Origin: a phage | Strand: one strand, 5' to 3' | Assembly (NCBI GenBank): GCA_016693855.1 | Contig: GCA_016693855.1_4844.1 | Length of the DNA stretch: 45,498 nt | Shown here: piece after piece, positions 1-45,498 of the stretch | How the letters are laid out: each line of letters opens with the position of its first letter | Numbering within the stretch: the stretch's first letter is position 1 | Translations under genes and position numbers: made by a program | The notes under the pieces: generated by a model | The model's input: the letters and a program-made list of their open reading frames with translations, nothing else | Told to the model about the DNA's origin: nothing | Databases searched by the model: none

Positions 1-7
1 AAAAAAA

Positions 8-400
8 ATGGCAGCACCAACACCTGAAGAATTATTAAGCCAGATGGCATCCCGTGGAATGACTATCACCGCAACGGATGCATCTGGCATTCTGTGCCTT
101 GTGGCGTCAATCAGTGAATGCCTTGAACTGAACTATCCAAACGATGAATGCCGACAAAATGCGATCATGCTGTGGGCTTCAATCCTGATTAGCGCAAATA
201 CTGCTGGTCGATACGTTACCAGTCAAAGTGCACCTTCTGGCGCGTCACAATCATTTGCTTACGGCAGCAAGCCGTGGGTGGCGCTGTACAATCAGATGAA
301 GCTACTGGATACAGCTGGATGCACTGGTGATTTAGTGGAAGACCCTGATGGAAGCGGAAAGCCGTGGTTTGCAGTTGTGCGTGGGAGTAAGTGCAAATGA
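8..400 (+). CDS. head-tail connector/adaptor-like structural protein (hypothetical)
   Basis: 130 aa ORF co-directional and tightly packed with the downstream head-tail joining and tail genes; call is by position only, no motif recognised. Confidence 0.35.
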   Translation: MAAPTPEELLSQMASRGMTITATDASGILCLVASISECLELNYPNDECRQNAIMLWASILISANTAGRYVTSQSAPSGASQSFAYGSKPWVALYNQMKLLDTAGCTGDLVEDPDGSGKPWFAVVRGSKCK

Positions 401-738
401 CTTCGCTGGCTAACTGGAGCTACACGCAACCATGCACAATCTGGCACAAAAGCGGCACTGACAAGTACGGTAAGCCAACTTTTGATGCGCCAGTGAGCAT
501 CGTGTGCGATTATGGCTTTAACGATGATGTATCGACTGACGCAAAAGGCAATGAGATTGTGCAGAAAAATACCTTCTGGACAGAATACACTGGCGCTAAG
601 GTTGGTGATTACATCATGATTGGCACGATAACAGAGGCTGACCCGCTGGCGGCTGGAGCAAACCAGATTCTGAATGTGATTAACTATGGCAACACTTTCC
701 AAAGAAGCGAGCCGCCTGACTTTGCTCTGGTGACATAA
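391..738 (+). CDS. head-tail joining / head closure-like protein (hypothetical)
   Basis: 115 aa ORF overlapping the previous gene by 10 nt (translational coupling); position upstream of the tail genes. Confidence 0.35.
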   Translation: MQMTSLANWSYTQPCTIWHKSGTDKYGKPTFDAPVSIVCDYGFNDDVSTDAKGNEIVQKNTFWTEYTGAKVGDYIMIGTITEADPLAAGANQILNVINYGNTFQRSEPPDFALVT

Positions 739-1136
739 TGCCAGCGAAATTAAGAGGCATTCGCCAAGCCGTAGAAAGAACATCGCAGATTGTGGATGAG
801 ATAATTGCCACGAAAGCTGTGCGCGCTCTGAAGTCAGCAACATACATCATCCGCACCGAATCAGCCACGTTGACGCCGATTGATACGTCGACACTGATTA
901 ACAGCCAGTTTGATACTGTGGAAGTTAGCGGAACTCGAATCACTGGCAAGGTTGGCTACTCTGCGAAATATGCGCTGTACGTCCACAATGCCAGTGGCAA
1001 ACTTGCAGGTAAGCCGCGAAGCAATGGTAACGGCACGTATTGGAGTCCGGGTGGTGAACCGCAATTTCTTACCAAAGCGGCACAGCGCACAAAAGACCTT
1101 GTTGATAGCGTGATTAAGAAGGAGATGAAACTGTGA
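738..1136 (+). CDS. neck / tail completion-like protein (hypothetical)
   Basis: 132 aa ORF; start overlaps the stop of the previous gene; synteny with head-tail joining module. Confidence 0.3.
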   Translation: MPAKLRGIRQAVERTSQIVDEIIATKAVRALKSATYIIRTESATLTPIDTSTLINSQFDTVEVSGTRITGKVGYSAKYALYVHNASGKLAGKPRSNGNGTYWSPGGEPQFLTKAAQRTKDLVDSVIKKEMKL

Positions 1137-1507
1137 ACATGCTTGAGCTGGTTGATGCATATCTTCAGGATGCAGGATTGTATGATGGCTGGACTTCGCA
1201 GTTGCAGTTCTGGAATGACACCGGAGACGGCAATGAGCAATTTATTGTCCTGCAATCCAATGGCGGCACACAGGTGATGGATGGCCTCGGTGGTGACTTC
1301 TATTTCTCGATGTATATTGTCGGCAAACATGGACAGTATAATGTGTCGGATGTTGATGCTAAAGCCAATGAGATTATCGAATACATCAAGACTCATCCGA
1401 TTGATTCATGCGTTAACTACATCCAGTTGCAGGCTCCGCTCGGTAGGCCGATGTTAACGGAAGAGAAGCGGCCTGTGCATGAGTTGCTTTTGCGGGTTGT
1501 GAAATAA
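1133..1507 (+). CDS. tail terminator-like protein (hypothetical)
   Basis: 124 aa ORF, last gene before a terminator and the major tail protein gene; positional inference. Confidence 0.3.
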   Translation: MNMLELVDAYLQDAGLYDGWTSQLQFWNDTGDGNEQFIVLQSNGGTQVMDGLGGDFYFSMYIVGKHGQYNVSDVDAKANEIIEYIKTHPIDSCVNYIQLQAPLGRPMLTEEKRPVHELLLRVVK

Positions 1508-1510
1508 ATA

Positions 1511-1536
1511 AAGCCGCACGAAGCGGCCTTATTACT
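1511..1536 (+). terminator. putative intrinsic terminator (GCCGC-loop-GCGGC)
   Basis: GC stem aagCCGCacgaaGCGGCctt directly after the stop at 1507; weak U-tract. Confidence 0.45.
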
Positions 1537-1561
1537 GGCTTAAGCATTGCCAGCGTGCTTT

Positions 1562-1627
1562 CTTAATATCCAGCCCAGTAACCCATACATACCCCTACAT
1601 ATGATTGCGATAATGCTGGATATTAAG
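1562..1627. repeat. 13-bp perfect inverted repeat (CTTAATATCCAGC ... GCTGGATATTAAG) with 40-nt spacer
   Basis: Read directly from sequence at 1562-1574 and 1615-1627, inside a ~515 bp ORF-free region; a second 9-bp inverted repeat GCGCATCAG/CTGATGCGC lies at ~1738-1783. Confidence 0.7.
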
Positions 1628-1942
1628 TGTTGTGGTGGCCGGTGCTGATCTCCGGCTTGCGGTTATTTCAGACTCTCACGGGCGTTTAATTGCCCCGCCG
1701 AACAGCTCTTTTCCGCAATAGCTGCAATGTCTTTCGCGCATCAGCCTGCGCATTCACCACAACGGAAAGAGCACTGATGCGCTCACTTGGGACTCCTTAG
1801 CCATAACCCACGGGCTTCTGGTACACCAATGCTCTTACCTGTTGTGTGCCGGTTACGCGTCCGGCGTCTCTCGACCGCTAATTGTAATTGAAGGATTGGA
1901 TGTAATTAAATGAAATCATGGAACCAATCTCTGTTAAATCCT

Positions 1943-1986
1943 AATCTACACCACAAAATAATACCTGTCAACACCTGTGATATAAT
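1943..1986 (+). promoter_or_regulatory. promoter region with AATCTACACC motif and extended -10 TGATATAAT
   Basis: AATCTACACC at 1943-1952, GTCAACACC, then TGATATAAT ending at 1986, about 37 nt upstream of the major tail gene ATG; same architecture as at 3335-3387. Confidence 0.5.
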
Positions 1987-2022
1987 TACCACGTTAGCAG
2001 CTAACACAATTCGGAGAACGAA

Positions 2023-2739
2023 ATGGCTATTTGTGCAAATGATAAAGGCGTGCTTGTTGGTCGCATGACCCGCCTGTTCCTTGCTGAAGGCTGCGGCGAC
2101 GCAGTTCCGTCAGCAGAAGATTGGAAATATTTAGGCTCAACCACCAGTAAAGGTGTGGACTACTCGCCGCAGACTACTACGTCGGAAGCTGATACCACTG
2201 GCGGTTTTGTTTCCACTCTCGTTACCAGCTCTGATATGACCATCAGTGCAGAAGTGGAAATCCGCAAAAATGACCCGAGTGATGAGTTTGGATTCCATCG
2301 GCTTGTTGAGATTTACGCCACTGAACTGAAAGCTCGTCGCCAGCCTTCCTTGTGGGTGCGTCAGGTGACTGGTGCAACCATCGTTACCGCGTACTGCAAC
2401 ATAACCAGCATCAGTTACGAAGGTGGTACGAACGACATCGTTACTGGCAGCCTTGAGTTCAAGGTTTACGATTCTGATAGCGTTACCGTCGAAAGCCTTG
2501 AGCCACTGACGTTCACCACCGACCTGCAATCGACTGGCAGCACTGGTACGCCATTAACAGTTGTTGTTGAGGGCGGCGTCTCTCCTTACACTTACGTGTG
2601 GCGCAAAGATGGAGTAGTTGTTGGTAGTGAATCAGGCCCATCTCTGGCAAGCCCTACCGCTGGCGTGTATACCGTTACGGTGACAGACTCATCTACTGAC
2701 AAGGAAATTATTATCAGCACGGCTTGCACCGTGTCCTGA
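2023..2739 (+). CDS. major tail protein with C-terminal Ig-like domain
   Basis: 238 aa; position between head-tail joining genes and the chaperone/tape-measure pair; C-terminal ~80 aa (…PYTYVWRKDGVVVG…GVYTVTVTD) has the pattern of phage Ig-like (Big-type) domains commonly appended to siphovirus major tail proteins. Confidence 0.65.
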   Translation: MAICANDKGVLVGRMTRLFLAEGCGDAVPSAEDWKYLGSTTSKGVDYSPQTTTSEADTTGGFVSTLVTSSDMTISAEVEIRKNDPSDEFGFHRLVEIYATELKARRQPSLWVRQVTGATIVTAYCNITSISYEGGTNDIVTGSLEFKVYDSDSVTVESLEPLTFTTDLQSTGSTGTPLTVVVEGGVSPYTYVWRKDGVVVGSESGPSLASPTAGVYTVTVTDSSTDKEIIISTACTVS

Positions 2740-2745
2740 TAAAGA

Positions 2746-2775
2746 AAAAGCCCCTGAATAGGGGCTTTGTTTTAT
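2746..2775. terminator. bidirectional intrinsic terminator
   Basis: aaaAGCCCCTgaatAGGGGCTttgtttt hairpin flanked by A-run and T-run, between convergent genes 2023-2739(+) and 2772-2972(-). Confidence 0.8.
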
Positions 2776-2972
2776 TCTTGTGGTGGCTCTGGTAGTGGCA
2801 TCCAGTGAGTCACGTACTTACCATAGTGATTCCAGAATGGCTTTCCCCCATCATCAGGAACGATGTAATAATCATGCTGAACTGCGTTATTCAACGTTTC
2901 ATACACCAGGAACTCCTTATCCGTATACCCATCACCAGGAAGCATCTCACCACACTTAATCCACTGGCTCAT
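2772..2972 (-). CDS. small moron protein, DUF551-like (tentative)
   Basis: 66 aa minus-strand ORF inside the plus-strand tail module; Trp-rich C-terminus …THWMPLPEPP resembles small prophage proteins of DUF551 type as I recall them; not verified. Confidence 0.4.
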   Translation of the reverse strand: MSQWIKCGEMLPGDGYTDKEFLVYETLNNAVQHDYYIVPDDGGKPFWNHYGKYVTHWMPLPEPPQE

Positions 2973-3108
2973 ATCACCTTGTCCTCATCAAAAATAACAC
3001 CAATCACACGAAGTAAGTCTTTCGCCATTCTCTCTGCTTCTTCGTAATCGTAACCTGCATCAACATACAGTTCAGTGTAGAAAATCAGGTCTGCTTTTGT
3101 TTGTTCGT

Positions 3109-3303
3109 TCATTTCTTGTCGCCACTGTTAACTAATGCCCAAACAAGTGCTGCAACCCAACCAATAAAGCTCCATCCGACAAGAATATTCAATACACAGA
3201 TTGCGGTCGTATTTGTGTGCTTTCTTTGCAATGCCACAAATGATGGTAGAAGATAAACAAATATAACCAATCCAGCGAAAAGCAACAAAATAACAACATC
3301 CAT
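3109..3303 (-). CDS. superinfection immunity-like small membrane protein
   Basis: 64 aa from ATG at 3303 (GAGG 8 nt upstream); two hydrophobic segments and the motif NILVGWSFIGWVAALVWAL, which matches my recollection of the Imm_superinfect family signature (GWxxxGWxxALxWA). Confidence 0.55.
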   Translation of the reverse strand: MDVVILLLFAGLVIFVYLLPSFVALQRKHTNTTAICVLNILVGWSFIGWVAALVWALVNSGDKK

Positions 3304-3334
3304 AACCAACCTCATTCATATCTCGTTTCGATGA

Positions 3335-3387
3335 CTTGAATCTACATCACCGCCTCGCAGGTGTCAACACCACTGAGATGATATAAT
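3335..3387 (+). promoter_or_regulatory. promoter region with AATCTACATCA motif, GTCAACACC and extended -10 TGATATAAT
   Basis: Motif at 3339-3349; TGATATAAT at 3379-3387; ~20-30 nt upstream of the tail chaperone start; divergent from the minus-strand morons. Confidence 0.5.
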
Positions 3388-3407
3388 CAACATCAGTCAA
3401 ATTCAGG

Positions 3408-4130
3408 ATGCAAAACATGAGCAATCGCACGCCACTAACAGAAATCGGAGAGATGCGCATCTCGCTTTCCGACAGGAGTTTTTTCTTCAAGCCATCATTC
3501 CGCGCCATGAATGAAATCGGCACACCAAAGGAAATCGTTGAGGTATACGCTAAGCTCAATGGCATTGACTATGTTGCACCATTACAGCACGTAGAATACC
3601 TGCCATTTGGCGCTCAGATGCAGGTTATGAAGACCATCAGCAAGCCTGTGTATGGTCGTCATGTGCTGAGTGCGGCCTATATCGTAATGCAGTCATGCTG
3701 TGAAGATGATATTTCTGTGCTGATTGGTGGCTGGAAGCCAACGCCGCGCGGCGTGCGATATGTGCCAGGCATCATGCCAGTGAGCGACATTATTATTATT
3801 GCGCGCAACCTGATGCAGCACGGCATCATCGGTAAATCACCACTCAAAGTACCTGAGCGTCTGGAAGAGCAGAGCAAGAAAACAACAAACGAGTTTCATG
3901 CGTCGCAATACATTATCTCAGCACGCACGCATTTCGATATGACGCGAGATGAGGCTGAAAACCTGTCCATGACAGAGTTTCAGATGATGATTAAGAATAA
4001 ATATCCAGAGCCGAAAGGGTTAACGAAAGAAGAGCGCGCGGCAGAGTACGATCAGGCTAAAGCAGACCGTGAGCGCATGAAGGCACTGGCTGAACGCAAA
4101 GCGAAAAAGCGAGGAATACATAATGGCTGA
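3408..4130 (+). CDS. tail assembly chaperone (putative)
   Basis: 240 aa ORF immediately upstream of and overlapping the tape measure gene; highly charged K/E/R-rich C-terminus; assignment by conserved position. Confidence 0.5.
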   Translation: MQNMSNRTPLTEIGEMRISLSDRSFFFKPSFRAMNEIGTPKEIVEVYAKLNGIDYVAPLQHVEYLPFGAQMQVMKTISKPVYGRHVLSAAYIVMQSCCEDDISVLIGGWKPTPRGVRYVPGIMPVSDIIIIARNLMQHGIIGKSPLKVPERLEEQSKKTTNEFHASQYIISARTHFDMTRDEAENLSMTEFQMMIKNKYPEPKGLTKEERAAEYDQAKADRERMKALAERKAKKRGIHNG

Positions 4131-6492
4131 AGAAGTCGGCGGAATTGTCTATGAAGTAGGGATGGATGTTAAAGGCCTGAAAGCTGGCGCTACAACAGCC
4201 AATAAGACCTTAGATGACCTTGAATCATCAACCAACAAAACCACAGGCGCGCTTGGCAAGCTGGATAAAAACGCCAGAAATGCTGGTAACGGGATGAAGA
4301 ATGCTGGCGGCGCAGCTTCAGGGCTTAAAACCAGCATGTCGATGCTTGCTGGCGCAATCTCAGTGTCGTTAATCATTGGATGGGGTAAGGCTTTCCTTGA
4401 TATAGCTGATAACATGACACAGCTACAGGCAAGGATAAAAAGGTTAACAGGAGATGCTGAGACCGCGAAGGAAACCTTCAATTCGCTGACAAACATCGCC
4501 TCAACCACTGGCGCAAGCCTCAGCGATACTACGAAGCTGTGGGAAACATTGACGTCATCACTGAAAGAGGCAGGCGCGACAAATGCGCAGGTTCTTAACC
4601 TTACAGATACCCTGCAAAAAATAGGTCGAATCGGCGGGTCATCAACCGAAGAAATGGCGAACGCATTGCGTCAGTTCGGTCAGTCAATAGCATCTGGCAC
4701 AATCCGCGCCGAAGAATTTAACTCCATCCTTGAGCAGATGCCTGAACTTGCGCGCCAGATAGCGGCAGGCCTTGGCATTTCAATGGGTGAGCTTCGCGCC
4801 AGAATGCTAGACGGGAAACTGACGGCGGAAGATGCCCTGAACGCCATTCAGGACAGAACAAGCGTCGTCAATGCTGAGTTTGCAAAACTTCCGCGCTCTA
4901 TATCTCAGGCTACTGGCAGTCTTGAAACATCATTTGCAAAAATGATAGCGAGCATAAACGATGCAACCGGAGCCAGTTCCACTTTTGTTTCTGTTATTGA
5001 TTCCATCACTTCAGCAATAAACAGGCTTACTGGTCAAACTGTAAGTGCGGCAGAGGTTATTTCTGATTTGACGTCAACTGCCGAAATGTTCAGTCGAAGG
5101 GCGAGAACTTGGTCATGGGTTGGCATTGACGGATGGGCGGCACAAAATCAGGCAATAGCAGCGGTAGCAAATCAGGCTGCAACTTTGGTCTCAGATATGG
5201 ATGCCGTAACGAAGTCAACAGGAGAAGCAGCCAAAGCTCAGGCGCATTTGACAGTGCCGAAAGCGGCAGAGAAAGACAAAAAGAAAAAAGGCAAAAGCGC
5301 CGAAGAAAGACAAGCTGAGTCAGTTGCTGAAAAGCTGGAGAAATTACGCCAGCAAACCATGCTCAATGCCACATCTACCAGCGAACTCTCCCGCGAGCAA
5401 GCCATCCTCAATGCGCAGCAATCGCTTGGCAAAGCTGCTACTCAGGAGCAAATAAAACTGGCTGGCGAGTACGCTGCGAAGATTTGGGACCAGAAGAATG
5501 CACTGAAGGAGCAGGCGGAAGCAGAGAAAGAAAGGCAGCGCGTAGAAAAATCATATCATGGGTTGCGCGCCATTGCGTCGCCAACGACTGGCATTGATAG
5601 TGAATACCAGCAGCGCATGGCTGACCTTGACGCATACGCCGCAGCATATCCGCAAAAAATCACAGAGATTGAACAGACTCGCGCAGCAATTGAAGCACAA
5701 TACCGCCAACAGCGAATGGACGCTATGTGGGCTGAATGGCAGCAACAAAGCCTCGGCGCGCAACTGTTCGGTACCGCTCTTGATTCAGCAATGAGTACGG
5801 CATCAAACAGCATCACCGGATTGTTGACAGGTACAATGAGCGTTCAGGATGCTATGCGCAGCCTCGGCTCTACGGTACTTAACTCTCTGGTAAATAGTTT
5901 CGTCGAAATGGGCGTTCAGTGGGTTAAATCTGCGGTCATGGGGCAGACTGCGCAGGTTGCGGCAACGGCAACCACAACAGCGGCGCAAACGGCAGGACTG
6001 GCAACCACAACAGCAGCATCGACGGCGGCGGCAGCCACCACCACGGCAGCATGGACTCCTGCAGCAATCGTAGCATCAATCGGTTCATTCGGCGGGGCAG
6101 CTGCAATTGGGGTAGGTGCCGTTCTCGGAGCACTGGCGATGGGTATTGCTGGTAAGCGTAAAAATGGTGGTCCTGTTAGTGCTGGAAGTATGTACGAAGT
6201 GGGCGAAAATGGCTTGCCTGAAATATTCCAGGCGTCCAACGGTCGCCAGTATATGATTCCCGGTAACGATGGCTCAGTTATCAGCAACAAAGACCTGACA
6301 GGCGGCAGCAGTGGCGTTGTAGTTTATAATAGCATTATCAATAACAGCTCAGCTCAGGTCAGCAGCAGCGCCAGAGATAATGGTGACGGCAGCGTGACCA
6401 TTGAGACGATTGTGAGTGATATTTCGGAAAATGGCCCAATAGGGCAAGCCATCTCAAGAAACTACAACACCAACAGGAGAGCAACCGAATAA
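4123..6492 (+). CDS. tail tape measure protein
   Basis: 789 aa, largest tail ORF; long predicted alpha-helical/coiled-coil regions, Ala/Thr-rich hydrophobic stretch (…AATATTTAAQTAGLATTTAASTAAAATTTAAW…) followed by Gly-rich segment, typical of tape measure proteins. Confidence 0.85.
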   Translation: MAEEVGGIVYEVGMDVKGLKAGATTANKTLDDLESSTNKTTGALGKLDKNARNAGNGMKNAGGAASGLKTSMSMLAGAISVSLIIGWGKAFLDIADNMTQLQARIKRLTGDAETAKETFNSLTNIASTTGASLSDTTKLWETLTSSLKEAGATNAQVLNLTDTLQKIGRIGGSSTEEMANALRQFGQSIASGTIRAEEFNSILEQMPELARQIAAGLGISMGELRARMLDGKLTAEDALNAIQDRTSVVNAEFAKLPRSISQATGSLETSFAKMIASINDATGASSTFVSVIDSITSAINRLTGQTVSAAEVISDLTSTAEMFSRRARTWSWVGIDGWAAQNQAIAAVANQAATLVSDMDAVTKSTGEAAKAQAHLTVPKAAEKDKKKKGKSAEERQAESVAEKLEKLRQQTMLNATSTSELSREQAILNAQQSLGKAATQEQIKLAGEYAAKIWDQKNALKEQAEAEKERQRVEKSYHGLRAIASPTTGIDSEYQQRMADLDAYAAAYPQKITEIEQTRAAIEAQYRQQRMDAMWAEWQQQSLGAQLFGTALDSAMSTASNSITGLLTGTMSVQDAMRSLGSTVLNSLVNSFVEMGVQWVKSAVMGQTAQVAATATTTAAQTAGLATTTAASTAAAATTTAAWTPAAIVASIGSFGGAAAIGVGAVLGALAMGIAGKRKNGGPVSAGSMYEVGENGLPEIFQASNGRQYMIPGNDGSVISNKDLTGGSSGVVVYNSIINNSSAQVSSSARDNGDGSVTIETIVSDISENGPIGQAISRNYNTNRRATE

Positions 6493-7862
6493 TGGCTATC
6501 ATCAAATACCCTGACTGGCTGCCACTGGCACAACGAGCAAGTAAAAACCTGACACAGCAAACCCCGTTCCGCAGCGACCAGCCTGCGGTTGGGGCACCAA
6601 TTTTTCAGAAGCTGACAACTGACATCGCGGCGACATGGAGCCTGACGTGGGTTTTTACACTGGCGGAAGAACGCGCATTTATCCAGTGGTTGCGTAGCCC
6701 AAGTTACCTCAACAAATGCAACAACTGGTTCACCATGAGGGTTGACCTCGGCGGCAGTGGATTACAGGAGCAGACGCTGCATTTTACTGATTACCCGGTG
6801 CAGACCAGTATTGATGGAGGAGTAGTTACGTGGACTGGAAACGTTATTGCTAAAAAACTCAACAACACTATGGATGAGTTCGATGATGTTCTGGTCGAAC
6901 TGGATTACAGATGGTATAGCTGGCTGGATGAAGTAGTTAACCGCGAACTCCCGCAAGTCTATATGACGCCGATATTGCATATGCCAATTAATATGCTGTC
7001 ATCTACTCTTGATAGCCGCATTGTTTACGATGGGCCACAGGTTTACTACATCAACCGAAATGGCAATCTTGTGCAGTCCGCCGCCAATGAATGGCCTCTT
7101 ACGTTCATTGATGGTGTTGCGGTCGGGCGTGTGCCACCAGAATCCACATCCAGCAATATCCTGATTAAATCGTCGAAATTATCTGACGCATCGTGGGTTA
7201 AAACTAGAGCAACAGTGTCTGACGCAGTTGACGGATTTCTAAACGGCGGTACGTTCTCACTAGTCCCGACCCAGACAAACGGCACCCATCTCGTATATCA
7301 ATCGGTGTCTTCCGCTTTTGCGGAGGGTGATGTATACACTCTCAGTTACGTTGCTAAGGCATATGGTTATAATTATGCGAGACTTCGCGCCGCTGATGAT
7401 GCTGGGTTTATCGCGGATTGTGTTGCTAACTTATCGACAGGGGTTATTTACGCGGGCGCCCCCGGCAGCGATATAGCAGAGCTTGGCGATGGTTGGTATC
7501 GATTTACAGAAACGGTAGCTATACGCCAGGGCGGCGCATCTTCTCTGCTTTTAGCGTCATGGGTGTACAACAACTCCGCCGTTGGTTCATTTGTCGGTGA
7601 CGGGGTTAGTGGGATATTAGTGTGCGCGATGCAAATAGAAAAATCACCTTTTGCCACGTCGCCAATAGTAACCGAATCGTCACCGGTAACCCGAACGACG
7701 GCATCAGCAAAAGTAACCATGAATGGCGCGACAAGCATTGACATTACCTACTCCGACGGCTCCGTGATAAACGTTCAGGCTGTTGACGGTTACGCCTCCA
7801 TACCCCAAGCGGATTCGGCGTGGGGTAGCAAGTACATGACAACAATAAAATTCAACGCCTAA
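6492..7862 (+). CDS. minor tail / distal tail protein (putative)
   Basis: 456 aa ORF starting at the tape-measure stop (ATGA-style coupling); position corresponds to distal tail proteins. Confidence 0.5.
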   Translation: MAIIKYPDWLPLAQRASKNLTQQTPFRSDQPAVGAPIFQKLTTDIAATWSLTWVFTLAEERAFIQWLRSPSYLNKCNNWFTMRVDLGGSGLQEQTLHFTDYPVQTSIDGGVVTWTGNVIAKKLNNTMDEFDDVLVELDYRWYSWLDEVVNRELPQVYMTPILHMPINMLSSTLDSRIVYDGPQVYYINRNGNLVQSAANEWPLTFIDGVAVGRVPPESTSSNILIKSSKLSDASWVKTRATVSDAVDGFLNGGTFSLVPTQTNGTHLVYQSVSSAFAEGDVYTLSYVAKAYGYNYARLRAADDAGFIADCVANLSTGVIYAGAPGSDIAELGDGWYRFTETVAIRQGGASSLLLASWVYNNSAVGSFVGDGVSGILVCAMQIEKSPFATSPIVTESSPVTRTTASAKVTMNGATSIDITYSDGSVINVQAVDGYASIPQADSAWGSKYMTTIKFNA

Positions 7863-11206
<3,344 letters not shown>

Positions 11207-11245
11207 TACAATATACATCAAATTCACAAAGGAGCATTTATTATA

Positions 11246-13231
11246 ATGGCTACCACACCAACTAATAAACCAATTCCATCGGAAGATCCGCGCGACCTTA
11301 AGTTTAATGCCGGTAAGATTGACGAGGTAGTGACATCTGATGCGCACTACTATACCGATCGTTTCGGTAAGCGCCGCTGGACTATCGCAGGATTTCAGTA
11401 CACCGCAGAAGAAGCTATCCGTAATTATGGCTACATTACGATGGATAGCTTCGAAGATGGTGCAATACTGACTCTTTCCAATCAGACACTTCGTTATGAA
11501 GCGAACGGGGAATATTATCGCTGGGATGGGGAGTTTCCAAAAATAGTTCCAGCTGGTTCAACTCCAGATAGCACAGGTGAGGTTAAATTAGGGGCTTGGG
11601 TTAGCGTTGGCGATGCATCATTGCTAGCAAGGCTAAAAAGCAATAGTGCTGGTGATGGTGCTTCTCTTGTTACTTTTGAAAGCGGAAATTCTGTTGAAAG
11701 TCTTTCAGATAATGATGGCGCCAAGAACATAGGCAGCGGCGAAAGGAGTTTGCTTGCACGTAACAATGATATTAAGCATTCAGGAGACTTCTCTACTCTG
11801 CAAGCTGCGGTAGATGCATCTTTACCGAAAAATGACTTACTTATTTCCCCTGGTGAATATACTGAAAAAGTTACTATTGGTAACGCACAGTTAAAAGGCG
11901 TTGGCGGGGTCACAGTACTAAAAACTCCGGCAGACTTTACAAACACTGTTCAGGTTAATTTATCGACGCCTCATTGGCAATTCCGCCATAGTAGTGGTTT
12001 TGCTATAGATGGTTCTGGGACAACCGGGAGCGCAGGCATTAGTTTTGACCCGTCAGACCAATATTCTGGCCGACATAATTTTAGTGATTTATACATCCAC
12101 AACATCAACAAGGCCATTCAGAGGCCTTCCGGGAACATCGGCAATACATGGAGAAATATTGGGGTATCTACGTGTGATTGGGGGTATTACGCGATTAGCG
12201 GCTCAGAGATGCATTGCGGTGCTGATACCCTCTACAATATCCACTTCGACGGCATCTCCACCTATGCAGTCTACCTAAACGGCACTGTCGATAACGGTGG
12301 GGTGGGCGCATGGTGGCTTAAAGACTCCATTATTGAGGCTTCCGGAGGCGGCGGGATATACTTAAAAAGCAAATCTGGTGACTGCCCTACATCTCCATGC
12401 GGGGTGTCCAATATATGGATGGAAGCGGTTGCGACATCATCGGCTGTTAATGTAGACGGTGTGGCGCAAAAACCGCGAGTTCTCAAGTTGGTAGACACCG
12501 CGATATTCTTTGCTGAGTATTCGTATCTCAACAACATAGAGTTATCCAACTCCAACTTAGTAACTTATGGTTGCCGTTTCGACAACGCTGATGGTAATCA
12601 GGATATTGTTATTGATGAGCAGAGCACTATTGTAGCCCATGACGTGTATTTAAACGGCAGTTCCGGGAAGGATGTTATTGTAGAGTCTGTTGCATCGCAA
12701 TCTGCAACGATAGCTGCCACAAACTTATCTCTGAGGGGTAACTTAACAAGAGGGAGAGTATTTAACACCCCAACAGGGAATAAATTAATGAGTATCACAT
12801 TTGACTCAGGTAGCCACGAGTTTTCTGGTAGCGCTACAGTTAGCGGCTCAACTGCATCCGACGGGCTTCACGCCGCTACATGTACAGAATTCTCCTTCCC
12901 AGGCGCTGGTTTGTTCGAGATGGTAGCTTCAAGAACGACAATAACATCAGGCAGATGGTATGTTTGGGGCGTCAACTCTCGCCTCCAATCAGGAACAGCA
13001 GATGTGAGTATAACGTCAGGTATTACTATGGGTAGTGTTTACACAAAGACAGGGGAGTGGATTAGCACTTTCGGTGTAGGAAAGGCATCTGCCACTGGCA
13101 CTGTAGCGCTATACGTTTCCACAGGAGGAAGTTCAGGAGCTACGGTCAGATTCAGTGACTTTTTCATAGCGGAATTTACTACGCAAGCGCAAGCTATGTC
13201 TTTCGCCAATTCAAGGATGTCGTTATCATAA
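11246..13231 (+). CDS. tail fiber / tailspike protein
   Basis: 661 aa, last gene of the tail module before a strong terminator; Gly/Asn/Ser-rich repetitive middle portion compatible with a beta-helix; divergent C-terminus expected for a receptor-binding protein. Confidence 0.6.
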   Translation: MATTPTNKPIPSEDPRDLKFNAGKIDEVVTSDAHYYTDRFGKRRWTIAGFQYTAEEAIRNYGYITMDSFEDGAILTLSNQTLRYEANGEYYRWDGEFPKIVPAGSTPDSTGEVKLGAWVSVGDASLLARLKSNSAGDGASLVTFESGNSVESLSDNDGAKNIGSGERSLLARNNDIKHSGDFSTLQAAVDASLPKNDLLISPGEYTEKVTIGNAQLKGVGGVTVLKTPADFTNTVQVNLSTPHWQFRHSSGFAIDGSGTTGSAGISFDPSDQYSGRHNFSDLYIHNINKAIQRPSGNIGNTWRNIGVSTCDWGYYAISGSEMHCGADTLYNIHFDGISTYAVYLNGTVDNGGVGAWWLKDSIIEASGGGGIYLKSKSGDCPTSPCGVSNIWMEAVATSSAVNVDGVAQKPRVLKLVDTAIFFAEYSYLNNIELSNSNLVTYGCRFDNADGNQDIVIDEQSTIVAHDVYLNGSSGKDVIVESVASQSATIAATNLSLRGNLTRGRVFNTPTGNKLMSITFDSGSHEFSGSATVSGSTASDGLHAATCTEFSFPGAGLFEMVASRTTITSGRWYVWGVNSRLQSGTADVSITSGITMGSVYTKTGEWISTFGVGKASATGTVALYVSTGGSSGATVRFSDFFIAEFTTQAQAMSFANSRMSLS

Positions 13232-13264
13232 AAACAACCCCGCTTCGGCGGGGTTTGTTTTATC
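13232..13264. terminator. bidirectional intrinsic terminator
   Basis: aaaacAACCCCGCttcgGCGGGGTTtgtttt between the convergent tail fiber (+) and ssb (-) genes. Confidence 0.85.
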
Positions 13265-13265
13265 A

Positions 13266-13769
13266 TTAGAACGGGATGTTGTCATCGAAGTCCATAGGCT
13301 GCTCATTACCTCCTTGTGGGATTTGTTGTTTTTGTTGCTGCTGTTGTTGCGGATTTGTTCCCCATCCGCCTTGAGGTTGCTGGCCTGATTGCTGGCGTGG
13401 TTGCTGACCAGAATCTTCGCGCTTACCTCCAAGCATCTGCATAACGCCGCCAATCTGTGGAATAACAATCTCCGTGGTATATCTGTCTACGCCGTTGCTG
13501 TCAGACCATTTACGAGTGCGAAGCTGTCCTTCGATATAAACCTGAGAACCTTTGCGAAGATATTCTCCTGCAACTTCCGCAAGTTTCCCGAAGATTACTA
13601 TGCGATGCCATTCAGTCTGCTCTTTCTTTTCTCCTGTCTGCTTATCTTTCCACTGCTCAGATGTTGCAACAGAAAGGTTGGCAATTGCAGAGCCTGATGC
13701 TGAATATTTAACTTCAGGGTCGTTTCCGAGGGTGCCGACAATAATTACTTTATTTACGCCGCGTGCCAT
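13266..13769 (-). CDS. ssb: single-stranded DNA-binding protein
   Basis: 167 aa; N-terminal OB-fold sequence [20 protein letters not shown]…, Gly/Gln/Pro-rich linker and acidic C-terminal tail …MDFDDNIPF, all hallmarks of bacterial/phage SSB. Confidence 0.95.
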
Positions 13770-13772
13770 TTA

Positions 13773-14432
13773 TTAAAATCCTTCAATTGGAGTTGGTTTG
13801 TGTTCGGTTTTTTCTTCCTGCGGTTCTGGCTGTTGATGTTGAGGCTTAGCCAGTTTTGCAGGGTTAAATGATTCGCCTGATACCATGAATTTAGCCTTCA
13901 TTTCTTGATAAGCGCCAACAATAACGCGAGTTGCTGCATCATCACCACGGAACGCCTTGTATTCCTCGCCATAGATTACAGCCAACTCTTCCATGCTGGA
14001 TGCGTTGCGAATCAATGCTACTGCGTCTTTTGGTGATTTGCGCGCAGCATTGCCATCATCATCAGCCTGAGCAATACCAAACATTGCCGCGATGGAATAT
14101 CTGCGTGCATACGTCATTGCGGAGCCATACCCTTGCGCATCCTTCTTAGCTACTGGCATTGGCATCACGGATGACATGTATTCACCAGACTCATGCATTA
14201 TCGTTGTTTCAAGTTTAAGCACATCCATTGAATCGCCATCAATGGCATTCTGGATGATTATAAGACCGTTAGCCTCAAGCGCTGGGCGTATTGCATCGAG
14301 GAATGACTCAAGGTTTGCGTAATTGCTTTTCAGGTGTGGGTTTTTGGCGTTTTTCTTTGCACCACTACTCATCACCTTGCGAGCCTCAACCAGCGCCTTA
14401 ATCAGGTTAGCTTTCTGTTCCGAGAAAATCAT
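13773..14432 (-). CDS. erf: ERF-family single-strand annealing protein
   Basis: 219 aa; conserved segment …YGSAMTYARRYSIAAMFGIAQADDDG… matches the signature region of P22 Erf-type recombinases as I recall it; adjacent to ssb and a nuclease. Confidence 0.8.
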   Translation of the reverse strand: MIFSEQKANLIKALVEARKVMSSGAKKNAKNPHLKSNYANLESFLDAIRPALEANGLIIIQNAIDGDSMDVLKLETTIMHESGEYMSSVMPMPVAKKDAQGYGSAMTYARRYSIAAMFGIAQADDDGNAARKSPKDAVALIRNASSMEELAVIYGEEYKAFRGDDAATRVIVGAYQEMKAKFMVSGESFNPAKLAKPQHQQPEPQEEKTEHKPTPIEGF

Positions 14433-14448
14433 TTCATCACCTCACTAA

Positions 14449-15387
14449 TTATAAATTAAACTGTTTCTTGAACCATTCAGGCGTTTCCATTTCGATTACG
14501 GGATTACCCATTGAATAACCCGGCCATGAATTGGCTTTTTTGCATGCCTTGTAAATTTCCATTGCGCCATTCAACTGAATGCGACCGATGCGTAATTGCT
14601 CTTCAGTCAGGCGAATTAACGCAGTGATAAACGGCGCTTTCTTTTCCTGTACGAGAAGATTCACAGACCGTGGAGCGTGACCGTATGCCGCAACAAACAT
14701 ATCGTGTTGCATAGCCATTTTCATGAAGTACCCAAGCCGCGCAGCATGACGGAAAAACTCTTCAGGCTTGGCGCTTACCGCCGTCTTGTAGTCAATGATG
14801 TCGCCACCTTTTGTCAGGCAATCAAAACGAACCTTTGCTTTTTCTCCGTTAAGTTCACCGAGAATTGACACTTCAGCATAAGCGCCAGCAAGAAGGCTGC
14901 TGTAATAGCTGTTTGCGTGGATTACAGCACGCATTTGCTGAATGGCATCATAATCACCACCTTCCAGCATTTGCTTTCCCGCTGCGGCTTTTTCAGCTTC
15001 TTCACGGATAACATCGTAAATCTTCACTGGCTCGCCAGTTGCACGAATTATTTTGATCACATCAGCTTTCGACTTTCCTGAAAGTCCTTTAATCCCGCGC
15101 TCTTTCGCCCATGAGTTCATGTCACTTACAGTAACAAGCAGATCATCACCAAAATCTTCTTTTGTCGGCATCCGTGCATATTCTGCATCGAAACGCTCAG
15201 GTTCAAGCAGTGCTGTGTGGCTTCCTGTTCCGAAGATAAGTGCTTTTGACTGCTCATCTTCTTCATCTTTGTAGCGCCATGCTGCTGGGCATCTGTCAAG
15301 TATATTCCATAATCCAGAACCATTAATGTGCTCTGTGTCAGCATGATAATCCTGATTGCTTAATTCATTATTGAAATAGACTTTCAT
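14449..15387 (-). CDS. PD-(D/E)xK family nuclease (putative recombination exonuclease)
   Basis: Motif …GGDIIDYKTA… (D-x-hhDhK) typical of PD-(D/E)xK/RecB-like nucleases; located next to Erf. Start taken as ATG at 15387 preceded by GTGAGG RBS (track start 15399 is a GTG). Confidence 0.6.
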   Translation of the reverse strand: MKVYFNNELSNQDYHADTEHINGSGLWNILDRCPAAWRYKDEEDEQSKALIFGTGSHTALLEPERFDAEYARMPTKEDFGDDLLVTVSDMNSWAKERGIKGLSGKSKADVIKIIRATGEPVKIYDVIREEAEKAAAGKQMLEGGDYDAIQQMRAVIHANSYYSSLLAGAYAEVSILGELNGEKAKVRFDCLTKGGDIIDYKTAVSAKPEEFFRHAARLGYFMKMAMQHDMFVAAYGHAPRSVNLLVQEKKAPFITALIRLTEEQLRIGRIQLNGAMEIYKACKKANSWPGYSMGNPVIEMETPEWFKKQFNL

Positions 15388-15416
15388 TGTTAACCTCACT
15401 CATCATCACGTAAATG

Positions 15417-15428
15417 AATCTACATCAA
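15417..15428 (-). promoter_or_regulatory. TTGATGTAGATT motif copy (minus-strand orientation) upstream of nuclease gene
   Basis: Plus strand reads AATCTACATCAA at 15417-15428; same motif as at seven other intergenic sites. Confidence 0.4.
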
Positions 15429-15850
15429 CCCAAATCAAAAGGCAAGCCAAAATAGAAAAGTGTGGCTTTTTTTAGTTCGTCAAGACCGTAAGCGATGGCA
15501 GCATAATGACCAAGCCTGCACATCTCAGTTAACACAGCGGATTGCTCTTTGCTAACCCTGCTTTTGCTTTTATCGCGGCGCTTTGCTTCAATCATCCCGC
15601 AACTGTGATTTACTCCCGGCGTCATTATCACATTGTCGCCTATTCCAGTCTTAACCCCCATTTTCTGGCGCTTCAGCACAAACTGCACCCTGCTTGATGT
15701 GCCAGTTTCGTTGGGTACATGAAACCACAGAACATCAGGGAAGCGGTGTTGCATCCATGTACCGTAACCCATCTGATCAGTCTCCTCTTTCGGGCATTCT
15801 CCGCGATAACCGCTATCAAATACCCATATGCCGCTATCAAGCTGCTTCAC
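15425..15850 (-). CDS. VRR-NUC domain nuclease
   Basis: 141 aa; …GIGDNVIMTPGVNHSCGMIEAKRRDKSKSRVSKEQ… fits the VRR-NUC (PD-(D/E)xK) pattern of a hydrophobic strand-Asp followed by ExK and a downstream Q. Confidence 0.65.
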   Translation of the reverse strand: MKQLDSGIWVFDSGYRGECPKEETDQMGYGTWMQHRFPDVLWFHVPNETGTSSRVQFVLKRQKMGVKTGIGDNVIMTPGVNHSCGMIEAKRRDKSKSRVSKEQSAVLTEMCRLGHYAAIAYGLDELKKATLFYFGLPFDLG

Positions 15851-17771
15851 TTTGTTCTCCTGTAAAATCTTTTCTGTGGATTATGTCACGGCCTTTATCG
15901 TTGATACGATGCGTGATGCGTTTTGGCGCCTTAATCAATCCCGCATACATCATGAATTGCTTGGCGTTCTGGCATTTCAGGATTTTCCCGGCCATTGACT
16001 TATCATCAAGGTGAGGAAAGATAGCCTTCGCCTTAAACATGTTTTTCATGTGAGTTGCGCCGCCATAAGGGTAGAAAACCTCATTAGCCCATCCTTCTTT
16101 GCCATCACAACGATTAATCCAGTATCGATACAAAACCCCTTCCCCGTCCTTCGTTAACTGAACCTTGAAATCCATAACATCAGCCCACTCATTATCGGTA
16201 TACGCACGCTCATTAAGCGCCGCATTAGGGTCACGCAAAACATGATCGCAATGTCGGCAATAACGCGCAGTAGGGTCGTTTTTAGTACCACATCCATCAT
16301 CAAAAATACGTATTCCATGCTTATCGAAACCGCAACGGATGTAACTGAAAAACTCCTCGCAGCGACCATCTGGAGATACCGGGTCTTTCCCTATGCATCG
16401 ACGCGCATATGGGCTGTTCATTGTTCCACATTTTGGACACGGAACCTGTTCGCCACTGCGTTTTGAACGTTGCGCTTCAGCCTCTTCCAGAATTGGGTCT
16501 TCATACAGCTGACCAAGCTCAAACATCGTGCCTGAGAAATCCAGAACAAGATGGTCTTCTTTATGATACCCTGCATCAATTTGCTCTTTCTTCAGCAGGC
16601 GCATCCCGCGACCAAGCAACTGAACAAGAAGGGTGAGCGACATTATTTTTCTTAATATCACGCTTGTATCCCAAAGCGGGATGTTGACTCCTGTCGTAAG
16701 CGCGGCTATCTGGAATGTGTATTTTATTTTTCCAGTGTATGCATCCTTTAGTGCCTTACGTCTTGCTTTTTTCCCCATATCTTCAGTGACAATGGCGTAG
16801 CTTCCTTCTGGCAGATATTTAGCAGCTTCTAAACAATGCTTCTTGCCTGCACAGGTAATTAACACTCCATTTCTATCTTTTGTAAGCTCCATCACTTTAA
16901 GCATGATTTTCTGTGTGAGAGTGCCTTGTTCAAGTATTTCTTCCTGCATCTGCTTAAGTTGTTCAGCAGTGAAATCCTGCGTTCCGTCAACATCAGAGCC
17001 ATGAAATGATGAAAGGTCGTATTGCAAATCATCAACATCATGAAGTCCAAAGATTGTTGGAACAACAAATCCGCGATCTACCATGTACTTTGTGTCAATG
17101 TTTATTATTTCATTCTTCCAATACGCACCTTTCATTGACTCGGTGCCACGGAAAGGGCTTCCAGTGAATCCGATAGTTATCATGTCATGTCCATACTTTG
17201 CCTTACAGCGCCGATTTAACTCGGTCAGTATAACGCCATACTGTGTTGTTGGTTCACCACCGACAATGTCCTGCCACGGTACTTGGTGCCCTTCATCGCA
17301 AAGGCAAAATCTTGGGGTGAAATCACTCAACCCACCTTTCTTAACGTCACCATTTGATTCATCTTTTTTATCAAAAAGTGCGTTCACGATTGTTCCTTCA
17401 GTGCCGCATATAATAGGATATGCTGTGCTTTTCCTGCCAAGAGATGCACTATAAAGAGAGTTTTTTACACCGCACTCCCACATCATTTCAGCATTCTGCT
17501 CGGCTATTTCCCCCTGCCTTGAAATTACAAGACCATCCCACCACATATCCTGAAATCTACTGCAAAGCATTGAAATCATCACCGTCTTCCCTGATGAAAC
17601 CGACGCTGTAACATAGCTTGGTTCAGGTTTCTTGCCAAAATTACGAATAACCTCAGCGCACTTTGCGTAAACAAGCCATTGGTAATCATATGGCTCTATG
17701 GAGCCTAGTTTTATTGATTTCTTTAATTTATCTATATCAATCTCTGAAATCATCTTGTCTATTTTATGCAT
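15837..17771 (-). CDS. SF2 DNA helicase with C-terminal zinc-ribbon region
   Basis: 644 aa; Walker A-like …ASVSSGKTV…, DExH-like …LCDEGHQ…, and C-terminal Cys clusters CPKCG…C and CRHCDH. Confidence 0.8.
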   Translation of the reverse strand: MHKIDKMISEIDIDKLKKSIKLGSIEPYDYQWLVYAKCAEVIRNFGKKPEPSYVTASVSSGKTVMISMLCSRFQDMWWDGLVISRQGEIAEQNAEMMWECGVKNSLYSASLGRKSTAYPIICGTEGTIVNALFDKKDESNGDVKKGGLSDFTPRFCLCDEGHQVPWQDIVGGEPTTQYGVILTELNRRCKAKYGHDMITIGFTGSPFRGTESMKGAYWKNEIINIDTKYMVDRGFVVPTIFGLHDVDDLQYDLSSFHGSDVDGTQDFTAEQLKQMQEEILEQGTLTQKIMLKVMELTKDRNGVLITCAGKKHCLEAAKYLPEGSYAIVTEDMGKKARRKALKDAYTGKIKYTFQIAALTTGVNIPLWDTSVILRKIMSLTLLVQLLGRGMRLLKKEQIDAGYHKEDHLVLDFSGTMFELGQLYEDPILEEAEAQRSKRSGEQVPCPKCGTMNSPYARRCIGKDPVSPDGRCEEFFSYIRCGFDKHGIRIFDDGCGTKNDPTARYCRHCDHVLRDPNAALNERAYTDNEWADVMDFKVQLTKDGEGVLYRYWINRCDGKEGWANEVFYPYGGATHMKNMFKAKAIFPHLDDKSMAGKILKCQNAKQFMMYAGLIKAPKRITHRINDKGRDIIHRKDFTGEQSEAA

Positions 17772-18292
17772 TATTTTACCCTACCAAATTCACCATGATA
17801 CTTTTTTGATGCTTCTGCATAAACCTTTGCTGCTTCTTCTTTTGTATCATATCTTCCTAGCCATATTTTTTTATTATTTACATGTATAGAGCAAGTCCAT
17901 TTTTTTGTTTGCTTGCAAAAACCAACACCCTTTACACCAGAGGTGTTATGGCTTGGAATCCTCATGTTTCTTAAGTTTCCATTAAAGTTTGTTTCTCTTA
18001 GGTTTTCTATCCTGTTATTCAATCTATTTCCATCTTTATGGTCTATTATTAACTCAGGCCAATAACCATGCACTAAAGCCCATATTATTCTGTGAACCTT
18101 TATATCAACACCTAAAAAACCAACCTGAAGATATCCACTTACAGTCTTCGAACCTGCAATAGCGCCACGTTTAACCCTGTTTGTTGTTGTTCTTTTCCAT
18201 ATGAGATTTATTCCGTCATATGAAAAATACTCCCGCAACGTAGATACTGGTATTGACTTCTCTTTTAACTTCATTAATTCGAAATCATTCAC
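17771..18292 (-). CDS. HNH homing endonuclease with AP2-like DNA-binding domain
   Basis: …HRIIWALVHGYWPELIIDHKDGNRLNNRIENLRE… HNH motif followed by …SGVKGVGFCKQTKKWTCSI…LGRYDTKEEAAKVY… AP2-type domain; free-standing, immediately upstream of the helicase. Confidence 0.85.
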   Translation of the reverse strand: MNDFELMKLKEKSIPVSTLREYFSYDGINLIWKRTTTNRVKRGAIAGSKTVSGYLQVGFLGVDIKVHRIIWALVHGYWPELIIDHKDGNRLNNRIENLRETNFNGNLRNMRIPSHNTSGVKGVGFCKQTKKWTCSIHVNNKKIWLGRYDTKEEAAKVYAEASKKYHGEFGRVK

Positions 18293-18354
18293 TTTACGTT
18301 ACCCTCATTCAGTGTTACGCTTAAAGCATACAAACAGTAACAGATGGAGTCAAC

Positions 18355-19305
18355 ATGTTTTATTGGGAAGAGATACAACAAAAGATGATTGGGAATTGGG
18401 AGGCAGCACTATTGTCAATAGTCAACATAGATAGGAAAATTTTTTCTGGAAAACATCAACCATGCCCTCATTGCATGGGTGTTGACCGGTTTCGTTGGGA
18501 TAATCACTTCGAAACAAAAGGAGACGGCGGCGCAATCTGCAATCAGTGCGGTTCCGGCAGCGGCATGAACTGGCTGATGAAACTTTCAGGCATGAACTTC
18601 CCAGAAGCGCTGGAGGCGCTGGGGGGATTCCTGAATATGCACCCGCGTGAAAAGCTGGAGGCAATCAGGAAGGAGTTACCGAAGATAAATCATAATGACG
18701 ACTTCATCACCGAGCAGGAAGTCGCCGCAATCATGGCTAAAACGACGCGTGTCGCGATGAATGAGTGGACGTTGATAAATGGTATTGGTTGCGACATTAA
18801 CGTCGTCAGAGGTAAATCTGGAAGGCTTATTGCGGTTGAGATGATGCGTGCTGACACAATGAAACCGTGCAACGTGGCATTCATTGGCATGGATGGGGAT
18901 GCATTCAGAACATTCTACAAAGCGGGATACAACAAAGACTCAGCAATAAGCGGAAAACTCACGCGCGGCGCGATAAGCCCAATCGGAGAAGATAACGGGA
19001 AGTTCATTTACCTTGTATCTGATTATGCCGACGCGTGGAAATGCCATTACTTCACTGGCGCGCATGTCTGGTGCTGCTGGTCGCCGGAAAACATGTGGGA
19101 AGTAGTGCGTTCTGTCAGCGATGAGACTAAAGCACGGTTACGCTGCATAGTTAATTATAAATTTGACGAACTTTGCGCTGCGGAAAATGCAGGGCTTCCG
19201 GTGATGCTTCCTGATGATGCGGACACGATAAGAATGGCAAAGAGAATCAGGAGAAAGATTTATGACGCTGGCGAGTTGATAGAAAAAATGTCAGTAAGCA
19301 GATAA
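18355..19305 (+). CDS. DNA primase (zinc-binding domain + Toprim-like)
   Basis: N-terminal …CPHCMGVDRFRWDNHFETKGDGGAICNQCG… resembles the zinc-binding domain of P4-alpha/T7-type primases (recalled, not searched); ~316 aa; encoded opposite to the surrounding replication genes. Confidence 0.65.
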   Translation: MFYWEEIQQKMIGNWEAALLSIVNIDRKIFSGKHQPCPHCMGVDRFRWDNHFETKGDGGAICNQCGSGSGMNWLMKLSGMNFPEALEALGGFLNMHPREKLEAIRKELPKINHNDDFITEQEVAAIMAKTTRVAMNEWTLINGIGCDINVVRGKSGRLIAVEMMRADTMKPCNVAFIGMDGDAFRTFYKAGYNKDSAISGKLTRGAISPIGEDNGKFIYLVSDYADAWKCHYFTGAHVWCCWSPENMWEVVRSVSDETKARLRCIVNYKFDELCAAENAGLPVMLPDDADTIRMAKRIRRKIYDAGELIEKMSVSR

Positions 19306-19336
19306 AAGAAACCCTCCGACTGGAGGGTTTTTGTTA
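19306..19336. terminator. bidirectional intrinsic terminator
   Basis: aaagaAACCCTCCgactGGAGGGTTtttgtt between convergent primase (+) and 19337-19801 (-). Confidence 0.85.
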
Positions 19337-19801
19337 TTATGGGACGAGTCCGAGCCTTTTTCTTTCTTCGTAAAGAGCATACTCTGGATTGCCGGTTTTC
19401 TTATAAAGAATCTCCTTCAGCCTCAAAATCTCTTTCGTCGTTGCTGCCGCACCTATAACCATCGTCTCTCCGAACAAGTCAGAATAACTCAATGACTCAA
19501 GCTTCACCATGTCGTTGAAGTAGTCATCTTTTCTCGTCGCATGAAGCGACATCAGATATGGTTTATTTCTCTTATTCTTCACCCAATACACACGGTTAAC
19601 GCCATCAAGATAACCGCAACTCATTGAGCGAGCCACAAACTCTCGTGATAGGCCAAGTGCAAACTCGCCAATATCGACGCCAATTTGTTCAGCCATTCTT
19701 TTGCACTGTGTATTGCCAATTACAAATTTCTCAAGCTGAACCCTTGTGAATGTTGCATTTCCTTCACAGAATTTAAATATTGATGTTTTCATATTTATCA
19801 C
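19337..19801 (-). CDS. hypothetical protein (coupled to upstream P-loop protein gene)
   Basis: 154 aa; start overlaps the stop of the 523-aa gene (ATGA), suggesting translational coupling; no recognisable motif. Confidence 0.5.
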   Translation of the reverse strand: MINMKTSIFKFCEGNATFTRVQLEKFVIGNTQCKRMAEQIGVDIGEFALGLSREFVARSMSCGYLDGVNRVYWVKNKRNKPYLMSLHATRKDDYFNDMVKLESLSYSDLFGETMVIGAAATTKEILRLKEILYKKTGNPEYALYEERKRLGLVP

Positions 19802-21369
19802 CGAATAAGTTCAGGATTGACATACACATTACTGTCAACAACGCATACCATATTCATGGCCTCAAGCTTTGGAAGTAACTGCTCTTTTATTTTCTTCGAA
19901 ATTCCGCCTTGCGCCCTGAATGGCTTAACTTTCCTTGCTTTTTCAAGTACTCTTGACATGCTTACGTAACCCTTAGATTGTCTTGCCAGCTCTATCGTTA
20001 TTTCTGATAGTTTTTTCAGCTCGACTTCCTCACCAGCAGACCCGGATGATGTTGTTGCTGCAACATATGATTCAATTAACTCGCCAAAAATAGCGAGCGC
20101 CTCTTCCGCTGTCTCAGCAGAAATGACCTTTGATTTCTTTTCTCGACCGTCAGGTGAAAACCAATTGCGTATTACGTGAAGTACTGATGCAATCCTTACA
20201 ACCTGCTTATCCATCTTCCCGATCATACCCCTTAGCATTGAATGCCCATAAAGACCGCCATCAGCCATGTGTGGCTCTGCCTGTTGTCTTGCTGAATAAA
20301 TTGCCATTATCGCCTCATGCTCAAGAGACAGAACAACCTTTTCTTCAGTCATAATGTTGTGAATGAGTCTGTAGTATTGAGACATCAACTCTTTATCAAT
20401 TGGTGTATATGCTGGCGTTCCATCGTCATTTATGAACACGCGCTGACCAAGCATTGATTTTTCACGAAGCAGAAGGAATCGCTCACTAACACCATTAGAC
20501 CTTTCACCAACCTGCATGATTGAAAGCACGGTTTCATCCTGAGCTATAACATTTATGCACCCGTTTGCAACAAATGAAAGGTTATTTGAACCGTTAGCTC
20601 GCGCTGAAGAAACGTATTCCATATCCCACGCCTTAAGAACTGTCTCGCAGCTTGCTGTGGAATTGGCATTTGAGTAAGTAAGACCAAGCAATGTATTAAC
20701 AGCGGTAGCCTCAGCAGAAATAACGGCAAATGACCCCTGTAGAGCGTTAAGCCTGCTCAATCCTTCAGGTGTTGAGTCTGTCACAGGGAAAACAATATCA
20801 CCGAGTTTTTCAATCTCGCTTTCCAGTTTTTCCTTATCTTCGTACATGATAGCCAGTGCGGTTTTGTTTTGTTCTGATTTTATCTCCCTCTCAATCTCGC
20901 GCAGCTTGGCCAATTTTCTTTTTCTCTCTTTTCTTCTCACCTCATTAATTCTCTCATTCTCACAAACAAGAGGTGCTGTAGAGTATTGGTTTACGGAACT
21001 CTTCCCTGTCGATGGTGGCTGGCTAATGACAACATACAGTGATGTTGGCTGTTCACTTCCGTGATAGTTAACAAAGAATCGACCAAGCATGGCTGCTGAA
21101 ACGCTTCCTAAAAAATTCAGATATGCAGAAGAAGCTGGAAACTGTATTGATTTGGCAATGTTTCTTGATAGCTTACCTACAACATCAATATCATTACCAA
21201 TGCATACGTTAGTATATCCAGCATCGTTATCATCAAAGTCCTTTGGTGAGTGCCAGTAGTTTTGTGACGCTCCATATCCATTTGCTTCTATCGCAACACT
21301 CAACACAGACCGCTTGCTTTTTGCTGCCATCTCAACAATATCTTCTGGCATTAGCTTTTTCTCAAACAC
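19798..21369 (-). CDS. P-loop NTPase, DUF3987/SF3-helicase-like (putative replication protein)
   Basis: 523 aa; Walker A-like …LYVVISQPPSTGKSSV…; size and P-loop context resemble DUF3987/primase-associated helicase-like proteins of mobile elements; first large gene downstream of the iteron region. Family assignment from memory, unverified. Confidence 0.45.
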   Translation of the reverse strand: MFEKKLMPEDIVEMAAKSKRSVLSVAIEANGYGASQNYWHSPKDFDDNDAGYTNVCIGNDIDVVGKLSRNIAKSIQFPASSAYLNFLGSVSAAMLGRFFVNYHGSEQPTSLYVVISQPPSTGKSSVNQYSTAPLVCENERINEVRRKERKRKLAKLREIEREIKSEQNKTALAIMYEDKEKLESEIEKLGDIVFPVTDSTPEGLSRLNALQGSFAVISAEATAVNTLLGLTYSNANSTASCETVLKAWDMEYVSSARANGSNNLSFVANGCINVIAQDETVLSIMQVGERSNGVSERFLLLREKSMLGQRVFINDDGTPAYTPIDKELMSQYYRLIHNIMTEEKVVLSLEHEAIMAIYSARQQAEPHMADGGLYGHSMLRGMIGKMDKQVVRIASVLHVIRNWFSPDGREKKSKVISAETAEEALAIFGELIESYVAATTSSGSAGEEVELKKLSEITIELARQSKGYVSMSRVLEKARKVKPFRAQGGISKKIKEQLLPKLEAMNMVCVVDSNVYVNPELIR

Positions 21370-21379
21370 AGAGCACTCC

Positions 21380-21601
21380 TTATTTGATGCGGGTAATTTT
21401 CAATTCGCCTTCGCGCAGGCGAGTAACAAACATTAACGAGTGATCGTTTGCTGCTTTATTCAGTGCAGCTCTCACACCTGCAACAGTCATGCTCCTTTCT
21501 GATATTTCACCTAACGTAATAACGCATTCTCCACCAACATCCACGAAGCGAACTTTATCCCATACAAATTTCATGCTTGAGCCTGCGCGGTAATCTTTCA
21601 T
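21380..21601 (-). CDS. hypothetical small protein (first gene of leftward early operon)
   Basis: 73 aa ORF immediately leftward of the iteron-rich control region; no motif recognised. Confidence 0.45.
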   Translation of the reverse strand: MKDYRAGSSMKFVWDKVRFVDVGGECVITLGEISERSMTVAGVRAALNKAANDHSLMFVTRLREGELKITRIK

Positions 21602-21793
21602 GTCAAATCCTCATTCTGGAATCTGTATATTACTATATAGAAAGCAATGGAGAACTTCAATACCGCTGCTCTTAAATCACAAAGGTAATGGATAGCACAA
21701 ATTGCTAAAATCTATGCTACCTGTTTATTCGTTTCGTGGTATATTTCAGTCATCAACACGCAAGTGCTTGACAGTTAAAAGAAAAATCAAAAA

Positions 21794-22237
21794 TCCCGCC
21801 CAAAAGCCCTGAAAAATGGGGCGAAACATTCCAGATAAAAATCAATAAGTTACAAAATCTTCGCCCATTATCGCCCAAAAGAAGGGCGAAACATTTCTAT
21901 TTAAATTCAACAACTTAAACGATTTTCGCCCATTTTTAAGTTGTGGGGGTATATATGCATTGTGTAAGAGAGAAAAATAGTAGGTATGAAATGAATGTGT
22001 ATAGGGGTATGGGCAAAATGGGCGAAATGTATGATATGAGCGAAAACGAACATAGTTAGTAAGTATGATATATAGGTATGAGTAAATATAAATAACTAAT
22101 AATATTAATAACTTACATATATATATTACTTATTATTACTTATTATCTATAAGAGAAAACCGCTCAAAAAATGAGCAAAATTTTCGCCCACAATTTAGGG
22201 CGAACATAGGGCGAAGATGGGCAAGAGTGGGCGGAAC
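21794..22237. repeat. iteron array (GGGCGAA / TTCGCCC, >10 copies) flanking an AT-rich core; candidate origin / early control region
   Basis: Direct reading: ATGGGGCGAAAC (21816), GGGCGAAAC (21884), GGGCAAAATGGGCGAAATG (22011), GGGCGAACATAGGGCGAAGATGGGCAAGAGTGGGCGGAAC (22198-22237) in forward orientation; TTCGCCCATT (21860), TCGCCCAAAA (21871), TTTTCGCCCATTTT (21924), TTTTCGCCCACAA (22181) in reverse; AT-rich segment ~22050-22160 with tandem TACTTATTAT repeat; no ORF >=60 aa in 21601-22264. Confidence 0.6.
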
Positions 22238-22268
22238 GGCAAAATCATTGCGACACCTGAAAATCACA

Positions 22269-22297
22269 TTGACGTAGAATTGTTATTGATGTAGATT
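22269..22297 (+). promoter_or_regulatory. early rightward promoter: TTGACG-N17-TAGATT built from two tandem TTGAYGTAGAWT motif copies
   Basis: TTGACGTAGAAT at 22269-22280 and TTGATGTAGATT at 22286-22297; the TTGACG of copy 1 and TAGATT of copy 2 are spaced 17 nt apart like sigma70 -35/-10 elements; ~30 nt upstream of the first rightward ORF. Confidence 0.5.
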
Positions 22298-22327
22298 GAA
22301 CTCATCGAAACAAACGAGGATGAAGAG

Positions 22328-22474
22328 ATGAAAATCAAAGACCGTGAAGAATTTGAAGATGCACAGTCTATGGCGCGCATTGCAGTTGAGCGCACAAACA
22401 ACAGCATTCCTGCAGAAGCATTCTGGAACGCAGCAATGCAGGCTTTAATCTCTGCGTATGGGTTAAGCAAATGA
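22328..22474 (+). CDS. hypothetical small protein (48 aa)
   Basis: ATG at 22328 with GAGGA upstream; below the 60-aa cutoff of the ORF track; first ORF after the promoter. A 31-aa hydrophobic ORF (22471-22566) follows with ATGA overlap. Confidence 0.3.
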   Translation: MKIKDREEFEDAQSMARIAVERTNNSIPAEAFWNAAMQALISAYGLSK

Positions 22475-22569
22475 CAGGCGCAACATTCGAACTCATCGCC
22501 AGCCTGGTTGTCGTGGCATTCATCATTATCGCAGTGGCAGTTTCAAAATCAGGGTATAAGGAGTAACAA

Positions 22570-22752
22570 ATGGCAAAGACTATCTATCGTCGCGAGAAAC
22601 TGGAGCCAGAACTCGGTCACGTTGGCGCGCAGAACTTTATGAGCAAGCAGGCACGCAATGCAATGGGATCTATCCGTGTAAATCGCGTTGTGAGAGTGTT
22701 TAATGGTGAAGGTAAGCGAAGAGTAATGGATGAGCTGATTATTGTGTTCTGA
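22570..22752 (+). CDS. hypothetical protein
   Basis: 60 aa ORF with AGGAG RBS upstream; part of the rightward early operon. Confidence 0.4.
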   Translation: MAKTIYRREKLEPELGHVGAQNFMSKQARNAMGSIRVNRVVRVFNGEGKRRVMDELIIVF

Positions 22753-22788
22753 CATCGATTCAGGTGGCTTATTTTAAATGGTGATGAC

Positions 22789-23022
22789 ATGGCAAAAGTG
22801 AAAACATACGAGTTCTGGTTTGTGAAGAACGCAATGTATGCAAGAAGGACAATCAGGCTAGTACGATGGTGGAACAAGTGGCTAATCCTGTCAGGCTGCA
22901 TTGTGCTGGCAAAGTGCAAATTCAAAGCGATTGACATCACAGATGAAGATGCACTCAAAATCGCAAAGATTGAGTTTGAAGAAGATGGCTATTACGAAGA
23001 AATTATGGGGGTTAGGGTATGA
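22789..23022 (+). CDS. hypothetical protein
   Basis: 77 aa ORF in the early operon; no motif recognised. Confidence 0.4.
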   Translation: MAKVKTYEFWFVKNAMYARRTIRLVRWWNKWLILSGCIVLAKCKFKAIDITDEDALKIAKIEFEEDGYYEEIMGVRV

Positions 23023-23489
23023 GTGAAGTTAAAACATATGAAGTAAACTGCAACGACGCGTGGCTTAATACAGCTGGCGATGACATCTCTGGCTCATATG
23101 TTAAGTATGCTGATTACATGGCTCTTGCAACAAAACTCGATTTAGCCGAACGTGCTTGCGCGGAGCTGGCGGCGGAGAATGTGGGGCTAAAGACGATATG
23201 TGATGACCGTCGCAGGTTCATCATGAATGGGGTGCAGATGGGTTATATCAAGGTTCCAGCAGCGGAAACAGATCCAGACCTTGAGACAATTCGCATTGCT
23301 ATATCACCACAAAAGCCCATTCCAGCCACAGATGCTTTCCTGGATGAAGTACGTGCGCAGGGCGTGGATATGGCTCGTAACGCGATGATTGATTTTGTCG
23401 ATGGTGAAGTTGGGCCAAACAAGAACGTTCCGGGGCTGATTAGAGGCGCAGAGATATGCGTAAGTATTGCTGAACAGCTTCGCAAATGA
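23019..23489 (+). CDS. hypothetical protein
   Basis: 156 aa ORF, overlapping stops/starts with neighbours (ATGA). Confidence 0.5.
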   Translation: MSEVKTYEVNCNDAWLNTAGDDISGSYVKYADYMALATKLDLAERACAELAAENVGLKTICDDRRRFIMNGVQMGYIKVPAAETDPDLETIRIAISPQKPIPATDAFLDEVRAQGVDMARNAMIDFVDGEVGPNKNVPGLIRGAEICVSIAEQLRK

Positions 23490-23800
23490 GGATGGCAAAA
23501 ATGACAATCACAAAACAACGAGTAGAAAAAATCATATATCGCCATGAAATGGGACTGAGCAGCGATGTCACTGCCGAAGAGGTTTATGCCCTGGCTGTAC
23601 TGGCACTGAATTTATCAAATATCGCAAACCTGAGGCGATATGAGCTTGATATGAGTGGTTGTGACTCATTCGGTCAGGATTGTGGTGATGATATGACTGA
23701 AGACCCTGATGGCGAATTTGTCATGTTCGAAGATGTTGTTAATCTGGTTCAGTTTGACACCACCAACCAGCAATTCGAAAGCCTGGCTAAAAGTGAATAG
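23486..23800 (+). CDS. hypothetical protein
   Basis: 104 aa ORF, coupled to upstream gene. Confidence 0.5.
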   Translation: MRMAKMTITKQRVEKIIYRHEMGLSSDVTAEEVYALAVLALNLSNIANLRRYELDMSGCDSFGQDCGDDMTEDPDGEFVMFEDVVNLVQFDTTNQQFESLAKSE

Positions 23801-23963
23801 CTACACGTTCATATTAATTATCAGTGCGCTCTATGTGGCGCACGCTTTAGTGGATATGCATCTATGACCAGAAACAAACGACGCCGATACACTACTGGCG
23901 CTAAAATCTTCCTTGCTGTTTATGTTCTGGCGCTGGTGACAGCTATCGCAGGAGTTTTGCATT

Positions 23964-24284
23964 ATGTTTAATCAATTAGCTGACTTTTATGAAGCATATT
24001 CCAACTGGATTGATGCTGGAGCGCCAGAAGGCGAGCCATTTAGTCGTCGTAGCGGGCTTTGCGGTTCTTTATGCCTGCACCTTACAAGCAAGGGTTGCAA
24101 ATTCCCGGTAAGAGATATGGCGTTACAGTTAATGAAATCGCAATTCATTAAGGCCGGACTCAGCCGTGATTACCCGTTTAATAACGCAGATAACTCATAC
24201 TATGTGGAATGTCTTAACGGAACAATTCACACCAACAAGAATCGCATAGCATGGGTTAAAAAGGAGTGGCAGCATTATGTTTAA
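23964..24284 (+). CDS. hypothetical protein
   Basis: 106 aa ORF; Cys-rich (…CGSLCLHLTSKGCKF…). Confidence 0.5.
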   Translation: MFNQLADFYEAYSNWIDAGAPEGEPFSRRSGLCGSLCLHLTSKGCKFPVRDMALQLMKSQFIKAGLSRDYPFNNADNSYYVECLNGTIHTNKNRIAWVKKEWQHYV

Positions 24285-24593
24285 CGATATTAGCGACGCA
24301 ATGCAAAACATGTGGGAGCGCTATTGGGACAGCATGAAGACATGTCACTACATGATGGTGCAGATAGGCAATTACATTGAGGTTATTCCTGATAATGGTG
24401 TGCATGATATTAAATACATGTGCTCAACTAGGGCTTTCTCTAATGCAGACAACTAAACAGAAAGTTTGGGGAGTTGCTAAGGAGGAAAACTTAGACCAGT
24501 TCATTGCAGCAGTTGCAAAAACATTCCCCGAAGCAATTGAGATTGTCCACATTCAGTCGCCACGCAACGATGTGTGGTGTTGGAGTAATAAAA

Positions 24594-25082
24594 ATGACGA
24601 AAGAAAGAGATTGGAATGAGGTCTTTGAATATATAGATGGGCGCTTAATTTGGAAGATCAAACCTTGCAATAACGTAAAAGAATACTCACCAGCTGGGTC
24701 AACGCGAAACGATGGCTACCTGCATGTTGGTTTTATGAAAAAACTACATATGGTTCATAGAATTATATGGGAAATGCATAACGGAAAAATACCAGATGGG
24801 ATGGAGATTGACCATGTAAACCATAACAAAATGGACAACAGAATTGAGAATTTGCGGCTTGTTCGGCACGGAAGCAACCAAAGGAATAAATCTAAACAGG
24901 GGAATAACACTAGTGGTGTGACTGGTGTAACATGGAGCAGAAGGGATAAAAAGTGGATTGCGCAGATAATGGTTGAAAGAAAAAACATCCATCTTGGATA
25001 CTTCAGTGACTTCAACTCCGCAGTGGCGGCAAGGAAAAATGCGGAAAAAGAGCATCGCTTTCACAAGAACCATGGTATATAA
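24594..25082 (+). CDS. HNH homing endonuclease with AP2-like domain
   Basis: …HRIIWEMHNGKIPDGMEIDHVNHNKMDNRIENLRLV… HNH motif; …SGVTGVTWSRRDKKWIAQI…LGYFSDFNSAVAARKNAE… AP2-type domain; close paralog of the ORF at 28588-29064. Confidence 0.85.
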   Translation: MTKERDWNEVFEYIDGRLIWKIKPCNNVKEYSPAGSTRNDGYLHVGFMKKLHMVHRIIWEMHNGKIPDGMEIDHVNHNKMDNRIENLRLVRHGSNQRNKSKQGNNTSGVTGVTWSRRDKKWIAQIMVERKNIHLGYFSDFNSAVAARKNAEKEHRFHKNHGI

Positions 25083-25123
25083 TCGCATGTAATGCAACTT
25101 TCCTCATATCATCACCCAACCTT

Positions 25124-25152
25124 TAACCCGCCTTGTGCGGGTTCTTTTTTAT
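25124..25152 (+). terminator. intrinsic terminator
   Basis: AACCCGCcttgtGCGGGTTcttttttatc after the HNH gene. Confidence 0.8.
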
Positions 25153-25197
25153 CTGTGTTAAACTAAAGATATCGAAATACGAAAAGACGAAAACAGA

Positions 25198-25644
25198 ATG
25201 GCTAATCCAAACCCTGTCATGAAATTTTCCTCTGAGTACCAGCCTGCTGGCAGAGGATTAAGCTACAGAAACAGGCTTATTGAAGCATTAAAGCGATGCG
25301 GGCTTGGCGAGGAGGAATTCCTTGACGCATTCATCAGGACGTCAATCAGGATGACTGAGGAAAACCCGACTCAGGGTGTGCAAATGCTGAAGGAAATATT
25401 CCTGCGCATCAGCCCTGTGCAAAAAAGTATGGCACCTCCGGTTAATTTTAAATACCGCAAAGATGCCACGCCAGTAGAGCAGATAGAGGACGTCATTCAA
25501 TCTGTCTCCAGTGGCGAGCTTCCAATTGATGTTGCGTCTCAGGTTGTGTCTATGATTAAGGTTGGTCTTGACGTGAAAGAATTAACCGAACTCGCCGCGC
25601 GCCTTGAGCGACTAGAGAAATTACTGGAGCAGCAGAATGCGTGA
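25198..25644 (+). CDS. terminase small subunit (putative, by position)
   Basis: 148 aa ORF directly upstream of the terminase large subunit gene; no confident motif. Confidence 0.35.
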   Translation: MANPNPVMKFSSEYQPAGRGLSYRNRLIEALKRCGLGEEEFLDAFIRTSIRMTEENPTQGVQMLKEIFLRISPVQKSMAPPVNFKYRKDATPVEQIEDVIQSVSSGELPIDVASQVVSMIKVGLDVKELTELAARLERLEKLLEQQNA

Positions 25645-25781
25645 TTTCATCTTCTTTATGTGCGGAATGATATTTCAGACAATGCTTTTTGCTGGTGGCC
25701 TCGCTGATAACCACGCACTACTGGCGCTGGCGTTTATTTTTTGTTTCTCCTGCATGATGTATTCGCAATTCAGGAGTCGAT

Positions 25782-27206
25782 ATGGCTCGTAAACGCCTCT
25801 CCGCGCTGGCAATTGAAAAGCTGGAGGCGCAGATTGATGATGCAATGACAGATGTTGCAGAGTCCGCTATCTTTGGCATCTGCGACATGCAGAAGAACGT
25901 CATCAAGCGGCTAAGGATGACCGCTACTGGCGTTGATGACGTGACTAATGCAACCACCCATGCCGACCACCTTATTCCGGCAAAACTGGAGCGACTTCTT
26001 TATCCGAAGCGTTTCAAGTTTGTCTACGGTGGTCGTGGGTCAGGCAAGACGAGAACGATTATCACTATCCTTACAGAGCGAGCAAGGTTTCGCCCTGACC
26101 GCTTTGCCTGTTTTCGTGAGATTCAGCAATCCATTGAAGACTCAAGCTACCAGGAATTGTGCGACGAAATAGCGCGCAAGGGCGAATCGGCAGAGTTTCG
26201 CGTTATCAACAACGAGATAACGCACAAGAAGACCAAAGCTAAATTCCGCTTCAAAGGGCTGTATCGCAACCAGACTACAGTTAAGGGTTTCGCTGGAATT
26301 ACCGTTGGCTGGGTAGAGGAGGCAGAGAACGTCAGCCAGACAAGCTGGGATATTCTTGTGCCTACCATCCGTGCTGCCAATTCCGAGCTGTGGTGCTCAT
26401 TCAACCCCAACAAGGAAACAGACCCGACGTGGAAAAACTGGATTGCTCCATATCACTCGCAGATGGTCGATGGAATATTCGAAAATGATGAAATTCTGAT
26501 TGTCGAATGTAACTATTCAGACAACCCGTGGTTCTGGGATACGCCGTTGCCATCCGCTATGGAGCAAATGAAGCGAACTGATTACGACCGTTATCGCTGG
26601 ATTTGGATGGGAGCCTTTAATAAGCGTAGCGATGAGCAGGTCTTCGGCGGCAAATGGCGCATTGATAACTTCGAGGTCAAACCTGAATGGCATGGCCCAT
26701 ACTTCGGGATGGACTTCGGGTTTTCCACCGATCCAACCGCAATGGTTGAGGTTTATATCGAAGAATTACCAGGTGGGCGGCGCAATATTTATATTAATCG
26801 CGAGTACGGCAAGGTTGGGCTTGAGATTACCGATACGCCAGCCGCGATGGAGCAATCATTCCCAATGGCTAAGCGCGCGCGATGGTATGCGGACTGCGCG
26901 CGACCAGAAACCATCAGCCACATCAAGCGCTCGGGGTTTGACATTCATCCATGCACAAAATGGCCCGGAAGCGTAGAGGACGGCGTAACGTGGCTTCGTG
27001 GTTGCGACAGCATCATTATTCACGAACGATGCAAGGAGATGCAGAATGAGGCGGCAATGTACAGCTACAAAGTCGATAAGCTGACAGGGAATGTGCTGAC
27101 TGATATTGTCGATGCGTACAACCACTACTGGGATGCGGTTCGCTACGCACTAAATGACCACATCGTTCAGCGCGGTATCGGAATGCTAATCCGGCGCAGG
27201 CGATAA
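25782..27206 (+). CDS. terminase large subunit
   Basis: 474 aa; Walker A …KFVYGGRGSGKTRT…, followed by ATPase and C-terminal nuclease-sized region; typical size and motif order for phage TerL. Confidence 0.9.
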   Translation: MARKRLSALAIEKLEAQIDDAMTDVAESAIFGICDMQKNVIKRLRMTATGVDDVTNATTHADHLIPAKLERLLYPKRFKFVYGGRGSGKTRTIITILTERARFRPDRFACFREIQQSIEDSSYQELCDEIARKGESAEFRVINNEITHKKTKAKFRFKGLYRNQTTVKGFAGITVGWVEEAENVSQTSWDILVPTIRAANSELWCSFNPNKETDPTWKNWIAPYHSQMVDGIFENDEILIVECNYSDNPWFWDTPLPSAMEQMKRTDYDRYRWIWMGAFNKRSDEQVFGGKWRIDNFEVKPEWHGPYFGMDFGFSTDPTAMVEVYIEELPGGRRNIYINREYGKVGLEITDTPAAMEQSFPMAKRARWYADCARPETISHIKRSGFDIHPCTKWPGSVEDGVTWLRGCDSIIIHERCKEMQNEAAMYSYKVDKLTGNVLTDIVDAYNHYWDAVRYALNDHIVQRGIGMLIRRRR

Positions 27207-27223
27207 ATCCGCACCACCACACT

Positions 27224-27262
27224 TGACCAATCTACACCGAGCGCATAGTATAATCTACATCA
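27224..27262 (+). promoter_or_regulatory. promoter: TTGACC-N(16-19)-TAGTATAAT overlapping two AATCTACA(C/T)C motif copies
   Basis: TTGACC 27224-27229, AATCTACACC 27229-27238, TATAAT 27249-27254, AATCTACATCA 27252-27262; ~20 nt upstream of ATG 27283. Confidence 0.5.
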
Positions 27263-27282
27263 GGCTTACCGGAGATATCACT

Positions 27283-27489
27283 ATGCGCAGCTATGCAGGA
27301 TTTACACAGGAGGAAAAAGAGCAGGTTTACTCACTGGCGCGGGCTGGTGTGCCAGACGAGGTGATTTGCCGTCGGTATGACATCGACGAGGACTTCCTGT
27401 TGCGCGTTCTGGATGATGTCTTCGTTAACCTGCAAGAGAAGCGTGGATATAAGGGTATCTGCTGCAAGAATGATTTTTTGAGAGGGTGA
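27283..27489 (+). CDS. hypothetical protein
   Basis: 68 aa from ATG 27283 (GGAG 9 nt upstream); the longer track ORF from 27223 would start inside the promoter. Confidence 0.4.
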   Translation: MRSYAGFTQEEKEQVYSLARAGVPDEVICRRYDIDEDFLLRVLDDVFVNLQEKRGYKGICCKNDFLRG

Positions 27490-27490
27490 T

Positions 27491-27898
27491 ATGTTTAATA
27501 ATAAACTAAAGAAAATAATCCGCGATGCTGCGGATAAGAAATACACCAAAAAGATTGACATCTCATTCATTGACGGCGCTGGCCTGTACAATCATGCTTG
27601 CCATCTGAATGCAGTAAACCGTGCTCGGGATGGTGGTTCGTGCGCAGTGGTTGAGGTGGTTATGATTAATGATGATAGCGGAACAGCACATTACATCAAC
27701 ATGCAGGCGGACGGCTCTTATGTTGATTACACACTTGGCTGGCACTGGTCTGGTGCTGATTATCGCTTTGTGCGATTCGTTCCGTTTACTGAATGGCCTG
27801 ATATTACAGGTTCGCTGAGCAGGCTGAAAGCTGAGTTATGTAAACCTGTGAATAAATGGCAAAGGTTGTTGATGATAACTGATGGTGAACTTTGTTGA
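27491..27898 (+). CDS. hypothetical protein
   Basis: 135 aa ORF between terminase and portal genes. Confidence 0.5.
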   Translation: MFNNKLKKIIRDAADKKYTKKIDISFIDGAGLYNHACHLNAVNRARDGGSCAVVEVVMINDDSGTAHYINMQADGSYVDYTLGWHWSGADYRFVRFVPFTEWPDITGSLSRLKAELCKPVNKWQRLLMITDGELC

Positions 27899-28065
27899 GG
27901 TGATATGATGATTATTGAAAAAACAAATGAATGCCACAGTCTGTATATAAATACAGAACGAGTAATCAACTTAAGGCAGTGTGACGACTGGGTTCAGCTT
28001 GACAAACACCAAGCCGCGCAACTAATCGAAGTCCTGCAACTCTGGATTGATGGTGAGGAGATTGA

Positions 28066-28275
28066 GTGATGAGCGTTTATTTTTACTGCGGACACATTGA
28101 GCGACAAGGAAGCGTGGCAAGCGTCGGTAGCTTCTGCGGATTGTCTATTGGCGCTGATGCAGTTAGCGCATACGAAGATGCCATGAGAGCACAGGTGAAA
28201 GAAATTCAGTCAATCACTGAAAGTGGCGCTTTTAATCTTTCTGTTATTTTTGATAAATTCGAAAAGGTGGAGTGA
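28066..28275 (+). CDS. hypothetical protein
   Basis: 69 aa ORF, coupled to flanking small ORFs (27905-28069 54 aa; 28272-28466 64 aa). Confidence 0.35.
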   Translation: MMSVYFYCGHIERQGSVASVGSFCGLSIGADAVSAYEDAMRAQVKEIQSITESGAFNLSVIFDKFEKVE

Positions 28276-28466
28276 TGACAAGAAAGGAGGTCCACGAATA
28301 TGCTATTGCAGCCAGGAAGCGCGTCGAAGATGTGTGGAAGAATCATGGATTGCGCAGCAATAGAGCTAAATTGGTGGCACGATGCCATCAAGTCGTAAGT
28401 GGTGACAGGATTGAGTGTTACGCGTTTAATCAGTGGATGAAGTCTGGCGTTGTGAATAAGGAATAA
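28272..28466 (+). CDS. hypothetical protein
   Basis: 64 aa ORF, ATGA overlap with previous. Confidence 0.35.
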   Translation: MMTRKEVHEYAIAARKRVEDVWKNHGLRSNRAKLVARCHQVVSGDRIECYAFNQWMKSGVVNKE

Positions 28467-28587
28467 TGGTGAAGAATTGAAGTAAATCCGCTAAAATAAA
28501 CATTGCGGATAGGAAGGCCATCCGACAAGTGCGTTAGTCAGCGCATTTCCGCAATCCCACACTGACTCCTGATGACGAGGGTAAATC

Positions 28588-29064
28588 ATGAACTGGAATG
28601 AACATTTCTCAATAAAATAAGATGGGTTGCACTGGAAGCGAGTTAAAACAAACAGGCAAAAGACGACAAAAGCTGGTTATGTAAGCAATAAAGATGGATA
28701 CGTAAGAGTTATGCTTGATAGTAAATGCTATCTTGCTCACCGTATCATCTGGGAAATGCATAACGGCCCAATACCAGATGGTGTGCAGATCGACCATATC
28801 AACCATATCCGCCATGACAACAGAATTGAAAACCTTAGATTGGTAAGTAATCAGGATAACCAGAAGAACACAAAGAGGAGCAGAAATAACAAATCTGGTG
28901 TAACTGGTGTTTGCTGGTACCCAGCATATGAGAAGTGGAGAGCGTACATCTGCATAGATGGAAAGCAAATAACTCTTGGGTATTTTTCAAGTATCAAGTC
29001 AGTAGCAACAGCAAGAAAGGAAGCTGAGCTAAGATATGACTTTCACAAGAACCACGGCGCTTGA
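28588..29064 (+). pseudogene. HNH-AP2 homing endonuclease interrupted by in-frame TAA at codon 11 (pseudogene, or expressed from downstream TTG 28627)
   Basis: ATG 28588 with GAGGG RBS; reads MNWNEHFSIK-TAA(28618-28620)-DGLHWKRVK…, which aligns with the intact N-terminus of the 24594 paralog (…DWNEVFEYIDGRLIWKIK…); downstream HNH (…IDHINHIRHDNRIENLRLV…) and AP2 regions are intact. Confidence 0.6.
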
Positions 29065-29074
29065 TGATATAATG

Positions 29075-31448
<2,374 letters not shown>

Positions 31449-31535
31449 GGGCTTTGGTTTATCTTATCAGCATGCACAGAACAAATATTATTATCGCATA
31501 GCACAATATCTCTACGACGCTGAATATTGTTTTAA

Positions 31536-31775
31536 TCATTTCCACGTTTCACTTTTAAATTGGTATCCGCCAGTGCATTCTCGGCATTGAAATTCAGTCC
31601 TTCCATCGCCATATGGGTCAATCATTCCGGTGCCATTACATTTAGGGCAAATTCGCGCATCACCATCAATAACAGCTTGATGAATCTTTGCCGCGCACTG
31701 GTCAGTAAACACATTGCCATCAGATGTCTTCCAGTGTGTTATAGCAATATTTATTTGCTCAGGAAACATAATCAA
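31536..31775 (-). CDS. small zinc-ribbon protein
   Basis: 79 aa; two CxxC pairs (…CPKCNGTG…CRECTGG…); last gene of a minus-strand operon. Confidence 0.45.
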   Translation of the reverse strand: MIMFPEQINIAITHWKTSDGNVFTDQCAAKIHQAVIDGDARICPKCNGTGMIDPYGDGRTEFQCRECTGGYQFKSETWK

Positions 31776-32383
31776 TCCTCCAGTTTCACGCCGGGAATCT
31801 TGCCTGCTGCGATGGCGTCGTAGATAATTTCGTATTCGCTATAAATCCAGTTGTTGCCCTCATCAGCCTCTCTCTGCATTGCCTCTATTGCTGCATCACG
31901 CTTCCCTCCCGCTTCGGATTGGAGTGGTCGGAATTCCCACATTTTTGAATCAAGAGCAGTTGATACTCCGTTACCCCAGAAACCAAACACATGACCGTCA
32001 CAAACAGCAACAACCTTGAATTTATTCCAGTCAACTTGTGAAAATTGCTTACTTTCACATTCGCACCCCACTGGCGGGACGCCTTCGCCGTTCCATGCTG
32101 GCTTTCGCGATAAGGCGAGTGCGGATTCGTATTGGTCACGGGTAACTATTGCTGAGTTGCAATCGTCTGCAATATCATTCTTTCCTTCGAAGAAAATCCA
32201 TTTGCTATTATCGTTGCGGTTATCGCTGTCAACAAACCACCATGACTTACCGCCATTTTTCACCGGCCCTCCAGTGAAAAAATAAAACTTGCTATCGTCA
32301 GCATCCTGAACCACTGACTCAGCACCTTCAGGCCACCCGCCACGCTTAGTTAATTCACGCAATAACAGGTCGATAAGTTTCAT
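31772..32383 (-). CDS. hypothetical protein
   Basis: 203 aa ORF, Trp/Gly-rich, ATGA-coupled to neighbours; no motif recognised. Confidence 0.5.
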   Translation of the reverse strand: MKLIDLLLRELTKRGGWPEGAESVVQDADDSKFYFFTGGPVKNGGKSWWFVDSDNRNDNSKWIFFEGKNDIADDCNSAIVTRDQYESALALSRKPAWNGEGVPPVGCECESKQFSQVDWNKFKVVAVCDGHVFGFWGNGVSTALDSKMWEFRPLQSEAGGKRDAAIEAMQREADEGNNWIYSEYEIIYDAIAAGKIPGVKLED

Positions 32384-32604
32384 TTTGTTTCTCCATCAAA
32401 AAGGATTTCTTTGTATTCATCACTAACTTCATATGCCTTATTTAGTTCGAATACCTCATATGAGTTTTGACCACCTTCGCGCCATGAGTGTTTGTCATTT
32501 AGCTTTGCTGCAACATCATCAGCTTCATGCTTGTGCGGATAAACAGCAACGACATTTGATGAGACGCCGCATTCGATACAACCAACATTAAATACAAGCC
32601 ACAT
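32380..32604 (-). CDS. hypothetical protein
   Basis: 74 aa ORF with CxxC (…GCIECG…). Confidence 0.4.
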   Translation of the reverse strand: MWLVFNVGCIECGVSSNVVAVYPHKHEADDVAAKLNDKHSWREGGQNSYEVFELNKAYEVSDEYKEILFDGETK

Positions 32605-32606
32605 AA

Positions 32607-32891
32607 TTATTCTCCCAATGCCTTATTAACTGCTGCACGCGCATTATCCAGGGCACGACGCTTGCTTGATGTGGTCCAGACTTTGCCGGAGTGGTCGTCG
32701 TAGATTTCCAGTAGTTTCTGGAGTGCTGATAACAGGTCAGGAGATGCCGCAAGTAAAAACCCATTAGCATCTGCCGTCGATTCATCAAGCCATGATGTGA
32801 CAGTGCAAATGTGTCCATCCCTGTCACCTTCATAAACATTAAATGTCTCATCAAAAAACCACGGCCCCGGCGTACCTTTAAATTCTTCCAT
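32607..32891 (-). CDS. hypothetical protein, paralog of 44205-44531 (FKGTxGPW family)
   Basis: Start taken as ATG 32891 (GAGG RBS 8 nt upstream): MEEFKGTPGPW…LLAASPDLLSALQKLL…; shares N- and C-terminal motifs with the ORF at 44205-44531. Confidence 0.5.
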   Translation of the reverse strand: MEEFKGTPGPWFFDETFNVYEGDRDGHICTVTSWLDESTADANGFLLAASPDLLSALQKLLEIYDDHSGKVWTTSSKRRALDNARAAVNKALGE

Positions 32892-33051
32892 CACCAACCT
32901 CACTTAATATATTCAATAATTTCGCATTCACGCATCTGCACCAGACCAAATGGCGCAACAACCTTGCCGCACGGACGTCAAGGTTGAACACTCCGCAGCG
33001 TCCGTTTTCTTTGAATTTGACCATTACCATGACTTATCCCTCGCTAATAAC

Positions 33052-33109
33052 TTGATGTAGATACTATGCACCACCACTCAATCTACGTCAATAGTCATTG
33101 TGATAGAAT
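33052..33109. promoter_or_regulatory. divergent promoter region with inverted motif pair TTGATGTAGATA ... AATCTACGTCAA and extended -10 TGATAGAAT
   Basis: TTGATGTAGATA at 33052-33063 and AATCTACGTCAA at 33080-33091 form an inverted pair; TGATAGAAT at 33101-33109 precedes the lysis operon; on the minus strand TTGACGTAGATT-N-CATAGT could serve the leftward operon. Confidence 0.5.
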
Positions 33110-33135
33110 TAATCATTATTTGAACAGGAGGCAGG

Positions 33136-33414
33136 ATGAAACTATCGCAACGCGGCATGGAGACGCTTGGAATCGCCGATGCAGTGGATATATCGCCTTA
33201 CATCACCACCGAGACAACACAAAATCAGTTTGATGCACTGACAAGCCTCGCCGCCGACATTGGCATTGACACTTTCCGCAAATCAACGCTTCTGAAGAAA
33301 CACAATCTCCGCTGCTTCTCATGTGTCGCCGCGCATTTCATCGTGTGGGGCGAGAAGACTGGCGACAAAGTAAAACGCAAAGCTGAAAAAGAGGTTTACT
33401 GGTATGGCTATTAG
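33136..33414 (+). CDS. lysozyme-like protein with internal deletion of catalytic region (possible remnant)
   Basis: 92 aa; C-terminal half (…TQNQFDALTSLAADIGIDTFRKSTLLKKHNL…FIVWGEKTG…) aligns with the C-terminal lobe of P22 gp19/T4-type lysozymes as I recall them, but ~55 residues including the catalytic Glu/Asp region appear absent. Confidence 0.45.
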   Translation: MKLSQRGMETLGIADAVDISPYITTETTQNQFDALTSLAADIGIDTFRKSTLLKKHNLRCFSCVAAHFIVWGEKTGDKVKRKAEKEVYWYGY

Positions 33415-33868
33415 CAAAAACATGAAGGCGTTTCTGGATATGCTGGCGTACAGTGAAGGCACGGATAACGGGCGACAGAAAACCAATAATCATGGTTATG
33501 ATGTGATTGTTGGCGGCTCGCTGTTTACTGACTATTCCGACCACCCACGCAAGCTGATTAGCCTGCCTAAGCTGGGCATCAAATCCACCGCCGCCGGGCG
33601 CTATCAGGTACTGGCTAAGTTTTATGACGCGTACAAAAAGCAATTGCGTTTACCGGATTTCTCCCCCACATCGCAGGACGCTATTGCAATGCAGCTAATC
33701 CGTGAATGCAAAGCCACTGCCGACATCGAGGCTGGTCGCGTTGCCGATGCCATTCATAAATGCCGTTCACGCTGGGCTTCGTTGCCTGGCGCTGGCTATG
33801 GTCAGCATGAGCAGAAGCTGGATAAGCTGATTCAGGTGTACAATGATGCTGGCGGAGTTGTGGCATGA
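33404..33868 (+). CDS. R: endolysin, lambda R-type lytic transglycosylase
   Basis: 154 aa; near-identical motif blocks to phage lambda R as recalled: …KAFLDMLAYSEGTDNGRQKT.NHGYDVIVGG.LFTDYSDHPRKL… and …WASLPGAGYGQ.E.K…; followed by holin-like and Rz/Rz1 genes. Confidence 0.9.
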   Translation: MAISKNMKAFLDMLAYSEGTDNGRQKTNNHGYDVIVGGSLFTDYSDHPRKLISLPKLGIKSTAAGRYQVLAKFYDAYKKQLRLPDFSPTSQDAIAMQLIRECKATADIEAGRVADAIHKCRSRWASLPGAGYGQHEQKLDKLIQVYNDAGGVVA

Positions 33869-34104
33869 AAAAGCTAAGCAACTGGCTGCTCGCCGCGTGG
33901 ATTTCGTTCTGCTCACTGTTGCAGCTGTGGCCTGATGCAATGATGCATGTGTGGGTAATGATGCCTGATGACCTGAAAGCGGCGCTACCGCCAATCGTGG
34001 TTAAAGGTGTGAGCTACTCAATCATGCTTGTTGGCATCCTCGGCAAAATGCACGGCATGAGGAAGGAAAACCGGAGGCTGCGCGATGATGTCGATTCTCG
34101 CTAA
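33865..34104 (+). CDS. holin-like small membrane protein (putative)
   Basis: 79 aa, two hydrophobic helices (…LSNWLLAAWISFCSLLQLW…, …VSYSIMLVGILG…) and charged C-terminus; ATGA overlap with endolysin stop; located inside the lysis cassette. Confidence 0.4.
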   Translation: MKKLSNWLLAAWISFCSLLQLWPDAMMHVWVMMPDDLKAALPPIVVKGVSYSIMLVGILGKMHGMRKENRRLRDDVDSR

Positions 34105-34576
34105 ATACTGGCGACCGCTGGCAATTATTATAATTGTTGCTGTTGGTGCGCTGTGGGCATCCAATAAAGTGTCCAGTTACGGCGATCAGCAATATGCCGC
34201 TGGATATGCAAAGGCCGTCGCAGAGCAGAAGGCAGCAGACAAAAAAGAGGAGCAACGACGCAATGCAGAACTGCAAAAGATTCAGGCCGAGGCACAGCAA
34301 AGGATTGATGCTGCGCGTAATGATGCTGTCAATGCTGCTGCTAAGTCTGGCAGGCTGCAGCAACAACTCGCAAATATCCGCAAGCAGCTCGTCGGATACT
34401 CCACCACTGAGTCCATTGGCAATCCAGCCGCAGAAACCGGAGTTTTGCTTGCCCAGCTGCTCTCAGAGTCTGTCGAAAGAAATCGACAACTGGCAGATTA
34501 CGCTGACAGGGCAAGGGAGGCGGGATTAGCGTGCGAGGCGCAGTACAATTCTCTGCGTAATAAAAAAGCCCCATAA
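34085..34576 (+). CDS. Rz: i-spanin (Rz-like)
   Basis: 163 aa; N-terminal TM helix, long coiled-coil-like Ala/Gln/Lys/Glu-rich periplasmic region; contains an embedded +1-frame lipoprotein ORF; follows endolysin. Confidence 0.7.
   Translation: MMSILAKYWRPLAIIIIVAVGALWASNKVSSYGDQQYAAGYAKAVAEQKAADKKEEQRRNAELQKIQAEAQQRIDAARNDAVNAAAKSGRLQQQLANIRKQLVGYSTTESIGNPAAETGVLLAQLLSESVERNRQLADYADRAREAGLACEAQYNSLRNKKAP
34308..34529 (+). CDS. Rz1: o-spanin (Rz1-like lipoprotein) embedded in Rz
   Basis: ATG 34308 in alternative frame inside Rz: MLRVMMLSMLLLSLAGC… with lipobox L-A-G-C and Pro-rich mature region (…DTPPLSPLAIQPQKPEFCLP…). Confidence 0.65.
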   Translation: MLRVMMLSMLLLSLAGCSNNSQISASSSSDTPPLSPLAIQPQKPEFCLPSCSQSLSKEIDNWQITLTGQGRRD

Positions 34577-34592
34577 TGGGGCTTGTGTTTAA
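34561..34592. terminator. bidirectional intrinsic terminator
   Basis: aaaaaAGCCCCataatGGGGCTtgtgttt right after the Rz stop. Confidence 0.8.
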
Positions 34593-34715
34593 TTGGTTTG
34601 CTCAGACTCTTCTCGCCGCTTCCACATCTGCTTCAGCTGGAAATAAATATACGCCTCATCGCCATCTTTCGCATTGCGCTCCATTTATTCACACCATGCG
34701 GATGGTTTTGGTGGC

Positions 34716-35024
34716 TCACTCCGCTGGCAATGTTGCTGGCTCATCAATAGATTCCTCAGTCGCAGCTTCAACGATGCGCACCAGCGAACACTCAAGATTC
34801 GGTGCATTGTAATTACCCGCCAGAAACAGAACGCTACCAGTGCTAATCAGCACCTGCTTTGCATTTGCTTGTGACAGGTTCTGTACGATGAATTGCGCTG
34901 TTTCGGTGCCGATTTTCAGCACTGCGCTGCCGTCACTGTTCAGTGATACCAGTTGCGCGGATGTGTCAGCAATATTGGTAAAGTTCGCGTTTCGTTGCGC
35001 GATTGTGATGTCGCAGAATGACAT
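34716..35024 (-). CDS. hypothetical protein
   Basis: 102 aa, last gene of a 3-gene minus-strand operon; no motif recognised. Confidence 0.4.
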   Translation of the reverse strand: MSFCDITIAQRNANFTNIADTSAQLVSLNSDGSAVLKIGTETAQFIVQNLSQANAKQVLISTGSVLFLAGNYNAPNLECSLVRIVEAATEESIDEPATLPAE

Positions 35025-35503
35025 TATTTAATCTCTCCGTTCAGTTCATTAACAATTAACGTCGCATAGCCAGCAATATCTTTCCAGCTATCGTCATATG
35101 TCGGGTTGCCATTCAGGATTCGCCCAATCTTGTGCTGAATCATGTCGAGCGCCTCGCGTTGGCTTGGCGTAAGATTATGCCACCCATCCACCTCGCGCAT
35201 CACATCTTTCAGCTCCTGCATCATTTCAGCACCGTCTTTGAATTTACCATATCGGCTACCGCGTTCGGTGATGAGTCGCTCTGTTGTGTCAGCCTCCGGT
35301 GCGCCAATGCAATCATTCAAATCATCCTCATCGGTGGCTGGTTCACGAAGTGCCACCAAATCAAATAACTCCGCCTTGATGATTTCCGGCTTGGCAGTCC
35401 AGACAGGATGTCCGCATTCCTTATGCAAATACTTATGCGTAGCCTCAGCGTGACCACCAACAAAATCCTTCTCGCAACCTTTTATGTATTTCCACTTTTT
35501 CAT
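35024..35503 (-). CDS. hypothetical protein (weak resemblance to phage nucleotide pyrophosphohydrolase-associated domains)
   Basis: 159 aa; …ERGSRYGKFKDGAEMMQELKDV… and …DSWKDIAGYATLI… are patterns I associate loosely with MazG-related phage proteins; unverified. Confidence 0.4.
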   Translation of the reverse strand: MKKWKYIKGCEKDFVGGHAEATHKYLHKECGHPVWTAKPEIIKAELFDLVALREPATDEDDLNDCIGAPEADTTERLITERGSRYGKFKDGAEMMQELKDVMREVDGWHNLTPSQREALDMIQHKIGRILNGNPTYDDSWKDIAGYATLIVNELNGEIK

Positions 35504-35694
35504 TTCATTGTCACCAGATTATTTTCATCAACATTAAAATTCTCCCGAATCAAATCATACATCTCATCCTTTGGCATATCAGCCAGCGCCACATAGCAAC
35601 GGGCAAAGTAGCGAACATCACGGAGTGTCAGCGGCTGCCTCTTCTCCACAATGCTGGTGATAATGTCCATCGGCTCTCGTCGTGGTCTTGGCAT
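35500..35694 (-). CDS. hypothetical protein
   Basis: 64 aa ORF, first gene of leftward operon from the 35722-35766 promoter region. Confidence 0.4.
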   Translation of the reverse strand: MPRPRREPMDIITSIVEKRQPLTLRDVRYFARCYVALADMPKDEMYDLIRENFNVDENNLVTMK

Positions 35695-35721
35695 ATTTAC
35701 TACTCCTTCTCTAAAAACATC

Positions 35722-35766
35722 TTGACGTTTCTACATCACTTAGTCAATACTTATTGACGTAGATTG
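35722..35766. promoter_or_regulatory. divergent promoter region with TTGACG / TCTACATCA / TTGACGTAGATT motif copies
   Basis: TTGACG 35722-35727, TTTCTACATCA 35728-35738, TTGACGTAGATT 35755-35766; lies between divergent operons (35694 leftward, 35794 rightward). Confidence 0.5.
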
Positions 35767-35793
35767 TACCATAACGGAAAAGGTGATGTGGAA

Positions 35794-35991
35794 ATGCGAT
35801 ACAAAGAAATAGCGGCGAGGTATCAGAAAGAGGTGCGCGAGGTTATGGAAATCCTTAACGTTCGCGAGGATGCCATTAAGTATGTGGAAACTGCCATGTG
35901 TTCACTTGCGCTTGAGGCGGAGGTTGCAGGTCGTGAAAAGGCTGACGAACTTATATCTGCGGTGGTTTATAGTTCAACCAGTAACGGTTGA
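35794..35991 (+). CDS. hypothetical protein
   Basis: 65 aa from ATG 35794 (AGGTGA RBS); first gene of rightward small-gene operon. Confidence 0.35.
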   Translation: MRYKEIAARYQKEVREVMEILNVREDAIKYVETAMCSLALEAEVAGREKADELISAVVYSSTSNG

Positions 35992-36051
35992 GGATGAAGG
36001 TTATCTGTGCGTTGAGCACGTTGTTATTAAATTCTACGGGAGAAATTATAA

Positions 36052-36246
36052 ATGGCGCATGACGAACTGTACGAGCAATCGTTAATCCAGCGACTGAATG
36101 AAGTTGAGCGCACTCGCGAATGGCTTGAGTGCGAACTTCGTGAAGTGCGCAACCGACTGCAACGCAAGCGCAGTCAGCAAAGAGACGTTATCGACTGGTC
36201 TGGTGATACGCCTAAATTTAACAACTTAGGGGAGTGGTTAAAATGA
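36052..36246 (+). CDS. hypothetical protein
   Basis: 64 aa, Arg/Glu-rich helical (…LNEVERTREWLECELREVRNRLQRKRSQQ…). Confidence 0.4.
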   Translation: MAHDELYEQSLIQRLNEVERTREWLECELREVRNRLQRKRSQQRDVIDWSGDTPKFNNLGEWLK

Positions 36247-36464
36247 GAAAGTTCAGCACGTTAGTTGACTTGATTCTCGCTGACATCAGAGAGTCCAACG
36301 CCAGAAACAAGAAGTCAAGAAATCAGCGGCAGGATATTACATTTCGCACACTGCTTAAACAATCTATGCTCAGCAAAAAGGAATGGAGGTACAGGCGCGA
36401 CCGAGTTCTGATAAGACTGTGCAAGTTAAACATGAATAAGATACTTAAGGATATGGCAAAATGA
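36234..36464 (+). CDS. hypothetical protein
   Basis: 76 aa basic protein, overlapping coupling with neighbours. Confidence 0.35.
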   Translation: MVKMRKFSTLVDLILADIRESNARNKKSRNQRQDITFRTLLKQSMLSKKEWRYRRDRVLIRLCKLNMNKILKDMAK

Positions 36465-36712
36465 GCGCACCACATATGCCAATGATGAATGACGAAATGC
36501 TGCTTGAGTGTCCGTTTTGTGGAGATACTCATGCGTATATAGATAATGATGGCCCTGGCGCGTTTTATGTCGCTTGCTCGCAGTGTGGGTGTGGTACTGA
36601 TGAGTGTCCTCATCAAGCATCAGCAGTGAGGTCATGGAATACCCGAAACGGACACCTCTACACGGCAGACGACTTCAATCAGGCAGCAGAGGAGCGCGAT
36701 TATGGATTATAA
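36461..36712 (+). CDS. Lar-family-like restriction alleviation zinc-ribbon protein (tentative)
   Basis: 83 aa; …CPFCGDTHAYIDNDGPGAFYVACSQCGCGTDEC… two Cys pairs with spacing recalled for Lar-type small proteins of Rac-like prophages. Confidence 0.45.
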   Translation: MSAPHMPMMNDEMLLECPFCGDTHAYIDNDGPGAFYVACSQCGCGTDECPHQASAVRSWNTRNGHLYTADDFNQAAEERDYGL

Positions 36713-37190
36713 ATCACAAATCATGCGCGTGATTGTCAATCATCCTGGTGCAACTCGTGCATATATTGAGAAGCATTGCGGCGGAAAGCATTCAAGCACC
36801 ACAACGCATCGTCTACATGAGATGCTTGCTCTTGGCTTTATTCGCCGCGAGAAGTCCGTGATTCGTGGCGGTAAGTGGCAGTATAAATATTTCATCTCTG
36901 ATGATGCAGCAGGTATTGACGATGCGATTAAGTGCCATTTGCTTGATAACGCTGGCGCAGAGGTGAAAGAAATCAGCGCCGCCACTGGCATTGAGTACCG
37001 AATCGTGAAAAGCCGCATCCGCATTATGTTTCATAACGGTGATGTGACGAGAATCTATGACCACCACAAGAAACTGTGGCGTTACTCATGGCATGAGCAG
37101 GAAGTAAACGTGAGCAAACTGTTTAATTCACTCCTTCGCAACGCAAGAGGTCATCATGGGAAAAGCGAAACGCAAGAAACAAGAGTATGA
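36702..37190 (+). CDS. hypothetical protein (possible winged-helix DNA-binding)
   Basis: 162 aa; two segments with helix-turn-helix-like character (…ATRAYIEKHCGG…LHEMLALGFIRRE…); low certainty. Confidence 0.4.
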   Translation: MDYKSQIMRVIVNHPGATRAYIEKHCGGKHSSTTTHRLHEMLALGFIRREKSVIRGGKWQYKYFISDDAAGIDDAIKCHLLDNAGAEVKEISAATGIEYRIVKSRIRIMFHNGDVTRIYDHHKKLWRYSWHEQEVNVSKLFNSLLRNARGHHGKSETQETRV

Positions 37191-37315
37191 GCCATTGCCG
37201 CCATGCGAAATATCAGGAATCCCGCAACAGGAGGATGTAATTCTCACCGAAGCTGAGTGGCGCAAGGTGGCAAGAGTGCAAATCATGTTCCGCAAACTTG
37301 CTGAGGACGTACTAA

Positions 37316-37726
37316 ATGAGATGGGCTATTAAGCATAAATCCGGCAGAACTCTGTTTGTAACATCAGATGAGTTTATTGCCAATAACCGTAGAGAGATGG
37401 GCTGGATAGTGGAGGAAGTGAAGATGACAAGCAGAGAGCTGTTTGAAGAAGAAATGAGCGATAAATATGAGTGGTTCAGTGATGCGATCGCTTGTGCTGA
37501 TTTTTGCGGTGACGATGATGATGGCTACTATGTTGGCGGCGACTATATCTATCATGGAACTTCATGTTCAGAGGCTTTGTTCTGGTTATGGCGAGGATGG
37601 CAGGCATCGCGCGCAGCAATTGAGATTGAATTGCCAGAGGAAGAAAGTTTGGGATGCCACGCTATTTACTATGCAGAAGATGTTGTTGAGGCAATTGAAC
37701 AAGCAGGATTAAAGGTGAAAAAATGA
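37316..37726 (+). CDS. hypothetical protein
   Basis: 136 aa acidic ORF; a 58-aa ORF (37157-37333) precedes it. Confidence 0.45.
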   Translation: MRWAIKHKSGRTLFVTSDEFIANNRREMGWIVEEVKMTSRELFEEEMSDKYEWFSDAIACADFCGDDDDGYYVGGDYIYHGTSCSEALFWLWRGWQASRAAIEIELPEEESLGCHAIYYAEDVVEAIEQAGLKVKK

Positions 37727-38049
37727 TTATCCAGTTAAACGACATTATGAAAGCAGACATCATTCAGCTTGAGGATTATGATATGCAACTGGCGTTTGAA
37801 ATCGAAACTGTCGAGCGCCAACTGCAATATGCAGACAAGAAGAATGACCGCGTCTGGCACGAGAAAGCACTTAAGGCGCGTGACCACATGAAGCGCACAC
37901 GAGCACTTATCAAAACGCGACTTGATAAGCTGTATTTTGGCGAGGAAAGAATGATCCACGGGGCTATATTGGCACAAATCCGTAAGGAAATGCCTATTGG
38001 CAAGTTTATGTCATACGTGCACCGGGCAAAACAGGAGGCTGGGTTATGA
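37723..38049 (+). CDS. hypothetical protein
   Basis: 108 aa helical charged ORF, ATGA-coupled; followed by two tiny hydrophobic ORFs (38046-38192, 38248-38370). Confidence 0.45.
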   Translation: MIIQLNDIMKADIIQLEDYDMQLAFEIETVERQLQYADKKNDRVWHEKALKARDHMKRTRALIKTRLDKLYFGEERMIHGAILAQIRKEMPIGKFMSYVHRAKQEAGL

Positions 38050-38386
38050 TTCCATTACTGTGGATATTATCAGCCTACGCATTCGCGAGAGTATTTGAGG
38101 CTGACACTCTGTATCAGATGATTTGCTATGGCGCTCTGTTCTGCCTGTCAGGTGCTGCACTTACATTTATGGATGATGTAATTTCAGACTAACACCGTAT
38201 ATGTTTTGTTCATCATGGGCTGCTATCATTTAATCAGGAGGTAGCCCATGAACATAATCCCTATCACTTTCTTTCTCACACTCTACGCACTCACCAATTC
38301 GCCATTGTTTGCACTGGCTACCGCCTCATGGTGCTATATCTCCCTGTGTTATAATTCGACCACAAACTAACCGTGGAGAGTTAACC

Positions 38387-40266
<1,880 letters not shown>

Positions 40267-40268
40267 TA

Positions 40269-41342
40269 ATGGAAAAGATTATCTTTACCAAAGATTTGGT
40301 AGCCAACTCCGCAATAGTGGCTGACCAGTGGAAACATCTCACCATCGACCGCAAGGTGTTCTGCAATGCAGAAGCTGAGCTGGCGAAAACTTACGGTGTT
40401 AACGCCACCGCACTGGTAACAAAAGATTACTGGCGCGACGTGGATAACGTCACTACCCGCGTTTTCCGTAACGAGGCTGGTCAGGACATGATGGCTGACC
40501 TGATGGGTATCGCGGCAAACATCAATATCGGTAAGACCGTGGCAATCAGCCGCATTGCTTCCGATGCTGGTAAGGTCGTCCGCACTCTGTCTGGTCAGGA
40601 GCCGGAAGATTTGGATAAAACTCGCTACGATTACACTGGCGATGTGATTCCAATCTTCAAAACTGGCTACAGCCGCGAATGGCGCGAACTGCTGGGTATG
40701 CAGTCAGAAGGTTTTGACCCACTGCTGGACGATCAGGCTAACGTCACCTTTAACCTGCGTTCCGACATGGCGCAGTATCTGCTGACTGGCGACCAGACTC
40801 TGAACGTGAACGGCGTTTACACTGGTTACGGCATCACTAACCACCCGAACACTGTTCAGGTTAACCTGAGCGTTTCCGGTGGCGGCCCGAATATCGACCT
40901 GCAAACCGCAACGCCAGACGAAATCGTGAAATTCTTCAATCAGGATTTCCAGGCTATTCTGGATGCGCAGAACGTATTTGAGCAGGTGACTCTGTGGGTT
41001 TCTCCGGCAGTGCGTCGCAGCTTCATGCGCCCGTATTCTGATGCGGCTGGCTTCAAAGGCGGCACAATTGAGCAGTACATCACGCAGTTCGGCAATGGTC
41101 GCATCGGCAAGATTGGCACAAACTTCCTGCTGACTGGCAACCATTTCGTTGGCTACGTTCGCAACGACATGTACATCCGTCCGCGTGTTGCTCAGCCTGT
41201 TTCCACCTATGCGGCAGCCCGTGACAATCCGCACGATAACTTTAACTTTATGGTGTGGTCAGCTTTCGGTTTGCAAATTCGTAAGGATTTCACCGGCAAG
41301 TCAAAAGTGTTCAACGGCTACGGTACGCAAACTCCGCAGTAA
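40269..41342 (+). CDS. major capsid protein (putative)
   Basis: 357 aa; position after scaffold/decoration genes, followed by a strong terminator; size typical of HK97-fold capsid proteins. Confidence 0.6.
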   Translation: MEKIIFTKDLVANSAIVADQWKHLTIDRKVFCNAEAELAKTYGVNATALVTKDYWRDVDNVTTRVFRNEAGQDMMADLMGIAANINIGKTVAISRIASDAGKVVRTLSGQEPEDLDKTRYDYTGDVIPIFKTGYSREWRELLGMQSEGFDPLLDDQANVTFNLRSDMAQYLLTGDQTLNVNGVYTGYGITNHPNTVQVNLSVSGGGPNIDLQTATPDEIVKFFNQDFQAILDAQNVFEQVTLWVSPAVRRSFMRPYSDAAGFKGGTIEQYITQFGNGRIGKIGTNFLLTGNHFVGYVRNDMYIRPRVAQPVSTYAAARDNPHDNFNFMVWSAFGLQIRKDFTGKSKVFNGYGTQTPQ

Positions 41343-41344
41343 TA

Positions 41345-41368
41345 GAAAAGGGGCGAATAGCCCCTTTG
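41345..41368 (+). terminator. intrinsic terminator after capsid gene
   Basis: aaAGGGGCgaataGCCCCTttgtg. Confidence 0.7.
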
Positions 41369-41385
41369 TGAATTTGAGGTGAATA

Positions 41386-41583
41386 ATGGCTAAATACGAA
41401 GTCATCGCACGCGGAATCTTTGTTAAAGAGAAAGGCAAGATTCGTGAATTGCAGCTTGGCGAGGTTATCACGGAGCCTGCTGAGCATCTGCTGCCAAAAC
41501 TGCGCGTTATGCCAGAACTGGAAAAGTCTTTCGAAGTCGCAACCCCACAAGAAAAGACGACAAAGAGAAAGAAAGCAGAGTAA
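41386..41583 (+). CDS. hypothetical protein
   Basis: 65 aa Lys/Glu-rich ORF with GAGGTG RBS, flanked by terminators. Confidence 0.4.
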   Translation: MAKYEVIARGIFVKEKGKIRELQLGEVITEPAEHLLPKLRVMPELEKSFEVATPQEKTTKRKKAE

Positions 41584-41585
41584 AC

Positions 41586-41612
41586 TGAACCCGCATAATG
41601 CGGGTTTTTTAT
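41586..41612 (+). terminator. intrinsic terminator
   Basis: AACCCGCataatGCGGGTTtttt. Confidence 0.85.
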
Positions 41613-41623
41613 TGGGGGTTTCC

Positions 41624-42442
41624 ATGGCTGTCAGATACGAAATAAACACAACTCCGGCTGATGGAGAGGTTTTGCTTAGCGAAACCATGTCTGCTGACTG
41701 GACTGCATTGCAGGTACAGATTGTGCCGCTAAATTCTTCCGGTGGCTATGAGCCATTAACAAGCGGGTCCGTTTCCGTAATGGTATCGCCGTTTGCGTCT
41801 GGTGATTTCTGGATTGGCGTTAACAATAATAATTATTATGGCGTGGCGCTGCGACTGAAGGTGATCAAGTCCCAGATACCTGCTGGCATTGCATCCCTGA
41901 AAGTCCTGGTATGGCGAGCTGCCACATCAGTACCATCAAGTCAGGTTGTCGCGCAGTCATATGCAGAGTTTGCCAACAAGCAAGGGAAGTTATTCACCGC
42001 ATCACGTCGCGTGACTGACGTCGCTGGTGGCTCAAACCTTGATAGCATATTTATCACCGGAACAAAGCAGGTGATATTCAACCAGCGCATTATTGGCTAC
42101 ACAGGGAAAGGTGTCGTTGCATCAATCTATCGCGGCGCGGTTGTCACTGGCGGTACGGCTGCGGATATTAATAATCCCAACGACATAACACCGCAGGCAG
42201 CTACGGCGCAGCTTCTGACTGGCTCTACGATCACAAGTATTGGACAGCTTACGGTCGCAGCAACATATAGTGAGGGTAACGCATCGAATCAAGGGCAGGG
42301 CAACTCGCAGGCTATATTAGGCGAGCAGATCATCATGGCACCAAACACGACGTATTTGCTTCGCATAACATCACTGGATACTGCGGTGCAGAATATCAAT
42401 GCATATGTCTCGTGGTTTGAGGATGATACTTATCTGGCGTGA
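41624..42442 (+). CDS. hypothetical structural protein
   Basis: 272 aa from ATG 41624; Ser/Thr/Gly/Val-rich beta-type composition; follows capsid genes. Confidence 0.4.
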   Translation: MAVRYEINTTPADGEVLLSETMSADWTALQVQIVPLNSSGGYEPLTSGSVSVMVSPFASGDFWIGVNNNNYYGVALRLKVIKSQIPAGIASLKVLVWRAATSVPSSQVVAQSYAEFANKQGKLFTASRRVTDVAGGSNLDSIFITGTKQVIFNQRIIGYTGKGVVASIYRGAVVTGGTAADINNPNDITPQAATAQLLTGSTITSIGQLTVAATYSEGNASNQGQGNSQAILGEQIIMAPNTTYLLRITSLDTAVQNINAYVSWFEDDTYLA

Positions 42443-42444
42443 TA

Positions 42445-42474
42445 AAAGAAAAGCCCCGTGAAGGGGCTTTTTAT
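42445..42474. terminator. bidirectional intrinsic terminator
   Basis: aaaagaaAAGCCCCgtgaaGGGGCTTtttatt between convergent 41624-42442 (+) and 42477-43013 (-). Confidence 0.85.
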
Positions 42475-42476
42475 TG

Positions 42477-43013
42477 CTACAGGCGCATCGGCATAACAAC
42501 AATCTTCGCAGTCTCGCCAGATGGCGCACTAAGGCAGCAAACTGCGGCATTTGTATTTCCATTCAGTTCAAATTTGACACCACAGAATTTTGGATTAAAT
42601 AGCTTGGCGCACTTCTCAACATCAGCAAGGTATTTAGCGTTAAATCCGATTTGCTCAGTTGGCGAAGTCTGTTTTGGTATAACGCGATCAATATCAGGGA
42701 ATCGACCGTCAATAATGTTACAGATACCAGCACCTACCATTAACTCTGTATCATCATGGTACGTGACCATTTTTGTTTTGGTATCCAGCACCGCATAATC
42801 ATAGCGCTTAATTGGCGACTTACTGACTGATACAATGACGCTGTCTGTCAGTTTGTTGTCGTGCTTGCCACCAACAAACATCCTATGCCCATCAGTTGAC
42901 GCAACGCGACCATCTGGCATGAAGCAAATACCGTTCAGATAGTAACGCACATCATTCTTTGCCTGAAACATCAATGCGCCTTCGAGTAATAACTTGCTGA
43001 TTTTTAATTTCAT
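42477..43013 (-). CDS. truncated DNA polymerase III beta sliding-clamp (DnaN) homolog
   Basis: 178 aa from ATG 43013 (AAGGTG RBS). Ordered matches to E. coli DnaN as I recall it: FQAKNDVRYYLNG (DnaN ~150), ASTDGHRMF (~172), DGRFPDIDRVIPK (~240-253), IGFNAKYLADV (~325) and the C-terminal …IVVMPMRL (DnaN ends …YVVMPMRL). Domain I and the first half of domain III are absent. Confidence 0.7.
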   Translation of the reverse strand: MKLKISKLLLEGALMFQAKNDVRYYLNGICFMPDGRVASTDGHRMFVGGKHDNKLTDSVIVSVSKSPIKRYDYAVLDTKTKMVTYHDDTELMVGAGICNIIDGRFPDIDRVIPKQTSPTEQIGFNAKYLADVEKCAKLFNPKFCGVKFELNGNTNAAVCCLSAPSGETAKIVVMPMRL

Positions 43014-43186
43014 CACTTCACCTTAATCATATGTTGTTTTGCAACCTTGAGGCACTCTTCAAAAATGCCACCCTTCTTTGCGCTCTGATTGCGCTTGTAA
43101 TACTGAATTGCCGCATCAATTGCCATCTGGTCGATGTCCGTCAGCTTGGCGCGAAGTTGTTTTTCGATGAATTGTTCTGGTGTCAT
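43013..43186 (-). CDS. hypothetical small protein (57 aa)
   Basis: ATG 43186 with AAGGA RBS; stop overlaps the DnaN-like start (TGATG); below ORF-track size cutoff. Confidence 0.35.
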   Translation of the reverse strand: MTPEQFIEKQLRAKLTDIDQMAIDAAIQYYKRNQSAKKGGIFEECLKVAKQHMIKVK

Positions 43187-43398
43187 TGACTTATCCTTGT
43201 GTCGAATTGAGATTTGTAAAACAAATCAATACTTCCCAATGCTTTGTATTCAAATTTCCCATTCTCGCGGCAAACCCACTTCTCAAACCCATAATTGTCA
43301 TTATTTGCCGTCCATGTTGTCACAGAGAAAAAAACCACTAGCCTGGATTATTGCTCCATTACCATCCCTGTCACCGAACTTTATAATTTTGTAACGCA

Positions 43399-44208
43399 TC
43401 ACATCTTTTCCAGAATTGCCATAACCTCGTGAATATCAGCAACAGGAATCTGGATAAACTCCTCATCCTCTGCCACCACATGACCAGCAGGTAGAATCAC
43501 ATGGTCTGCTGGCTTCAATAACTCGATCAGGCGGTCTACTGGCTTAATCTTTTTCGACTTCAGCACTTTGGCTGTGACCTTGTCCTTGCCTTGTGCTTTG
43601 GCCTCTTCGACTGCCTCGTCGATAACTTTAACCGCATCATCGCCATGTTCACGCGTTACTGCTACGGCATTTGCATAGCTGATTTGTCCTGCACTGATGC
43701 GCGCTTTTACTTCTGCTGGCACATCACCCAGCGACAGGTGCATTTGCACGTCAGATACTGAGCGGCCTACCTTCTTGGCGATTTCTTCATTTGTCCAGCC
43801 AAATCCTTTCAATCGCGTGTAAGCCTTTGCACGCTCAAACGGGTCAAGCTGCTTGCCCTGACTGGATGACACCATGAAGGCGATTTTGTCCGCCTCGTCG
43901 CCAGTGAAATCCTTGCACTCAATGCGAACGATTGGTGCGCCGCGTTCAATGGCTCGTAGTGCACCAAGATAGCGATGCTGACCATCAAGAATGCGGATTC
44001 CTTTGTCGTCAGGGATAACTGTTAATGCTGGCAATGGCTGACCTGATTCCCAGCACTGAGCGAAATATTCAACGTGTTGCTCATCTGCTTCACGGATGTT
44101 ATATCCCGGCTCCAGATAGATTCGCTCCACTGGCACGAGATAGGTTTTGTTAACAGCAATACCGTTGCGCGTTTCTTTGTCTGAATAGATTTTGCTTAGT
44201 GTTTTCAT
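43399..44208 (-). CDS. ParB-like protein (ParB N-terminal nuclease-like domain + HTH)
   Basis: 269 aa; …IRILDGQHRYLGALRA… matches the ParB/Srx-fold arginine-containing box; …FGWTNEEIAKKVGRSVSDVQMHLSL… is HTH-like; no ParA partner in the window. Confidence 0.7.
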   Translation of the reverse strand: MKTLSKIYSDKETRNGIAVNKTYLVPVERIYLEPGYNIREADEQHVEYFAQCWESGQPLPALTVIPDDKGIRILDGQHRYLGALRAIERGAPIVRIECKDFTGDEADKIAFMVSSSQGKQLDPFERAKAYTRLKGFGWTNEEIAKKVGRSVSDVQMHLSLGDVPAEVKARISAGQISYANAVAVTREHGDDAVKVIDEAVEEAKAQGKDKVTAKVLKSKKIKPVDRLIELLKPADHVILPAGHVVAEDEEFIQIPVADIHEVMAILEKM

Positions 44209-44531
44209 TGTTTCTTTCCTAATGCTTTCTTGATAGATTCTTCAGCTAACAGCAATTCTTCTGGGTATTGCTCATTCCAGTTTTGTTTGTATGCCTTGCC
44301 AAGCATTTTTTGCAGAGCTTCAAGCAACTCAGGTGCTGCGGCTATTAACTTTGCATTTGCACGCGTTTCATCAGCCTCTCTGGCATGAACATTTTCATAA
44401 ACAGGTGTTAATACATTTGCCACCTTATATCGATGACCAATAATTGCGCCTCTGATTCTGATGTATGGCTTATCTACTTCTTCTGGTAAAACCTGCCACG
44501 GACCTTTTGTACCTTTGAATTCATCTTTCAT
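44205..44531 (-). CDS. hypothetical protein, paralog of 32607-32891 (FKGTxGPW family)
   Basis: Start taken as ATG 44531 (GAGGTGAG RBS): MKDEFKGTKGPW…LIAAAPELLEALQKML…; first gene of the leftward operon that ends with the DnaN-like gene. Confidence 0.5.
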   Translation of the reverse strand: MKDEFKGTKGPWQVLPEEVDKPYIRIRGAIIGHRYKVANVLTPVYENVHAREADETRANAKLIAAAPELLEALQKMLGKAYKQNWNEQYPEELLLAEESIKKALGKKQ

Positions 44532-44557
44532 ATCACTCACCTCTAACATTTATTGTT

Positions 44558-44618
44558 GTTTCTACGTCACTAACTATAAACGCACCATCAATCTACGTCA
44601 ACAGGAATGTGCTAAAAT
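44558..44618. promoter_or_regulatory. divergent promoter region with TTTCTACGTCA and AATCTACGTCAA motif copies and extended -10 TGCTAAAAT
   Basis: Motif copies at 44558-44570 and 44590-44601; TGCTAAAAT at 44610-44618 ahead of a 39-aa basic ORF (44649-44768). Confidence 0.5.
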
Positions 44619-44767
44619 CATGCTAATCAAACAACAGGAGATTTAAACATGGGTTCAACAAACGGTCCGTCTCGTTCACGCGCTACTGGTAACACAAAAA
44701 CTGGCGGCAAAACCGGCGCAGTGAAGCCAAACGGCTCCACCCGTTCACCATCACGCGGTAAGAAATA

Positions 44768-45208
44768 ATGTTCGGCGCAGATATTGCCATCATGATCATG
44801 TATGTGCTGGGCTTTGCCTGCACGGGCATGGTCGCGTTTTTGGTGTTCATTCCGGCAATGGTGACGTCTGTGTATCTTGGATGGGTGCTTGTTGATTCAT
44901 TTCCCGCCGAATATCTGTATTACCTTGCGCAGTCTATGGTCTGGTTGTTTCCGGCTATTGCACTGCGCAAAAGTACAAAGATGGCGCTCTGCGTGCTGAC
45001 GATGAGCCTTTACGAATGGCTGGTTGCGATAGAGTCATTCGTATGGGAATTTATCACGCCTGTAGAAACGCCGCTTCATGCGCAGTACGCATTTATTATT
45101 ATCGGCATCCATCTGTTCATCCTTTCCATCACTTTTAAATGGGGCGGCGAAATTGGACATTATTCTTGGCGTGGTCGCCATTGTTTTTTCGCTGATTCAA
45201 ATCTATAA
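44768..45208 (+). CDS. polytopic membrane protein (hypothetical)
   Basis: 146 aa with at least 4 hydrophobic segments; no motif recognised. Confidence 0.45.
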   Translation: MFGADIAIMIMYVLGFACTGMVAFLVFIPAMVTSVYLGWVLVDSFPAEYLYYLAQSMVWLFPAIALRKSTKMALCVLTMSLYEWLVAIESFVWEFITPVETPLHAQYAFIIIGIHLFILSITFKWGGEIGHYSWRGRHCFFADSNL

Positions 45209-45240
45209 GTGCTGGAAACATATCATCAGCGAGACACGCA

Positions 45241-45498
45241 ATGAACGGAGCACTAAGGCAAGTCGCAGAGCAGATTATAAGCGGAACGGCAGGGCAGGTG
45301 ATTGATAAGGCTGGATATGCTTCTATTGGCACTGGCATCGGCCTAAAAGTCGCAGAGCAAACACCTGTCACGCAATCTTATTTTGAGGCTATGATTCCAC
45401 ATAGCCTGACAGAGTGGGCGGCAGTAGCGTCAATCCTCGGCGCTCTGTCTCTGGTAATAAAAAACCTCTTTGAAATGTGGTGGAAGGTACGGGAGTCG
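45241..45498 (+). CDS. hypothetical protein, 3' end outside window (partial)
   Basis: ATG 45241, open to the window end: MNGALRQVAEQIISGTAGQVIDKAGYASIGTGIGLKV…WAAVASILGALSLVIKNLFEMWW…; contains a hydrophobic helix. Confidence 0.3.
   Translation, partial: MNGALRQVAEQIISGTAGQVIDKAGYASIGTGIGLKVAEQTPVTQSYFEAMIPHSLTEWAAVASILGALSLVIKNLFEMWWKVRES

What the first reader, a model, noticed from the sequence alone, without database searches (positions are those of the whole stretch)
2772..3303. Superinfection-immunity-like membrane protein and a second small moron inserted antisense between major tail and chaperone genes
Two minus-strand ORFs interrupt the otherwise co-directional tail operon. They are bracketed by a bidirectional terminator on one side and a promoter region with the conserved motif on the other, so they are expressed independently of the late genes. 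One has the GW..GW..AL.WA membrane signature I associate with Imm-type superinfection immunity proteins; the other has a DUF551-like Trp-rich C-terminus. Likely an exclusion module protecting the infected cell.
Basis: partly seen in the sequence, partly recalled or inferred. Interest (0 to 1): 0.5.

Follow-up and report, generated by a model that had tools for sequence, protein, structure and literature searches.

The report
T4-Imm-like antisense cassette in tail operon
A small three-gene cassette, read backwards inside the tail genes of a virulent Skatevirus-like phage, encodes a relative of the phage T4 protein that stops a second phage injecting its DNA; public annotations of sister phages already name it, so it is ordinary.

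Summary
The feature is real, but it holds three minus-strand genes, not two. They are joined by ATGA start/stop overlaps: an Imm-like membrane protein (3109-3303, 64 aa), an overlooked 47-aa acidic protein (2969-3112) and a DUF551 protein (2772-2972). Both family guesses hold. PF14373 Imm_superinfect scores 66.9 bits (cut-off 27.9) and DUF551 scores 44.5 bits (cut-off 22).

The Imm-like protein is 34% identical to T4 Imm (E 1e-12). It keeps the two residues (T4 R33 and W50) that a 2026 preprint found important for exclusion, which in T4 works by binding the tape measure protein.

The bidirectional terminator (2747-2768) and a conserved sigma-70-type promoter (3367..3339) are confirmed. Distant relatives have the two flanking tail genes adjacent, so this is a clade-specific insertion with low GC.

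Across about 40 relatives the cassette is modular. The 47-aa gene is the constant member, and Imm, NinX and a secreted 97-aa protein come and go. So "exclusion module" is supported for Imm only.

RefSeq and BASEL annotations of sister phages already call this gene superinfection immunity. I found no experiment on it. Interest is low to moderate.

The parts
2747..2768 (.). Bidirectional intrinsic terminator. It is a 9-bp GC-rich stem with a 4-nt loop and T-runs on both strands. It ends both the major tail protein transcript (+) and the cassette transcript (-).
   Evidence: Scan. RNA folding gives -17.1 and -15.0 kcal/mol, z = -5.0 and -4.2. Similar hairpins occur at 19302, 31427 and 34558 (family D2).
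2772..2972 (-). DUF551 protein, 66 aa, the last gene of the cassette. It has a small beta-rich fold and its function is unknown.
   Evidence: PF04448 scores 44.5 bits against a cut-off of 22. dN/dS is 0.37. The AF2 model has pLDDT 90 with three strands and no significant PDB fold match. RefSeq annotates the IME207 orthologue as a DUF551 domain-containing protein.
2969..3112 (-). 47-aa acidic (net charge about -7) two-helix protein, 'p47' (phrog_17424). It is the constant member of the cassette across the clade, and its function is unknown.
   Evidence: phrog_17424 matches at 8.2e-37. There is no Pfam, NCBIfam, PADLOC or PDB match. It is present in 205 phage records and in about 40 loci. dN/dS is 0.125. 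The AF2 model is a helical hairpin with pLDDT 90. Only 10 representatives match among 1.84 billion proteins.
3109..3303 (-). Imm-like superinfection-immunity membrane protein, 64 aa, the first gene of the cassette. It has two strongly hydrophobic segments, at residues 1-19 and 40-58.
   Evidence: PF14373 scores 66.9 bits against a cut-off of 27.9. It is 34% identical to T4 Imm, E 1e-12. T4 R33 and W50 correspond to R27 and W44 here, which are invariant in alignment A2. Hydropathy is. dN/dS is 0.08.
3310..3313 (-). Shine-Dalgarno GAGG, 6 nt upstream of the ATG at 3303.
   Evidence: Read directly from the sequence. It is conserved as GAGGTGA in sister phages, where the upstream ATG is followed by a stop two codons later.
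3339..3367 (-). Sigma-70-type promoter of the cassette: -35 TTGACA (3367..3362), 17-nt spacer, -10 TAGATT (3344..3339).
   Evidence: Scan. Both hexamers are invariant in 7 phages while the spacer diverges. The -10 region and leader resemble the promoters at 15418 (-) and 22288 (+).
3379..3387 (+). Divergent extended -10 element TGATATAAT, upstream of the DUF6246 and tape-measure genes.
   Evidence: Read directly from the sequence. It is conserved in relatives. ASO78B annotators also predicted divergent promoters here.

Best explanation
The region is a clade-specific accessory-gene cassette with its own transcription signals. It is inserted antisense between the major tail protein gene and the DUF6246/tape-measure genes of a virulent Skatevirus-like siphovirus.

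Host RNA polymerase probably transcribes it from a conserved sigma-70 promoter (inferred). Expression is probably early, because the promoter shares its -10 region and leader with the promoters of the recombination/SSB operon and of a cluster of small ORFs typical of early genes (inferred). Transcription would stop at the bidirectional terminator.

The first gene encodes a true homologue of T4 Imm. [quoted passage not shown] The most likely mechanism is binding the incoming tape measure protein and preventing it from forming the DNA channel, as reported for T4 Imm and gp29. This step is inferred, not shown.

The translationally coupled 47-aa and DUF551 proteins lack hydrophobic segments, so they are probably cytoplasmic. 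Their function is unknown. They occupy their own slots in a modular cassette and are not needed for, or tied to, the Imm function.
For: Family membership:
- Pfam and PHROG hits are well above threshold.
- Direct BLASTP against T4 Imm gives 34% identity over 62 aa, E 1e-12.
- tblastn hits T-even imm genes at 36-48% identity.
- R33 and W50 of T4 Imm, whose mutation lowers exclusion, are conserved as R27 and W44.
- There are two strongly hydrophobic segments.

Mechanism precedent: T4 Imm co-purifies with, and was imaged by cryo-EM bound to, the tape-measure helical-bundle domain (bioRxiv 10.64898/2026.03.06.709160).

Transcription unit:
- Promoter and terminator are found.
- The hexamers are invariant across diverged relatives.
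- The motif is shared with the ExoVIII/Erf/SSB operon and with a cluster of small ORFs.

Insertion:
- In relatives whose DUF6246 is 47% identical or less, the tail genes lie 40-310 nt apart.
- GC is 0.40-0.42 in the cassette against 0.49-0.50 in the flanks.

Other points:
- The closest annotated relative lists no integrase or repressor and has a separate lysis cassette, so Imm is not the holin.
- Modularity: p47 occurs without Imm in Klebsiella phages, and Imm, NinX and the secreted 97-aa protein come and go.
- Imm-family genes also sit beside the chaperone and tape-measure genes in Jerseyvirus, in a Pseudomonas siphovirus and in a Vibrio myovirus.
Against: - I found no experiment on any Imm homologue from this clade. 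Exclusion is inferred from one characterised family member that is only 34% identical.
- The siphovirus tape measure shows only a weak local similarity to T4 gp29 (E 0.001).
- Imm variants do not sort with tape-measure types, and Imm presence does not track the C-terminal hydrophobic segment of the tape measure. So there is no co-evolution signal for a specific Imm-tape-measure pair.
- Eight of 33 typed relatives lack Imm altogether, so it is dispensable.
- Early timing rests on promoter resemblance only.
Confidence: 0.6

Rival explanations
1. All three genes act together as one exclusion module. In this reading p47 and DUF551 are partners or regulators of Imm.
For: The three ORFs are translationally coupled by ATGA overlaps. 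They share one promoter and one terminator. The order Imm > p47 > DUF551 is kept in most relatives.
Against: - p47 is the first gene of the cassette, with no Imm, in Klebsiella phages.
- Eight of 33 typed Skatevirus-like genomes lack Imm but keep p47 and mostly DUF551.
- One relative has neither Imm nor DUF551 (L023).
- NinX or HNH genes are inserted between members in other relatives.
- DUF551 is a portable domain found in unrelated lambdoid proteins.
- T4 Imm works alone from a plasmid.
Confidence: 0.1
2. The Imm-family protein does not exclude phages here. It would be a small membrane protein with another role, for example modulating membrane potential, lysis timing or a host membrane process. 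The Pfam name would then over-interpret a two-helix hydrophobic domain.
For: - The family name rests on T4 Imm alone, and I found no experimental paper on any other member.
- The domain is widespread: 1811 phage records, including mycobacteriophages and Gram-positive phages.
- Short hydrophobic proteins match easily. Weak DUF3302 and 2TM-TIR hits come from hydrophobicity.
- Induced T4 Imm is toxic at higher levels.
Against: - The similarity to T4 Imm is specific, not compositional. E is 1e-12 with composition adjustment, and the polar or aromatic functional residues R and W and the YxxP motif are conserved.
- A dedicated holin, endolysin and spanin set lies elsewhere in the closest relative.
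- The gene is placed next to tape-measure genes in four lineages.
Confidence: 0.2
3. The cassette mainly serves counter-defence or host takeover. The cytoplasmic p47 (acidic, possibly a protein or DNA mimic), DUF551 and, in relatives, NinX would be the main cargo, and Imm would be one optional passenger.
For: - p47 is the invariant and highly conserved member.
- It is small, acidic and helical.
- NinX and DUF551 come from lambdoid early 'ea/nin' accessory regions.
- Its promoter resembles those of two other non-structural transcription units, inferred to be early.
Against: - No hit in PADLOC, PDB, or by fold search links any of them to a known anti-defence family.
- This reading does not conflict with Imm being an exclusion protein. 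It changes only the emphasis.
Confidence: 0.1

Closest known systems
Phage T4 Imm (immunity to superinfection; PF14373 Imm_superinfect)
   Same: It is a homologue: 34% identity, E 1e-12, with a Pfam hit above threshold. It is a small inner-membrane-type protein. R33 and W50 are conserved. It is carried by a virulent phage, and the gene has its own promoter.
   Different: - It is 64 aa against 83 aa and lacks the T4 C-terminal tail.
- The phage is a siphovirus with a non-contractile tail and an O-antigen tailspike, not a T-even myovirus.
- The gene lies antisense inside the tail operon next to the tape-measure gene, whereas T4 imm lies between genes 42 and 43.
- The target tape measure is essentially unrelated to gp29.
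- Exclusion is untested.
HK97 gp15 moron (YebO-like inner-membrane superinfection exclusion protein)
   Same: The position and logic match. It is a small membrane protein gene with its own transcription signals, inserted in the tail operon next to the chaperone and tape-measure genes. It blocks genome entry in a tail-dependent or tape-measure-dependent way (PMC3594210).
   Different: - HK97 gp15 belongs to the YebO family according to PMC3594210, not to PF14373. I did not compare the sequences directly.
- HK97 is temperate and gp15 is expressed from the prophage. This phage group shows no lysogeny genes.
- The cassette here is antisense and holds three genes.
Annotated orthologues in Skatevirus/Shuimuvirus-like phages (IME207 gp62-64, VSt472 gp50-53, ChristineMuster_Bas80 0058-0060, KFSST1 ORF4)
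   Same: They have the same cassette at the same place, 89-100% identical. They are already labelled 'immunity to superinfection', 'superinfection immunity protein; moron' and 'DUF551 domain-containing protein'.
   Different: They differ only in optional slots (NinX/DUF2591, a secreted 97-aa protein, a 93-aa protein) and in which tape-measure type follows.
DUF551 proteins of lambdoid phages and prophages (Ea22 variant V2 C-terminus, CPS-53 YfdS)
   Same: They share the Pfam domain. It is a portable small domain in early or accessory regions.
   Different: Here the domain stands alone in a 66-aa protein. No function is established for any member.
Receptor-blocking exclusion proteins of virulent siphoviruses (T1 Cor, T5 Llp)
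   Same: They serve the same general purpose, as virulent-phage-encoded exclusion.
   Different: Those are lipoproteins that inactivate outer-membrane porin receptors and are encoded next to receptor-binding proteins. The protein here is an inner-membrane type and sits next to the tape measure. Phages of this group use O-antigen as their receptor.

Membership tests
Imm_superinfect (PF14373) / T4 Imm | Match to the family profile above the curated gathering score | tested here: met
   66.9 bits against a cut-off of 27.9, covering profile positions 1-42 of 42. phrog_1039 matches at 2.9e-25.
Imm_superinfect (PF14373) / T4 Imm | Direct sequence similarity to T4 Imm itself | tested here: met
   BLASTP gives 34% identity over 62 aa, E 1e-12. 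The result is the same against RB9 Imm.
Imm_superinfect (PF14373) / T4 Imm | Small integral membrane protein with hydrophobic helices | tested here: met
   The protein is 64 aa. Kyte-Doolittle 19-residue maxima are 2.77 (residues 1-19) and 2.16 (residues 40-58). Topology was not determined.
Imm_superinfect (PF14373) / T4 Imm | Residues needed for T4 Imm activity (R33 in the helical core, W50 in the tape-measure-facing loop) | tested here: met
   They align to R27 and W44, which are invariant in the 6-sequence alignment A2. The mutant data come from the preprint.
Imm_superinfect (PF14373) / T4 Imm | Expressed early in infection | tested here: inconclusive
   There is a conserved sigma-70-type promoter. 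It shares its -10 region and leader with the promoters of the recombination/SSB operon and of a cluster of small ORFs. No expression data exist.
Imm_superinfect (PF14373) / T4 Imm | Blocks genome entry of superinfecting phage by binding its tape measure protein | not testable with these tools
   This needs plating, DNA-entry and binding assays. Comparative tests for Imm-tape-measure co-variation were negative.
DUF551 (PF04448) | Match to the family profile above the gathering score | tested here: met
   44.5 bits against a cut-off of 22, covering profile positions 1-68 of 68. The THWMPLPEPP C-terminus is conserved.
Moron (Juhala/Hendrix sense) | Own promoter and terminator | tested here: met
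   Both are present by sequence and conservation only.
Moron (Juhala/Hendrix sense) | Inserted between genes that are adjacent in related phages | tested here: met
   In the relatives whose DUF6246 is 32-47% identical, the major tail protein and DUF6246 genes are 40-310 nt apart and no cassette homologue lies between them.
Moron (Juhala/Hendrix sense) | Base composition differs from the flanking genes | tested here: met
   GC is 0.40-0.42 across 2801-3600 against 0.48-0.51 in the flanks.
Moron (Juhala/Hendrix sense) | Expressed from a repressed prophage for the benefit of the lysogen | tested here: not met
   The closest fully annotated relative lists no integrase or repressor, and papers describe the group as lytic. 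The cassette is moron-like in structure but not in lifestyle.
HK97 gp15 / YebO-type exclusion | Sequence membership of the YebO family | not tested
   No gp15 sequence was compared. The Pfam scan of the window protein reported PF14373, not a YebO family.

The most novel reading that the evidence does not exclude
Imm-family proteins may be general immunity proteins directed at the tape measure, and may be repeatedly captured right next to the chaperone and tape-measure genes of unrelated tailed phages. I saw this placement in Skatevirus-like phages, Jerseyvirus, a lambda-like Pseudomonas siphovirus and a Vibrio myovirus. That would keep the immunity gene linked to its target, much as a colicin gene is linked to its immunity gene.

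In this clade the ordered slots could form a layered set of infected-cell protection and host-takeover genes: a secreted 97-aa protein, then the inner-membrane Imm, then the cytoplasmic p47, NinX and DUF551. The tape-measure type would then decide whether Imm is kept.
Probability: 0.15. Interest if true: 0.55.

Novelty: already known. Interest (0 to 1): 0.25.

Why it matters
In practice this changes little. The gene family is known and the orthologues are already annotated.

Its modest value is as a test system. The phage is a small virulent siphovirus and carries a T4-Imm homologue about 1 kb from its own tape-measure gene, with natural relatives that lack Imm or carry different tape-measure types. 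That makes it convenient for asking whether the newly proposed mechanism, in which Imm binds the tape measure and blocks the DNA channel, extends beyond T-even myoviruses. It could also show what sets exclusion specificity, which matters when designing phage cocktails. The invariant 47-aa protein is an uncharacterised, clade-restricted gene that may be worth a knockout.

Tried and rejected
**Searches that found nothing useful**
- PADLOC defence models gave only a weak hydrophobic 2TM-TIR hit for Imm and nothing for the other proteins.
- NCBIfam gave no hits.
- PDB sequence searches gave no meaningful hits for any of the three proteins.
- Foldseek against the PDB found nothing significant with the confident AF2 models. 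The best E-values were 0.68 for DUF551 (weak Tudor/SH3-like barrels) and 2.3 for p47.
- A profile search of p47 against 1.84 billion representatives found only its own narrow family. Its genomic context is always the same.
- Rfam and tRNA scans found nothing in or near the cassette.

**Tests of a link between Imm and the tape measure**
- All 18 short (N0-type) tape measures come with Imm, and all 8 Imm-less genomes have long tape measures (Fisher p = 4.6e-4). Four of the six further contigs have short tape measures with Imm, and the other two have long tape measures without it.
- This is confounded by common descent. Near-identical Imm proteins occur with four tape-measure N-terminal types, and the C-terminal hydrophobic segment does not track Imm presence. 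I therefore rejected it as evidence of co-evolution.
- T4 gp29 against this tape measure gave only one weak local match (E 0.001).

**Other ideas rejected**
- Imm as the holin: a separate lysis cassette exists in the closest relative.
- A second DUF551 copy in the window, as in IME207 gp52: none was found.
- The 68-aa start at 3315: it is not conserved.

Full report
**What the window is**

The 45.5-kb window is nearly a whole genome of a small siphovirus. It belongs to the Skatevirus/Shuimuvirus-like cluster, which includes IME207, HC6, ASO78B and ChristineMuster_Bas80. These relatives are 88-92% identical to it at the nucleotide level. The closest fully annotated relative lists no integrase or repressor and has a separate endolysin/holin/spanin cassette. 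Papers describe the group as lytic, O-antigen-dependent phages.

**The observation**

Between the major tail protein gene (2023-2739, +; phrog_853) and the DUF6246 gene (3408-4130, +) lie three minus-strand ORFs, not two. The DUF6246 gene overlaps the start of the tape-measure gene (4123-6492). The three ORFs are linked by ATGA start/stop overlaps:
- Imm-like, 3109-3303, 64 aa.
- A 47-aa ORF, 2969-3112, here called p47.
- A DUF551 ORF, 2772-2972, 66 aa.

The Imm ORF could begin at 3315. In ASO78B and VSt472, however, that upstream ATG runs into a stop two codons later, while the ATG equivalent to 3303 and its GAGG(TGA) ribosome-binding site are kept. So 3303 is the conserved start.

Across 29-42 orthologues from related genomes, all three ORFs show purifying selection. 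dN/dS is 0.08 for Imm, 0.125 for p47 and 0.37 for DUF551.

**Transcription signals**

A 9-bp GC-rich hairpin at 2747-2768 has T-runs on both strands. It folds at -17.1 and -15.0 kcal/mol, with z = -5.0 and -4.2.

On the other side, the minus strand carries TTGACA-17-TAGATT at 3367..3339. In an alignment of seven phages, both hexamers are invariant, including in two Klebsiella phages whose spacer and flanks have diverged. That argues the promoter is functional.

A divergent extended -10 element (TGATATAAT, 3379-3387) faces the DUF6246 and tape-measure genes.

- The same GTGTTGACA-N17-TAGATT is found at 1974..1943, upstream of the major tail gene.
- The core GATGTAGAT occurs five times in the window against 0.38 expected.
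- Two of the other copies sit in promoter-like contexts. One is upstream of the ExoVIII/Erf/SSB operon (15418, -) and one is upstream of a run of small ORFs that look like early genes (22288, +).

From this I infer, but cannot show, that the cassette belongs to an early class transcribed by host polymerase.

**Insertion character**

I anchored on DUF6246 and fetched 55 IMG/VR loci.
- In the relatives whose DUF6246 is 32-47% identical, the major tail and DUF6246 genes lie 40-310 nt apart and no cassette homologue lies between them.
- In all Skatevirus-like genomes and in the Klebsiella Roufvirus-like genomes, a 670-1660 nt antisense cassette separates them.
- GC falls to 0.40-0.42 in the cassette against 0.49-0.50 on either side.

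So this is a clade-specific insertion with the structure of a moron, carried by a phage group with no sign of lysogeny.

**The genes**

Imm-like protein:
- It scores 66.9 bits on PF14373 (cut-off 27.9) and hits phrog_1039 'immunity to superinfection'.
- Against T4 Imm itself it is 34% identical over 62 residues, E 1e-12.
- tblastn finds T-even imm genes at 36-48% identity among 1811 phage records.
- It has two strongly hydrophobic segments.
- A 2026 preprint (10.64898/2026.03.06.709160) reports that T4 Imm co-purifies with the tape measure protein gp29 and was imaged by cryo-EM on its helical-bundle domain. The preprint also reports that R33A and W50A weaken exclusion. Those residues align to R27 and W44 here and are invariant in my alignment.

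DUF551 protein:
- It scores 44.5 bits (cut-off 22).
- The AF2 model is confident (pLDDT 90) and shows a small beta-rich domain with no significant PDB neighbour.
- The literature treats DUF551 as an uncharacterised portable domain, found for example in Ea22 variant V2 and YfdS.

p47:
- It matches only phrog_17424.
- It is acidic and is predicted to be a two-helix hairpin (pLDDT 90) with no fold match.
- It has only 10 representatives among 1.84 billion proteins.
- It is always found in this same context.

**Cassette architecture in relatives**

The slots are ordered: promoter, then an optional 93-aa protein, an optional 97-aa protein with a signal peptide (phrog_2315), an optional Imm, p47, an optional NinX/DUF2591, DUF551, and the terminator.
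- p47 is present in every cassette-bearing genome.
- DUF551 is present in nearly every Skatevirus-like genome. The Klebsiella phages carry other genes, such as NinX or an HNH endonuclease, in its place.
- Every Skatevirus-like genome has Imm, the secreted 97-aa protein, or both. The Klebsiella phages start with p47 and have neither.

This modularity argues against a single three-gene exclusion machine. It fits independent accessory genes that share one transcription unit.

**Link to the tape measure**

Imm-family genes also sit beside the chaperone and tape-measure genes in three other lineages:
- A Jerseyvirus, where the gene is antisense.
- Pseudomonas phage YMC11/02/R656, where a 195-aa Imm-domain protein lies between the chaperone genes and the tape-measure gene, which is the HK97 gp15 position.
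- Vibrio myovirus K374, where the gene is antisense between the tube gene and a probable tape-measure gene.

The pattern does not hold in T4, Acinetobacter AB1, Enterococcus Toszka or Gordonia LastResort.

Within the clade, all 18 short-type tape measures come with Imm, and all 8 Imm-less genomes have long tape measures (Fisher p = 4.6e-4). The six extra contigs agree. However, this is not corrected for shared ancestry. Near-identical Imm proteins accompany four tape-measure N-terminal types, and the C-terminal hydrophobic segment does not track Imm presence. T4 gp29 and this tape measure share only one weak local match (E 0.001). The tape-measure-binding mechanism is therefore a homology-based inference without independent comparative support.

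**Prior knowledge**

RefSeq labels the orthologues 'immunity to superinfection' and 'DUF551 domain-containing protein'. The BASEL record for Bas80 says 'superinfection immunity protein; moron'. A 2025 paper tabulates the gene between the tape-measure and major tail genes. A 2019 announcement noted a T4 Imm-like protein in a Guernseyvirinae-like siphophage. I found no functional study of any non-T-even member.

HK97 gp15 is the closest functional and positional analogue. It is a small inner-membrane exclusion protein encoded by a moron between the chaperone and tape-measure genes.

**Verdict**

The family assignments and the independent transcription unit are supported. The label 'exclusion module' is justified for Imm only, and only by homology. 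The feature is already known at the annotation level. My confidence in family membership is about 0.95, and in an actual superinfection-exclusion role about 0.6.

Noticed in passing
window 1508-2022 (promoter 1971..1943, minus strand): A second antisense slot lies between the tail-terminator gene and the major tail gene. It has the same GTGTTGACA-N17-TAGATT promoter and a bidirectional terminator at 1513-1527. In the window it is 515 nt with no tRNA and no ORF over 36 aa. About 20 of 35 relatives carry minus-strand tRNA genes (Met, Arg, Ser, Ile, Thr) there. The predicted minus-strand RNA folds with z = -4.5. It may be a decayed tRNA slot or a non-coding RNA.
   Followed up: partly
window 3340, 15418, 27253 (minus strand); 22288, 33054 (plus strand): The 9-mer GATGTAGAT occurs 5 times against 0.38 expected. 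At 3340, 15418 and 22288 it forms the -10 region of promoter-like sites with similar leaders (TCATCGAAAC). A related TTGACGTAGATTGA motif recurs at 22269, 33091 and 44601. This looks like a phage promoter class or an operator.
   Followed up: partly
L004:1498-1791 (Seszw_1 gp30) and 21 other related loci; absent from the window: A 97-116 aa protein with a signal peptide and two cysteines (phrog_2315, no Pfam) occupies the first cassette slot, either instead of Imm or upstream of it. Every Skatevirus-like genome examined has this protein, Imm, or both. It could be a periplasmic counterpart in the manner of T4 Spackle, but no similarity was found.
   Followed up: partly
window 4123-6492 and the tape-measure genes of L010-L045: The tape measure proteins are strongly mosaic. 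There are five N-terminal types with lengths from 778 to 1097 aa, joined to a more conserved C-terminal half. All short-type tape measures co-occur with Imm.
   Followed up: partly
L071:3468-4055; L009:2492-2671; L078:4001-4195: Imm_superinfect genes lie directly beside tail assembly chaperone and tape-measure genes in three other lineages: a lambda-like Pseudomonas siphovirus (as a 195-aa protein with a possible zinc-ribbon C-terminal part), a Jerseyvirus and a Vibrio myovirus.
   Followed up: partly
window 4351-4524 (tape-measure residues 77-134): There is a weak local similarity to T4 gp29 residues 307-370, which lie inside the fragment that binds Imm in T4. It is 33% identical with pairwise E 0.001. 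This is too weak to interpret.
   Followed up: no
window 3408-4130: The gene in the usual tail-assembly-chaperone position is a single 240-aa DUF6246 ORF that overlaps the tape-measure start by 8 nt. Its chaperone role is only a positional inference, and I did not look for a G/GT-type frameshift.
   Followed up: no
window 24748-24850 and 28730-28832: A 103-nt direct repeat, 76% identical, with copies 3982 nt apart in the plus-strand gene block. It is not explained.
   Followed up: no

Follow-up and report, generated by a model that had tools for sequence, protein, structure and literature searches.

A DUF3987 helicase gene exchanged together with its iteron field in a relative of the T1-like phages: a candidate initiator-helicase and its candidate origin

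Coliphage T1 is a classical phage, and Drexlerviridae-like phages are among the commonest enterobacterial isolates, including therapeutic candidates. T1 encodes two neighbouring products, gp9 (ST9, annotated as 'DNA helicase') and gp10 (ST10, annotated as hypothetical). In the literature searched, no experimental characterisation of gp9 or gp10 was found, nor anything usable that would tie the DNA-negative genes 1 and 2 of T1 genetically to gp9. The 2024 re-annotation of the T1-like phage TLS found no iterons and treated the SF2 helicase and the primase alone as replication proteins, and T1-like phages have been reported to be without a DNA polymerase (PMC11447400). The DUF3987 family has been predicted to represent SF6 replicative helicases that carry a C-terminal winged helix and usually lie beside primase genes (PMC4889955). 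AgaPH, a PriCT-DUF3987 protein of a pAgo-carrying mobile element, is an ATP-dependent 5'-3' helicase that binds its own primase (PMC11724360).

The window analysed here is a stretch of 45,498 nucleotides of phage DNA (GCA_016693855.1_4844.1). The phage belongs to a Swiduovirus/Deseoctovirus/Segzyvirus-like group, whereas T1 is a member of the Drexlerviridae. Two leftward genes of this window are full-length homologues of the T1 pair, with the same gene order and a spacing of 3-5 nt. The open reading frames drawn in the first-pass annotation, at 19798..21369 (523 aa) and 19337..19801 (154 aa) on the minus strand, were both recovered, and the P-loop string VISQPPSTGKSSV named there is found at aa 114-126 of the larger protein. 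The DUF3987 label given to that protein also stands, as PF13148 scores 128.1 bits (cutoff 27) over aa 78-434 and profile positions 3-357 of 364. PHROG 2373 ('DNA helicase'), which is the T1 gp9 family, matches it end to end (aa 3-522, E 2.7e-184), and T1 ST9 is 47% identical over 518 aa (BLASTP, E 4e-169). The smaller protein falls in PHROG 2794, the T1 gp10 family (profile E 2.2e-28), and is 37% identical to T1 ST10. Homologues were found in 920 phage records for the helicase and in 830 for the small partner; with hundreds of homologues each, the two are genes and not chance open reading frames. Among phages, megablast returned no nucleotide match to 19337-21369, so that the cassette is known there at the protein level only, and close copies are present in metagenome and Logan contigs. 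The companion genes of T1 are also found in the window, namely a P4-alpha-type primase, an SF2 helicase and the Erf/ExoVIII/SSB genes.

The small partner gene more likely starts at the ATG at 19792 than at the GTG at 19801. The helicase gene stops with TGA at 19800-19798, hence the ATGA coupling proposed earlier does not exist; rather, the GTG at 19801, which would give the 154-aa product, overlaps the stop as GTGA, and the ATG lies 5 nt past the stop with GGTGAT ahead of it. The latter start gives a gene at 19337..19792 (minus strand) and a product of 151 aa, and the homologues in the databases are mostly of 150-151 aa. The partner had been described as having no recognisable motif, which is correct for Pfam and NCBIfam and incorrect in so far as it is a PHROG 2794 member with a predicted winged-helix fold (aa 1-72). 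A conserved D103-x-x-L106-F107 motif and a clade-specific helical tail (aa 119-146) are also present, and relative to T1 gp10 the protein has an extra 40-aa tail.

The AF2 model of the helicase (pLDDT 89.8) consists of an N-terminal three-helix domain (aa 8-38), an AAA+ core (aa 97-310), a lid (aa 326-442) and a predicted C-terminal winged helix (aa 447-522; 19804..20031, minus strand), the candidate iteron-reading domain. The core is closest to MCM and has a beta-hairpin before sensor 1 in the predicted fold, which places the protein in SF6 and makes the earlier description 'SF3-like' imprecise. An SF3 helicase was considered and rejected, as neither the motifs A, B, B' and C with an SF3-type fold nor an SF3 Pfam match was found. 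The Walker A motif QPPSTGKS (aa 117-124; 20998..21021, minus strand), located by alignment, was scored as GxxxxGK[ST] with Gln at the first Gly family-wide, and its G122, K123 and S124 are invariant among 54 homologues. The aligned Walker B strand FAVISAE (aa 214-220; 20710..20730, minus strand; modelled strand 214-218) departs from hhhhDE, since position 219 is Ala in the clade of the window and KE08 and in P0117. About 90% of the homologues read ISDE at this site, T1 gp9 retains the Asp, and Glu220 is invariant. Loss of the Walker B Asp weakens Mg-ATP handling in most AAA+ proteins, and with Ala219 in its place in this clade the ATPase activity of the helicase is here assumed. S295-E296-R297 (20479..20487, minus strand), just before strand beta-5 (298-302), is a candidate arginine finger; R297 is invariant, and the invariant S-E-R297-F motif lies where MCM has its 'SRF' motif, which it would resemble.

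Profile searches of PDB sequences gave nothing significant for either protein, NCBIfam gave no match for either, and the isolated N-terminal domain and winged helix of the helicase and the core of the partner gave nothing useful in Pfam at E values up to 10. When the partner profile was searched exhaustively with HMMER, it returned only 21 clusters; all were small, and neither an informative fusion nor a distant relative was among them.

AgaPH resembles the window helicase in its Pfam family, in having Walker A and B motifs, in its separately encoded primase and in a small C-terminal domain. However, AgaPH carries an N-terminal PriCT domain and works with an AEP-type primase-polymerase, whereas the N-terminal helical domain of the window protein is unrelated to PriCT and has no Pfam match, and the phage primase is of the Toprim/Zn-ribbon type; of the two DUF3987 proteins, ATPase activity and 5'-3' polarity have been shown for AgaPH only. 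MCM unwinds 3'-5'. Since the one characterised DUF3987 helicase runs 5'-3', the MCM mechanism is not simply transferable, and polarity may be opposite. The window helicase also differs from MCM and other SF6 proteins, including Cch of SCCmec, in lacking the MCM N-terminal OB/Zn domain, in the 65-aa helical hairpin (aa 123-188) that follows Walker A, and in a sequence identity of only 11-16%.

The helicase gene does not head the leftward operon, as a 73-aa gene, p73 (PHROG 28700; 21380..21601, minus strand), precedes it. This gene is fast-evolving; its matches are confined to 10 phage records, and its KE08 counterpart is 36% identical. Distant DUF3987 genes are preceded by similar open reading frames of about 70 aa ending in ..V.R[IV]K. 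As supposed from the start, the helicase is distinct from the SF2 helicase (15837-17771) and the Zn-ribbon primase (18355-19305), both of which are present; having three such NTPase/primase genes is nevertheless not unusual, as they correspond to the standard T1 set gp9, gp22 and gp24. The primase is homologous to P4-alpha-type proteins over their N-terminal half (PHROG 510 positions 13-348 of 667) and has no helicase domain, and no DNA polymerase was found among the large open reading frames of the phage. For these two reasons the helicase and the primase would form a replisome with a host polymerase. HNH-AP2 homing endonuclease genes lie nearby at 17771-18292 and 24504-25082.

The cassette borders are sharp. 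In a blastn comparison of the window, its flanks are 86-92% identical to swi2, DS8 and LPSTLL, and in all three the homology stops at 19338/19339 and restarts at 22268/22269 with none in between. Hence the 2.9-kb segment 19339..22268 (minus strand), which holds the partner, the helicase, the 73-aa gene and a field of repeats with an AT-rich core, has been replaced as a unit. Its left border coincides with a bidirectional terminator-like hairpin at 19307..19332, in the gap between the primase gene (plus strand) and the partner gene (minus strand); a scan detected it on both strands as a 9-11 bp stem followed by a T-run, and homology with the relatives stops there. At the right border, a conserved promoter-like site (22269..22297, plus strand; TTGACG-17-TAGATT) opens the conserved flank with its -35 hexamer. 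In KE08 the flanks are about 90% identical, the cassette is 69% identical over 19349-21201, and 21201-22269 has no match. The helicase and partner genes are adjacent in all ten T1-type loci inspected, so their linkage is stable in the T1-type clade; in the DS8/MK54 clade it is absent.

The GGGCGAA repeats reported in the first-pass annotation are indeed clustered, with 8 of the 14 exact copies in the window lying within 21819-22215 and a total of 14 reached in 0 of 100 shuffles. The iteron field (21795..22235, unstranded) contains at least 13 copies of (T)GGGCGA(A), close variants included, in both orientations and in two clusters. Between the clusters lies an AT-rich core (22057..22145) with palindromic TATATA and TAATAA runs and the inverted repeats I1-I3 and I7, which is a candidate DNA-unwinding element; an equivalent core is found in KE08, DS8, MK54, LPSTLL and T1. 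The cumulative GC-skew minimum is at about 21-22 kb. The iterons are conserved in L009 and L010. The alternative cassettes each have their own repeats around an AT-rich core, with TCCGGTAACT in swi2, CGTGGGGCA in DS8 and, at positions equivalent to those of the window, GGGCAT/GTGGGCAC in KE08. In the window the field is separated from the helicase by the 73-aa gene only, whereas about eight small genes intervene in T1.

It had been suggested that the 523-aa protein may be the initiator or origin helicase, and the comparisons support this idea: the genes and the repeats form one sharp-bordered block, and the iterons follow the helicase rather than the small open reading frames in the comparison of DS8 with MK54, and are independent of the packaging genes. 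The best reading, to which we give a probability of about 0.6, is that the protein is a replicative ring helicase which probably recognises the iterons and is exchanged together with its own origin, and that the 151-aa protein is a lineage-specific accessory. The architecture of the repeat field suggests an origin, in which GGGCGAA iterons on either side of an AT-rich unwinding element would be carried in the same cassette as the helicase. The helicase would read these iterons itself, with the C-terminal winged helix, the N-terminal helical domain or both as the probable reading parts. Its assembly on the origin, melting of the AT-rich core and unwinding of the DNA would follow. As an initiator-helicase it would be comparable to SV40 large T antigen, papillomavirus E1 and P4 alpha. 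The analogy is functional, in that one AAA+ protein has an attached DNA-binding domain (predicted here) and short repeats in both orientations flank an AT-rich element. However, those proteins belong to SF3 and have other origin-binding domains, and here the primase and the helicase are separate genes. The locus is similarly comparable to the lambdoid O-P-ori modules, in which the origin and the cognate replication proteins are exchanged together with sharp borders, although lambda has its iterons within the O gene and uses the host helicase DnaB, whereas the present phage has intergenic iterons and encodes a helicase of its own.

The lambda arrangement suggests the strongest rival, in which the 73-aa or the 151-aa protein binds the iterons and recruits or loads the DUF3987 helicase, which is then the motor only. 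The confidently predicted winged-helix fold of the 151-aa protein is of a type used by many iteron-binding initiators, and its gene is co-transcribed and packed tightly behind the helicase gene, with which it is conserved across the Drexlerviridae. Moreover, p73 is the cassette protein most divergent from KE08 (36% identity), where the iterons differ, and the upstream slot of the DS8 cassette is filled by an AP2-type DNA-binding protein. The comparison of DS8 with MK54 speaks against such a division of labour. Their helicases are 87% identical, their origin-region DNA is homologous and their iteron type is the same, but the open reading frames flanking the helicase are unrelated (18% and 14% identity, without a blastn match). 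Likewise, L008 keeps GGGCG-type iterons with a helicase 86% identical to that of the window, despite identities of 44% for p73 and 51% for p151. No p73 homologue could be detected in T1 and close relatives of T1, where some eight small genes stand between the repeat field and the helicase gene; the helicase in any case has a predicted winged helix of its own. Hence this rival is considered unlikely. Since the iterons and the helicase lie physically close, their co-inheritance is partly linkage, and that linkage is broken by DS8/MK54 alone, a single case in a sister clade of the window's own. Per-domain identities (window, KE08, L008 and L009; DS8 and MK54) singled out no helicase domain that tracks the iterons.

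Still less probable is that the repeat field consists of operator or activator sites at which a regulator encoded in the cassette would act on divergent early promoters, or is another cis site, with the helicase an unrelated replisome or repair helicase and the cassette a mere recombination unit. Two divergent promoter-like sites do flank the repeats, one being the conserved rightward site and the other a sigma-70-like candidate for the leftward operon (21632..21660, minus strand; TTGAAG-17-TATAGT, from a consensus scan), which is weak evidence because the regional number of matches is not above chance. The winged-helix and 73-aa proteins could be transcription factors, and the GC-skew minimum is explained equally well by the switch in gene orientation. 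Yet the repeats lie between the candidate promoters without overlapping them, and every cassette type has inverted and direct repeats around a strongly AT-rich palindromic core, with a repeat sequence that changes with the helicase. The conserved rightward promoter is itself outside the cassette and common to phages with different repeats. A packaging (pac) site was considered and rejected, because the candidate TerS (98-99% identity) and TerL (99%) are nearly identical to those of phages with entirely different iterons. Taken with the borders and the DS8/MK54 comparison, this terminase control gives comparative evidence that the repeats change in step with the helicase and independently of other genes. 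It is very improbable that the helicase and its partner are accessory cargo with no role in phage replication, serving in defence or anti-defence or belonging to a selfish element. DUF3987 genes do occur frequently in integrative elements, satellites and pAgo islands, and homing endonuclease genes lie nearby. Yet the position of the two genes is conserved in about 900 virulent T1-like phages, T1 among them, always inside the replication/recombination block and beside a primase without its own helicase, and the phage has no integrase, no element borders and no other candidate ring helicase. The mobile-element cargo entertained earlier is thus rejected for the present copy, whose gene is positionally conserved across about 920 phage records.

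Within the preferred reading of the helicase as initiator, the 151-aa protein would be a clade-specific accessory, translated directly behind the helicase from a shared transcript, and would probably dock the helicase or the origin complex either to DNA or to a further protein of the replisome. This docking role is a guess, and the partner is absent from the DS8/MK54 clade. The D-x-x-L-F motif varies across the family as YSDLF, DDDLF, EDLF, DQLF and DELF. It was considered as a beta-clamp-binding QL[SD]LF motif and rejected, as the Q and L of its first two positions are missing and the L-F pair alone is shared. By hhalign, the partner profile has no homology to the downstream proteins of MK54, AsC4_1 and swi2. 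The sole feature common to the partner and those proteins is a DDELF peptide in MK54.

A broader form of the same idea can be put forward tentatively for T1-like and Swiduovirus-type phages. Their origin would be a plug-in cassette, in which an MCM-like DUF3987 helicase reads its own repeats and loads itself at the AT-rich element, as the SF6-motor counterpart, in the present phage with a Walker B lacking aspartate, of the SF3 initiator-helicases of eukaryotic viruses. The acidic, SSB-tail-like D-x-x-L-F peptide of the gp10-family accessory would bring in a replisome component, either of the host or of the phage.

The appropriate annotation of the 523-aa gene is DUF3987/MCM-like replicative helicase, not SF3 helicase, and that of the small gene is T1 gp10-family winged-helix protein. 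Both this partner and the Ala in place of the Walker B Asp lend themselves to simple biochemistry. The cassette gives a lead on where T1-like phages have their replication origin, which is as yet undefined, and the proposal is specific: the 0.45-kb repeat/AT-rich field would be the origin and the gp9-type MCM-like helicase its cognate initiator, the two being exchanged together between phages. If the plug-in form of this proposal is true, the winged-helix protein of the gp10 family would represent a new type of helicase accessory, and the origin and initiator long missing for the classical T1 group would be defined by the cassette.

The 523-aa protein encoded on the minus strand at 19798-21369 (GTG start) scores 128 bits against Pfam DUF3987 (cutoff 27) and matches PHROG 2373 'DNA helicase' along its entire length (E 3e-184), rather than an unrelated non-replicative family, which would have refuted the first-pass annotation. 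Aligned over its full length with T1 gp9 (ST9), it shows 47% identity, and homologues are detected by tblastn in 920 phage records, chiefly Klebsiella (Webervirus) and Escherichia Drexlerviridae. This fits published work in which phage DUF3987 proteins were placed in SF6, their C-terminal winged helix and primase association were noted, and a replicative helicase role was proposed for them (Kazlauskas et al., 2016; PMC4889955), and in which a PriCT-DUF3987 protein was shown to be an ATP-dependent 5'-3' helicase that binds its primase (PMC11724360). Therefore, the description 'DUF3987/SF3-like' is correct in its first part and imprecise in its second.

The motifs of the helicase were assigned from an alignment and a structure model. 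The P-loop string quoted earlier is present at aa 114-126, with Walker A QPPSTGKS at aa 117-124, and is followed by an inserted helical hairpin of 65 residues (aa 123-188), the Walker B strand FAVIS-A219-E220 (aa 214-220; window 20710-20730), a beta-hairpin ahead of the sensor-1 strand (VIAQDET), and an invariant S-E-R297-F motif located where MCM has its arginine finger. The Walker B Asp is found in about 90% of homologues (ISDE) and is Ala in the whole window/KE08 clade; FAVISAE occurs in the window, in the KE08-like homologues P0002, P0004, and P0005, and independently in P0117. The catalytic Glu is kept despite this change, and the helicase is assumed to be active because the rest of the site is conserved.

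Directly 3' of the helicase gene lies a small gene on the same strand, which a mechanical ORF list gives as 154 aa with a GTG start (19337-19801); both minus-strand ORFs of the first-pass annotation are thus in the list. The ATGA overlap ascribed to them is absent. The helicase stop is TGA at 19800-19798, which the GTG overlaps as GTGA, and an in-frame ATG stands at 19792, 5 nt beyond the stop and preceded by GGTGAT, which complements the 3' end of 16S rRNA. As database copies are 150-151 aa long, 151 aa is probably the better call. The spacing is tight in the window and is 3-5 nt in T1, KE08, e4/1c, and metagenomic copies too. A 73-aa ORF (p73; 21380-21601, minus strand) precedes the helicase, and a bidirectional terminator-like hairpin (19307-19332, both strands) marks the end of the leftward operon, opposite the convergent primase gene. 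Matches to p73 occur in only 10 phage records. The ORFs of about 70 aa adjoining even distant DUF3987 helicases (contigs L011, L013, L014, and L016) have a similar C-terminus, (I/V)x(V/I)xR(I/V)K (KITRIK in the window, TVIRVK in L013, WVKRIK in L014, WVKRVK in L016), beyond which no similarity is detectable among those of the window and these four contigs.

The small protein was said to have no recognisable motif, which holds for Pfam and NCBIfam searches and fails for PHROG, where it is assigned to family 2794. It is 37% identical to T1 gp10 (ST10) and has homologues in 830 phage records (tblastn); the two genes are the T1 gp9/gp10 pair. Its gene is the next one after the helicase in every T1-type locus opened (KE08, T1, KLPN5, e4/1c, BEK2, 26020V, L008, L009, and L010), and the tblastn matches of the two proteins adjoin in the Webervirus KLPPOU149 record. 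The family, with a conserved core of about 110 aa, is narrow, as its profile recovered only 21 clusters, all short and none a fusion, from 1.84 billion representative proteins. Among viral models, Foldseek also aligns the small protein with the C-terminal portion of the 'replicative helicase' of LPSTLL (E 3e-3), where hhalign gives a weak match at aa 423-467; this suggests a likeness of the small protein to the C-terminal winged helix of a helicase, in free-standing form.

Other genes of the window include those for SSB, Erf, ExoVIII, an SF2 helicase, and a primase, which make up its large ORFs together with structural and packaging genes. No DNA polymerase is found among these large ORFs, and T1-like phages have been reported to lack one (PMC11447400). 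The primase has no helicase of its own, because its match to P4-alpha-type primase-helicase profiles is confined to the N-terminal half (PHROG 510 positions 13-348 of 667). The three separate NTPase/primase genes noted earlier (SF2 helicase, primase, and DUF3987) are all present, but are unremarkable, being the normal T1 set of gp22, gp24, and gp9. The phage SSB (13266-13769, minus strand) terminates with MDFDDNIPF, which is almost a copy of the C-terminal docking tip of host SSB. Two HNH-AP2 homing-endonuclease genes are also present (17771-18292, minus strand; 24504-25082, plus strand), one of them an insertion that separates the SF2 helicase gene from the primase gene; at this spot relatives have different HNH genes.

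The phage does not belong to the Drexlerviridae. Its relatives are Swiduovirus swi2, Deseoctovirus DS8, Segzyvirus LPSTLL, and SeSz-2, with which it shares about 88% identity across 57% of a 25-kb stretch. In blastn comparisons with swi2, DS8, and LPSTLL, the flanks align at 86-92% identity as far as 19338/19339 and again from 22268/22269, with nothing matching in between, which explains why the helicase/small-gene region found no megablast match in the phage collection. The left border is the terminator after the primase gene, and on the right a promoter-like site (TTGACG-17-TAGATT) common to the window, swi2, DS8, LPSTLL, and KE08 begins with its -35 hexamer at position 22269. The exchangeable cassette at 19339-22268 thus comprises the small gene, the genes for the helicase and the 73-aa protein, and all of the repeat/AT-rich region. 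For example, swi2 has in this slot a 542-aa protein between upstream 92-aa and downstream 63-aa proteins, with repeats TCCGGTAACT; the large protein has no Pfam domain, is unrelated to the window helicase by BLASTP, and weakly matches PHROG 3022. LPSTLL carries 88 aa upstream, a 495-aa protein (PHROG 33132), and 119 and 136 aa downstream, with different repeats. DS8 has a DUF3987 helicase 34% identical to that of the window, flanked by a 90-aa AP2-domain protein upstream and a 138-aa ASCH/DUF3850 protein downstream, with repeats CGTGGGGCA. KE08 has the same cassette type as the window (upstream 73-aa protein 36%, helicase 70%, and partner 59% identical), with GGGCAT / GTGGGCAC at the positions of the window GGGCGA. 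In KE08, a T1 gp16-like 'DNA repair exonuclease' gene (L001 8032-9144) lies between the partner and primase genes; the window lacks it, and its partner gene abuts the terminator.

All versions of the cassette share one layout, a strongly AT-rich and in part palindromic core with repeats in both orientations to its left and right. Of the 14 exact GGGCGAA copies in the window, 8 fall within 21819-22215, a total of 14 being reached in 0 of 100 shuffles, and at least 13 sites including one-mismatch variants within 21795-22235 flank the core (22057-22145). The divergent intergenic region of T1 is arranged analogously. At the T1 genome ends (48674-48836 and 1-539), GTTAATCGT (three times), GGCGTAATTT (twice), and GCGTAATCG flank a long AT-rich core, making this region a candidate T1 origin. 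For the T1-like phage TLS, iterons are reported to be absent from the findings of its re-annotation (PMC11447400). A 13-bp stem-loop, GGTAGCATAGATTTTAGCAATTTGTGCTATC (21691-21721, minus strand), separates the repeat field from the candidate leftward promoter, and a similar 'TAGCA...TTTTGCTA' hairpin has an equal relative position in T1, e4/1c, BEK2, and KE08.

The question of which protein is matched to the repeats was addressed with three comparisons, the first of them between DS8 and MK54. Their helicases are 87% identical, and their repeat/AT-rich regions are homologous (74% nt) with one and the same repeat type (CGTGGGGCAGG / GTGGGGAAGG), whereas the ORFs next to the helicase are unrelated, at 18% identity on its upstream side and 14% on its downstream side; blastn hits cover the origin DNA and precisely the helicase ORF, and neither small ORF. 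The gene between repeats and helicase has thus been replaced with both its neighbours kept, which linkage alone does not explain. Second, L008, a contig with a close copy of the cassette, keeps GGGCG-type repeats with a helicase 86% identical, its 73-aa protein being 44% and its small partner 51% identical, and in KE08 the repeats are changed with a helicase at 70%. Packaging sites are ruled out, since the repeats differ entirely among DS8, LPSTLL, and KE08 while terminase genes are near-identical (the small-terminase candidate, named by its position just upstream of TerL, 98-99% to DS8/LPSTLL and 94% to KE08; TerL 99% to DS8). As judged from these sequence comparisons, the evidence favours the helicase as the cognate protein of the repeats, and a lambda-like division of labour, with a small protein as repeat binder, is possible but unlikely. 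A purely regulatory repeat field is quite improbable, as the repeats lie between the candidate promoters without overlapping them and the shared rightward promoter is outside the cassette. That the two genes are defence genes or the mobile-element cargo considered in the first-pass annotation is very unlikely because their position is conserved in about 900 virulent phages. The origin helicase linked to iterons that was proposed there gains from the co-inheritance with the repeats (DS8/MK54, L008), iteron binding being what we infer. Per-domain identities (window/KE08/L008/L009; DS8/MK54) pick out no single helicase domain.

The two slots flanking the helicase look like hot spots of gene replacement; DS8 has there the 90-aa AP2 and 138-aa ASCH proteins, and MK54 proteins of 77 and 98 aa. 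The MK54 98-aa protein (L011 5051-5347), otherwise unrelated to the window partner, ends in WPDDELFSEDLY, whose acidic D-D-E-L-F is also the conserved peptide of T1 gp10 family members; the resemblance may reflect convergence on a single docking site or be due to chance. In the packaging module, the small-terminase candidate, a 148-aa gene (25198-25644; PHROG 9747), is only 43% identical to its swi2 counterpart, and TerL is 97-99% identical to those of swi2 and DS8 and only 62% to that of KE08, uneven identities that indicate further mosaicism.

Beside the family, fold, synteny, cassette borders, and repeat-helicase co-inheritance documented by these comparisons, a working scheme may be proposed. 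The helicase would bind the GGGCGA repeats, plausibly via either the winged helix at its C-terminus or the helical domain at its N-terminus, form one or more rings at the origin, open the AT-rich core, and recruit the primase, after which a host polymerase would replicate the DNA. The small winged-helix protein, translated right behind the helicase from a common transcript, would be a T1-clade-specific accessory that may stabilise the origin complex or dock another replisome protein via its acidic D-x-x-L-F peptide. Not all DUF3987 helicases have this partner, as the DS8/MK54 clade and more distant relatives have other genes in the slot.

Earlier publications already describe the helicase family, its predicted role, and its relationship to MCM, and the origin and initiator of T1-like phages are treated as unknown in the literature searched (PMC11447400). 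What is added here is the cassette structure with its exact borders, the finding that the repeats follow the helicase, and the predicted nature of the partner as a winged helix plus peptide. Together, these provide a testable candidate origin and initiator for T1-like phages.

Follow-up and report, generated by a model that had tools for sequence, protein, structure and literature searches.

The closest described counterparts of the locus reported here are the replication origins of SaPIs and E. coli PICIs. SaPI Rep proteins (SF3; SF6 in SaPI2) are self-loading helicase-initiators whose C-terminal winged helix binds iterons of 5-6 nt, and SaPI origins contain 6-12 iterons, in both directions, around a central AT-rich region (PMC9371898). 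In both SaPIs and E. coli PICIs, a self-loading Rep helicase contacts, via a winged helix, two iteron sets flanking an AT region, and these origins were shown to drive replication (PMC9371898; PMC6092414). DUF3987 proteins are SF6 helicases, distantly related to MCM, with a C-terminal wHTH, and were predicted to be replicative helicases of phages (Kazlauskas et al., PMC4889955); for a PriCT-DUF3987 protein 5'-3' helicase activity was demonstrated (PMC11724360). The MCM-like helicase Cch of SCCmec (PMC7581432; PDB 5dgk) offers a further comparison, from a different host and a different type of element.

The DNA studied here is a window of 45,498 bp (the whole stretch that was analysed) from a virulent siphophage of the Skatevirus/Segzyvirus cluster, infecting Salmonella and E. 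coli. Between its divergent operons lies a region in which copies of a short word surround an AT-rich core, and sequence comparison makes it probable that this region is the replication origin of the phage, read by the adjoining MCM-like helicase. No description of an origin was found in the full-text literature on Skatevirus-like phages. The region shares with SaPIs and PICIs the two iteron sets, in both orientations, around AT-rich DNA, and a nearby AAA+ helicase that, according to its structural model, carries a C-terminal winged helix like Rep (SF3, or SF6/MCM-like in SaPI2). Iteron word and helicase also appear to be cognate, with pairs that differ between elements. However, SaPI and PICI origins are situated immediately downstream of rep, whereas the phage region lies on the upstream side of the helicase gene, with a 73-aa ORF and a promoter in between. 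The locus would belong to a kind that is already known, the iteron origin with a self-loading helicase-initiator; its position between divergent promoters, upstream of the helicase operon, is unusual.

In the archaeal oriC, inverted ORB elements that are read by the winged helix of Orc1/Cdc6 flank a DUE, at which the MCM helicase is loaded. The phage locus resembles this arrangement in its winged-helix recognition boxes (predicted here), its AT-rich unwinding element and its MCM-fold helicase. The archaeal recogniser (Orc1/Cdc6) and helicase (MCM) are separate proteins, whereas the phage protein appears to combine both, and there is no sequence relationship between the archaeal boxes and the phage iterons. 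As in lambda ori and in the iteron plasmids pSC101, R6K and RK2, the iterons lie beside an AT-rich region and a candidate initiator is encoded by the element itself. Lambda-like, too, is the swapping of replication modules as cassettes among related phages, and an IHF-like site is present, several iteron plasmids using IHF as an accessory factor. However, in lambda the iterons are part of the O gene and the O protein brings in the host DnaB through P, whereas the phage repeats are intergenic; a Pfam search of the neighbouring genes for O/P-like or Rep_3 domains gave none. Plasmid Rep proteins are of the WH-WH type, lack helicase activity and use DnaA boxes, whereas the phage candidate is a helicase and no DnaA box (one mismatch allowed) was detected between 21600 and 22330.

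The genes on both sides were as the earlier note had described them. The leftward genes encode the 73-aa ORF, a 523-aa DUF3987 protein, a 154-aa ORF, an HNH endonuclease, a SNF2-type helicase, exonuclease VIII, Erf and SSB, with a zinc-ribbon primase on the strand opposite to these genes. Small early genes make up the start of the rightward operon, followed by the terminase approximately 3 kb downstream. The gap between the divergent start codons, which had been given as an ORF-free region of 650 bp, is indeed poor in ORFs, but its size is 726 bp (21602-22327); it holds only ORFs of 41-48 aa, none of which is conserved in relatives. A search of 21300-22600 against the Rfam families gave no match. 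The coordinates of the features are listed in Table 1.

Table 1. Features of the repeat region and its surroundings (positions in the 45,498-bp window; functional assignments are putative)
Feature	Position	Strand	Remarks
Exchangeable replication-initiation cassette	19340..22268		Between conserved primase gene (left) and conserved early operon (right)
154-aa ORF	19337..19801	-	Downstream of helicase; last cassette gene; border at approximately 19339
523-aa DUF3987 / MCM-like AAA+ helicase	19798..21369	-	Modelled C-terminal winged helix at approximately residues 447-517; proposed iteron-binding initiator
73-aa ORF	21380..21601	-	First gene of leftward operon; in cassette
Leftward operon promoter-like site	21632..21660	-	TTGAAG-17-TATAGT; consensus match only
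Left iteron arm	21794..21932		Copies at 21794(-), 21818(+), 21859(-), 21869(-), 21883(+), 21924(-)
IHF-core-like site AATCAATAAGTTA	21840..21852	+	Inside first inverted iteron pair; predicted binding
Strand-asymmetric stretch	21932..22081	+	6 C in 150 nt; holds three same-strand iterons
Middle iterons	22010(+), 22019(+), 22037(+)		Adjoin AT core, within C-poor stretch
AT-rich core, putative DNA-unwinding element	22050..22165		12-15% GC, 115 bp
Right iteron arm	22172..22236		Copies at 22172(+, weak), 22182(-), 22197(+), 22208(+), 22218(+), 22228(+)
Rightward early operon promoter-like site	22269..22297	+	TTGACG-17-TAGATT; just outside swapped cassette

Allowing up to 2 mismatches, 15 9-mers resembling TGGGCGAAA were found between 21794 and 22236, 10 on the plus and 5 on the minus strand. 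The 7-mer GGGCGAA occurs 14 times in the 45.5-kb window, 8 of these inside 21819-22215; the chance expectation for the entire 45.5 kb is 4.66 ± 1.8, and none of 100 shuffled sequences reached 14. When the most frequent 7-mer was counted per 450 nt, the repeat region had 8 copies and every other interval had 4 or less. The earlier note had counted at least ten copies of GGGCGAA(A) in both orientations; this holds when one mismatch is allowed (12 copies in the array), but not for exact matches (8), and the bounds of 21794-22237 match the first and last repeat copy. Against the six or more short repeats in a non-coding stretch that we take to mark a cluster of iterons, the region has 8 exact, 12 near-exact and 15 loose copies in 443 bp. 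Nine iterons lie to the left of the AT core and six to the right, with both strands represented on each side. The left arm consists of two 65-bp units, each of them an inverted pair of iterons approximately 34 bp apart, and the positions of its iterons are kept in the related loci L003-L006. In the right arm the last four plus-strand iterons are spaced 11, 10 and 10 bp.

The flanked AT-rich segment of more than 100 bp reported in the earlier note is the extreme of the entire sequence. The 100 nt at 22052 have a G + C content of 14%, the minimum of the window (mean 46.5 ± 5.9), and form its least stable duplex by nearest-neighbour calculation (-93.9 versus -137 ± 7.1 kcal/mol). The tandem repeat noticed in this segment is TACTTATTAT, present twice at 22127-22146. 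Between the left iteron arm and the AT core lies the most strand-asymmetric stretch of the genome, which may be linked to the choice of strand in helicase loading or priming. The putative IHF site is the sole match in the entire window to the IHF core consensus WATCAANNNNTTR. Such matches were present in the equivalent region of 20 of the 24 related loci, in all repeat types, and absent from the flanking coding DNA, which is consistent with IHF binding at this site. Both promoter-like sites have the repeats upstream of them: the nearest iteron is 33 bp upstream of the rightward -35 and approximately 135 bp upstream of the leftward -35, and the hexamers are not overlapped. The minimum of the cumulative GC skew also falls at the repeat region, but the direction of transcription switches at the same place, and we therefore gave the skew no independent weight.

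The 523-aa protein matches Pfam family PF13148 (DUF3987) with 128 bits (cut-off 27) over residues 78-434. At E ≤ 1e-5 it has 151 homologues, among which those of T1-like phages, e.g. LL5, herni, Jahat and RCIP0001, are 52-57% identical. A sequence search of the PDB gave nothing meaningful, and a plasmid collection searched for homologues yielded only one, phage-like, record. AlphaFold2, with an alignment of 70 sequences, gave a model with a mean pLDDT of 90 and a pTM of 0.87, in which the protein has an MCM-like AAA+ core followed by a C-terminal winged helix; the modelled residues 447-517 have the topology helix-strand-helix-helix-strand-strand. In the Walker A motif G122-K123-S124 is invariant and the surrounding PPSTGKS (118-124) is highly conserved. 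Glu220 of Walker B is also invariant, but the window protein and the three homologues nearest to it have Ala in place of Asp219; the Asp (VISDE) is present in 65 of the 70 homologues. Compared with the homologue of phage SB28, conservation is lowest in two blocks, residues 1-60 and 451-480 (each approximately 47% identical), while residues 91-300 of the ATPase core are 73-90% identical. Since these two blocks diverge most, both terminal domains are candidate determinants of specificity.

To compare the locus with its relatives, related loci were gathered by means of the conserved word in the rightward promoter, because the remainder of the intergenic DNA is too diverged or of too low complexity: with the intergenic DNA as query, blastn against phage records aligned no more than the last 60-80 bp, i.e. 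this promoter. A search for related loci with the helicase gave only 4 viral contigs. The comparison set comprised 28 sequences, the window and 27 related loci, and the layout of short repeats, in both orientations, around an AT core sits at the same genome position in every relative for which the sequence was long enough. Each of the 28 sequences contained 3-10 copies of one word and none of the other five. The words were GGGCGAA in type A (the window and L003-L005), GGGCATA in type A' (SB28), TTACCGG in type B (Bas81 and swi2), GGATAAA in types C and C' (LPSTLL, Skate and seszw), CGTGGGG in types D and D' (DS8 and others) and GGGAAGC in type E (Sf11 and others). In all 9 loci that were mapped copy by copy, which represent all six words, the iterons lie on both sides of a core with a G + C content of 11-16%.

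The repeat word co-varies with the neighbouring large P-loop protein and with no other gene that was tested. Where the large protein is 98% identical, the word is unchanged. In SB28, of which the large protein is 70% identical, the repeats are at homologous positions and have changed in concert from GGGCGAA to GGGCA(T/C)A. Large proteins that are 34% identical, or without detectable similarity, come with unrelated words. Within types the small ORF next to the helicase does not follow the iterons: types C and C' share their iterons and have large proteins with 3-4 differing residues, while their small ORFs are only 23% identical; types D and D' have large proteins with 4-5 differing residues and keep the CGTGGGG core (with flanking bases that are mostly CA in D and mostly AA in D'), while their small ORFs show no relationship. 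Within type D, the ORF downstream of the helicase varies as well. On the other side, the proteins of the early rightward genes have 85-98% identity between all types, whatever the word, and the rightward promoter-like site is 88-93% conserved. The terminase genes are equally indifferent to the word. The TerS-position proteins of LPSTLL (type C) and Sf11 (type E) are 99-100% identical to that of the window over 106 and 126 aligned residues, the TerL of swi2 (type B) is 97% identical, and one repeat type includes loci with 45%- as well as 100%-identical TerS-position proteins.

Two binders of the repeats had been proposed from the sequence, the 523-aa and the 73-aa protein. The former is the likely one, as the word tracks this protein. 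The latter is unlikely, because its counterpart is replaced or only 23% identical while the iterons or their core word stay; as the reader of the iterons we rejected it on the C/C' and D/D' comparisons. The 73-aa ORF has no match in Pfam, and its homologues in types A', B and E are 36-39% identical.

Similarity of the window to relatives of every type (86-93%) ends at approximately 19338, 30 nt past the primase stop codon, and returns at 22249-22269, immediately left of the rightward -35. The unit of exchange is therefore a cassette of 2.9 kb with sharp borders, which runs from the 154-aa ORF through the helicase and 73-aa ORF genes to the leftward promoter and takes in the entire repeat/AT region. 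Most likely, origin and helicase are exchanged together as this one cassette among related phages. Part of the linkage between repeats and helicase is trivial, since a 5' regulatory region is normally inherited together with its operon. All 55 of the listed genome-reduced mutants of phage seszw (down to 37.7 kb) have lost nothing of the intergenic region, the small ORF or the helicase, the sole deletion in that span being a 31-aa rightward gene; this retention is weak evidence because the mutant screen targeted genes and not intergenic DNA.

A similar arrangement was found in T1-like phages. In T1 (L035, NC_005833), the DUF3987 helicase (ST9) belongs to a leftward operon with its start at the right end of the record. 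When the end of the record is connected to its start (48675-48836 + 1-540), a divergent gap of 702 bp results. The AT core of this gap has 10% GC in its lowest 80 nt and includes the 100 nt with the lowest G + C content of the genome (14%); it is flanked by 6 of the 17 genomic copies of GATTAAC and 3 of the 4 of ATTACGC. The start of the T1 record, with its terminal repeat annotation, falls inside the divergent gap. Resembling the arrangement of T1, but less clean, are those of TLS (L036/L037, NC_009540), where a core of 14% GC at the junction of end and start is flanked by TCGTGAA, CACACAAAA and TAGACCGATTGGTCTA in tandem, and of Klebsiella phage RCIP0001 (L030, 187-850), where a core of approximately 15% GC is flanked by GTTTGGTAA and TTGCGCAA. 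In the papers on the T1-like phages TLS and SU57 no origin or repeats were found (PMC11447400; PMC7718038), and the 2024 TLS paper states that there are no such repeats anywhere in the TLS genome. A broader generalisation, to which we lean with slightly more doubt than confidence, is that the DUF3987 helicase acts as a self-loading initiator and sets the origin in Skatevirus-like phages as well as in T1-like Drexlerviridae (T1, TLS, Webervirus), and that virulent siphophages carry at least six interchangeable origin/initiator specificity groups.

The same repeats could be read as an array of operators that controls the divergent early promoters, with the helicase possibly regulating its own synthesis and no replication start at this site. 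They do lie between two promoter-like sites and are inherited together with the leftward promoter, and in iteron plasmids the initiators that bind the iterons commonly autoregulate. It is nevertheless hard to see why repression should need 15 sites over 440 bp around the most meltable segment of the genome, when no repeat overlaps a promoter hexamer and a Pfam search of the adjacent ORFs showed no HTH repressor domain. Moreover, the rightward promoter and the genes behind it stay conserved whatever the repeat type, and the word tracks a helicase instead of a repressor. We consider operators without an origin improbable; a role in (auto)regulation may exist alongside origin function. The earlier note had left the choice between an origin and a multi-operator switch open, and the comparative evidence (covariation with the helicase, free promoter hexamers, least stable duplex, a layout like that of the experimentally studied SaPI/PICI origins) favours the origin.

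That the repeats form a pac site, with binding sites for the small terminase flanking the cleavage region as in P1 pac, is suggested by the deposited T1 record, which starts in the equivalent intergenic region, and by the terminase genes approximately 3 kb downstream in the rightward operon. We rejected this reading as very unlikely because the repeats show no covariation with the terminase genes, the repeat type assorting independently of both the TerS-position protein and TerL; given where the T1 record starts, a pac site that does not use the repeats may be nearby. Least credible of all, to the point of being negligible, is a chance cluster or a decayed coding sequence. In the window and in some relatives the region does accommodate short ORFs (41-88 aa), one of which bears a membrane-protein annotation in seszw and Skate, but such ORFs are not conserved, while the positions and orientations of the repeats and the AT core are. 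Chance is contradicted by the shuffled sequences, of which none reached the repeat count, and by the cluster being the unique maximum of the genome.

As a replication origin, the region could work as follows. The 523-aa helicase would bind the TGGGCGAAA iterons to the left and right of the AT core, making contact through its predicted C-terminal winged helix and possibly also through its small N-terminal helical domain. A bend induced by IHF in the left arm would help to melt the 115-bp AT core, and negative supercoiling between the two divergent early promoters may contribute to this. The helicase would then load itself at the melted core, probably as two hexamers, after which the phage primase, SSB and the host polymerase would begin bidirectional synthesis. 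Counted against the origin reading are the Ala that replaces the Walker B Asp in this lineage, the location of the origin upstream of the helicase gene with a small ORF in between, unlike SaPIs and PICIs, and the large proteins of types B and C, which are not assignable to DUF3987. The latter have no match in Pfam, and they were left outside the family because hhalign against the DUF3987 profile was not significant.

If the region is indeed the origin, both the start of replication and the initiator would be identified for a large group of enterobacterial siphophages that are widely isolated. This group includes therapy candidates, members of the BASEL collection and the genome-reduction chassis seszw, and probably extends to T1. 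The phage would also be an example of a bacterial virus with an MCM-like helicase that reads its own origin. The specificity variants of the iteron word form an informative natural series, in which GGGCGAA and GGGCATA, with proteins that are 70% identical, are natural variants that make the recognition code directly testable. For phage engineering it would follow that the 2.9-kb cassette has to be kept or swapped as a whole. If the groups, at least six in number, are real, they would represent replicon types comparable to the incompatibility groups of plasmids, shaping co-infection, recombination and parasitism by satellites.

Some further observations were made on the same genomes. The type C iteron GGATAAA (TTTATCC on the opposite strand; L002, L017 and L020, types C/C') overlaps the first part of the DnaA-box consensus TTATCCACA. 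Gene 51 of seszw (L033/L034, 2072-2311; also present in Skate), an annotated 'putative membrane protein' of 80 aa, falls within the AT-rich origin-like region; other repeat types do not conserve it, and this call is probably spurious. The primase gene, which lies outside the cassette, stays conserved though its partner helicase is swapped. The 148-aa TerS-position protein of the window (25198-25644, plus strand) occurs in two forms in the relatives, approximately 45% and 99-100% identical to it, and these forms assort independently of TerL and of the replication cassette.

Finally, the window contains two HNH-type endonuclease genes, one at 17771-18292 (minus strand) with HNH and AP2 domains according to Pfam, and one at 24504-25082 (plus strand) assigned by PHROGs only. 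The first overlies the intervals with the second- and third-lowest G + C content of the genome (24-28%; at 17706 and 17953). Together, the two genes suggest recent insertions of homing endonucleases in the replication and packaging regions.

Follow-up and report, generated by a model that had tools for sequence, protein, structure and literature searches.

Why does the reading frame of an otherwise complete phage endonuclease carry a stop codon at its eleventh codon? The frame lies on the plus strand of a 45,498-nucleotide phage sequence (GenBank assembly GCA_016693855.1, contig GCA_016693855.1_4844.1), referred to here as the window. The window belongs to a siphophage of ~45 kb, which shares ~90% identity with the Skatevirus, Swiduovirus and Cedarrivervirus phages that infect Salmonella, E. 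coli and Shigella. The first-pass annotation of this DNA had offered three readings of the stop: that the endonuclease is freshly inactivated, that it is expressed at a low level by reinitiation at a downstream TTG, or that the stop is read through, and it had suggested that such an arrangement could tame a toxic nuclease.

The interrupted frame and its orthologs

Direct reading of the sequence agrees with that annotation on the layout of the locus, an ATG at 28588 with a good ribosome-binding site, a TAA at codon 11 and an open frame beyond. It was also right to describe the gene as encoding an HNH-AP2 homing endonuclease whose frame is broken at codon 11 and whose N-terminus is homologous to that of a paralog at 24594. 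The Shine-Dalgarno (SD) sequence GAGGG (28577–28581) precedes the ATG at a spacing of 6, and its anti-SD duplex (−6.4 kcal/mol) has a strength in the top 6% of random positions of the window. After the TAA the frame continues as DGLHWKRVK... and stays open for 147 codons as far as a TGA at 29062–29064. The whole interval, 28588–29064 (+), is 477 nt long, the same length as the intact orthologous coding sequences of phages LPST49 and Seszw_1. The features of the frame, and the two related genes in the window, are as follows.

28588–28620, plus strand: residual ORF, ATG and 9 codons (MNWNEHFSIK) followed by TAA, read from the sequence
28618–28620, plus strand: nonsense codon TAA at codon 11, GAA (Glu11) in all orthologs, from the ortholog alignment and codon tables
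28621–29064, plus strand: rest of the HNH-AP2 frame, predicted to be untranslated, codons 12–158 and TGA
about 28729–28863, plus strand: HNH_3 domain, from Pfam
about 28894–29034, plus strand: AP2-like domain, below the cutoff in Pfam, assigned from the structure model and Foldseek
24594–25082, plus strand: intact HNH-AP2 paralog of 162 aa, ~52% identity, HNH_3 at 70.9 bits
17771–18292, minus strand: third, more distant HNH paralog, 36% identity over 146 aa, from tblastn against the window and the ORF list

Codon 11 is GAA (Glu) in LPST49, Seszw_1/seszw, the Klebsiella phage RSU-F4K5 and the IMG/VR contig L015. The comparison covers four or five independent orthologs, with Seszw_1 and LPST49 being Salmonella phages. 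The L015 ortholog, which surfaced through the leader-pattern search described below, reads ...SIKEDGLHW across this codon, and the same 158-codon frame is present in all orthologs found. TAA and GAA differ by one base, a G→T transversion at 28618, and in the alignment of the gene starts TAA is present in the window only. The comparison with related phages that had been proposed as a check therefore returned a sense codon and a conserved upstream peptide; it did not reveal a family that begins at the downstream start. Judged from these alignments, the window TAA is a lineage-specific GAA→TAA nonsense substitution. The exact TAA allele had no match in IMG/VR, the predicted 145-aa product was absent from an assembly index of 153 billion gene positions, and a degenerate-pattern search for more orthologs returned the Seszw_1 contig only.

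The RSU-F4K5 copy has an in-frame stop of its own, GAG→TAG at codon 115, and is annotated there as two split ORFs. Independent nonsense alleles, located at different codons, are thus found in two of ~5 natural lineages. The window copy also carries the lineage-specific missense changes M66V, which falls within the conserved GM[EQ]IDH motif, A139V, at a position that is at least 90% conserved, and H150Y. On its terminal branch there are 4 non-synonymous changes (the stop included) and 4 synonymous ones, and a branch test for relaxed constraint found no statistical difference between this ratio and the ~4–5:5 of intact Seszw_1. These substitutions are suggestive of relaxed constraint, a hint that is not significant at such small numbers.

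The frame was compared with its protein family to ascertain what the stop interrupts. There are 504 homologs (E ≤ 1e-10), almost all of them full-length at ~157–165 aa and some with a Pfam AP2 call. Pfam HNH_3 (PF13392, cutoff 24.8) scores 79.2 bits on the window frame from TTG 28627 and 81.8 bits on LPST49, while Pfam AP2 (PF00847) reaches 17–20 bits (lowest 17.2), under its cutoff of 33.3. The structural model used here is an AlphaFold model of an intact ortholog (P0001), which is 99% identical to LPST49, with a mean pLDDT of 85.7. Its C-terminal domain superposes on the plant AP2/ERF domains of TEM1 (7ET5/7ET4) and AtERF1 (1GCC) with rmsds of 1.2–1.8 Å for 45–51 residues (Foldseek probability 1.00) and has their fold, a three-stranded sheet and a helix. 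The HNH_3 match, the AP2/ERF superposition and the size of the homologs all resemble phage and bacterial HNH-AP2 endonucleases; the gene differs from these in its AP2 score, which lies under the Pfam gathering cutoff, and in that the window copy is a nonsense allele.

The invariant columns were defined by two alignments, of 47 and of 99 homologs, with a catalytic/metal set consisting of H70, N82, N91/N94 and the DH..H motif. The family-invariant columns, among them H70, N82, L83, R84 and N94, are all kept in the window frame (QIDHINH...NRIENLRLVSNQDNQKN); downstream of the TAA this frame has lost none of its catalytic or invariant residues. The N-terminus is conserved as well. M1, F7 and W16 each reach at least 90% conservation among the 47 homologs, W16 also among the 99, and W3 and G13 are common in these alignments. 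Residues 1–10 are modelled with a pLDDT of ~90, and the strands formed by residues 7–10 and 13–16 make a β-hairpin that has codon 11 in its turn. The paralog at 24594–25082 resembles the interrupted copy in this region too, including the N-terminal DWNEVFEYIDGRLIWK segment. Because the N-terminal peptide is conserved family-wide, the TAA breaks a genuine N-terminus and is not an accident of the reading frame.

The best whole-chain PDB match of the model is the homing endonuclease I-HmuI (1U3E; Foldseek E 6.4e-4, probability 1.00, TM ~0.4, 171 columns), which is likewise small and phage-encoded. The two proteins share an N-terminal β-sheet region, an HNH ββα-metal motif and a C-terminal DNA-binding module, arranged in the same order. 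However, they are only 19% identical, and the C-terminus of I-HmuI is a helix-turn-helix whereas that of the modelled ortholog is AP2-like. I-HmuI is also intron-encoded, unlike the window gene, which is free-standing and interrupted by a stop.

A dispensable cassette upstream of the portal gene

Of the 239 phage records with a match, only ~28 contain a full-length ortholog. Matches to the flanks of the locus were found in 98 records; the gene is present in only 27–28 of them, nearly all of which are seszw and its laboratory derivatives. In the natural relatives Sf11 and swi2 the stretch corresponding to 28280–29167 has a different sequence and contains no HNH gene. RSU-F4K5 and the window have only 28492–29157 in common (89.5% identity). 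This interval holds the leader and the ORF, together with the hairpin behind them and ~56 nt from the 5´ end of the portal gene, which is the pattern expected of a mobile cassette that takes short co-converted flanks along. At the position of the cassette, and behind the same leader, the Klebsiella phages VLCpiS13f and 6991 have another HNH-AP2 gene, of 49% identity.

Deletion data are available for the ortholog. Records MZ375xxx and OL9647xx come from seszw mutants whose genomes were reduced with CRISPR, and the paper describing the method (CiPGr) classed genes missing from isolated mutants as non-essential (PMC9825161). Many of the seszw CiPGr mutants are without the gene, the deletion in seszw_60S is the exact equivalent of 28588–29064, and the isolates are viable. 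Hence, the HNH gene is dispensable for growth of seszw, a result that applies to the ortholog in a phage other than that of the window. With its patchy distribution, its presence in unrelated backbones and its precise deletability in seszw, the gene has the behaviour of a free-standing homing-endonuclease cassette, placed just upstream of the portal gene and with putative homing activity.

Between the endonuclease and portal genes lies a compact junction.

29065–29073, plus strand: extended −10 box TGATATAAT, directly 3´ of the HNH stop codon
29074–29097, plus strand: strong hairpin, followed by a T-run to 29101 that ends at the portal ATG, from the terminator scan
29102–30517, plus strand: portal protein gene, the first ~56 nt of which travel with the cassette (RSU-F4K5 homology ends at 29157)

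The hairpin and T-run fold at −16.3 kcal/mol (z = −5.2), with 0 of 200 shuffles as stable, and the portal SD sequence GAGGG (29091–29095) sits in the 3´ arm of the stem. The junction (29065–29101) is identical in LPST49, Seszw_1, RSU, VLCpiS13f and 6991. The HNH-less phages Sf11 and swi2 have an analogous arrangement of promoter, hairpin and T-run ahead of the portal gene, indicating that the junction is a feature of the phage beside which the cassette is inserted and not the endonuclease's own control.

Fate of the TAA allele

The reading that best accounts for these data, to which we assign a probability of about three in four, is that the TAA allele is a real nonsense mutation and the gene a young pseudogene, formed by ordinary decay of a dispensable selfish gene. 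The cassette would consist of a promoter of its own, the structured leader, the ORF and the hairpin that follows, and one G→T transversion in this phage lineage would have turned Glu11 into TAA. Ribosomes starting at ATG 28588 would then stop after 10 residues, and the nuclease would not be made, or would be made in traces only. Thus, nuclease activity has presumably been lost from the window allele. The decay probably reflects an absence of selection; such a degeneration phase would be expected once a homing endonuclease runs out of empty target sites.

The degeneration cycle of homing endonucleases is established in the literature (reviewed in PMC2988022), and the two independent nonsense alleles at different codons match this cycle of gain, degeneration and loss and are the opposite of what a conserved regulatory stop would give. 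The patchiness, the varied backbones and the dispensability also agree with the cycle as described from the yeast model and for phages (PMC2988022). The window differs from the described cases in presenting the earliest visible decay, one stop with no indels, and in that the homing activity and target site of this family member are putative. The locus adds a further example of a homing endonuclease gene at the very onset of decay, in a class of mobile gene that is already known. For annotation, the gene should be marked as a pseudogene rather than as a 145-aa protein with a TTG start. Together with the RSU-F4K5 allele it provides a small natural data set on the rate at which such cassettes die once fixed.

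The alternative that survives best is a sequencing or assembly error, or a mutation restricted to the clone (arising, for example, in laboratory propagation), in which case the population would really be GAA and the enzyme intact. We regard this as improbable. The TAA allele is unique in public data and is represented by a single consensus sequence, and G→T is a typical oxidative-damage artefact. The frame past the stop is completely intact; as it is open over 147 codons with its key residues retained, the lesion must be either very recent or not real. However, the change is a substitution and does not alter the length of a homopolymer. Among the 51 genes shared with LPST49, the HNH gene alone contains an in-frame stop (other flagged genes are mosaic replacements with no breaks), and the freedom of the remaining 50 from stops and frameshifts indicates a clean assembly. 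The same copy moreover carries the three further missense changes described above, some of them at conserved positions, and the independent nonsense allele of RSU-F4K5 shows that this gene does suffer knock-outs of the kind.

Termination at the TAA followed by reinitiation at TTG 28627, a reading that likewise presupposes a real mutation, is less probable again. The product would be a protein without residues 1–13 that provides low and less toxic nuclease activity. The pairing geometry at this codon is non-functional: the best upstream anti-SD pairing is at spacing 0 (16th percentile of random positions), there is no correctly spaced SD, and TTG is a weak initiator. The codon is in frame (codon 14) and 6 nt past the stop, bacterial ribosomes are known to reinitiate over short distances without an SD, and the HNH_3 and AP2-like domains lie wholly downstream of it. 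The product would nonetheless be without W3, F7 and strand β1 of the confidently modelled, family-conserved hairpin. No ortholog or family member has a start at this position, nor is there a sign of selection for such a state. Reinitiation is thus unlikely and would yield at best a trace of the shortened product.

Programmed readthrough or suppression, by which the stop would act as a regulatory device that allows low-level synthesis of the full-length enzyme, is very improbable. The open downstream frame is the sole point in its favour; the stop at codon 11 is conserved in no ortholog, and 42 of the 43 homologous leader–ORF cassettes described below are uninterrupted. There are no tRNA or tmRNA genes in the window, hence no phage suppressor tRNA. 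In enterobacteria UAA is the codon at which termination is most efficient, and to our knowledge no readthrough-stimulating element has been described for UAA-G in these bacteria. The RNA fold of 28467–28660, which was searched for structure that could promote readthrough or reinitiation, is like that of shuffles (z = 0.18). The minimum free energy fold also joined the leader to the sequence around TTG 28627 by a long-range pairing, which was dropped because it is not kept in Seszw_1. Among the three readings offered at the outset, then, fresh inactivation is the one upheld, by GAA in the orthologs, the conserved N-terminus, dispensability and the second nonsense lineage; readthrough falls with the unconserved stop and the lack of a tRNA in the window.

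Least probable of all is that the gene encodes a packaging-associated HNH protein, similar to HK97 gp74, that is needed with the terminase and portal and so is still expressed somehow: the location between the large terminase (25782–27206) and portal (29102–30517) genes would suit such a role, but the viability of the precise seszw deletion mutants rules it out despite that position, the gene is missing at the locus in close relatives, its HNH_3-AP2 architecture and I-HmuI-like fold are of the homing/nicking endonuclease type, and two further paralogs are present elsewhere in the window genome.

A probable int-alpA-type leader RNA ahead of the frame

The pseudogene interpretation leaves in place a conserved element upstream of the dead frame, whose parts are listed here.

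28492–28497, plus strand: −10-like box TAAAAT, putative cassette promoter by sequence, 4 nt 5´ of the outer stem of the leader, predicted transcription start ~28503
28500–28557, plus strand: structured 5´ leader of the int-alpA type, 58 nt, from covariance model, covariation and identity
28502–28509 with 28548–28555, plus strand: helix P1 of the leader, by pairing
28507–28523, plus strand: near-invariant core of the leader, GGATAGGAAGGCCATCC
28529–28546, plus strand: P3 hairpin of the leader, with loop TTAGTCAG at 28534–28541
28562–28567, plus strand: site 1, CTGACT, putative decoy pairing site, complementary to AGTCAG of the P3 loop
28573–28581, plus strand: site 2, TGAC and the adjoining SD GAGGG, with TGAC complementary to GTCA of the P3 loop

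Not one nucleotide of the leader differs between the window, LPST49, Seszw_1 and RSU-F4K5 (100% identity), whereas the neighbouring coding sequence differs by 3–10%. In Pseudomonas phage PfAn1 an 80% identical leader lies ahead of an HNH gene whose protein is only 28% identical. The pattern of the leader core was found at 49 IMG/VR loci, from which 38 distinct copies were confirmed by a covariance model (R1). This model scores the window leader at 57.7 bits (E 2e-14) as the sole copy in the window, and it detected no leader at the two other HNH paralogs. The pairing is supported by covariation, which for P1 and P3 together is 0.463 compared to 0.174 ± 0.018 in shuffles (0 of 500 reach the observed value) and 0.06–0.14 for slid registers; up to six pair types are found per P1 position among the leader copies. 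A match of at least 5/6 to TATAAT lies 3–11 nt upstream of P1 in 24 of 43 leaders compared to ~6% of random positions. In 42 of the 43, an ORF on the same strand begins at a median distance of 80 nt from the core; the window is the exception, owing to its TAA. The ORFs that follow the leaders encode HNH_3+AP2, HNH/HNH_5, NUMOD3+HNH_2, GIY-YIG, T5orf172/MUG113 and Endonuclease VII proteins; a single one encodes a helicase.

A scan with the int-alpA model of Rfam (RF02996) gave no match to the window leader itself at E ≤ 1. Homologous leaders score 40.1 (L013), 34.7 (L021), 33.9 (L053) and 30.9 bits (L022) with the same model, for which the gathering score is 35.8. The cmscan alignments of the homologous copies give the order P1, UAG, P2 hairpin, CGAAAAG, P3 hairpin and P1´. 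On the strength of these alignments, the leader probably represents a divergent subfamily of the described int-alpA RNA motif. The Rfam entry is typed "Gene; sRNA", and the window subfamily has the same helix architecture. It differs in having a fixed P2 (GGA-CGGCCA-UCC) and in lying on the same strand as, and upstream of, nuclease ORFs, so that it looks cis-regulatory rather than like a trans-acting sRNA near int/alpA genes. The RF02996 matches argue against a brand-new RNA class. A hammerhead identity was rejected because the spacer CTGATGA is not conserved in RSU or L016, and a tRNA-like element because ARAGORN was negative and there is no T-arm. A literature search with the core sequence gave no relevant match.

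The loop of P3 shows a relationship to the sequence that follows the leader. Complementarity between loop and spacer is longer for cognate than for non-cognate pairs (p ~ 1e-10), and between the loop and the SD region (−18 to −4) it averages 5.1 nt for cognate and 4.0 nt for non-cognate pairs (p = 5e-10); in the subfamily of the window leader, site 2 is only 4 nt long. By these signatures the leader resembles an element that controls the translation of selfish nuclease genes in cis. As a switch, it might work by pairing the P3 loop either with the decoy site or with the SD region, while the invariant P2 core might sense some factor. The leader is 100% identical even in both of the lineages with nonsense nuclease ORFs, and on ~40 phage contigs it stands at a fixed distance before HNH, GIY-YIG, T5orf172 and Endonuclease VII genes; selection may act on the leader rather than on the dead ORF. 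That the leader is under such selection, as a portable switch for the translation of selfish nuclease genes, is a possibility that we advance tentatively, at somewhat less than even odds.

The leader is arguably of more consequence than the stop, being near-invariant, common to many families of phage selfish nucleases and equipped with a loop that covaries with the ribosome-binding region. The function of the orphan int-alpA motif becomes directly testable by reporter fusions, and if the leader does act as a switch, int-alpA gains a cis-regulatory function and the "taming" of the nuclease is done by RNA and not by the stop codon. The suggestion that the stop itself tames a toxic nuclease is unsupported, given that a conserved leader is already placed to control translation and that, in all but one of the 43 homologous cassettes, the leader fronts an uninterrupted ORF.

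A related arrangement is known from phage T4, where structures sequester the ribosome-binding sites of I-TevI, I-TevII, I-TevIII, segB and mobE. Like these, the window leader is promoter-proximal and structured and has a loop complementary to the SD region. Unlike the T4 structures, which are simple local hairpins, it has a three-helix int-alpA-type fold with a near-invariant core that is found ahead of many unrelated nuclease genes, and occlusion of the SD is proposed to occur through a loop–SD pseudoknot with an upstream decoy site.

A structured leader upstream of diverse nuclease genes

The HNH gene of the window is preceded by the following element:

28492-28587, near-invariant structured leader that has a -10 box of its own and resembles Rfam RF02996 (int-alpA type)

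This leader is 100% identical across the four lineages (the window, LPST49, Seszw_1 and Klebsiella phage RSU-F4K5), while the adjacent HNH coding sequence diverges by 3-10%. In ~40 phage contigs it lies at a fixed distance, ~80 nt, upstream of nuclease genes, which are diverse and include HNH, GIY-YIG, T5orf172 and Endonuclease VII types. The P3 loop of the leader covaries both with the SD region and with the putative decoy site, which suggests that the leader is a pseudoknot translational switch. Some phage contigs carry two to three copies:

Contig L014: 2085-2146; 6444-6503
Contig L031: 858-916; 8233-8293; 10964-11023

Among these multiple copies, some lack the exact core and were detected by the covariance model only. 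Their presence on single contigs suggests that a phage genome can hold several leader-type nuclease cassettes. The metagenomic phage contig L021 has one nuclease-leader copy and two other RNA elements:

436-501, nuclease-leader copy
902-938 (-), abiF RNA (RF03085; 47.4 bits, exceeding the gathering score of 37)
2324-2390 (-), second int-alpA-like element (35.1 bits), with a different P2 sequence

Disrupted and intact HNH genes

The orthologous HNH gene of RSU-F4K5 (PQ805437.1) contains an independent in-frame stop at codon 115 (locus L003, 1937-1939, GAG to TAG) and is annotated in that record as two ORFs, ORF_9 and ORF_10. A separate assembly also encodes a 114-aa protein of this kind (P0003). 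The laboratory mutant seszw_50L (MZ375303.1) is another viable disruption; a ~47-nt insertion or rearrangement within its HNH gene (locus L005, ~1789-2312) truncates the ORF after ~101 aa. The dead HNH gene of the window bears three lineage-specific missense changes:

28783-28785, M66V, within the GM[EQ]IDH motif
29002-29004, A139V, altering an alanine that is at least 90% conserved
29035-29037, H150Y

These changes would fit a relaxation of constraint following the nonsense mutation but are too few for a test. Two further HNH paralogs in the window are intact:

24594-25082 (+), HNH paralog
17771-18292 (-), HNH paralog

Both lack an int-alpA-type leader, so this phage probably expresses its three nuclease genes differently.

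The junction with the portal gene

Between the HNH and portal genes lies the following element:

29065-29101, extended -10 box (TGATATAAT), then a very stable hairpin and a T-run ending at the portal ATG

The portal SD is contained in the 3' arm of the hairpin. This region may be a terminator and a 5' stem in one, uncoupling portal translation from upstream read-through transcripts. An analogous promoter-hairpin-T-run arrangement is present in Sf11 and swi2, natural relatives that have no HNH gene at this locus.

Follow-up and report, generated by a model that had tools for sequence, protein, structure and literature searches.

The cassette examined here, a run of small leftward genes between the head-morphogenesis and lysis genes of what is a new Skatevirus-like siphophage, appears to be a conserved accessory operon of Skate-like phages and not a recent add-on. 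We consider it rather probable that this operon is a dispensable, probably early, host-directed one, diversified by recombination, with a functional counterpart in the exo-xis/ea early regions that lambdoid and P22-like phages possess; its early timing we infer only from the promoter type and from the sites that homologues occupy in temperate phages. All coordinates refer to the window, that is, the whole stretch of 45,498 nucleotides analysed, in which the relevant features are the following.

33052..33091, minus strand: predicted promoter/operator module (consensus scan, motif counts, conservation in relatives)
32878..33030, minus strand: apparent remnant of gene A, phrog_21280 (RBS GAGGGA, ATG at 33030, 13-nt deletion at 32978/32977)
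32607..32891, minus strand: gA, 94 aa, PF27050 / phrog_1273 (profile match, alignment, structure model)
32380..32604, minus strand: gB, 74 aa, putative optional cargo, distantly DUF7336-like (relatives' alignment, single CxxC)
31772..32383, minus strand: gC, 203 aa, phrog_7798 (profile match, block statistics, structure model, fold searches)
31536..31769, minus strand: gD, 77 aa (ATG 31769) or 79 aa (TTG 31775), putative optional cargo (phrog_12574, sub-threshold Pfam)
31433..31455, both strands: predicted bidirectional intrinsic terminator (hairpin prediction on both strands, fold energy)
44205..44549, minus strand: gA paralogue, PF27050 / phrog_1273, heading a ParB-like / clamp-like operon (profile match)

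Gene layout and transcription signals

As a preliminary description of this DNA had it, four tightly coupled, co-directional genes follow one another on the minus strand, with 2-nt gaps at the gA/gB and gC/gD junctions and a 4-nt ATGA overlap between gB and gC. All four ORFs appear to be genuine genes, since gA, gC and gD match PHROG families (phrog_1273, E 2e-17; phrog_7798, E 4.5e-58; and phrog_12574, E 7e-10, respectively) and gB has relatives amounting to 165 cluster representatives. The PF27050 label of gA is a precomputed annotation carried by its homologues. Scans of all cassette proteins against Pfam, NCBIfam and PADLOC returned nothing above threshold, and the lack of a PADLOC match is counted against our preferred reading. 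PDB sequence searches, whether started from one protein or from a profile, yielded no meaningful match, no enzyme or structural-protein signature emerged from profile, PDB and fold searches, and a literature search on the PHROG, Pfam and DUF identifiers of the cassette families found nothing informative. Neither Rfam families nor tRNAs occur within the window.

Transcription would start, as proposed earlier, at a predicted sigma-70-like promoter on the minus strand (33091-33063; -35 TTGACG at 33091-33086, 17-nt spacer, -10 CATAGT at 33068-33063), which is flanked by the inverted half-sites TTGACGTAGAT (33091-33081) and ATCTACATCAA (33062-33052). This motif does not appear to be due to chance, since the exact 13-mer TTGACGTAGATTG occurs three times in the window and the core TGAYGTAGA eleven times, against 0.62 expected. 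TGAYGTAGA sites recur at other divergent control regions of the same genome, which argues that the cassette promoter would belong to the phage programme. The promoter module is near-invariant in nine of ten relatives; seszw lacks 18 nt of it, so that expression may differ among relatives. Since the neighbouring lysis genes also have an apparent host-type (extended -10) promoter, promoter type is no guide to timing. At the other end, the bidirectional terminator proposed for the unit is upheld as a prediction by the stem-loop at 31433-31455, with T-runs on either strand (fold -16.4 kcal/mol, z -2.9). It is common to the cassette and the head-morphogenesis gene, whose stop codon lies inside the stem, and the DNA around it (31400-31552) is 91-96% identical in relatives.

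At the level of sequence, these data support the view that the accessory genes form a leftward transcription unit of their own within the rightward head/lysis region. That the gene products might act late, as accessories to head assembly or to lysis, is suggested by the site of the genes between the head-morphogenesis and lysis genes, but we regard this as extremely improbable: the genes lie on the opposite strand with a predicted promoter and terminator of their own, they are deleted in viable seszw mutants, temperate phages carry homologues of them in early regions, and they match no structural-protein family. None of the relatives examined carries structural genes at this locus, in the same orientation or otherwise, so that in this respect the preliminary description stands.

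The disrupted gene A

The FKGTPGPW gene, gA, had been taken for the first gene of the unit, a place that belongs to a fifth ORF, at 33030-32878, which has a good RBS and is located between the promoter and gA. This ORF appears to be what a frameshift has left of phrog_21280, a 47-aa gene that is intact in 10 relatives and has a divergent 46-aa form in an eleventh, Bas81. The frame is shifted by the 13-nt deletion: in a DNA alignment with nine relatives, GCAAATCAAAATC is missing solely from the window sequence, the remnant protein aligns only to positions 1-18 of the 47-position profile, and the ancestral stop would be expected at 32902-32900, 8 nt ahead of the gA ATG. The deletion junction was absent from the viral and metagenome contigs searched. 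The break could be either a natural allele or an assembly error; if natural, the core function of the operon may already be impaired in this phage. Gene A is the most conserved member of the operon, yet it is broken in the present genome, and this break, together with the promoter deletion of seszw, is counted against our preferred reading.

Comparison with relatives

The cassette had been described as a moron inserted between head and lysis genes. In the definition reportedly given by Juhala, Hendrix and colleagues, a moron is an inserted gene that separates two genes neighbouring each other in related phages and that brings a promoter and a terminator of its own. The likeness lies in an autonomous promoter-to-terminator unit, on the opposite strand within a late region, with optional genes of lower GC; the difference is that the unit occurs in all relatives, that its motif is common to other control regions and that only internal genes vary. 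Promoter, gene A, phrog_7798 gene and terminator are found at this site, in a conserved order, in all 12 loci, which come from 11 relatives compared in detail and one Klebsiella phage, and the cassette is therefore not an insertion. The first three, together with the DNA next to the terminator, are retained even where the identity of the head-morphogenesis protein is no more than about 50%. A PF27050 gene is present in all of the 12 loci but one, and in 10 of the 11 detailed relatives (it is missing from 64795_sal3), and the Klebsiella phage has a cassette in the same place with a gC homologue. In none of the loci examined do head-morphogenesis and lysis genes abut.

For these genes to be morons in the strict sense, they would have to be foreign DNA that brings its own promoter and its own terminator, is expressed outside the control of the phage programme and benefits host or phage. 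The predicted promoter and terminator, the orientation opposite to the neighbours, the low GC of gB and gD and the presence of these two genes in only a few relatives agree with this, but we consider it quite unlikely. Against it stand the presence of cassette, promoter and core genes in every relative examined, distant ones included (PF27050 being missing in one), the absence of any examined relative with adjacent head and lysis genes, the lack of signals of their own in the optional genes and the sharing of the motif with other control regions; moreover, published relatives are called lytic in the titles of the papers on them. The strict moron identity is not supported: the cassette has its own promoter and terminator, as predictions, but it is not absent from relatives. 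The comparison of locus occupancy that had been recommended shows instead that relatives hold the same operon slot. What survives of the proposed modular system for accessory cargo is that the content is modular and varies among relatives; the insertion does not survive, nor does the idea that a leader gene marks such cassettes.

The optional genes gB and gD

The optional cargo appears to consist of gB and gD only, neither of which has its own promoter or terminator. GC is lower in the cargo genes and in the variable blocks described below (38.7% in gB vs 46.5% in the whole window). The gene gB was found in 12 phage records only. Its product contains a GGQNxFEVF motif as well as one conserved CxxC knuckle, IGCIECG. 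In an alignment of 47 relatives only G8, C9, E11 and C12 show little or no variation, and the His residues are not conserved. PF24024 (DUF7336) matches 19 of these 47 relatives (best E 2.1e-8); the gB of the window has no match to it at E up to 0.01. Two of the proteins had been thought to contain Cys clusters typical of zinc ribbons, which does not apply to gB, as it has one CxxC and no further conserved metal ligand where four conserved ligands would be expected.

It does seem to apply to gD, which, judging from its four Cys in two CxxC pairs (CPKCNGTG and CRECTGGY, of the DnaJ/anti-TRAP type), is a predicted small zinc-finger protein. C43/C46 and C64/C67 are kept in the homologues of Lewi and of metagenomes; C28 is not conserved. 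Pfam scores are all sub-threshold, with Anti-TRAP (PF15777) at E 7e-5 and 23.1 bits vs a cut-off of 32, and PF00684 (DnaJ_CXXCXGXG) and others lower. The protein resembles the DnaJ cysteine-rich domain and anti-TRAP (RtpA) mini-proteins in its CxxCxGxG-type motifs and similar small size, but besides scoring below the cut-off it has two motifs only, the second off consensus, and an N-terminal extension of about 40 residues. Among Skate-like phages, gD is confined to Lewi and a single metagenome contig; its distant homologues are in Kuttervirus and jumbo phages.

Mosaic design of gA and gC

The two remaining proteins share a design in which conserved blocks alternate with reassorting hypervariable blocks. 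In gA, the N-terminal MEEFKGTPGPW motif is followed by a hypervariable beta-meander and then by a conserved C-terminal half (residues 46-94), most columns of which are at least 90% conserved in the alignment. The structure model (pLDDT 77) has three short strands and three helices and is devoid of a long coiled coil, and a fold search with it gave no meaningful match. In gC, which has roughly 2,200 homologues, conserved blocks (residues 1-22, 79-110, 151-166 and 188-203; mean pairwise identity 69-89%) are separated by hypervariable ones (23-78, 111-150 and 167-187; 23-40%), which come in 22-27 types each and in 85 combinations among 118 sequences. Structure prediction and remote homology, proposed earlier as a check on this 203-aa protein, point to an SH3/Tudor/Sm-like beta-barrel as its central domain (~105-155; model pLDDT 79), with no enzyme signature.

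At the DNA level, similarity to relatives is confined to discrete islands of 80-97% identity between segments with no detectable similarity. A diversity-generating retroelement was rejected as the source of this variability, as the variable blocks are discrete unrelated types and not scattered point changes. The pattern recalls the modular theory that Susskind and Botstein are said to have proposed, with mosaicism arising via conserved boundary sequences, and the linker sequences of lambdoid phages: islands of identity divide unrelated segments that are reassorted in relatives. It differs in that several joints lie inside ORFs, so that protein sub-domains are exchanged in addition to whole genes, three blocks in gC and one in gA. 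A more specific proposal, speculative and rather doubtful as a whole, is that gA and gC are scaffold-plus-cartridge proteins, in which the specificity modules borne by a conserved core, one in gA and three in gC, can be exchanged and in-frame conserved DNA islands serve as joints. Co-infecting Skate-like phages would then keep producing new combinations of binding specificities directed at host factors that vary, defence systems being one example, in a recombination-based diversification of early proteins that would also operate between the two paralogous loci.

The gA paralogue and resemblance to temperate phage early regions

The paralogy of gA with the first gene of another operon had been correctly recognized, its place as first gene in the present one apart: gA and the protein encoded at 44549-44205 are 38% identical (E 8e-11) and belong to the same PHROG, with E values of 2.2e-17 and 3.2e-23, respectively, against the full-length phrog_1273 profile. 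The paralogue lies behind a promoter of the same type (44601-44573), and at the corresponding position swi2 has a homologue with only 34% identity to it. The duplicated gene had been read as the mark of a cassette system for accessory cargo. We reject PF27050 as such a leader, since in the operon of relatives its gene ranks second to fourth, and the operon of the paralogue encodes ParB-like and beta-clamp-like proteins, pointing to DNA metabolism and not to cargo.

Several observations relate the cassette to the exo-xis/ea early regions of lambdoid and P22-like phages, which likewise consist of small non-essential genes in one operon. Those of BTP1 and phiEt88 contain gC homologues: BTP1 gp20 adjoins xis, and phiEt88 gp34 lies between RecT and xis. 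In swi2, which shows about 90% identity to this window half over 73% of the length, other small-gene clusters are annotated as EaE and Lar-like. The differences are that the present operon belongs to lytic siphophages, that it lies between head and lysis modules and not among recombination/integration genes, and that it has a dedicated promoter and terminator, predicted as such, in place of a long antiterminated pL transcript. The N-terminus of gA may resemble that of Ead/Ea22 (TPGPW, beta-strands and the ANAxxIAA helix domain); hhalign pairs the gA family with BTP1 gp24 over 50 columns (probability 84.5%, E 7e-6). BTP1 gp24 matches PF13935 (Ead_Ea22) at E 1.9e-27; gA and its paralogue have no match to it at E up to 1. 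With 94 aa, no coiled coil, no C-terminal domain and no profile match, gA was rejected as a full Ead/Ea22-like protein. Ea22 itself has a modular build in which segments vary while function is preserved (PMC7093339), and its transcription is described as very early (PMC10834534).

These resemblances raise the alternative that the products would modulate the development of the phage itself in the style of lambda Ea22/exo-xis, tuning timing, replication or lysis via host physiology and not acting against defence. The gC homologues in exo-xis/ea regions, the possibly Ead/Ea22-like N-terminus of gA, the modularity and very early transcription of Ea22 and the ParB-like and clamp-like genes of the operon headed by the gA paralogue would all fit. 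We nevertheless judge this rather unlikely, because the reported pro-lysogenic role of Ea22 has no counterpart in lytic phages, gA lacks the PF13935 match, the coiled coil and the C-terminal domain, and the extreme module diversity is hard to square with a conserved target process.

In one relative, homologues of two genes of the operon can be lost. According to the records of published genome-reduced mutants, seszw_300S lacks genes 69-72 and seszw_150S lacks genes 69-70, and both are viable; spontaneous loss of genes 69-71 in seszw has been published (PMC9825161). Genes 69-72 include the gC and gA homologues, which are dispensable for laboratory growth in seszw. Dispensability in single-phage growth, together with hypervariability and reassortment, would also be expected of factors for inter-phage competition or superinfection exclusion whose variability reflects an arms race with other phages. 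Exclusion genes are common in the early-left operons of P22 and lambda, and homologues of the cassette genes lie in temperate-phage early regions; however, neither membrane segments nor known exclusion domains were detected, and we hold this explanation to be very unlikely.

A model for the operon

In the reading that we prefer, of a dispensable, host-directed accessory operon, host sigma-70 RNA polymerase would start at the conserved TTGACG-17-CATAGT promoter and produce a leftward transcript of about 1.6 kb ending at the intrinsic terminator, both signals being predicted. Close spacing and overlaps would couple the translation of the whole series, from gene A, which is broken here, through gA, gB and gC to gD, and a phage regulator that sets the time of expression probably binds the paired TGAYGTAGA sites flanking the promoter. 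Models and motifs suggest that the products are small non-enzymatic binding modules, namely a beta-meander plus helical bundle (gA), an SH3/Tudor-like barrel on a conserved, largely helical scaffold (gC), a CxxC knuckle (gB) and a zinc finger (gD); most likely they would be directed at host factors that vary, by binding them in aid of takeover or counter-defence. The mosaic pattern suggests that conserved DNA islands within and between genes act as homologous-recombination joints, through which co-infecting relatives may reassort modules and optional genes.

Implications

As it stands, the cassette is ordinary phage accessory content, and its practical value lies in annotation: these genes should not be annotated as morons or structural genes, and the 47-aa upstream gene deserves annotation, flagged as disrupted in this genome. 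Materials for testing our preferred reading already exist, in the form of the viable seszw deletion mutants and the five BASEL Skate-like phages Bas77-81, two of which, Bas78 and Bas81 (the two examined), differ in cassette content. A first function for the large families PF27050, phrog_7798 and DUF7336 could follow from links between module types and host range or defence sensitivity. If the reading is true, the operon would be a compact and experimentally tractable case of a fixed expression slot, made of promoter, scaffold genes and terminator, that lytic enterobacterial siphophages retain while they swap its contents.

Phage identity and organization of the cassette

Positions 31000-34000 match the Skatevirus-like siphophages of Salmonella and E. 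coli (INT55, Akira, Skate, swi2, C1 and BASEL Bas78) with 87-91% identity over a query coverage of only 59-72%, and Escherichia phage swi2 is the best match over 23.5 kb (89.8% identity, 73% coverage). Such partial coverage at these identities argues that the window adds a new species-level member to the group; published relatives are described as lytic in the titles of their reports. A 103-nt direct repeat (76% identity; 24748-24850 and 28730-28832, 4 kb apart) is located in the large-terminase region and upstream of the portal gene.

A leftward cassette of four packed genes, gA to gD, separates the head-morphogenesis gene from the lysis genes. That these minus-strand genes are real, as the preliminary description proposed, is supported by PHROG matches for gA, gC and gD and by the relatives of gB.

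Features of the cassette and copies of its control motif
33091-33063, minus: predicted sigma-70-like promoter (TTGACG, 17 nt, CATAGT)
33030-32878, minus: remnant of gene A, an ORF between promoter and gA with a strong RBS (GAGGGA)
32891-32607, minus: gA, 94 aa, phrog_1273 (E 2e-17)
32604-32380, minus: gB, 74 aa, 165 relatives among 50%-identity cluster representatives
32383-31772, minus: gC, 203 aa, phrog_7798 (E 4.5e-58)
31769-31536, minus: gD, 77 aa from the ATG used in relatives, 79 aa from an upstream TTG, phrog_12574 (E 7e-10)
31433-31455, both strands: predicted bidirectional stem-loop terminator, 9-bp GC-rich stem, T-runs on each strand
22270-22295, 33053-33090, 35730-35763, 44561-44600: pairs of TGAYGTAGA
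3341, 15419, 27254: single copies of TGAYGTAGA

gA and gB are 2 nt apart, gB and gC overlap by an ATGA, and gC and gD again lie 2 nt apart; GC skew becomes negative over this region. The bidirectional terminator proposed earlier is supported by a stem-loop (-16.4 kcal/mol, z -2.9) that overlaps the end of the rightward head-morphogenesis gene, at its stop codon. The operon would start at the predicted promoter, but its first gene is not the one encoding the FKGTPGPW protein (gA): the gene A ORF precedes it here, and in relatives gA occupies the second to fourth place, so that it can no longer be called a leader gene.

The 13-mer TTGACGTAGATTG of the promoter has exact copies only at 33091-33079 (-), 44601-44589 (-) and 35754-35766 (+), and its core, TGAYGTAGA, occurs 11 times in the window against 0.62 expected; together these recurrences argue that the motif is no chance occurrence. 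Most copies are paired, 17-31 nt apart, inverted or direct, at divergent control regions, and at 33091-33052 two of them enclose the -35 and the start site. The pairs look like a putative operator for a phage-encoded regulator. A 45-nt promoter module is near-invariant across related genomes, distant ones included, exceeding the conservation of the genes that it drives. In seszw (locus L004, about 3640-3700) 18 nt of this module are missing, with the spacer from TTGACG to the -10, and cassette expression may differ there. A predicted extended -10 promoter (TGTGATAGAAT, 33094-33135, +), divergent from that of the cassette and kept in all relatives, would drive the rightward lysis genes. Since the lysis genes also seem to have a host-type promoter, promoter type is a weaker clue to timing.

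Gene A is the best-conserved coding sequence of the cassette. Ten of the relatives compared have it as a 47-aa core, MVMVKFKENGRCGVF..LEQIKIRPCGKVVAPFGLVQMRECEIIEYIK (phrog_21280, E 2e-36). Alone among ten genomes, the window has a 13-nt deletion (GCAAATCAAAATC) following codon 18, at 32977/32978; this shifts the frame, extends the ORF into the gA start and leaves a product matching only profile positions 1-18. The junction was not found in viral and metagenome sequence collections, and the deletion may be natural, making gene A a pseudogene, or may have arisen in assembly.

An ancestral core with optional cargo

We compared the interval from the head-morphogenesis gene to the first lysis gene in eleven relatives, the occupancy proposed earlier as a check on this locus. 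It holds a leftward accessory core rather than late structural genes. Gene A, the PF27050 gene (gA) and the phrog_7798 gene (gC) follow in this order in 10 of the 11, and in 64795_sal3 the phrog_7798 gene directly follows gene A. The set includes genomes whose head-morphogenesis protein is only about 50% identical to that of the window (Lewi, 64795_sal3 and one metagenome contig), and Klebsiella phage KP591P1 has the same arrangement. This conserved order, together with the promoter module, argues that the cassette is ancestral to the group and not inserted, with only gB and gD as cargo. A strict moron, one of the rival readings and that of the preliminary description, is defined by its absence from relatives, a test that the cassette fails, as core and promoter module are present there.

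Optional small genes take three slots, one ahead of gene A, one separating gA from gC and one following gC. gB is the middle-slot gene in only 12 phage records in total (97% identity in Bas81, about 75% in INT55, Akira, swi2 and a few others). Among relatives, gD takes the last slot only in Lewi and one metagenome contig, and it forms just four clusters in a collection of 5.8 billion proteins. The GC contents of gB (38.7%) and gD (42.3%), lower than those of the window (46.5%) and the flanking late genes (51-52%), agree with cargo status. The idea of modular accessory cargo thus holds for these two optional genes but not for the whole cassette. In some relatives a homing-endonuclease-like gene (DUF723 / T5orf172 / MUG113; L011 3971-5059, L012 5127-6176, L010 2925-4013) lies beside the cassette, in the gap between cassette and head-morphogenesis gene or between the latter and the portal gene; the window carries no such gene at these places.

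Of the two zinc ribbons suggested earlier, gD keeps its two CxxC pairs (CPKCNGTG and CRECTGGY) in close homologues, C28 not being kept. For gB we rejected a four-ligand ribbon: across 47 aligned relatives only G8, C9, E11 and C12 (IGCIECG) and a GGQNxFEVF motif are conserved, giving a single CxxC, and its histidines vary. PF24024 (DUF7336) is matched by 19 of the 47 relatives and not by the window's own gB, which we consider, from these profile matches, a distant DUF7336 relative.

Mosaicism within genes

DNA similarity is confined to islands (31400-31552, 31774-31825, 32054-32134, 32322-32394, 32610-32757, 32889-33030 and 33039-33140), between which most relatives show no detectable similarity. 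As the islands are about as similar as the rest of the genome, segments appear to have been replaced by recombination at conserved joints, several within reading frames.

gC has about 2,200 homologues, the closest at no more than 76% identity. In 118 aligned homologues, chosen by similarity to the query, which biases type frequencies and leaves reassortment unaffected, conserved blocks (mean pairwise identity 84% for residues 1-22, 73% for 79-110, 69% for 151-166 and 89% for 188-203) alternate with hypervariable ones (23% for 23-78, 26% for 111-150 and 40% for 167-187). Each hypervariable block has 22-27 discrete types, in 85 combinations, and the window's pairing of the first two is unique within this set. 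In the gC model (pLDDT 79, pTM 0.50) the conserved blocks contain helices and the first two variable ones form beta structure. Residues 1-110 and 96-203 match separately in many Klebsiella siphophages (e.g. RCIP0030, vB_Kpn_F14), where the halves may be independent genes or parts of other fusions.

gA is built on the same plan as gC: the MxEFKGTPGPW motif at its N-terminus is followed by a hypervariable beta-meander and, in the alignment, by a C-terminal half (46-94) with at least 90% conservation in most columns. As previously noted, it is paralogous to the first gene of the other leftward operon (44549-42477; 38% identity, E 8e-11, same PHROG). The homologue P0198 joins the central segment of this second-locus paralogue to a first-locus C-terminus, which implies exchange between both loci too. 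In the second operon itself, one gene product is ParB-like (phrog_1033, E 7e-91, HTH_ParB), and another, of 179 aa, weakly matches beta-clamp domains of DNA polymerase III (phrog_3007, whose label 'RusA-like resolvase' looks doubtful here); by these matches the two genes serve DNA metabolism and are not the accessory cargo once suggested.

Likely affinities and dispensability

Precomputed annotation assigns gA homologues to PF27050 (Phage_P22_Y8K6). The gA model (pLDDT 77; three short strands, then three helices) had no meaningful neighbour in a fold search, and profile and sequence searches with the cassette proteins found no solved-structure relative. By hhalign, the gA family aligns with the N-terminus of the BTP1 Ead/Ea22-like protein (probability 84.5%, E 7e-6) over TPGPW, the strands and ANAxxIAA, so that an N-terminal domain in common is likely. 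It is also a point for the rival view of proteins that, like Ea22, modulate the development of the phage itself. We nevertheless do not place gA in the Ead/Ea22 family, as it lacks the coiled coil and C-terminal domain and has no direct match to PF13935, whereas BTP1 gp24 does.

The gC homologue of P22-like BTP1, gp20, immediately precedes xis and int and closes an ea region with EaE, EaA and the Ead/Ea22-like gene. That of Erwinia phage phiEt88, gp34, lies between RecT/exonuclease genes and xis/int; its translation is coupled to that of a DksA-like zinc-finger gene, and an Eae-like gene is nearby. Both regions are non-essential early-left regions. Small-gene clusters elsewhere in swi2 are annotated as EaE-like and Lar-like restriction-alleviation genes. 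Lambda exo-xis genes are described as among the earliest transcribed, and Ea22 as modular with variable segments (PMC10834534, PMC7093339).

The Skatevirus seszw has served for iterative genome reduction by CRISPR (PMC9825161); in the gene numbering of that paper, 69-74 make up its cassette (70 is gC, 72 gA, 73 the gene A homologue). A fragment with genes 69-71 was lost spontaneously (PMC9825161), and in many deposited mutant genomes no more than 35% of the 2-kb cassette interval is left. Clone seszw_300S lacks 69-72 and seszw_150S lacks 69-70, both keeping 73 and 74. As genes absent from isolated mutants are non-essential by the criterion of that study, the gA and gC homologues are dispensable for seszw growth on the laboratory host, the host to which its authors limit dispensability.

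We therefore lean, with some confidence, towards a conserved, dispensable accessory operon of the ea/exo-xis kind, diversified by recombination; from relatives come the conserved core and its position, the slots for optional genes, the reassortment by blocks and the dispensability of homologues. A predicted host-type promoter would drive a polycistronic, translationally coupled operon up to the predicted intrinsic terminator, under control of a phage protein binding the paired TGAYGTAGA. A late assembly or lysis helper, a rival reading for a cassette lying between such genes, would be expressed late; promoter type and the positions of homologues in temperate phages would instead point to early expression. 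None of the five gene families gained a function, in keeping with what the preliminary description said of its four genes. Their products might have a host-directed, non-enzymatic binding role in takeover or counter-defence, variable blocks conferring specificity and conserved ones serving as structural scaffold and recombination joints. We are much less sure of counter-defence specifically; a factor excluding other phages is a further rival reading.

The cassette thus resembles the exo-xis/ea accessory regions in working and in gene families. Its mosaicism conforms to the long-known modular model of phage evolution; less common are the joints within genes, with protein sub-domains as units of exchange. 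The value of this reading lies in a corrected annotation and in direct testability with existing mutants and natural variants.

Follow-up and report, generated by a model that had tools for sequence, protein, structure and literature searches.

A recurring asymmetric word, nTGAYGTAGATT, lies within predicted host-type promoters across a 45,498-nt stretch of phage DNA (hereafter, the window), and the promoter cassettes that bear it head almost all transcription units outside the replication units. Judged from the letters of the DNA, the evidence leans towards this word being the operator of one phage-encoded, sequence-specific regulator, overlaid on about 9–10 host-type (sigma-70) promoter cassettes.

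The window is a nearly complete siphophage genome

The 45.5-kb window represents a nearly complete siphophage genome, which shares 88–90% nucleotide identity, in a mosaic fashion, with Salmonella phage Skate, Shigella phage Sf11, Escherichia phage swi2, Vi II-E1, seszw, and INT55; the genera concerned are Skatevirus, Swiduovirus, and Cedarrivervirus. Pfam analysis of 60 proteins identified tail, portal, capsid-related, lysis, exonuclease/ERF/SSB, helicase, and primase functions as well as several HNH proteins. No integrase, CI-type repressor, or RNA polymerase was found among these 60 proteins, indicating that the phage appears to be virulent and must depend on the host polymerase. Recognition of the word as the promoter of a phage-encoded RNA polymerase was rejected, the large proteins being either structural or replication proteins or without any match. 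No tRNA genes were found in the window, and an Rfam scan of its entire length returned no match, which places the word outside known RNA elements.

The word is enriched in intergenic promoter regions

The core of the word comprises 11 bases (TGAYGTAGATT), which together with a weakly conserved first position form the 12-mer nTGAYGTAGATT. Every copy listed in the first-pass annotation of this DNA was found again, with exact starts at 35754 and 44559 instead of 35755 and 44558, and two degenerate intergenic copies were added, giving 15 copies in nine intergenic regions (Table 1). Searching with TTGACGTAGATT at ≤2 mismatches returned 13 matches compared to 3.4 ± 1.6 in 100 dinucleotide shuffles, none of which reached 13, and TGAYGTAGATT at ≤1 mismatch matched the window 13 times compared to 0.9 times in shuffles. 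The motif is thus more frequent than in shuffled controls, the comparison that the annotation had called for. Its placement of the motif in intergenic promoter regions held as well: 12 of the 13 matches at ≤1 mismatch are intergenic in a window of which 8% is intergenic DNA (binomial estimate, ~1e-12), and the word is present in 9 of ~11 promoter-type intergenic regions. It is missing from the two replication-operon promoters (~18330–18353(-) and 21637–21660(-)), despite their good hexamers. In an unbiased 8-mer count, motif 8-mers showed the top intergenic enrichment, with all occurrences of AATCTACA (6/6) and GACGTAGA (5/5) being intergenic.

The information profile assigns 1.1–2.0 bits to each of positions 2–12, with position 1 being weak and the flanks carrying ~0.1–0.5 bits; all six bases of TAGATT are essentially invariant. 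Most promoters harbor two copies, in direct or inverted arrangement, 17–31 bp apart. The spacings of the pairs (17, 23, 26, 28, and 31 bp) are free of helical phasing, which speaks against an operator.

Table 1 Motif copies, predicted promoters, and candidate binding proteins in the window
Feature	Sequence or architecture	Position	Strand	Remarks
Motif copy	GTGGTGTAGATT	1943–1954	-	
Motif copy	GTGATGTAGATT	3339–3350	-	
Motif copy, degenerate, intergenic, added	CTGATGTTGATT	3385–3396	-	overlaps -10/+1 of + strand extended -10 TGATATAAT (3379–3387), tail operon
Motif copy, degenerate, intergenic, added	TTGATGTATATT	11210–11221	-	overlaps -10/+1 of + strand extended -10 TGATACAAT (11204–11212), before tailspike gene
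Motif copy	TTGATGTAGATT	15417–15428	-	
Motif copy	TTGACGTAGAAT	22269–22280	+	
Motif copy	TTGATGTAGATT	22286–22297	+	
Motif copy	TCGGTGTAGATT	27229–27240	-	
Motif copy	CTGATGTAGATT	27252–27263	-	
Motif copy	TTGATGTAGATA	33052–33063	+	inverted to leftward promoter, right after its -10, over predicted +1
Motif copy, perfect	TTGACGTAGATT	33080–33091	-	
Motif copy	GTGATGTAGAAA	35728–35739	-	
Motif copy	TTGACGTAGATT	35754–35765	+	
Motif copy	GTGACGTAGAAA	44559–44570	-	
Motif copy	TTGACGTAGATT	44590–44601	-	
Top-four promoter score	TTGACA-17-TAGATT	1971	-	score 14.2, joint top
Top-four promoter score	TTGACA-17-TAGATT	3367	-	
Top-four promoter score	TTGACG-17-TAGATT	22269	+	
Top-four promoter score	TTGACG-17-TATAGT	44601	-	score 14.2
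Predicted promoter	TTGACA-N17-TAGATT	1943–1971	-	-10 from GTGGTGTAGATT; reads into 430-bp non-coding 1508–1942
Predicted promoter	TTGACA-N17-TAGATT	3339–3367	-	-10 from GTGATGTAGATT; heads unit 3315→2772 (superinfection immunity, DUF551)
Predicted promoter	TTGCCT-N17-TAGATT	15417–15445	-	-10 from TTGATGTAGATT; heads exonuclease/ERF/SSB unit
Predicted double-motif promoter	TTGACGTAGAAT-N5-TTGATGTAGATT	22269–22297	+	copies form -35 and -10; heads unit 22328→27206
Predicted promoter, two inverted copies	TTGACC-N17-TAGTAT	27223–27263	+	heads 68-aa HTH-like gene and portal operon
Predicted leftward promoter	TTGACG-N17-CATAGT	33080–33091 (-35), 33063–33068 (-10)	-	-35 is the 33080 copy
Predicted extended -10	TGATAGAAT	33101–33109	+	lysis-operon promoter, 26 bp before ATG 33136; 12-mer ends 9 bp upstream
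Predicted divergent cassette	rightward TTGACG-N18-AATACT	35722–35771		inverted TTTCTACATCAC (35728–35739) in spacer; direct TTGACGTAGATT (35754–35765) at +1
Predicted bidirectional cassette	leftward TTGACGTAGATT (44590–44601)-N11-TATAGT (44573–44578)	44559–44618		copy GTGACGTAGAAA (44559–44570) at +1; ParB-like operon
Candidate binder 1	ParB/KorB-family HTH protein, 269 aa	43399–44208	-	
Candidate binder 2	68-aa three-helix HTH-like protein, family unknown	27283–27489	+	
Candidate binder 3	MarR-like winged-helix protein, 162 aa	36702–37190	+	

The word takes several registers within predicted sigma-70 promoters

The word coincides with predicted sigma-70-type promoters, defined by paired hexamers 16–18 bp apart or by an extended -10 (TGnTAnnnT). 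When both strands were scanned with a sigma-70 weight matrix, the four best-scoring sites of the window all contained the motif, and high scores with the word inside were also obtained at 27223(+), 33091(-), and 15445(-); all seven sites are intergenic and gene-facing. Extended -10 sites are located 26–36 bp ahead of gene starts.

Within these promoters the word adopts four registers. In the first, it serves as the putative -35 (TTGACGTAGATT-N11-TATAGT type), as at 22269, 33080(-), and 44590(-) and in two classes found in relatives only. In the second, its TAGATT half provides the -10 (TTGACA-N11-GTGRTGTAGATT type), combined with a -35 of TTGACA or TTGCCT at 1943(-), 3339(-), and 15417(-), and the copy at 22286 belongs here as well. 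Copies of the third register run antiparallel in the first part of the spacer, right after the -35 (27229 and 35728), and those of the fourth lie over the -10/+1 in either orientation (27252, 33052, 35754, and 44559 plus the degenerate copies 3385 and 11210), where the AAT of the inverted word completes the -10 hexamer (TAnAAT-CTACRTCA). The distance from the core to the -10 accordingly ranges from 10 to 18 bp among promoters, with mixed orientation.

Several cassettes combine these registers. At 27223–27263, the spacer opens with AATCTACACCGA (27229–27240), and the -10 is followed by AATCTACATCAG (27252–27263). The divergent cassette at 35722–35771 has as its leftward promoter an extended -10, TGGTACAAT (35763–35771), that overlaps the copy at 35754–35765. 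In the bidirectional cassette at 44559–44618, the rightward promoter is an extended -10, TGCTAAAAT (44610–44618), which lies 8 bp from the 12-mer and heads the head-tail operon, and the copy at 33080–33091(-) likewise extends over the -35 region of the rightward promoter for lysis. At both 33080 and 44590, one 12-mer is separated by N11 from the leftward -10 and by N11–12 (counting TGn) from the rightward extended -10.

With regard to the first-pass annotation, we confirmed the inverted pair 33052/33080 between divergent units and the TTGACG-N17-TAGATT arrangement at 22269. Its reading of the motif as TTGAYGTAGAT along the direction of transcription does not hold throughout, as copies at 27229/27252, 35728, 33052, 3385, and 11210 are antiparallel. 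A -35 role of TTGACG was retained for 22269, 33080(-), and 44590(-) only, the word elsewhere supplying the -10, lying in the spacer, or being antiparallel. Similarly, of the proposed phage-specific promoter class, the link to promoters is real, as indicated by the top four sigma-70 scores, while a single element or register was not found.

The word is conserved in related phages

We gathered ~250 related loci and reassembled the genomes of 14 relatives; the swi2 locus, which is near-complete, and the record of KpV2811 brought the number of relatives to 16. The 17 genomes (window plus 16 relatives) contain 13–20 copies each compared to 0.9–2.3 in shuffles, and relatives carry the word in matching promoter cassettes. 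Klebsiella phage KpV2811, with core proteins ~50–80% identical, harbors 13 intergenic copies in matching architectures, and the word is also present in another clade, whose ParB-like protein is 72% identical. It is kept among phages of Salmonella, E. coli, Shigella, and Klebsiella, which makes it conceivable that a transcription factor or nucleoid protein shared by the enterobacterial hosts binds it and is exploited by the phage. We consider this very improbable, because the motif is lost in more distant phages of these hosts (absent from phages with a 50–66% identical endolysin, L033–L048, and from elements with a 45% ParB homologue, L221–L224) and, to our knowledge, the word is unlike the consensus of DnaA, IHF, Fis, CRP, Fur, LexA, MetJ, NarL, PhoB, OmpR, or ArcA.

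Conservation is concentrated on the copies themselves. In orthologous cassettes, second copies that had not been used for sequence selection are invariant, while the 5–11 bp between copies vary by up to 45%; at 22269–22297, the N5 between the copies varies by 35–45% among relatives and both copies are fixed. The 11210 class of degenerate copies occurs 46 times in relatives. At 33.0–33.1 kb, an 85-bp block with both copies and the rightward -10 hardly varies among 35 distinct sequences, and the leftward gene beside it is swapped for several unrelated genes among relatives. TAGATT is retained as a mere spacer next to a TTGACG -35 in the classes 33080, 44590, and KpV2811 46168, in which the real -10 is 17 bp off. 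Moreover, the L216–L218 clade contains the compact core palindromes GTAGATAATAATCTAC and GTAGATAAGTAATCTAC, the former in the promoter directly ahead of the ParB-like gene, and GTAGAATGATTCTAC takes the place of the 35754 copy in 14 loci, including DS8, VSt472, and SB28.

Could promoter function by itself account for this pattern? The word might be a pure promoter consensus without a dedicated regulator, fusing a preferred -35 (TTGAYG) and -10 (TAGATT) read by the host sigma-70 polymerase and spread or homogenised by cassette duplication and gene conversion. The location of the top sigma-70 scores on motif sites is in line with this, as is the use of TTGACG as -35 at 22269, 33080, and 44590 and of TAGATT as -10 at 1943, 3339, 15417, and 22286, and paralogous cassettes are evident (1943 and 3339 share GGTGTTGACA...TGATATAAT; 3339 and 22286 share a leader). 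Since many copies act as -35/-10 hexamers, conservation is partly attributable to plain promoter function. As a full account, however, we judge a pure consensus unlikely. Bases that sigma-70 barely reads (G, A, and T in TAGATT; YG after TTGA) are invariant, whereas conservation is lowest at the first T of TTGAYG, and TAGATT is conserved beside TTGACG even in promoters that have their true -10 17 bp beyond it. The flanks of the 11-mer differ between cassettes, so whole-cassette copying is insufficient. In addition, copies antiparallel to the sole promoter present and the compact palindromes of relatives would be meaningless to polymerase, while such dyads fit a protein that binds DNA as a dimer. 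Together with the invariance of the unselected copies, these features favor an operator over a bare promoter element. The first-pass suggestion of a shared operator therefore gains from the conservation at all positions, the TAGATT kept as spacer, and the palindromes of relatives, and stays a prediction.

Position of the copies suggests occlusion of promoters

How would a regulator bound to the predicted operator act? The copies overlap the -35, spacer, -10, or +1, where binding would compete with polymerase, and the variable register, with cores 10–18 bp from the -10, points to occlusion or repression rather than to an activator of fixed geometry. Because the word looks like a -35 (TTGAYG) joined to a -10 (TAGATT), operator and promoter would necessarily overlap. 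In the mechanism that we propose, a regulator from an early operon would bind the copies and block the -35 and -10/+1 of strong consensus promoters, which read mostly leftward into accessory and early genes; the outcome would be early shut-off and autoregulation.

The bidirectional cassettes could add a second effect. The leftward promoters at 33080 and 44590 serve accessory genes and the ParB-like operon, and the rightward ones the lysis and head-tail operons. As the leftward promoters need the -35 within the word and the rightward ones are without a -35, a bound protein would silence the former and could spare or help the latter. Occupancy of 33080/44590 would thereby block the -35-dependent leftward promoter and spare or favor the -35-independent rightward structural/lysis promoter, and the bidirectional cassettes might in this way constitute an early-to-late switch. 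A simple early-gene-repressor model is nevertheless incomplete, since copies also overlap the tail and tailspike promoters (3379 and 11204).

The same geometry raises the alternative that the word is an activator or sigma-appropriation element, with a phage factor on the 12-mer at ~-30 that would recruit or remodel the host polymerase and so turn on extended -10 structural/lysis promoters that have no usable -35. The model for this is T4, whose middle promoters combine a MotA box at -30 with a sigma-70 -10 that is often extended. In line with such a role, the 12-mer ends 8–9 bp before TGnTAnAAT at 33080/33101 and 44590/44610 and covers ~-35 to -24, the arrangement is alike in KpV2811 at 23023 and 35063, and the distance from 12-mer to -10 hexamer is 11–12 bp both ways, so that, as in T4, a phage word precedes a -10 or extended -10 by ~11–12 bp at 33101, 44610, and the two KpV2811 sites. 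Unlike the T4 element, though, the word is a near-consensus -35 on the other strand and occurs in several registers. Elsewhere, its distance of 10–18 bp to the -10 and its variable orientation differ from a fixed geometry, many copies over the -10/+1 are in a repressor position, the motif is missing at the extended -10 promoters 29065 and 38347, and neither MotA- nor AsiA-like families were matched in the 60 proteins scanned. An activator element hence seems improbable to us.

A description of the motif was not found in the searchable full-text literature, using motif strings and genus and phage names, and the searchable literature on this phage group returned no reports of binding, transcription starts, or expression. 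A phage regulon motif in host-type promoters is a familiar device that appears to be undescribed for this group. For Skatevirus, Swiduovirus, Cedarrivervirus, and Klebsiella relatives, more than 200 genomes have been sequenced, and these phages find use in typing, biocontrol, and therapy as well as in genome-reduction work. Here, the word together with a second promoter class (extended -10 before structural/lysis genes) would provide a ready-made transcription map, along with three candidate regulators and engineering targets such as the timing of payload expression and safe deletion boundaries.

Candidate binding proteins encoded by the phage

Three proteins of the phage are candidates for binding the predicted operator (Table 1), and we tentatively put the ParB/KorB-family protein (43399–44208) first, while regarding this assignment as doubtful. 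It has a genuine ParB-type N-domain and HTH (Pfam HTH_ParB, 2.6e-11; KorB, 7e-6), with PDB matches to Spo0J (4.7e-13, alignment residues 41–202), Noc, and KorB. The protein is 98–99% identical in 14/15 relatives and among the most conserved of the clade, and the promoter of its gene always carries the word, which is palindromic there in one clade. Its HTH, GWTNEEIAKKVGRSVSDVQMHLSL, is unchanged in motif-sharing clades at 82% and 67% overall identity, and the recognition helix is altered in 46–47% homologues from loci without the motif. This link between HTH and motif may reflect mere phage relatedness. In ParB-type proteins, the HTH tends to be better conserved than any other part, and the distant homologues (L221–L224) stand in a different context without a comparable repeated word, so that the covariation shows only motif loss.

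The N-domain reads DGQHRY (DGQHRYLGA) where the canonical GERRxR (GERRYRA) is expected, which makes CTP-clamp behavior of the protein doubtful, and no ParA-type ATPase partner was found among the 60 proteins scanned. In favor of this candidate, the window has no other repeated palindrome as a potential target for it, the intergenic palindromes being GC-rich terminators. Palindromes are the usual targets of ParB, KorB, and MarR proteins, however, and the asymmetric word of the window is unlike an operator of that type.

The 68-aa protein and the MarR-like protein are alternative candidates. The former is 90–100% identical in 14/15 relatives and 53% identical in KpV2811, and its gene sits behind the promoter with two inverted copies. 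Its AlphaFold2 model (pLDDT 74.5) comprises three helices, and the best fold matches, to NarL/GerE/CENP-B/resolvase HTH domains, are weak (E > 0.2). The latter matches PHROG 1687 ('MarR family', 4e-57) and, weakly, Pfam MarR_2, but shares only 36% identity with its counterpart in KpV2811, a phage with the same motif. A PDB sequence search with these two proteins yielded nothing significant.

More speculatively, the ParB/KorB-family protein of this lytic phage might act as a genome-wide transcriptional switch, in which a flexible dimer on paired, asymmetric, promoter-mimicking half-sites in any orientation would shut the strong early promoters that depend on a -35 and hand the shared bidirectional cassettes to extended -10 late promoters that do not; we rate this combined scheme as unlikely. 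If a ParB-family protein is the binder, KorB-type global regulation would extend to virulent phages, and if the switch reading is true, a ParB-type protein would serve temporal gene control instead of DNA segregation.

Comparison with known regulatory systems

The predicted operator resembles several known systems in part and differs from each of the P1 C1, KorB, stoperator, and MotA families. The C1 repressor of the temperate phage P1 binds asymmetric 17-bp operators, of which more than 10 dispersed copies lie, single or paired, over the promoters of many operons, so that a single protein governs the entire genome. The word in the window is similarly a dispersed asymmetric sequence with more than 10 single or paired copies on many promoters. 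In contrast to P1, however, the operator word is a different one, and neither a C1-like protein (among 60 proteins) nor an integrase/lysogeny module was found. The stoperators bound by mycobacteriophage L5 gp71 are asymmetric sites of a 13-bp class in a single orientation relative to transcription, which block elongation in the prophage and contain TGTCAA, the complement of TTGACA. Here, too, an asymmetric word occurs in many copies in short intergenic gaps, and one L5 stoperator covers a -35. Unlike stoperators, the copies in the window have mixed orientation and lie in promoter cores of an apparently virulent phage in which no prophage repressor or integrase was found.

In RK2, the ParB-family protein KorB is a global regulator with ~12 promoter OB sites, and its partner, the small HTH protein KorA, binds at the -10 (PMC11790492). 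This phage likewise encodes a ParB/KorB-family protein and a small HTH-like protein. Differences are that OB is a perfect 13-bp palindrome, while the word is asymmetric, that the CTP motif is not conserved, and that no ParA/IncC was found. With respect to the 13–16 bp palindromic sites of the ParB-parS/KorB-OB type, compact palindromes do exist in relatives (GTAGATAATAATCTAC, L216–L218).

Homology breakpoints in intergenic DNA

The T4-like phages contain PeSLs, composite promoter-terminator motifs at module junctions (PMC4122927), and the word could by analogy be a recombination linker or boundary that offers short homology for swapping accessory-gene modules. As with PeSLs, conserved promoter cassettes flank variable accessory-gene modules: the 85-bp cassette at 33.0 kb adjoins an exchangeable leftward gene, and a boundary between conserved and variable DNA lies ≤ ~40 bp from the motif at 22269, 27229, 44559, 1943, and 35754. 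We give this explanation hardly any weight, because 11 bp offer little length for homologous exchange and such a role would be a by-product of conserved promoters, not the primary function; moreover, the word, unlike PeSLs, has no stem-loop. Motif cassettes were rejected as preferred recombination junctions, since motif-bearing gaps show no specific excess of breakpoints: homology breakpoints number 48 per kb in motif-bearing and 45 per kb in motif-less intergenic DNA. In intergenic DNA overall, breakpoints are fourfold enriched.

Extended −10 sites precede structural and lysis genes

In addition to the promoters whose cores carry the word (TGAYGTAGATT, the predicted operator of a phage regulator), the window contains a second promoter class, defined by an extended −10, TGnTAnAAT, without a −35 element. 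Nine of its 12 occurrences are intergenic, and seven of these nine lie 26–36 bp upstream of plus-strand structural, portal, capsid-region or lysis gene starts. A like pattern was observed in the distant word-bearing relative Klebsiella phage KpV2811, where 8 of 10 intergenic sites are located 23–42 bp ahead of gene starts. The sites probably represent the late promoters.

At the lysis-operon promoter, the extended −10 is overlain by GATAGAATTAATCATTATT (33102–33120), a sequence that by manual count shares 14 of 19 positions with the Fur-box consensus of E. coli, GATAATGATAATCATTATC, and is kept in nearly all of the 35 aligned relatives. This likeness may have arisen by chance in AT-rich promoter DNA.

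Features of the window discussed in this section
Feature	Position	Strand	Remarks
Extended −10 sites	1978–1986, 3379–3387, 11204–11212, 29065–29073, 33101–33109, 38347–38355, 44610–44618	+	TGnTAnAAT, without −35
Extended −10 site	35763–35771	−	TGnTAnAAT, without −35
Shared leader	3351–3370 and 22298–22320		after 3339(−) and 22286(+) promoters
Swapped module	32892–33051
Module boundaries	near 22269, 27229, 44559, 1943, 35754
Tail-region protein, 456 aa	6492–7862
Tailspike, 661 aa	11246–13231		Tail_spike_N domain
179-aa protein	42477–43016	−	weak DNA polymerase III beta-clamp domain 2 and 3 matches

Sequences adjoining the word-bearing promoters

Two distinct word-bearing promoters share a 5′ leader, (C)TCATCGAAAC(A)AACGAGG, 3′ of their TAGATT −10. 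The same leader was also found after other double-motif promoters of relatives and may act as a shared element for translation or stability.

Accessory-gene modules adjoining the cassettes (promoter regions that carry word copies and head transcription units) have been exchanged among relatives, with the boundary between conserved and variable DNA often no more than about 40 bp from the word. Leftward genes following the 27229/27252 copies, present in the related Escherichia phage swi2 and others, are deleted in the window, and these copies consequently abut the terminase gene end there.

Directly downstream, on the minus strand, of the promoter 1971→1943, which is among the top-scoring ones, lies a 430-bp stretch (1508–1942) noteworthy chiefly at 1627–1775. 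It contains no ORF longer than 44 aa and has no match in Rfam, and the minus-strand RNA of this region has a folding z of −4.0. Its inner ~150 bp are 96–100% identical to DNA of unrelated phages, namely lambdoid mEp460, P1-like RCS47, Stx2 phages and several Klebsiella phages, and a 9-bp inverted repeat, GTTGTGGTG...CACCACAAC, flanks the element. In some relatives a tRNA gene occupies the same slot. The element may be a mobile non-coding RNA or MITE-like.

Tail-region proteins and a possible clamp-like protein

Two large tail-region proteins lack a counterpart over half their length in 15 close relatives; both are probably host-range determinants that set the window phage apart. The beta-clamp matches of the 179-aa protein are weak (E of 3e-4 and 7e-3 for domains 2 and 3), and its homologue is annotated as 'DNA polymerase III beta subunit' in KpV2811, whereas the swi2 annotation conflicts with this label and calls it RusA-like.

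Follow-up and report, generated by a model that had tools for sequence, protein, structure and literature searches.

A conserved GH24 lysozyme remnant, almost certainly without catalytic machinery, heads the lysis operon of a phage

Introduction

Endolysins are usually treated as simple, interchangeable cutters of peptidoglycan. GH24 domains can nonetheless be re-used beyond bulk lysis, as in SpmX of the Caulobacterales, a bacterial polarity protein with a complete two-lobe muramidase domain that acts in localisation. The C-terminal subdomain of T4 lysozyme, made up of residues 75–164 and the A-helix (residues 1–12), folds autonomously in vitro (10.1101/353649). Small non-catalytic polypeptides are made alongside catalytic endolysins in Gram-positive phages, where PlyCB of PlyC and the C-terminal fragments of CD27L and CTP1L (PMC4110038) belong to the same enzyme, as its wall-binding or oligomerisation domains. 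In the pathogenicity locus of Clostridioides difficile, a truncated and inactive endolysin homologue, TcdL, is conserved beside the phage-type holin TcdE; a non-catalytic role has been supposed for it and is unsettled (10.1101/2025.09.22.677799).

Here we analyse a 92-aa protein, hereafter the stub, encoded at positions 33136–33414 of a 45,498-nt phage contig (GCA_016693855.1_4844.1; the whole stretch is called the window). It shares the C-lobe fold of T4/P22-type lysozymes (P22 gp19 2ANV, AcLys 6ET6, R21 3HDE, T4) and probably their A-helix packing; because it lacks the catalytic subdomain, glycosidase activity is not expected of it. Like TcdL, it is a conserved endolysin homologue without catalytic residues in a cassette that holds a holin, a likeness of analogy and not of homology: TcdL belongs to a bacterial toxin-release locus and another endolysin family, with no catalytic endolysin beside it. 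Unlike PlyCB-type subunits, the stub appears to come from a different, displaced enzyme, in a phage of a Gram-negative host. Unlike engineered fragments of the T4 lysozyme C-terminal subdomain, which are laboratory pieces, it is a natural and apparently selected gene product.

A member of the same protein family (phrog_10457) has already been described. LysWL60, the ORF60 product of Salmonella phage LPST10, is 91% identical to the stub and was reportedly presented as an endolysin by Liu et al. in 2019. The LPST10 announcement states that the phage 'has two different endolysins' (PMC5578832), and the stub is annotated 'endolysin' or 'lysozyme' in GenBank, PHROG and Pharokka. The label 'endolysin' is attached to the protein in more than 130 GenBank phage records, one PHROG family and food-safety reviews. 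LysWL60 is reported in a secondary source to lyse chloroform-treated Gram-negative cells (review PMC10588457). Table S1 of PMC9396760 gives working doses of 348 µg/mL for LysWL60 and 4.5 µg/mL for the R-type enzyme LysWL59. By mass the former is about 77-fold higher; LysWL60 was reportedly dropped by its authors.

Results

The stub is the first gene of a compact lysis operon.

33078–33109, plus strand: promoter-like block, TCAATCTACGTCAATAG, with an imperfect direct repeat inside, then an extended -10 (sequence; putative function)
33126–33131, plus strand: Shine-Dalgarno sequence AGGAGG of the stub, 4 nt before the ATG (sequence; conserved in Escherichia phage EcoIv28_Lewi, hereafter Lewi, ahead of a full-length GH24 gene)
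33136–33414, plus strand: 92-aa GH24-derived stub, A-helix and C-terminal subdomain without the catalytic subdomain (ATG start; Pfam, PHROG and PDB alignments, AF2, dN/dS)
33391–33394, plus strand: GAGG ribosome-binding site (RBS) of the R-type endolysin, inside the 3' end of the stub gene (sequence; RBS annotated equivalently in phage Skate)
33404–33868, plus strand: intact lambda-R-type lytic transglycosylase, 154 aa, the working endolysin (phrog_90; 1AM7/3D3D match)
33865–34104, plus strand: holin, 79 aa, DUF7940, two hydrophobic segments (Pfam PF25612, phrog_13249; class II holin in Skate)
34085–34576, plus strand: i-spanin, 163 aa, DUF2514/Rz-like (Pfam, PHROG, Skate annotation)
34263–34529, plus strand: o-spanin, 88 aa, lipobox LLSLAGC, embedded in the +1 frame of the i-spanin (open reading frame list; position transferred from Skate)
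34566–34584, no strand assigned: bidirectional terminator-like hairpin that closes the operon (terminator annotated at the same place in Skate)

The extended -10 consists of TG at 33101–33102 and TAGAAT at 33104–33109. A consensus scan that requires a -35 did not call the promoter-like block, which is nearly invariant in four phages of two clades with otherwise differing flanks; in locus L040, TGgTAGAAT also precedes the clade-3 stub. The stub ends at 33414 and the R-type gene starts at 33404, an 11-nt overlap with an intact endolysin such as a preliminary description of this DNA had recorded. The R-type product matches lambda lysozyme (1AM7/3D3D) with E 8e-61 over residues 3–153 and has the catalytic Glu of SEGTD (AYSEGTDNG). 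That description had also placed the stub in the slot where a holin usually sits, which proved wrong: the first slot natively holds a GH24 endolysin in this phage group, and the holin gene comes third. The stub sequence itself contains no signal peptide and no hydrophobic or transmembrane stretch, as a holin would. A frameshift fusion of the stub with R was considered and rejected. The R gene lies in the +1 frame, closed by TAA at 33371–33373, 10 codons upstream of its ATG, and the open stretch before that ATG holds no slippery heptamer, only a run of five A's.

The stub aligns with the C-terminal part of GH24 lysozymes and lacks their catalytic segment. Pfam profile PF00959 (Phage_lysozyme) pairs stub residues 19–80 with positions 55–116 of 125 (E 8.1e-11; 42.8 bits against a cut-off of 22.3), so that the stub has no counterpart to the N-terminal part of the profile. 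phrog_10457, the short 'endolysin' family of Skatevirus-like phages, aligns end to end, residues 1–90 with positions 1–95 of a 95-position profile (E 2.9e-41). Sequence searches of solved structures align residues ~16–81 with residues ~70–126 of P22 lysozyme (2ANV); the matches to 6ET6, 8APP and 9KBS cover the corresponding C-terminal regions.

We mapped the deletion against the 146-aa full-length GH24 lysozyme in the orthologous slot of Lewi. Residues 1–7 (MKLSQRG) are identical, and homology restarts at about residue 19, equivalent to Lewi residue 69. The internal deletion is 50 residues long and removes the segment FEG...PDP...WTAGYGHT with the catalytic Glu, Asp and Thr; a second deletion takes 5–6 residues, the VMNGL loop, near the C-terminus. 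At the DNA level, codons 1–8 are near-identical to the 5' end of the Lewi gene, and homology collapses directly after them. The stub divides as follows.

33136–33159, plus strand: codons 1–8 (MKLSQRGM), remains of the N-terminal A-helix (DNA alignment with Lewi; AF2 helix 5–11)
33160–33189, plus strand: codons 9–18, deletion junction and most variable part of the protein (dN/dS; orthologue comparison)
33190–33399, plus strand: codons 19–88, GH24 C-terminal lobe, TTQNQFDAL..SL..IG...F.KSTLLKKHN...F..W...R..E (Pfam, PDB alignments, Foldseek, column-by-column comparison)
33301–33324, plus strand: H56-N57-x-x-C60-F-x-C63, a lineage-specific HN-x-x-C-[YFW]-x-C motif (sequence comparison)

The GH24 catalytic pattern, a Glu followed by Asp or Cys and Thr (E-x8-D/C-x5..8-T), is missing from the stub when it is compared with Lewi, Klebsiella phage ZCKP8 and P22 lysozyme. 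The invariant Asn of the Y/F-N-x-G cleft motif, which 100% of full-length homologues share, is replaced by Asp in this stub and by Ser, Ala or Glu elsewhere among the stubs; in the G-L-x-x-R-R loop the first Arg of the pair is Lys. The core motifs of the C-lobe are all present (Q-x-Q-F-D-A-L, S-L, I-G, S-T-L-L-K-K-x-N, F..W, R..E), and the C-terminal half is rich in Lys and Arg. We conclude that the stub is almost certainly without catalytic machinery. To our knowledge, the loss of the catalytic subdomain in LysWL60 has not been noted before.

These alignments bear out most of the preliminary description. It had read the ATG-initiated 92-aa frame as an internally deleted lysozyme that keeps a few N-terminal residues and the C-lobe and lacks about 55 residues around the catalytic Glu and Asp; the sequence it quoted is present. 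Chance similarity, which it had named as one way to be wrong, is not borne out by alignment against GH24 lysozymes. No other part of the window encodes the missing N-lobe: a tblastn search with four GH24 N-lobes as queries returned nothing better than E 0.03. A split lysozyme was rejected, the best of these matches falling in a ParB-like gene (43399–44208).

Structure prediction gives the remaining part a confident fold. Its AF2 model (pLDDT 91.3, pTM 0.84) is that of a soluble, all-alpha protein built from six helices without any strand; it leans on the family fold, as the underlying alignment included full-length homologues. It lacks the two-lobe GH24 architecture in which a beta-hairpin N-lobe forms a wall of the cleft. 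Foldseek superposes the model on GH24 lysozymes with TMq 0.7–0.8 over 73–78 columns and rmsd 1.6–2.3 Å. Against 7M5I_B and 6H9D_A, the latter from the SpmX structure 6H9D, the alignment extends to 144–151 columns (TMq ~0.8) and requires a gap of ~55–60 columns. These spans, which give no residue-level mapping, suggest that the N-terminal helix of the stub sits at the A-helix site of the lysozymes. The AF2 model is matched at TM 0.97 by an independent BFVD model, that of the KFS-SE2 orthologue.

Sister phages carry a full-length enzyme in the slot of the stub. A GH24 lysozyme of 144–149 aa with the E-x8-D...T pattern directly precedes the holin, with no second endolysin, in Lewi (OX461087), ZCKP8 (MZ440881) and 37 IMG/VR loci. 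These cassettes share with the window the promoter, RBS, first 7–8 codons, holin, spanins and HN-x-x-C-x-x-C motif; their GH24 gene, however, keeps the catalytic subdomain, YN-G and VMNGL and is the sole endolysin, whereas the stub lacks all three and never occurs without another endolysin gene behind it. The DNA of the window matches that of Lewi almost completely across promoter, RBS and ~8 codons before the two diverge, and the two holins are 96% identical. Every stub genome also encodes a second, intact endolysin, which is R-type in 40 loci and of the GH108 family in 2. Both arrangements, full-length GH24 and stub with a new endolysin, occur in all three backbone clades, and the C-lobes of stubs and sister-phage enzymes are 47–59% identical. 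The preliminary description had offered a remnant of endolysin replacement and a repurposed non-catalytic protein as alternatives. The sister cassettes with GH24 alone in the same slot, the second endolysin beside every stub and the apparent two-endolysin intermediates described below support the first; together with it, the second is supported by intact reading frames, low dN/dS and recurrence in two more clades.

Stubs of different clades are 50–64% identical and keep the same architecture, including the fold core, the CxxC motif and a YxYGY tail. An overlap between stub stop and endolysin start recurs in each of the three clades: 11 nt here, 14 nt in RSU-F4K5 and L115, and ATGA in L040, L116 and L114. 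Two apparent intermediates were found, both on single metagenome contigs of ~1.1 kb. In P0223 the GH24 protein is full-length, has a C-terminus of the stub type and precedes an R-type gene; in P0225, likewise full-length, Tyr replaces the catalytic Glu and Arg the Thr, and a GH108 gene comes next. The two contigs are L114 (SRR25288731) and L115 (SRR10682192), of which L115 may be an assembly chimera. In clade 3, N-termini become progressively shorter (147, 98 and 90 aa). The library also returned many GH24-like matches of 80–110 aa, which we rejected as independent stub families: most are gene fragments that keep YN-G and VMxGL, and some have artefact-like N-termini. Only P0051, P0052 and P0065 among them, and possibly P0091 and P0161, belong to the stub family.

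Substitution patterns are those of a protein under purifying selection and not of a decaying pseudogene. The stub frame is intact in 36 of 36 clade loci, which comprise 33 unique DNA sequences at a synonymous divergence of ~0.28, with no stops or frameshifts. Its dN/dS is 0.118 (CI 0.068–0.183), computed from pairwise values that are not phylogenetically independent. Constraint is concentrated in the C-lobe (0.080 for codons 19–88 versus 0.355 for codons 1–18), and variable sites number 27, 18 and 71 at first, second and third codon positions. For comparison, dN/dS is 0.090 for the holin, 0.036 for the R-type endolysin and 1.5–2.1 for out-of-frame controls; in other clades the stub gives 0.02–0.16 (clade 2) and ~0.2 (clade 3). 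Neither mark of a pseudogene, disrupted frames or dN/dS near 1, is seen. Two variants with a scrambled middle (P0033 and P0029, 92 aa) had looked frameshift-tolerant and were rejected as artefacts of homopolymer indels; the R, holin and spanin genes of the ENA contig behind them are broken too. Records of the seszw genome-reduction experiments retain the stub in 70 of 70 cases, including a 35,993-bp mutant with neighbouring genes deleted (PMC9825161), though genes judged essential by homology were spared from targeting there.

The stub shows no signal of co-evolution with R or the holin. Mirror-tree correlations with R and the holin are -0.03 and -0.21; that the distances of adjacent genes are uncorrelated implies that recombination is frequent and has erased linkage, and the stub has nonetheless never been lost. 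Two clade-3 stubs that are 85% identical adjoin holins that are just 36% identical. Both observations argue against a tight, holin-specific partnership, a candidate role that is correspondingly weakened.

One motif marks the lineage. HN-x-x-C-[YFW]-x-C is invariant in 33 of 33 unique stubs, in clade-2 and clade-3 stubs and in 27 of 27 unique full-length GH24s of this cassette type, and is absent from the ~136 other GH24-size proteins compared. It is the best candidate site for the putative function of the stub.

Discussion

We propose that the stub is a domesticated, catalytically disabled GH24 remnant kept for a non-catalytic role, probably in lysis, and put the probability of this whole statement at roughly 0.65. 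Its first part, origin from GH24, loss of catalysis and selection on the stub protein taken jointly, is highly likely. A role in lysis is a tentative assignment, somewhat short of an even chance.

In the ancestral cassette, the promoter would have been followed by a GH24 lysozyme gene, the holin gene and the spanin genes. Insertion of a second, unrelated endolysin between lysozyme and holin, lambda R-type here and GH108 in another clade, would have come next. With catalysis now redundant, the GH24 gene would have lost its N-terminal catalytic subdomain through an in-frame 50-codon deletion, leaving what appears to be exactly the part that folds alone, the A-helix and C-terminal subdomain. The stub is still the first, strongly initiated gene of the operon, its amino-acid sequence is under purifying selection, and the R-type enzyme is left to cleave peptidoglycan. 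Since well over a hundred related phages preserve an intact copy of this catalysis-less protein under selection, its task is probably something other than wall cleavage. That function would also be supplied by the C-lobe of the full-length enzyme, so that genomes with full-length GH24 need no stub; most likely it would lie in control or execution of lysis through contact with a protein or the cell envelope. As a by-product, translation of the stub may deliver ribosomes to the overlapping endolysin start.

A more specific version is possible, if rather doubtful. The C-lobe of this GH24 lineage may hold a second, non-catalytic function that a foreign endolysin could not supply, for example a redox or metal switch on HN-x-x-C-x-x-C that acts on lysis timing or envelope disruption via holin, spanin or cell wall. 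Such a function, if real, would explain survival as a free-standing 92-aa protein after the hand-over to lambda-R or GH108. The stub would then be a pseudoenzyme that descends from an endolysin and serves phages of Gram-negative bacteria as a lysis factor, and the full-length endolysins of sister phages would be bifunctional.

Recruitment outside lysis is an unlikely explanation. The stub could interfere with co-infecting relatives that rely on GH24, counter a host factor, or act on membranes through basic amphipathic C-terminal helices. Its sequence is constrained without co-variation with R or holin, and stub and full-length alleles coexist in three clades, as under balancing or frequency-dependent selection. 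The Lys/Arg-rich C-terminal half fits a membrane effect, and the weak OD-reducing effect reported for LysWL60 at high dose fits non-enzymatic action. Yet the stub is predicted to be expressed from the lysis promoter within the lysis operon, in a cassette already complete for holin, endolysin and spanin, and it has no membrane segment or signal peptide.

It is quite improbable that the stub is only a leader whose frame is kept open for ribosomes that initiate the overlapping R-type or GH108 gene, with a functionless peptide. The layout invites this reading: stop and start overlap in all three clades, the endolysin RBS lies inside the 3' end of the stub gene, and the stub has the strong, promoter-proximal Shine-Dalgarno sequence of the operon. 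An open frame would suffice for such coupling, however, and conserved amino acids would be unneeded. The C-lobe omega of 0.08 equals that of the holin, third-position changes abound, and the fold core, CxxC motif and YxYGY tail persist across clades 50–64% identical. Moreover, 92 codons are far more than coupling requires, and the endolysin has an RBS of its own that RNA structure does not sequester; no significant structure was found around its RBS and start (z 0.64), and a hairpin masking the R start, which would force coupling, was rejected on the same result.

That the stub is a small genuine muramidase, giving each phage two active wall-degrading enzymes, is very unlikely. The case for it rests with the 'endolysin' and 'lysozyme' annotations, the LPST10 announcement, the secondary report of LysWL60 lysis on chloroform-treated cells and a note in the Skate GenBank record that the protein 'has Ex5Dx8T motif'. 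The N-terminal subdomain, the Glu/Asp/Thr triad, one wall of the cleft and the invariant cleft Asn are all missing, and a real endolysin accompanies the stub in every case. The Skate motif (E9, D15, T24) is a chance pattern, rejected as catalytic: its spacing departs from the canonical E-x8-D then x5–x8-T visible in P22 lysozyme and the Lewi family, and each residue varies among orthologues. Position 15, often acidic, coincides with catalytic Glu15 in an ungapped Lewi alignment and is Asn in some orthologues; across clades, none of the first 28 positions holds an invariant acidic residue. One group tried LysWL60, almost certainly without catalytic machinery, as an antibacterial; the ~77-fold dose difference from LysWL59 and its reported abandonment also speak against an enzyme. 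Its effect could be non-enzymatic or come from contaminants.

A neutral relic not yet eroded is strongly disfavoured and barely credible: origin through a deletion within a gene that a new endolysin had rendered redundant, the faster N-terminal part (omega 0.36) and the shortening clade-3 N-termini would suit it, but 33 distinct sequences show no stops or frameshifts at a synonymous divergence of ~0.28, omega is ~0.1 in two clades and ~0.2 in the third, clades 50–64% identical keep one architecture, and the sole 'frameshifted' variants come from an error-ridden contig.

The reading of the stub as a retained, non-catalytic lysozyme remnant bears on how lysis cassettes are understood. A lineage that swapped its enzyme for unrelated endolysins, lambda-R in two clades and GH108 in a third, and long kept the non-catalytic half of the old one suggests that this half has another job. 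If so, the lysis cassettes of Gram-negative phages contain a class of component beyond the holin, endolysin and spanin scheme. The proposal is easily testable, since three clades offer natural allelic pairs, stub with new endolysin against full-length GH24, in otherwise near-identical cassettes. The Skatevirus isolates Bas77–79 of the BASEL collection grow on E. coli K-12 with restored O16 O-antigen and are tractable in the laboratory.

A truncated lysozyme gene at the head of the lysis operon

In the window, a Skatevirus-like siphophage genome, the lysis operon forms a short plus-strand unit between minus-strand genes. The lysis region (1.7 kb) shares ~90% DNA identity with Salmonella phages SeSz-2 and Skate, Shigella phage DS8, BASEL phages Bas77-79 and others, with 165 matching phage records.

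Features of the lysis operon
33101-33109 (+): extended -10 (TG-a-TAGAAT) of a conserved promoter-like block
33126-33131 (+): strong Shine-Dalgarno sequence, AGGAGG, called from sequence
33136-33414 (+): 92-aa lysozyme-like ORF (the stub)
33404-33868 (+): 154-aa gene, 11-nt overlap with the stub ORF
33865-34104 (+): 79-aa DUF7940 holin
34085-34576 (+): DUF2514/Rz-like i-spanin
34263-34529 (+): o-spanin, embedded in the i-spanin gene
34566-34584: terminator-like hairpin at the operon end

Judged by sequence features, translation of the stub would start at the best initiation site in the operon. The 154-aa protein is unambiguously homologous to lambda R (E 8e-61 to 1AM7/3D3D) and keeps the catalytic SEGTD motif, and the earlier view of it as an intact R-type transglycosylase overlapping the stub holds.

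Several features of the surroundings are recorded here. A block upstream of the operon is conserved across clades with otherwise differing flanks (window 33060-33135; compared loci L006 1700-1796, L004 1920-2000 and L040 2900-3000) and contains GTAGAT-type repeats, the segment TCAATCTACGTCAATAG and an extended -10, TGnTAGAAT. It could be a late promoter plus operator; a generic sigma-70 scan made no call at this block because it has no -35. Salmonella phage LPST10 (L002) carries an HNH homing endonuclease at 1602-2081 that separates the lysis promoter from the upstream gene. About 10 relatives have an extra 130-190 bp between holin and spanin, moving the spanin start from 3221 to 3352-3408 (L022-L024, L026, L031, L033-L035, L037). 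The 79-aa ORF at 31536-31775 (-) has two CxxC pairs (CPKCNGTG...CRECTGG) and is small and zinc-ribbon-like; 'Lar-like restriction alleviation protein' genes are annotated in a related phage of the same genome type, with no orthology to this ORF implied.

The stub derives from a resident GH24 endolysin and lacks its catalytic subdomain

The stub passes the Pfam Phage_lysozyme threshold over residues 19-80 only, matching profile positions 55-116 of 125. When solved structures were searched by sequence, GH24 lysozymes such as 6ET6, 8APP, 9KBS and P22 lysozyme 2ANV aligned with it over their C-terminal lobes alone. Escherichia phage EcoIv28_Lewi (Lewi) and Klebsiella phage ZCKP8 encode a 145-146 aa GH24 lysozyme, which reads MKLSQRGKELIKSFEGLELRAYPDPATGGAPWTAGYGHTG..., in exactly the stub's position, with holin and spanin directly after; the Lewi and window holins are 96% identical. 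The preliminary description had placed the stub in a holin slot, but the first slot in this phage group natively holds a GH24 endolysin.

Comparison with Lewi locates the deletion. The DNA is nearly identical over the promoter, ribosome-binding site and ~8 first codons, after which similarity collapses. In protein, residues 1-7 are identical and homology restarts at about stub residue 19, equivalent to Lewi residue 69. The missing 50 residues are the N-terminal subdomain with the Glu, Asp and Thr, which bears out the proposal of an internally deleted ORF without its catalytic segment. A second gap of 5-6 residues (VMNGL) lies near the C-terminus. Fold-core motifs are retained (QNQFDAL, SL, IG, STLLKKxN, F..W, R..E), and expected cleft residues are lost. 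All full-length homologues have the 'YN-G' Asn, which is replaced by Asp in the window stub and by Ser, Ala or Glu in other stubs. The window stub also has Lys for the first Arg of the RR pair. We found no N-lobe coding sequence elsewhere in the window; that search gave a weak chance match to a 269-aa ORF at 43399-44208 (-), ParB/Spo0J-like by eye. The stub gene thus descends from the resident GH24 endolysin and has lost the catalytic subdomain.

What remains is predicted to fold. AlphaFold2 produced a confident all-helical model from a 43-sequence alignment (pLDDT 91.3, pTM 0.84), and an independent BFVD model of a stub orthologue superimposes at TM 0.97. In Foldseek the model matches GH24 lysozymes over 73-78 columns at 1.6-2.3 A rmsd, or over 144-151 columns (TMq ~0.8) with the missing lobe as a gap, which suggests that the stub's N-terminal helix occupies the A-helix position of full enzymes. 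The stub is the naturally occurring equivalent of T4 lysozyme's 'C-terminal subdomain', which comprises residues 75-164 plus A-helix 1-12, is discontinuous in sequence and folds autonomously (10.1101/353649). Given this match, the deletion removed one folding unit and spared the other.

Stubs occur in three clades, always beside a replacement endolysin

We surveyed 83 loci for what precedes the holin of this cassette. Holin and spanin similarity divides the backbones into three clades, each with both architectures.

Architectures by backbone clade
Clade 1 (Salmonella/E. coli): stub + R-type gene, 36 loci; full GH24 alone, Lewi
Clade 2 (Klebsiella-type): 93-aa stub + R-type gene, RSU-F4K5, L075, L079 and L088; full GH24 alone, 33 IMG/VR loci and ZCKP8
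Clade 3 (metagenomic): stub (98 or 90 aa) then GH108 + PG_binding_3 endolysin, L040 and L116; full GH24 alone, four loci

The stub is never the sole wall-enzyme gene: it is always accompanied by a replacement endolysin from either of two unrelated families. Full-GH24 genomes of the three clades never carry a second endolysin. Derived characters unite all stub-type sequences: loss of VMNGL, a C-F-x-C motif and an E-(V/I)-Y-(Y/W)-Y-G-Y tail. Stubs from different clades are only 50-64% identical, full-length enzymes 75-81%. Outside the locus survey, Flyfo siphovirus Tbat1_6 also encodes the clade-2 stub.

Two metagenomic proteins look like intermediates by sequence, each known from one ~1.1-kb contig. 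P0223 (143 aa) combines an intact catalytic subdomain with a stub-type C-terminus and is followed by an overlapping R-type gene; it may stem from recombination or from chimeric assembly. P0225 is a full-length 147-aa protein with catalytic Glu changed to Tyr and Thr to Arg, followed by GH108.

Two further observations concern variation around the stub. In clade 3, the 86-aa holins of L116 (3787-4047) and L040 (3811-4071) are only 36% identical, while stub C-lobes are 85% identical, GH108 endolysins homologous (non-synonymous difference pN 0.03) and spanins 80% identical, apparently a holin swap within an otherwise conserved cassette. P0065 (L042 120-425, JGI 3300049733) encodes 101 aa that start like an A-helix and include the stub hallmark TADIGIDKF but neither a catalytic lobe nor CxxC. 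Among PHROG families it matches phrog_10457 best (E 1e-19), its 2.8-kb contig has no recognisable lysis genes downstream, and it may represent a more distant stub lineage in another context.

Selection maintains the stub

The stub is not junk: selection acts on its amino-acid sequence and maintains it. The 92-codon ORF is intact in 36/36 copies (the window, three GenBank phages and 32 IMG/VR contigs; 33 distinct DNA sequences). Its Nei-Gojobori dN/dS is 0.118 (bootstrap CI 0.068-0.183), a rough interval since pairwise estimates are phylogenetically non-independent, though the signal is large. C-lobe codons 19-88 give 0.080, the N-terminal stub plus junction 0.355, the neighbouring R-type gene 0.036 and the holin 0.090; out-of-frame reading of the same DNA gives 1.5-2.1. 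Clade 2 and 3 stubs are also under purifying selection (omega 0.02-0.16 and ~0.2, respectively).

Pairwise distances of the abutting stub, R-type and holin genes (window 33136-34104; L007-L038; 33 genomes) gave r = -0.03, -0.21 and +0.37. Because adjacent-gene distances are uncorrelated or negatively correlated, these phages must recombine at sub-gene scale. Despite this recombination, the stub ORF is never lost in the sampled loci.

What the stub might do

We read the stub as a probable GH24-derived pseudoenzyme kept after non-orthologous endolysin replacement, and the preliminary description's interpretation was essentially correct. Its retained function is probably shared with the C-lobe of the full enzyme, because full-enzyme genomes need no stub, and most likely lies in lysis, because the stub is the first gene of the lysis operon. 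The best candidate for a non-catalytic role of the C-lobe is the motif H-N-x-x-C-[Y/F/W]-x-C, invariant in 27/27 distinct full-length GH24s of this cassette type and in every stub, and not found in ~136 other GH24-size proteins compared. Conceptually, the nearest precedent is C. difficile TcdL, an inactive, truncated endolysin that is conserved beside the holin TcdE.

Specific roles fare less well. Coupling of its translation to the overlapping start of the endolysin gene is a plausible side benefit but fails to explain an omega of ~0.1, and we found no RNA structure enforcing it. A tight holin partnership is weakened because similar clade-3 stubs adjoin very different holins; the gene-distance comparison detected no co-variation of the stub with R or holin. 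Peptidoglycan binding is doubtful through half a cleft without the invariant Asn.

The main evidence against a catalytically dead stub is a report of lysis by its LPST10 orthologue, LysWL60 (91% identical). Liu et al. 2019 reportedly expressed both LPST10 proteins, LysWL60 and the R-type LysWL59. The LPST10 announcement mentions 'two different endolysins' (PMC5578832), and reviews describe both as active on chloroform-treated Gram-negative cells, with LysWL59 picked for further work. One table lists LysWL59 at 4.5 µg/mL and 80 °C and LysWL60 at 348 µg/mL and 40 °C (PMC9396760). The ~77-fold higher LysWL60 dose is also as expected from a non-enzymatic or contaminant effect.

Annotation and database records

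Databases everywhere label the stub gene 'endolysin', 'lysozyme' or 'endolysin/glycosidase', and PHROG assigns it a family to itself, phrog_10457. Judged by the residues it lacks, the active-endolysin label is a widespread mis-annotation. The Skate announcement lists the transglycosylase as the only endolysin and leaves the stub gene out of its lysis cassette (PMC6606912). The GenBank note on Skate CDS 1937-2215 (MH321493, L001) reads 'has Ex5Dx8T motif; endolysin_glycosidase'. That pattern reverses the spacing of canonical GH24 E-x8-D-x5-T, and all three residues (E9, D15, T24) vary among orthologues.

All 69 mutants sequenced in a genome-reduction study of Skatevirus seszw retain the stub, the smallest at 35,993 bp and lacking neighbouring genes, although genes judged essential by homology were not targeted. 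L039 (ENA ERZ1948697 contig_319), a 40.8-kb Skatevirus-like contig, has many homopolymer indels that frame-shift stub, R, holin and spanin alike; P0033, and probably P0029, are bogus protein clusters that it generated in a public collection. The ~69 laboratory seszw derivatives are deposited as separate 'complete genomes' (MZ3752xx-MZ3753xx, OL9647xx) and inflate Skatevirus query counts; seszw entries account for 70 of 135 stub records.
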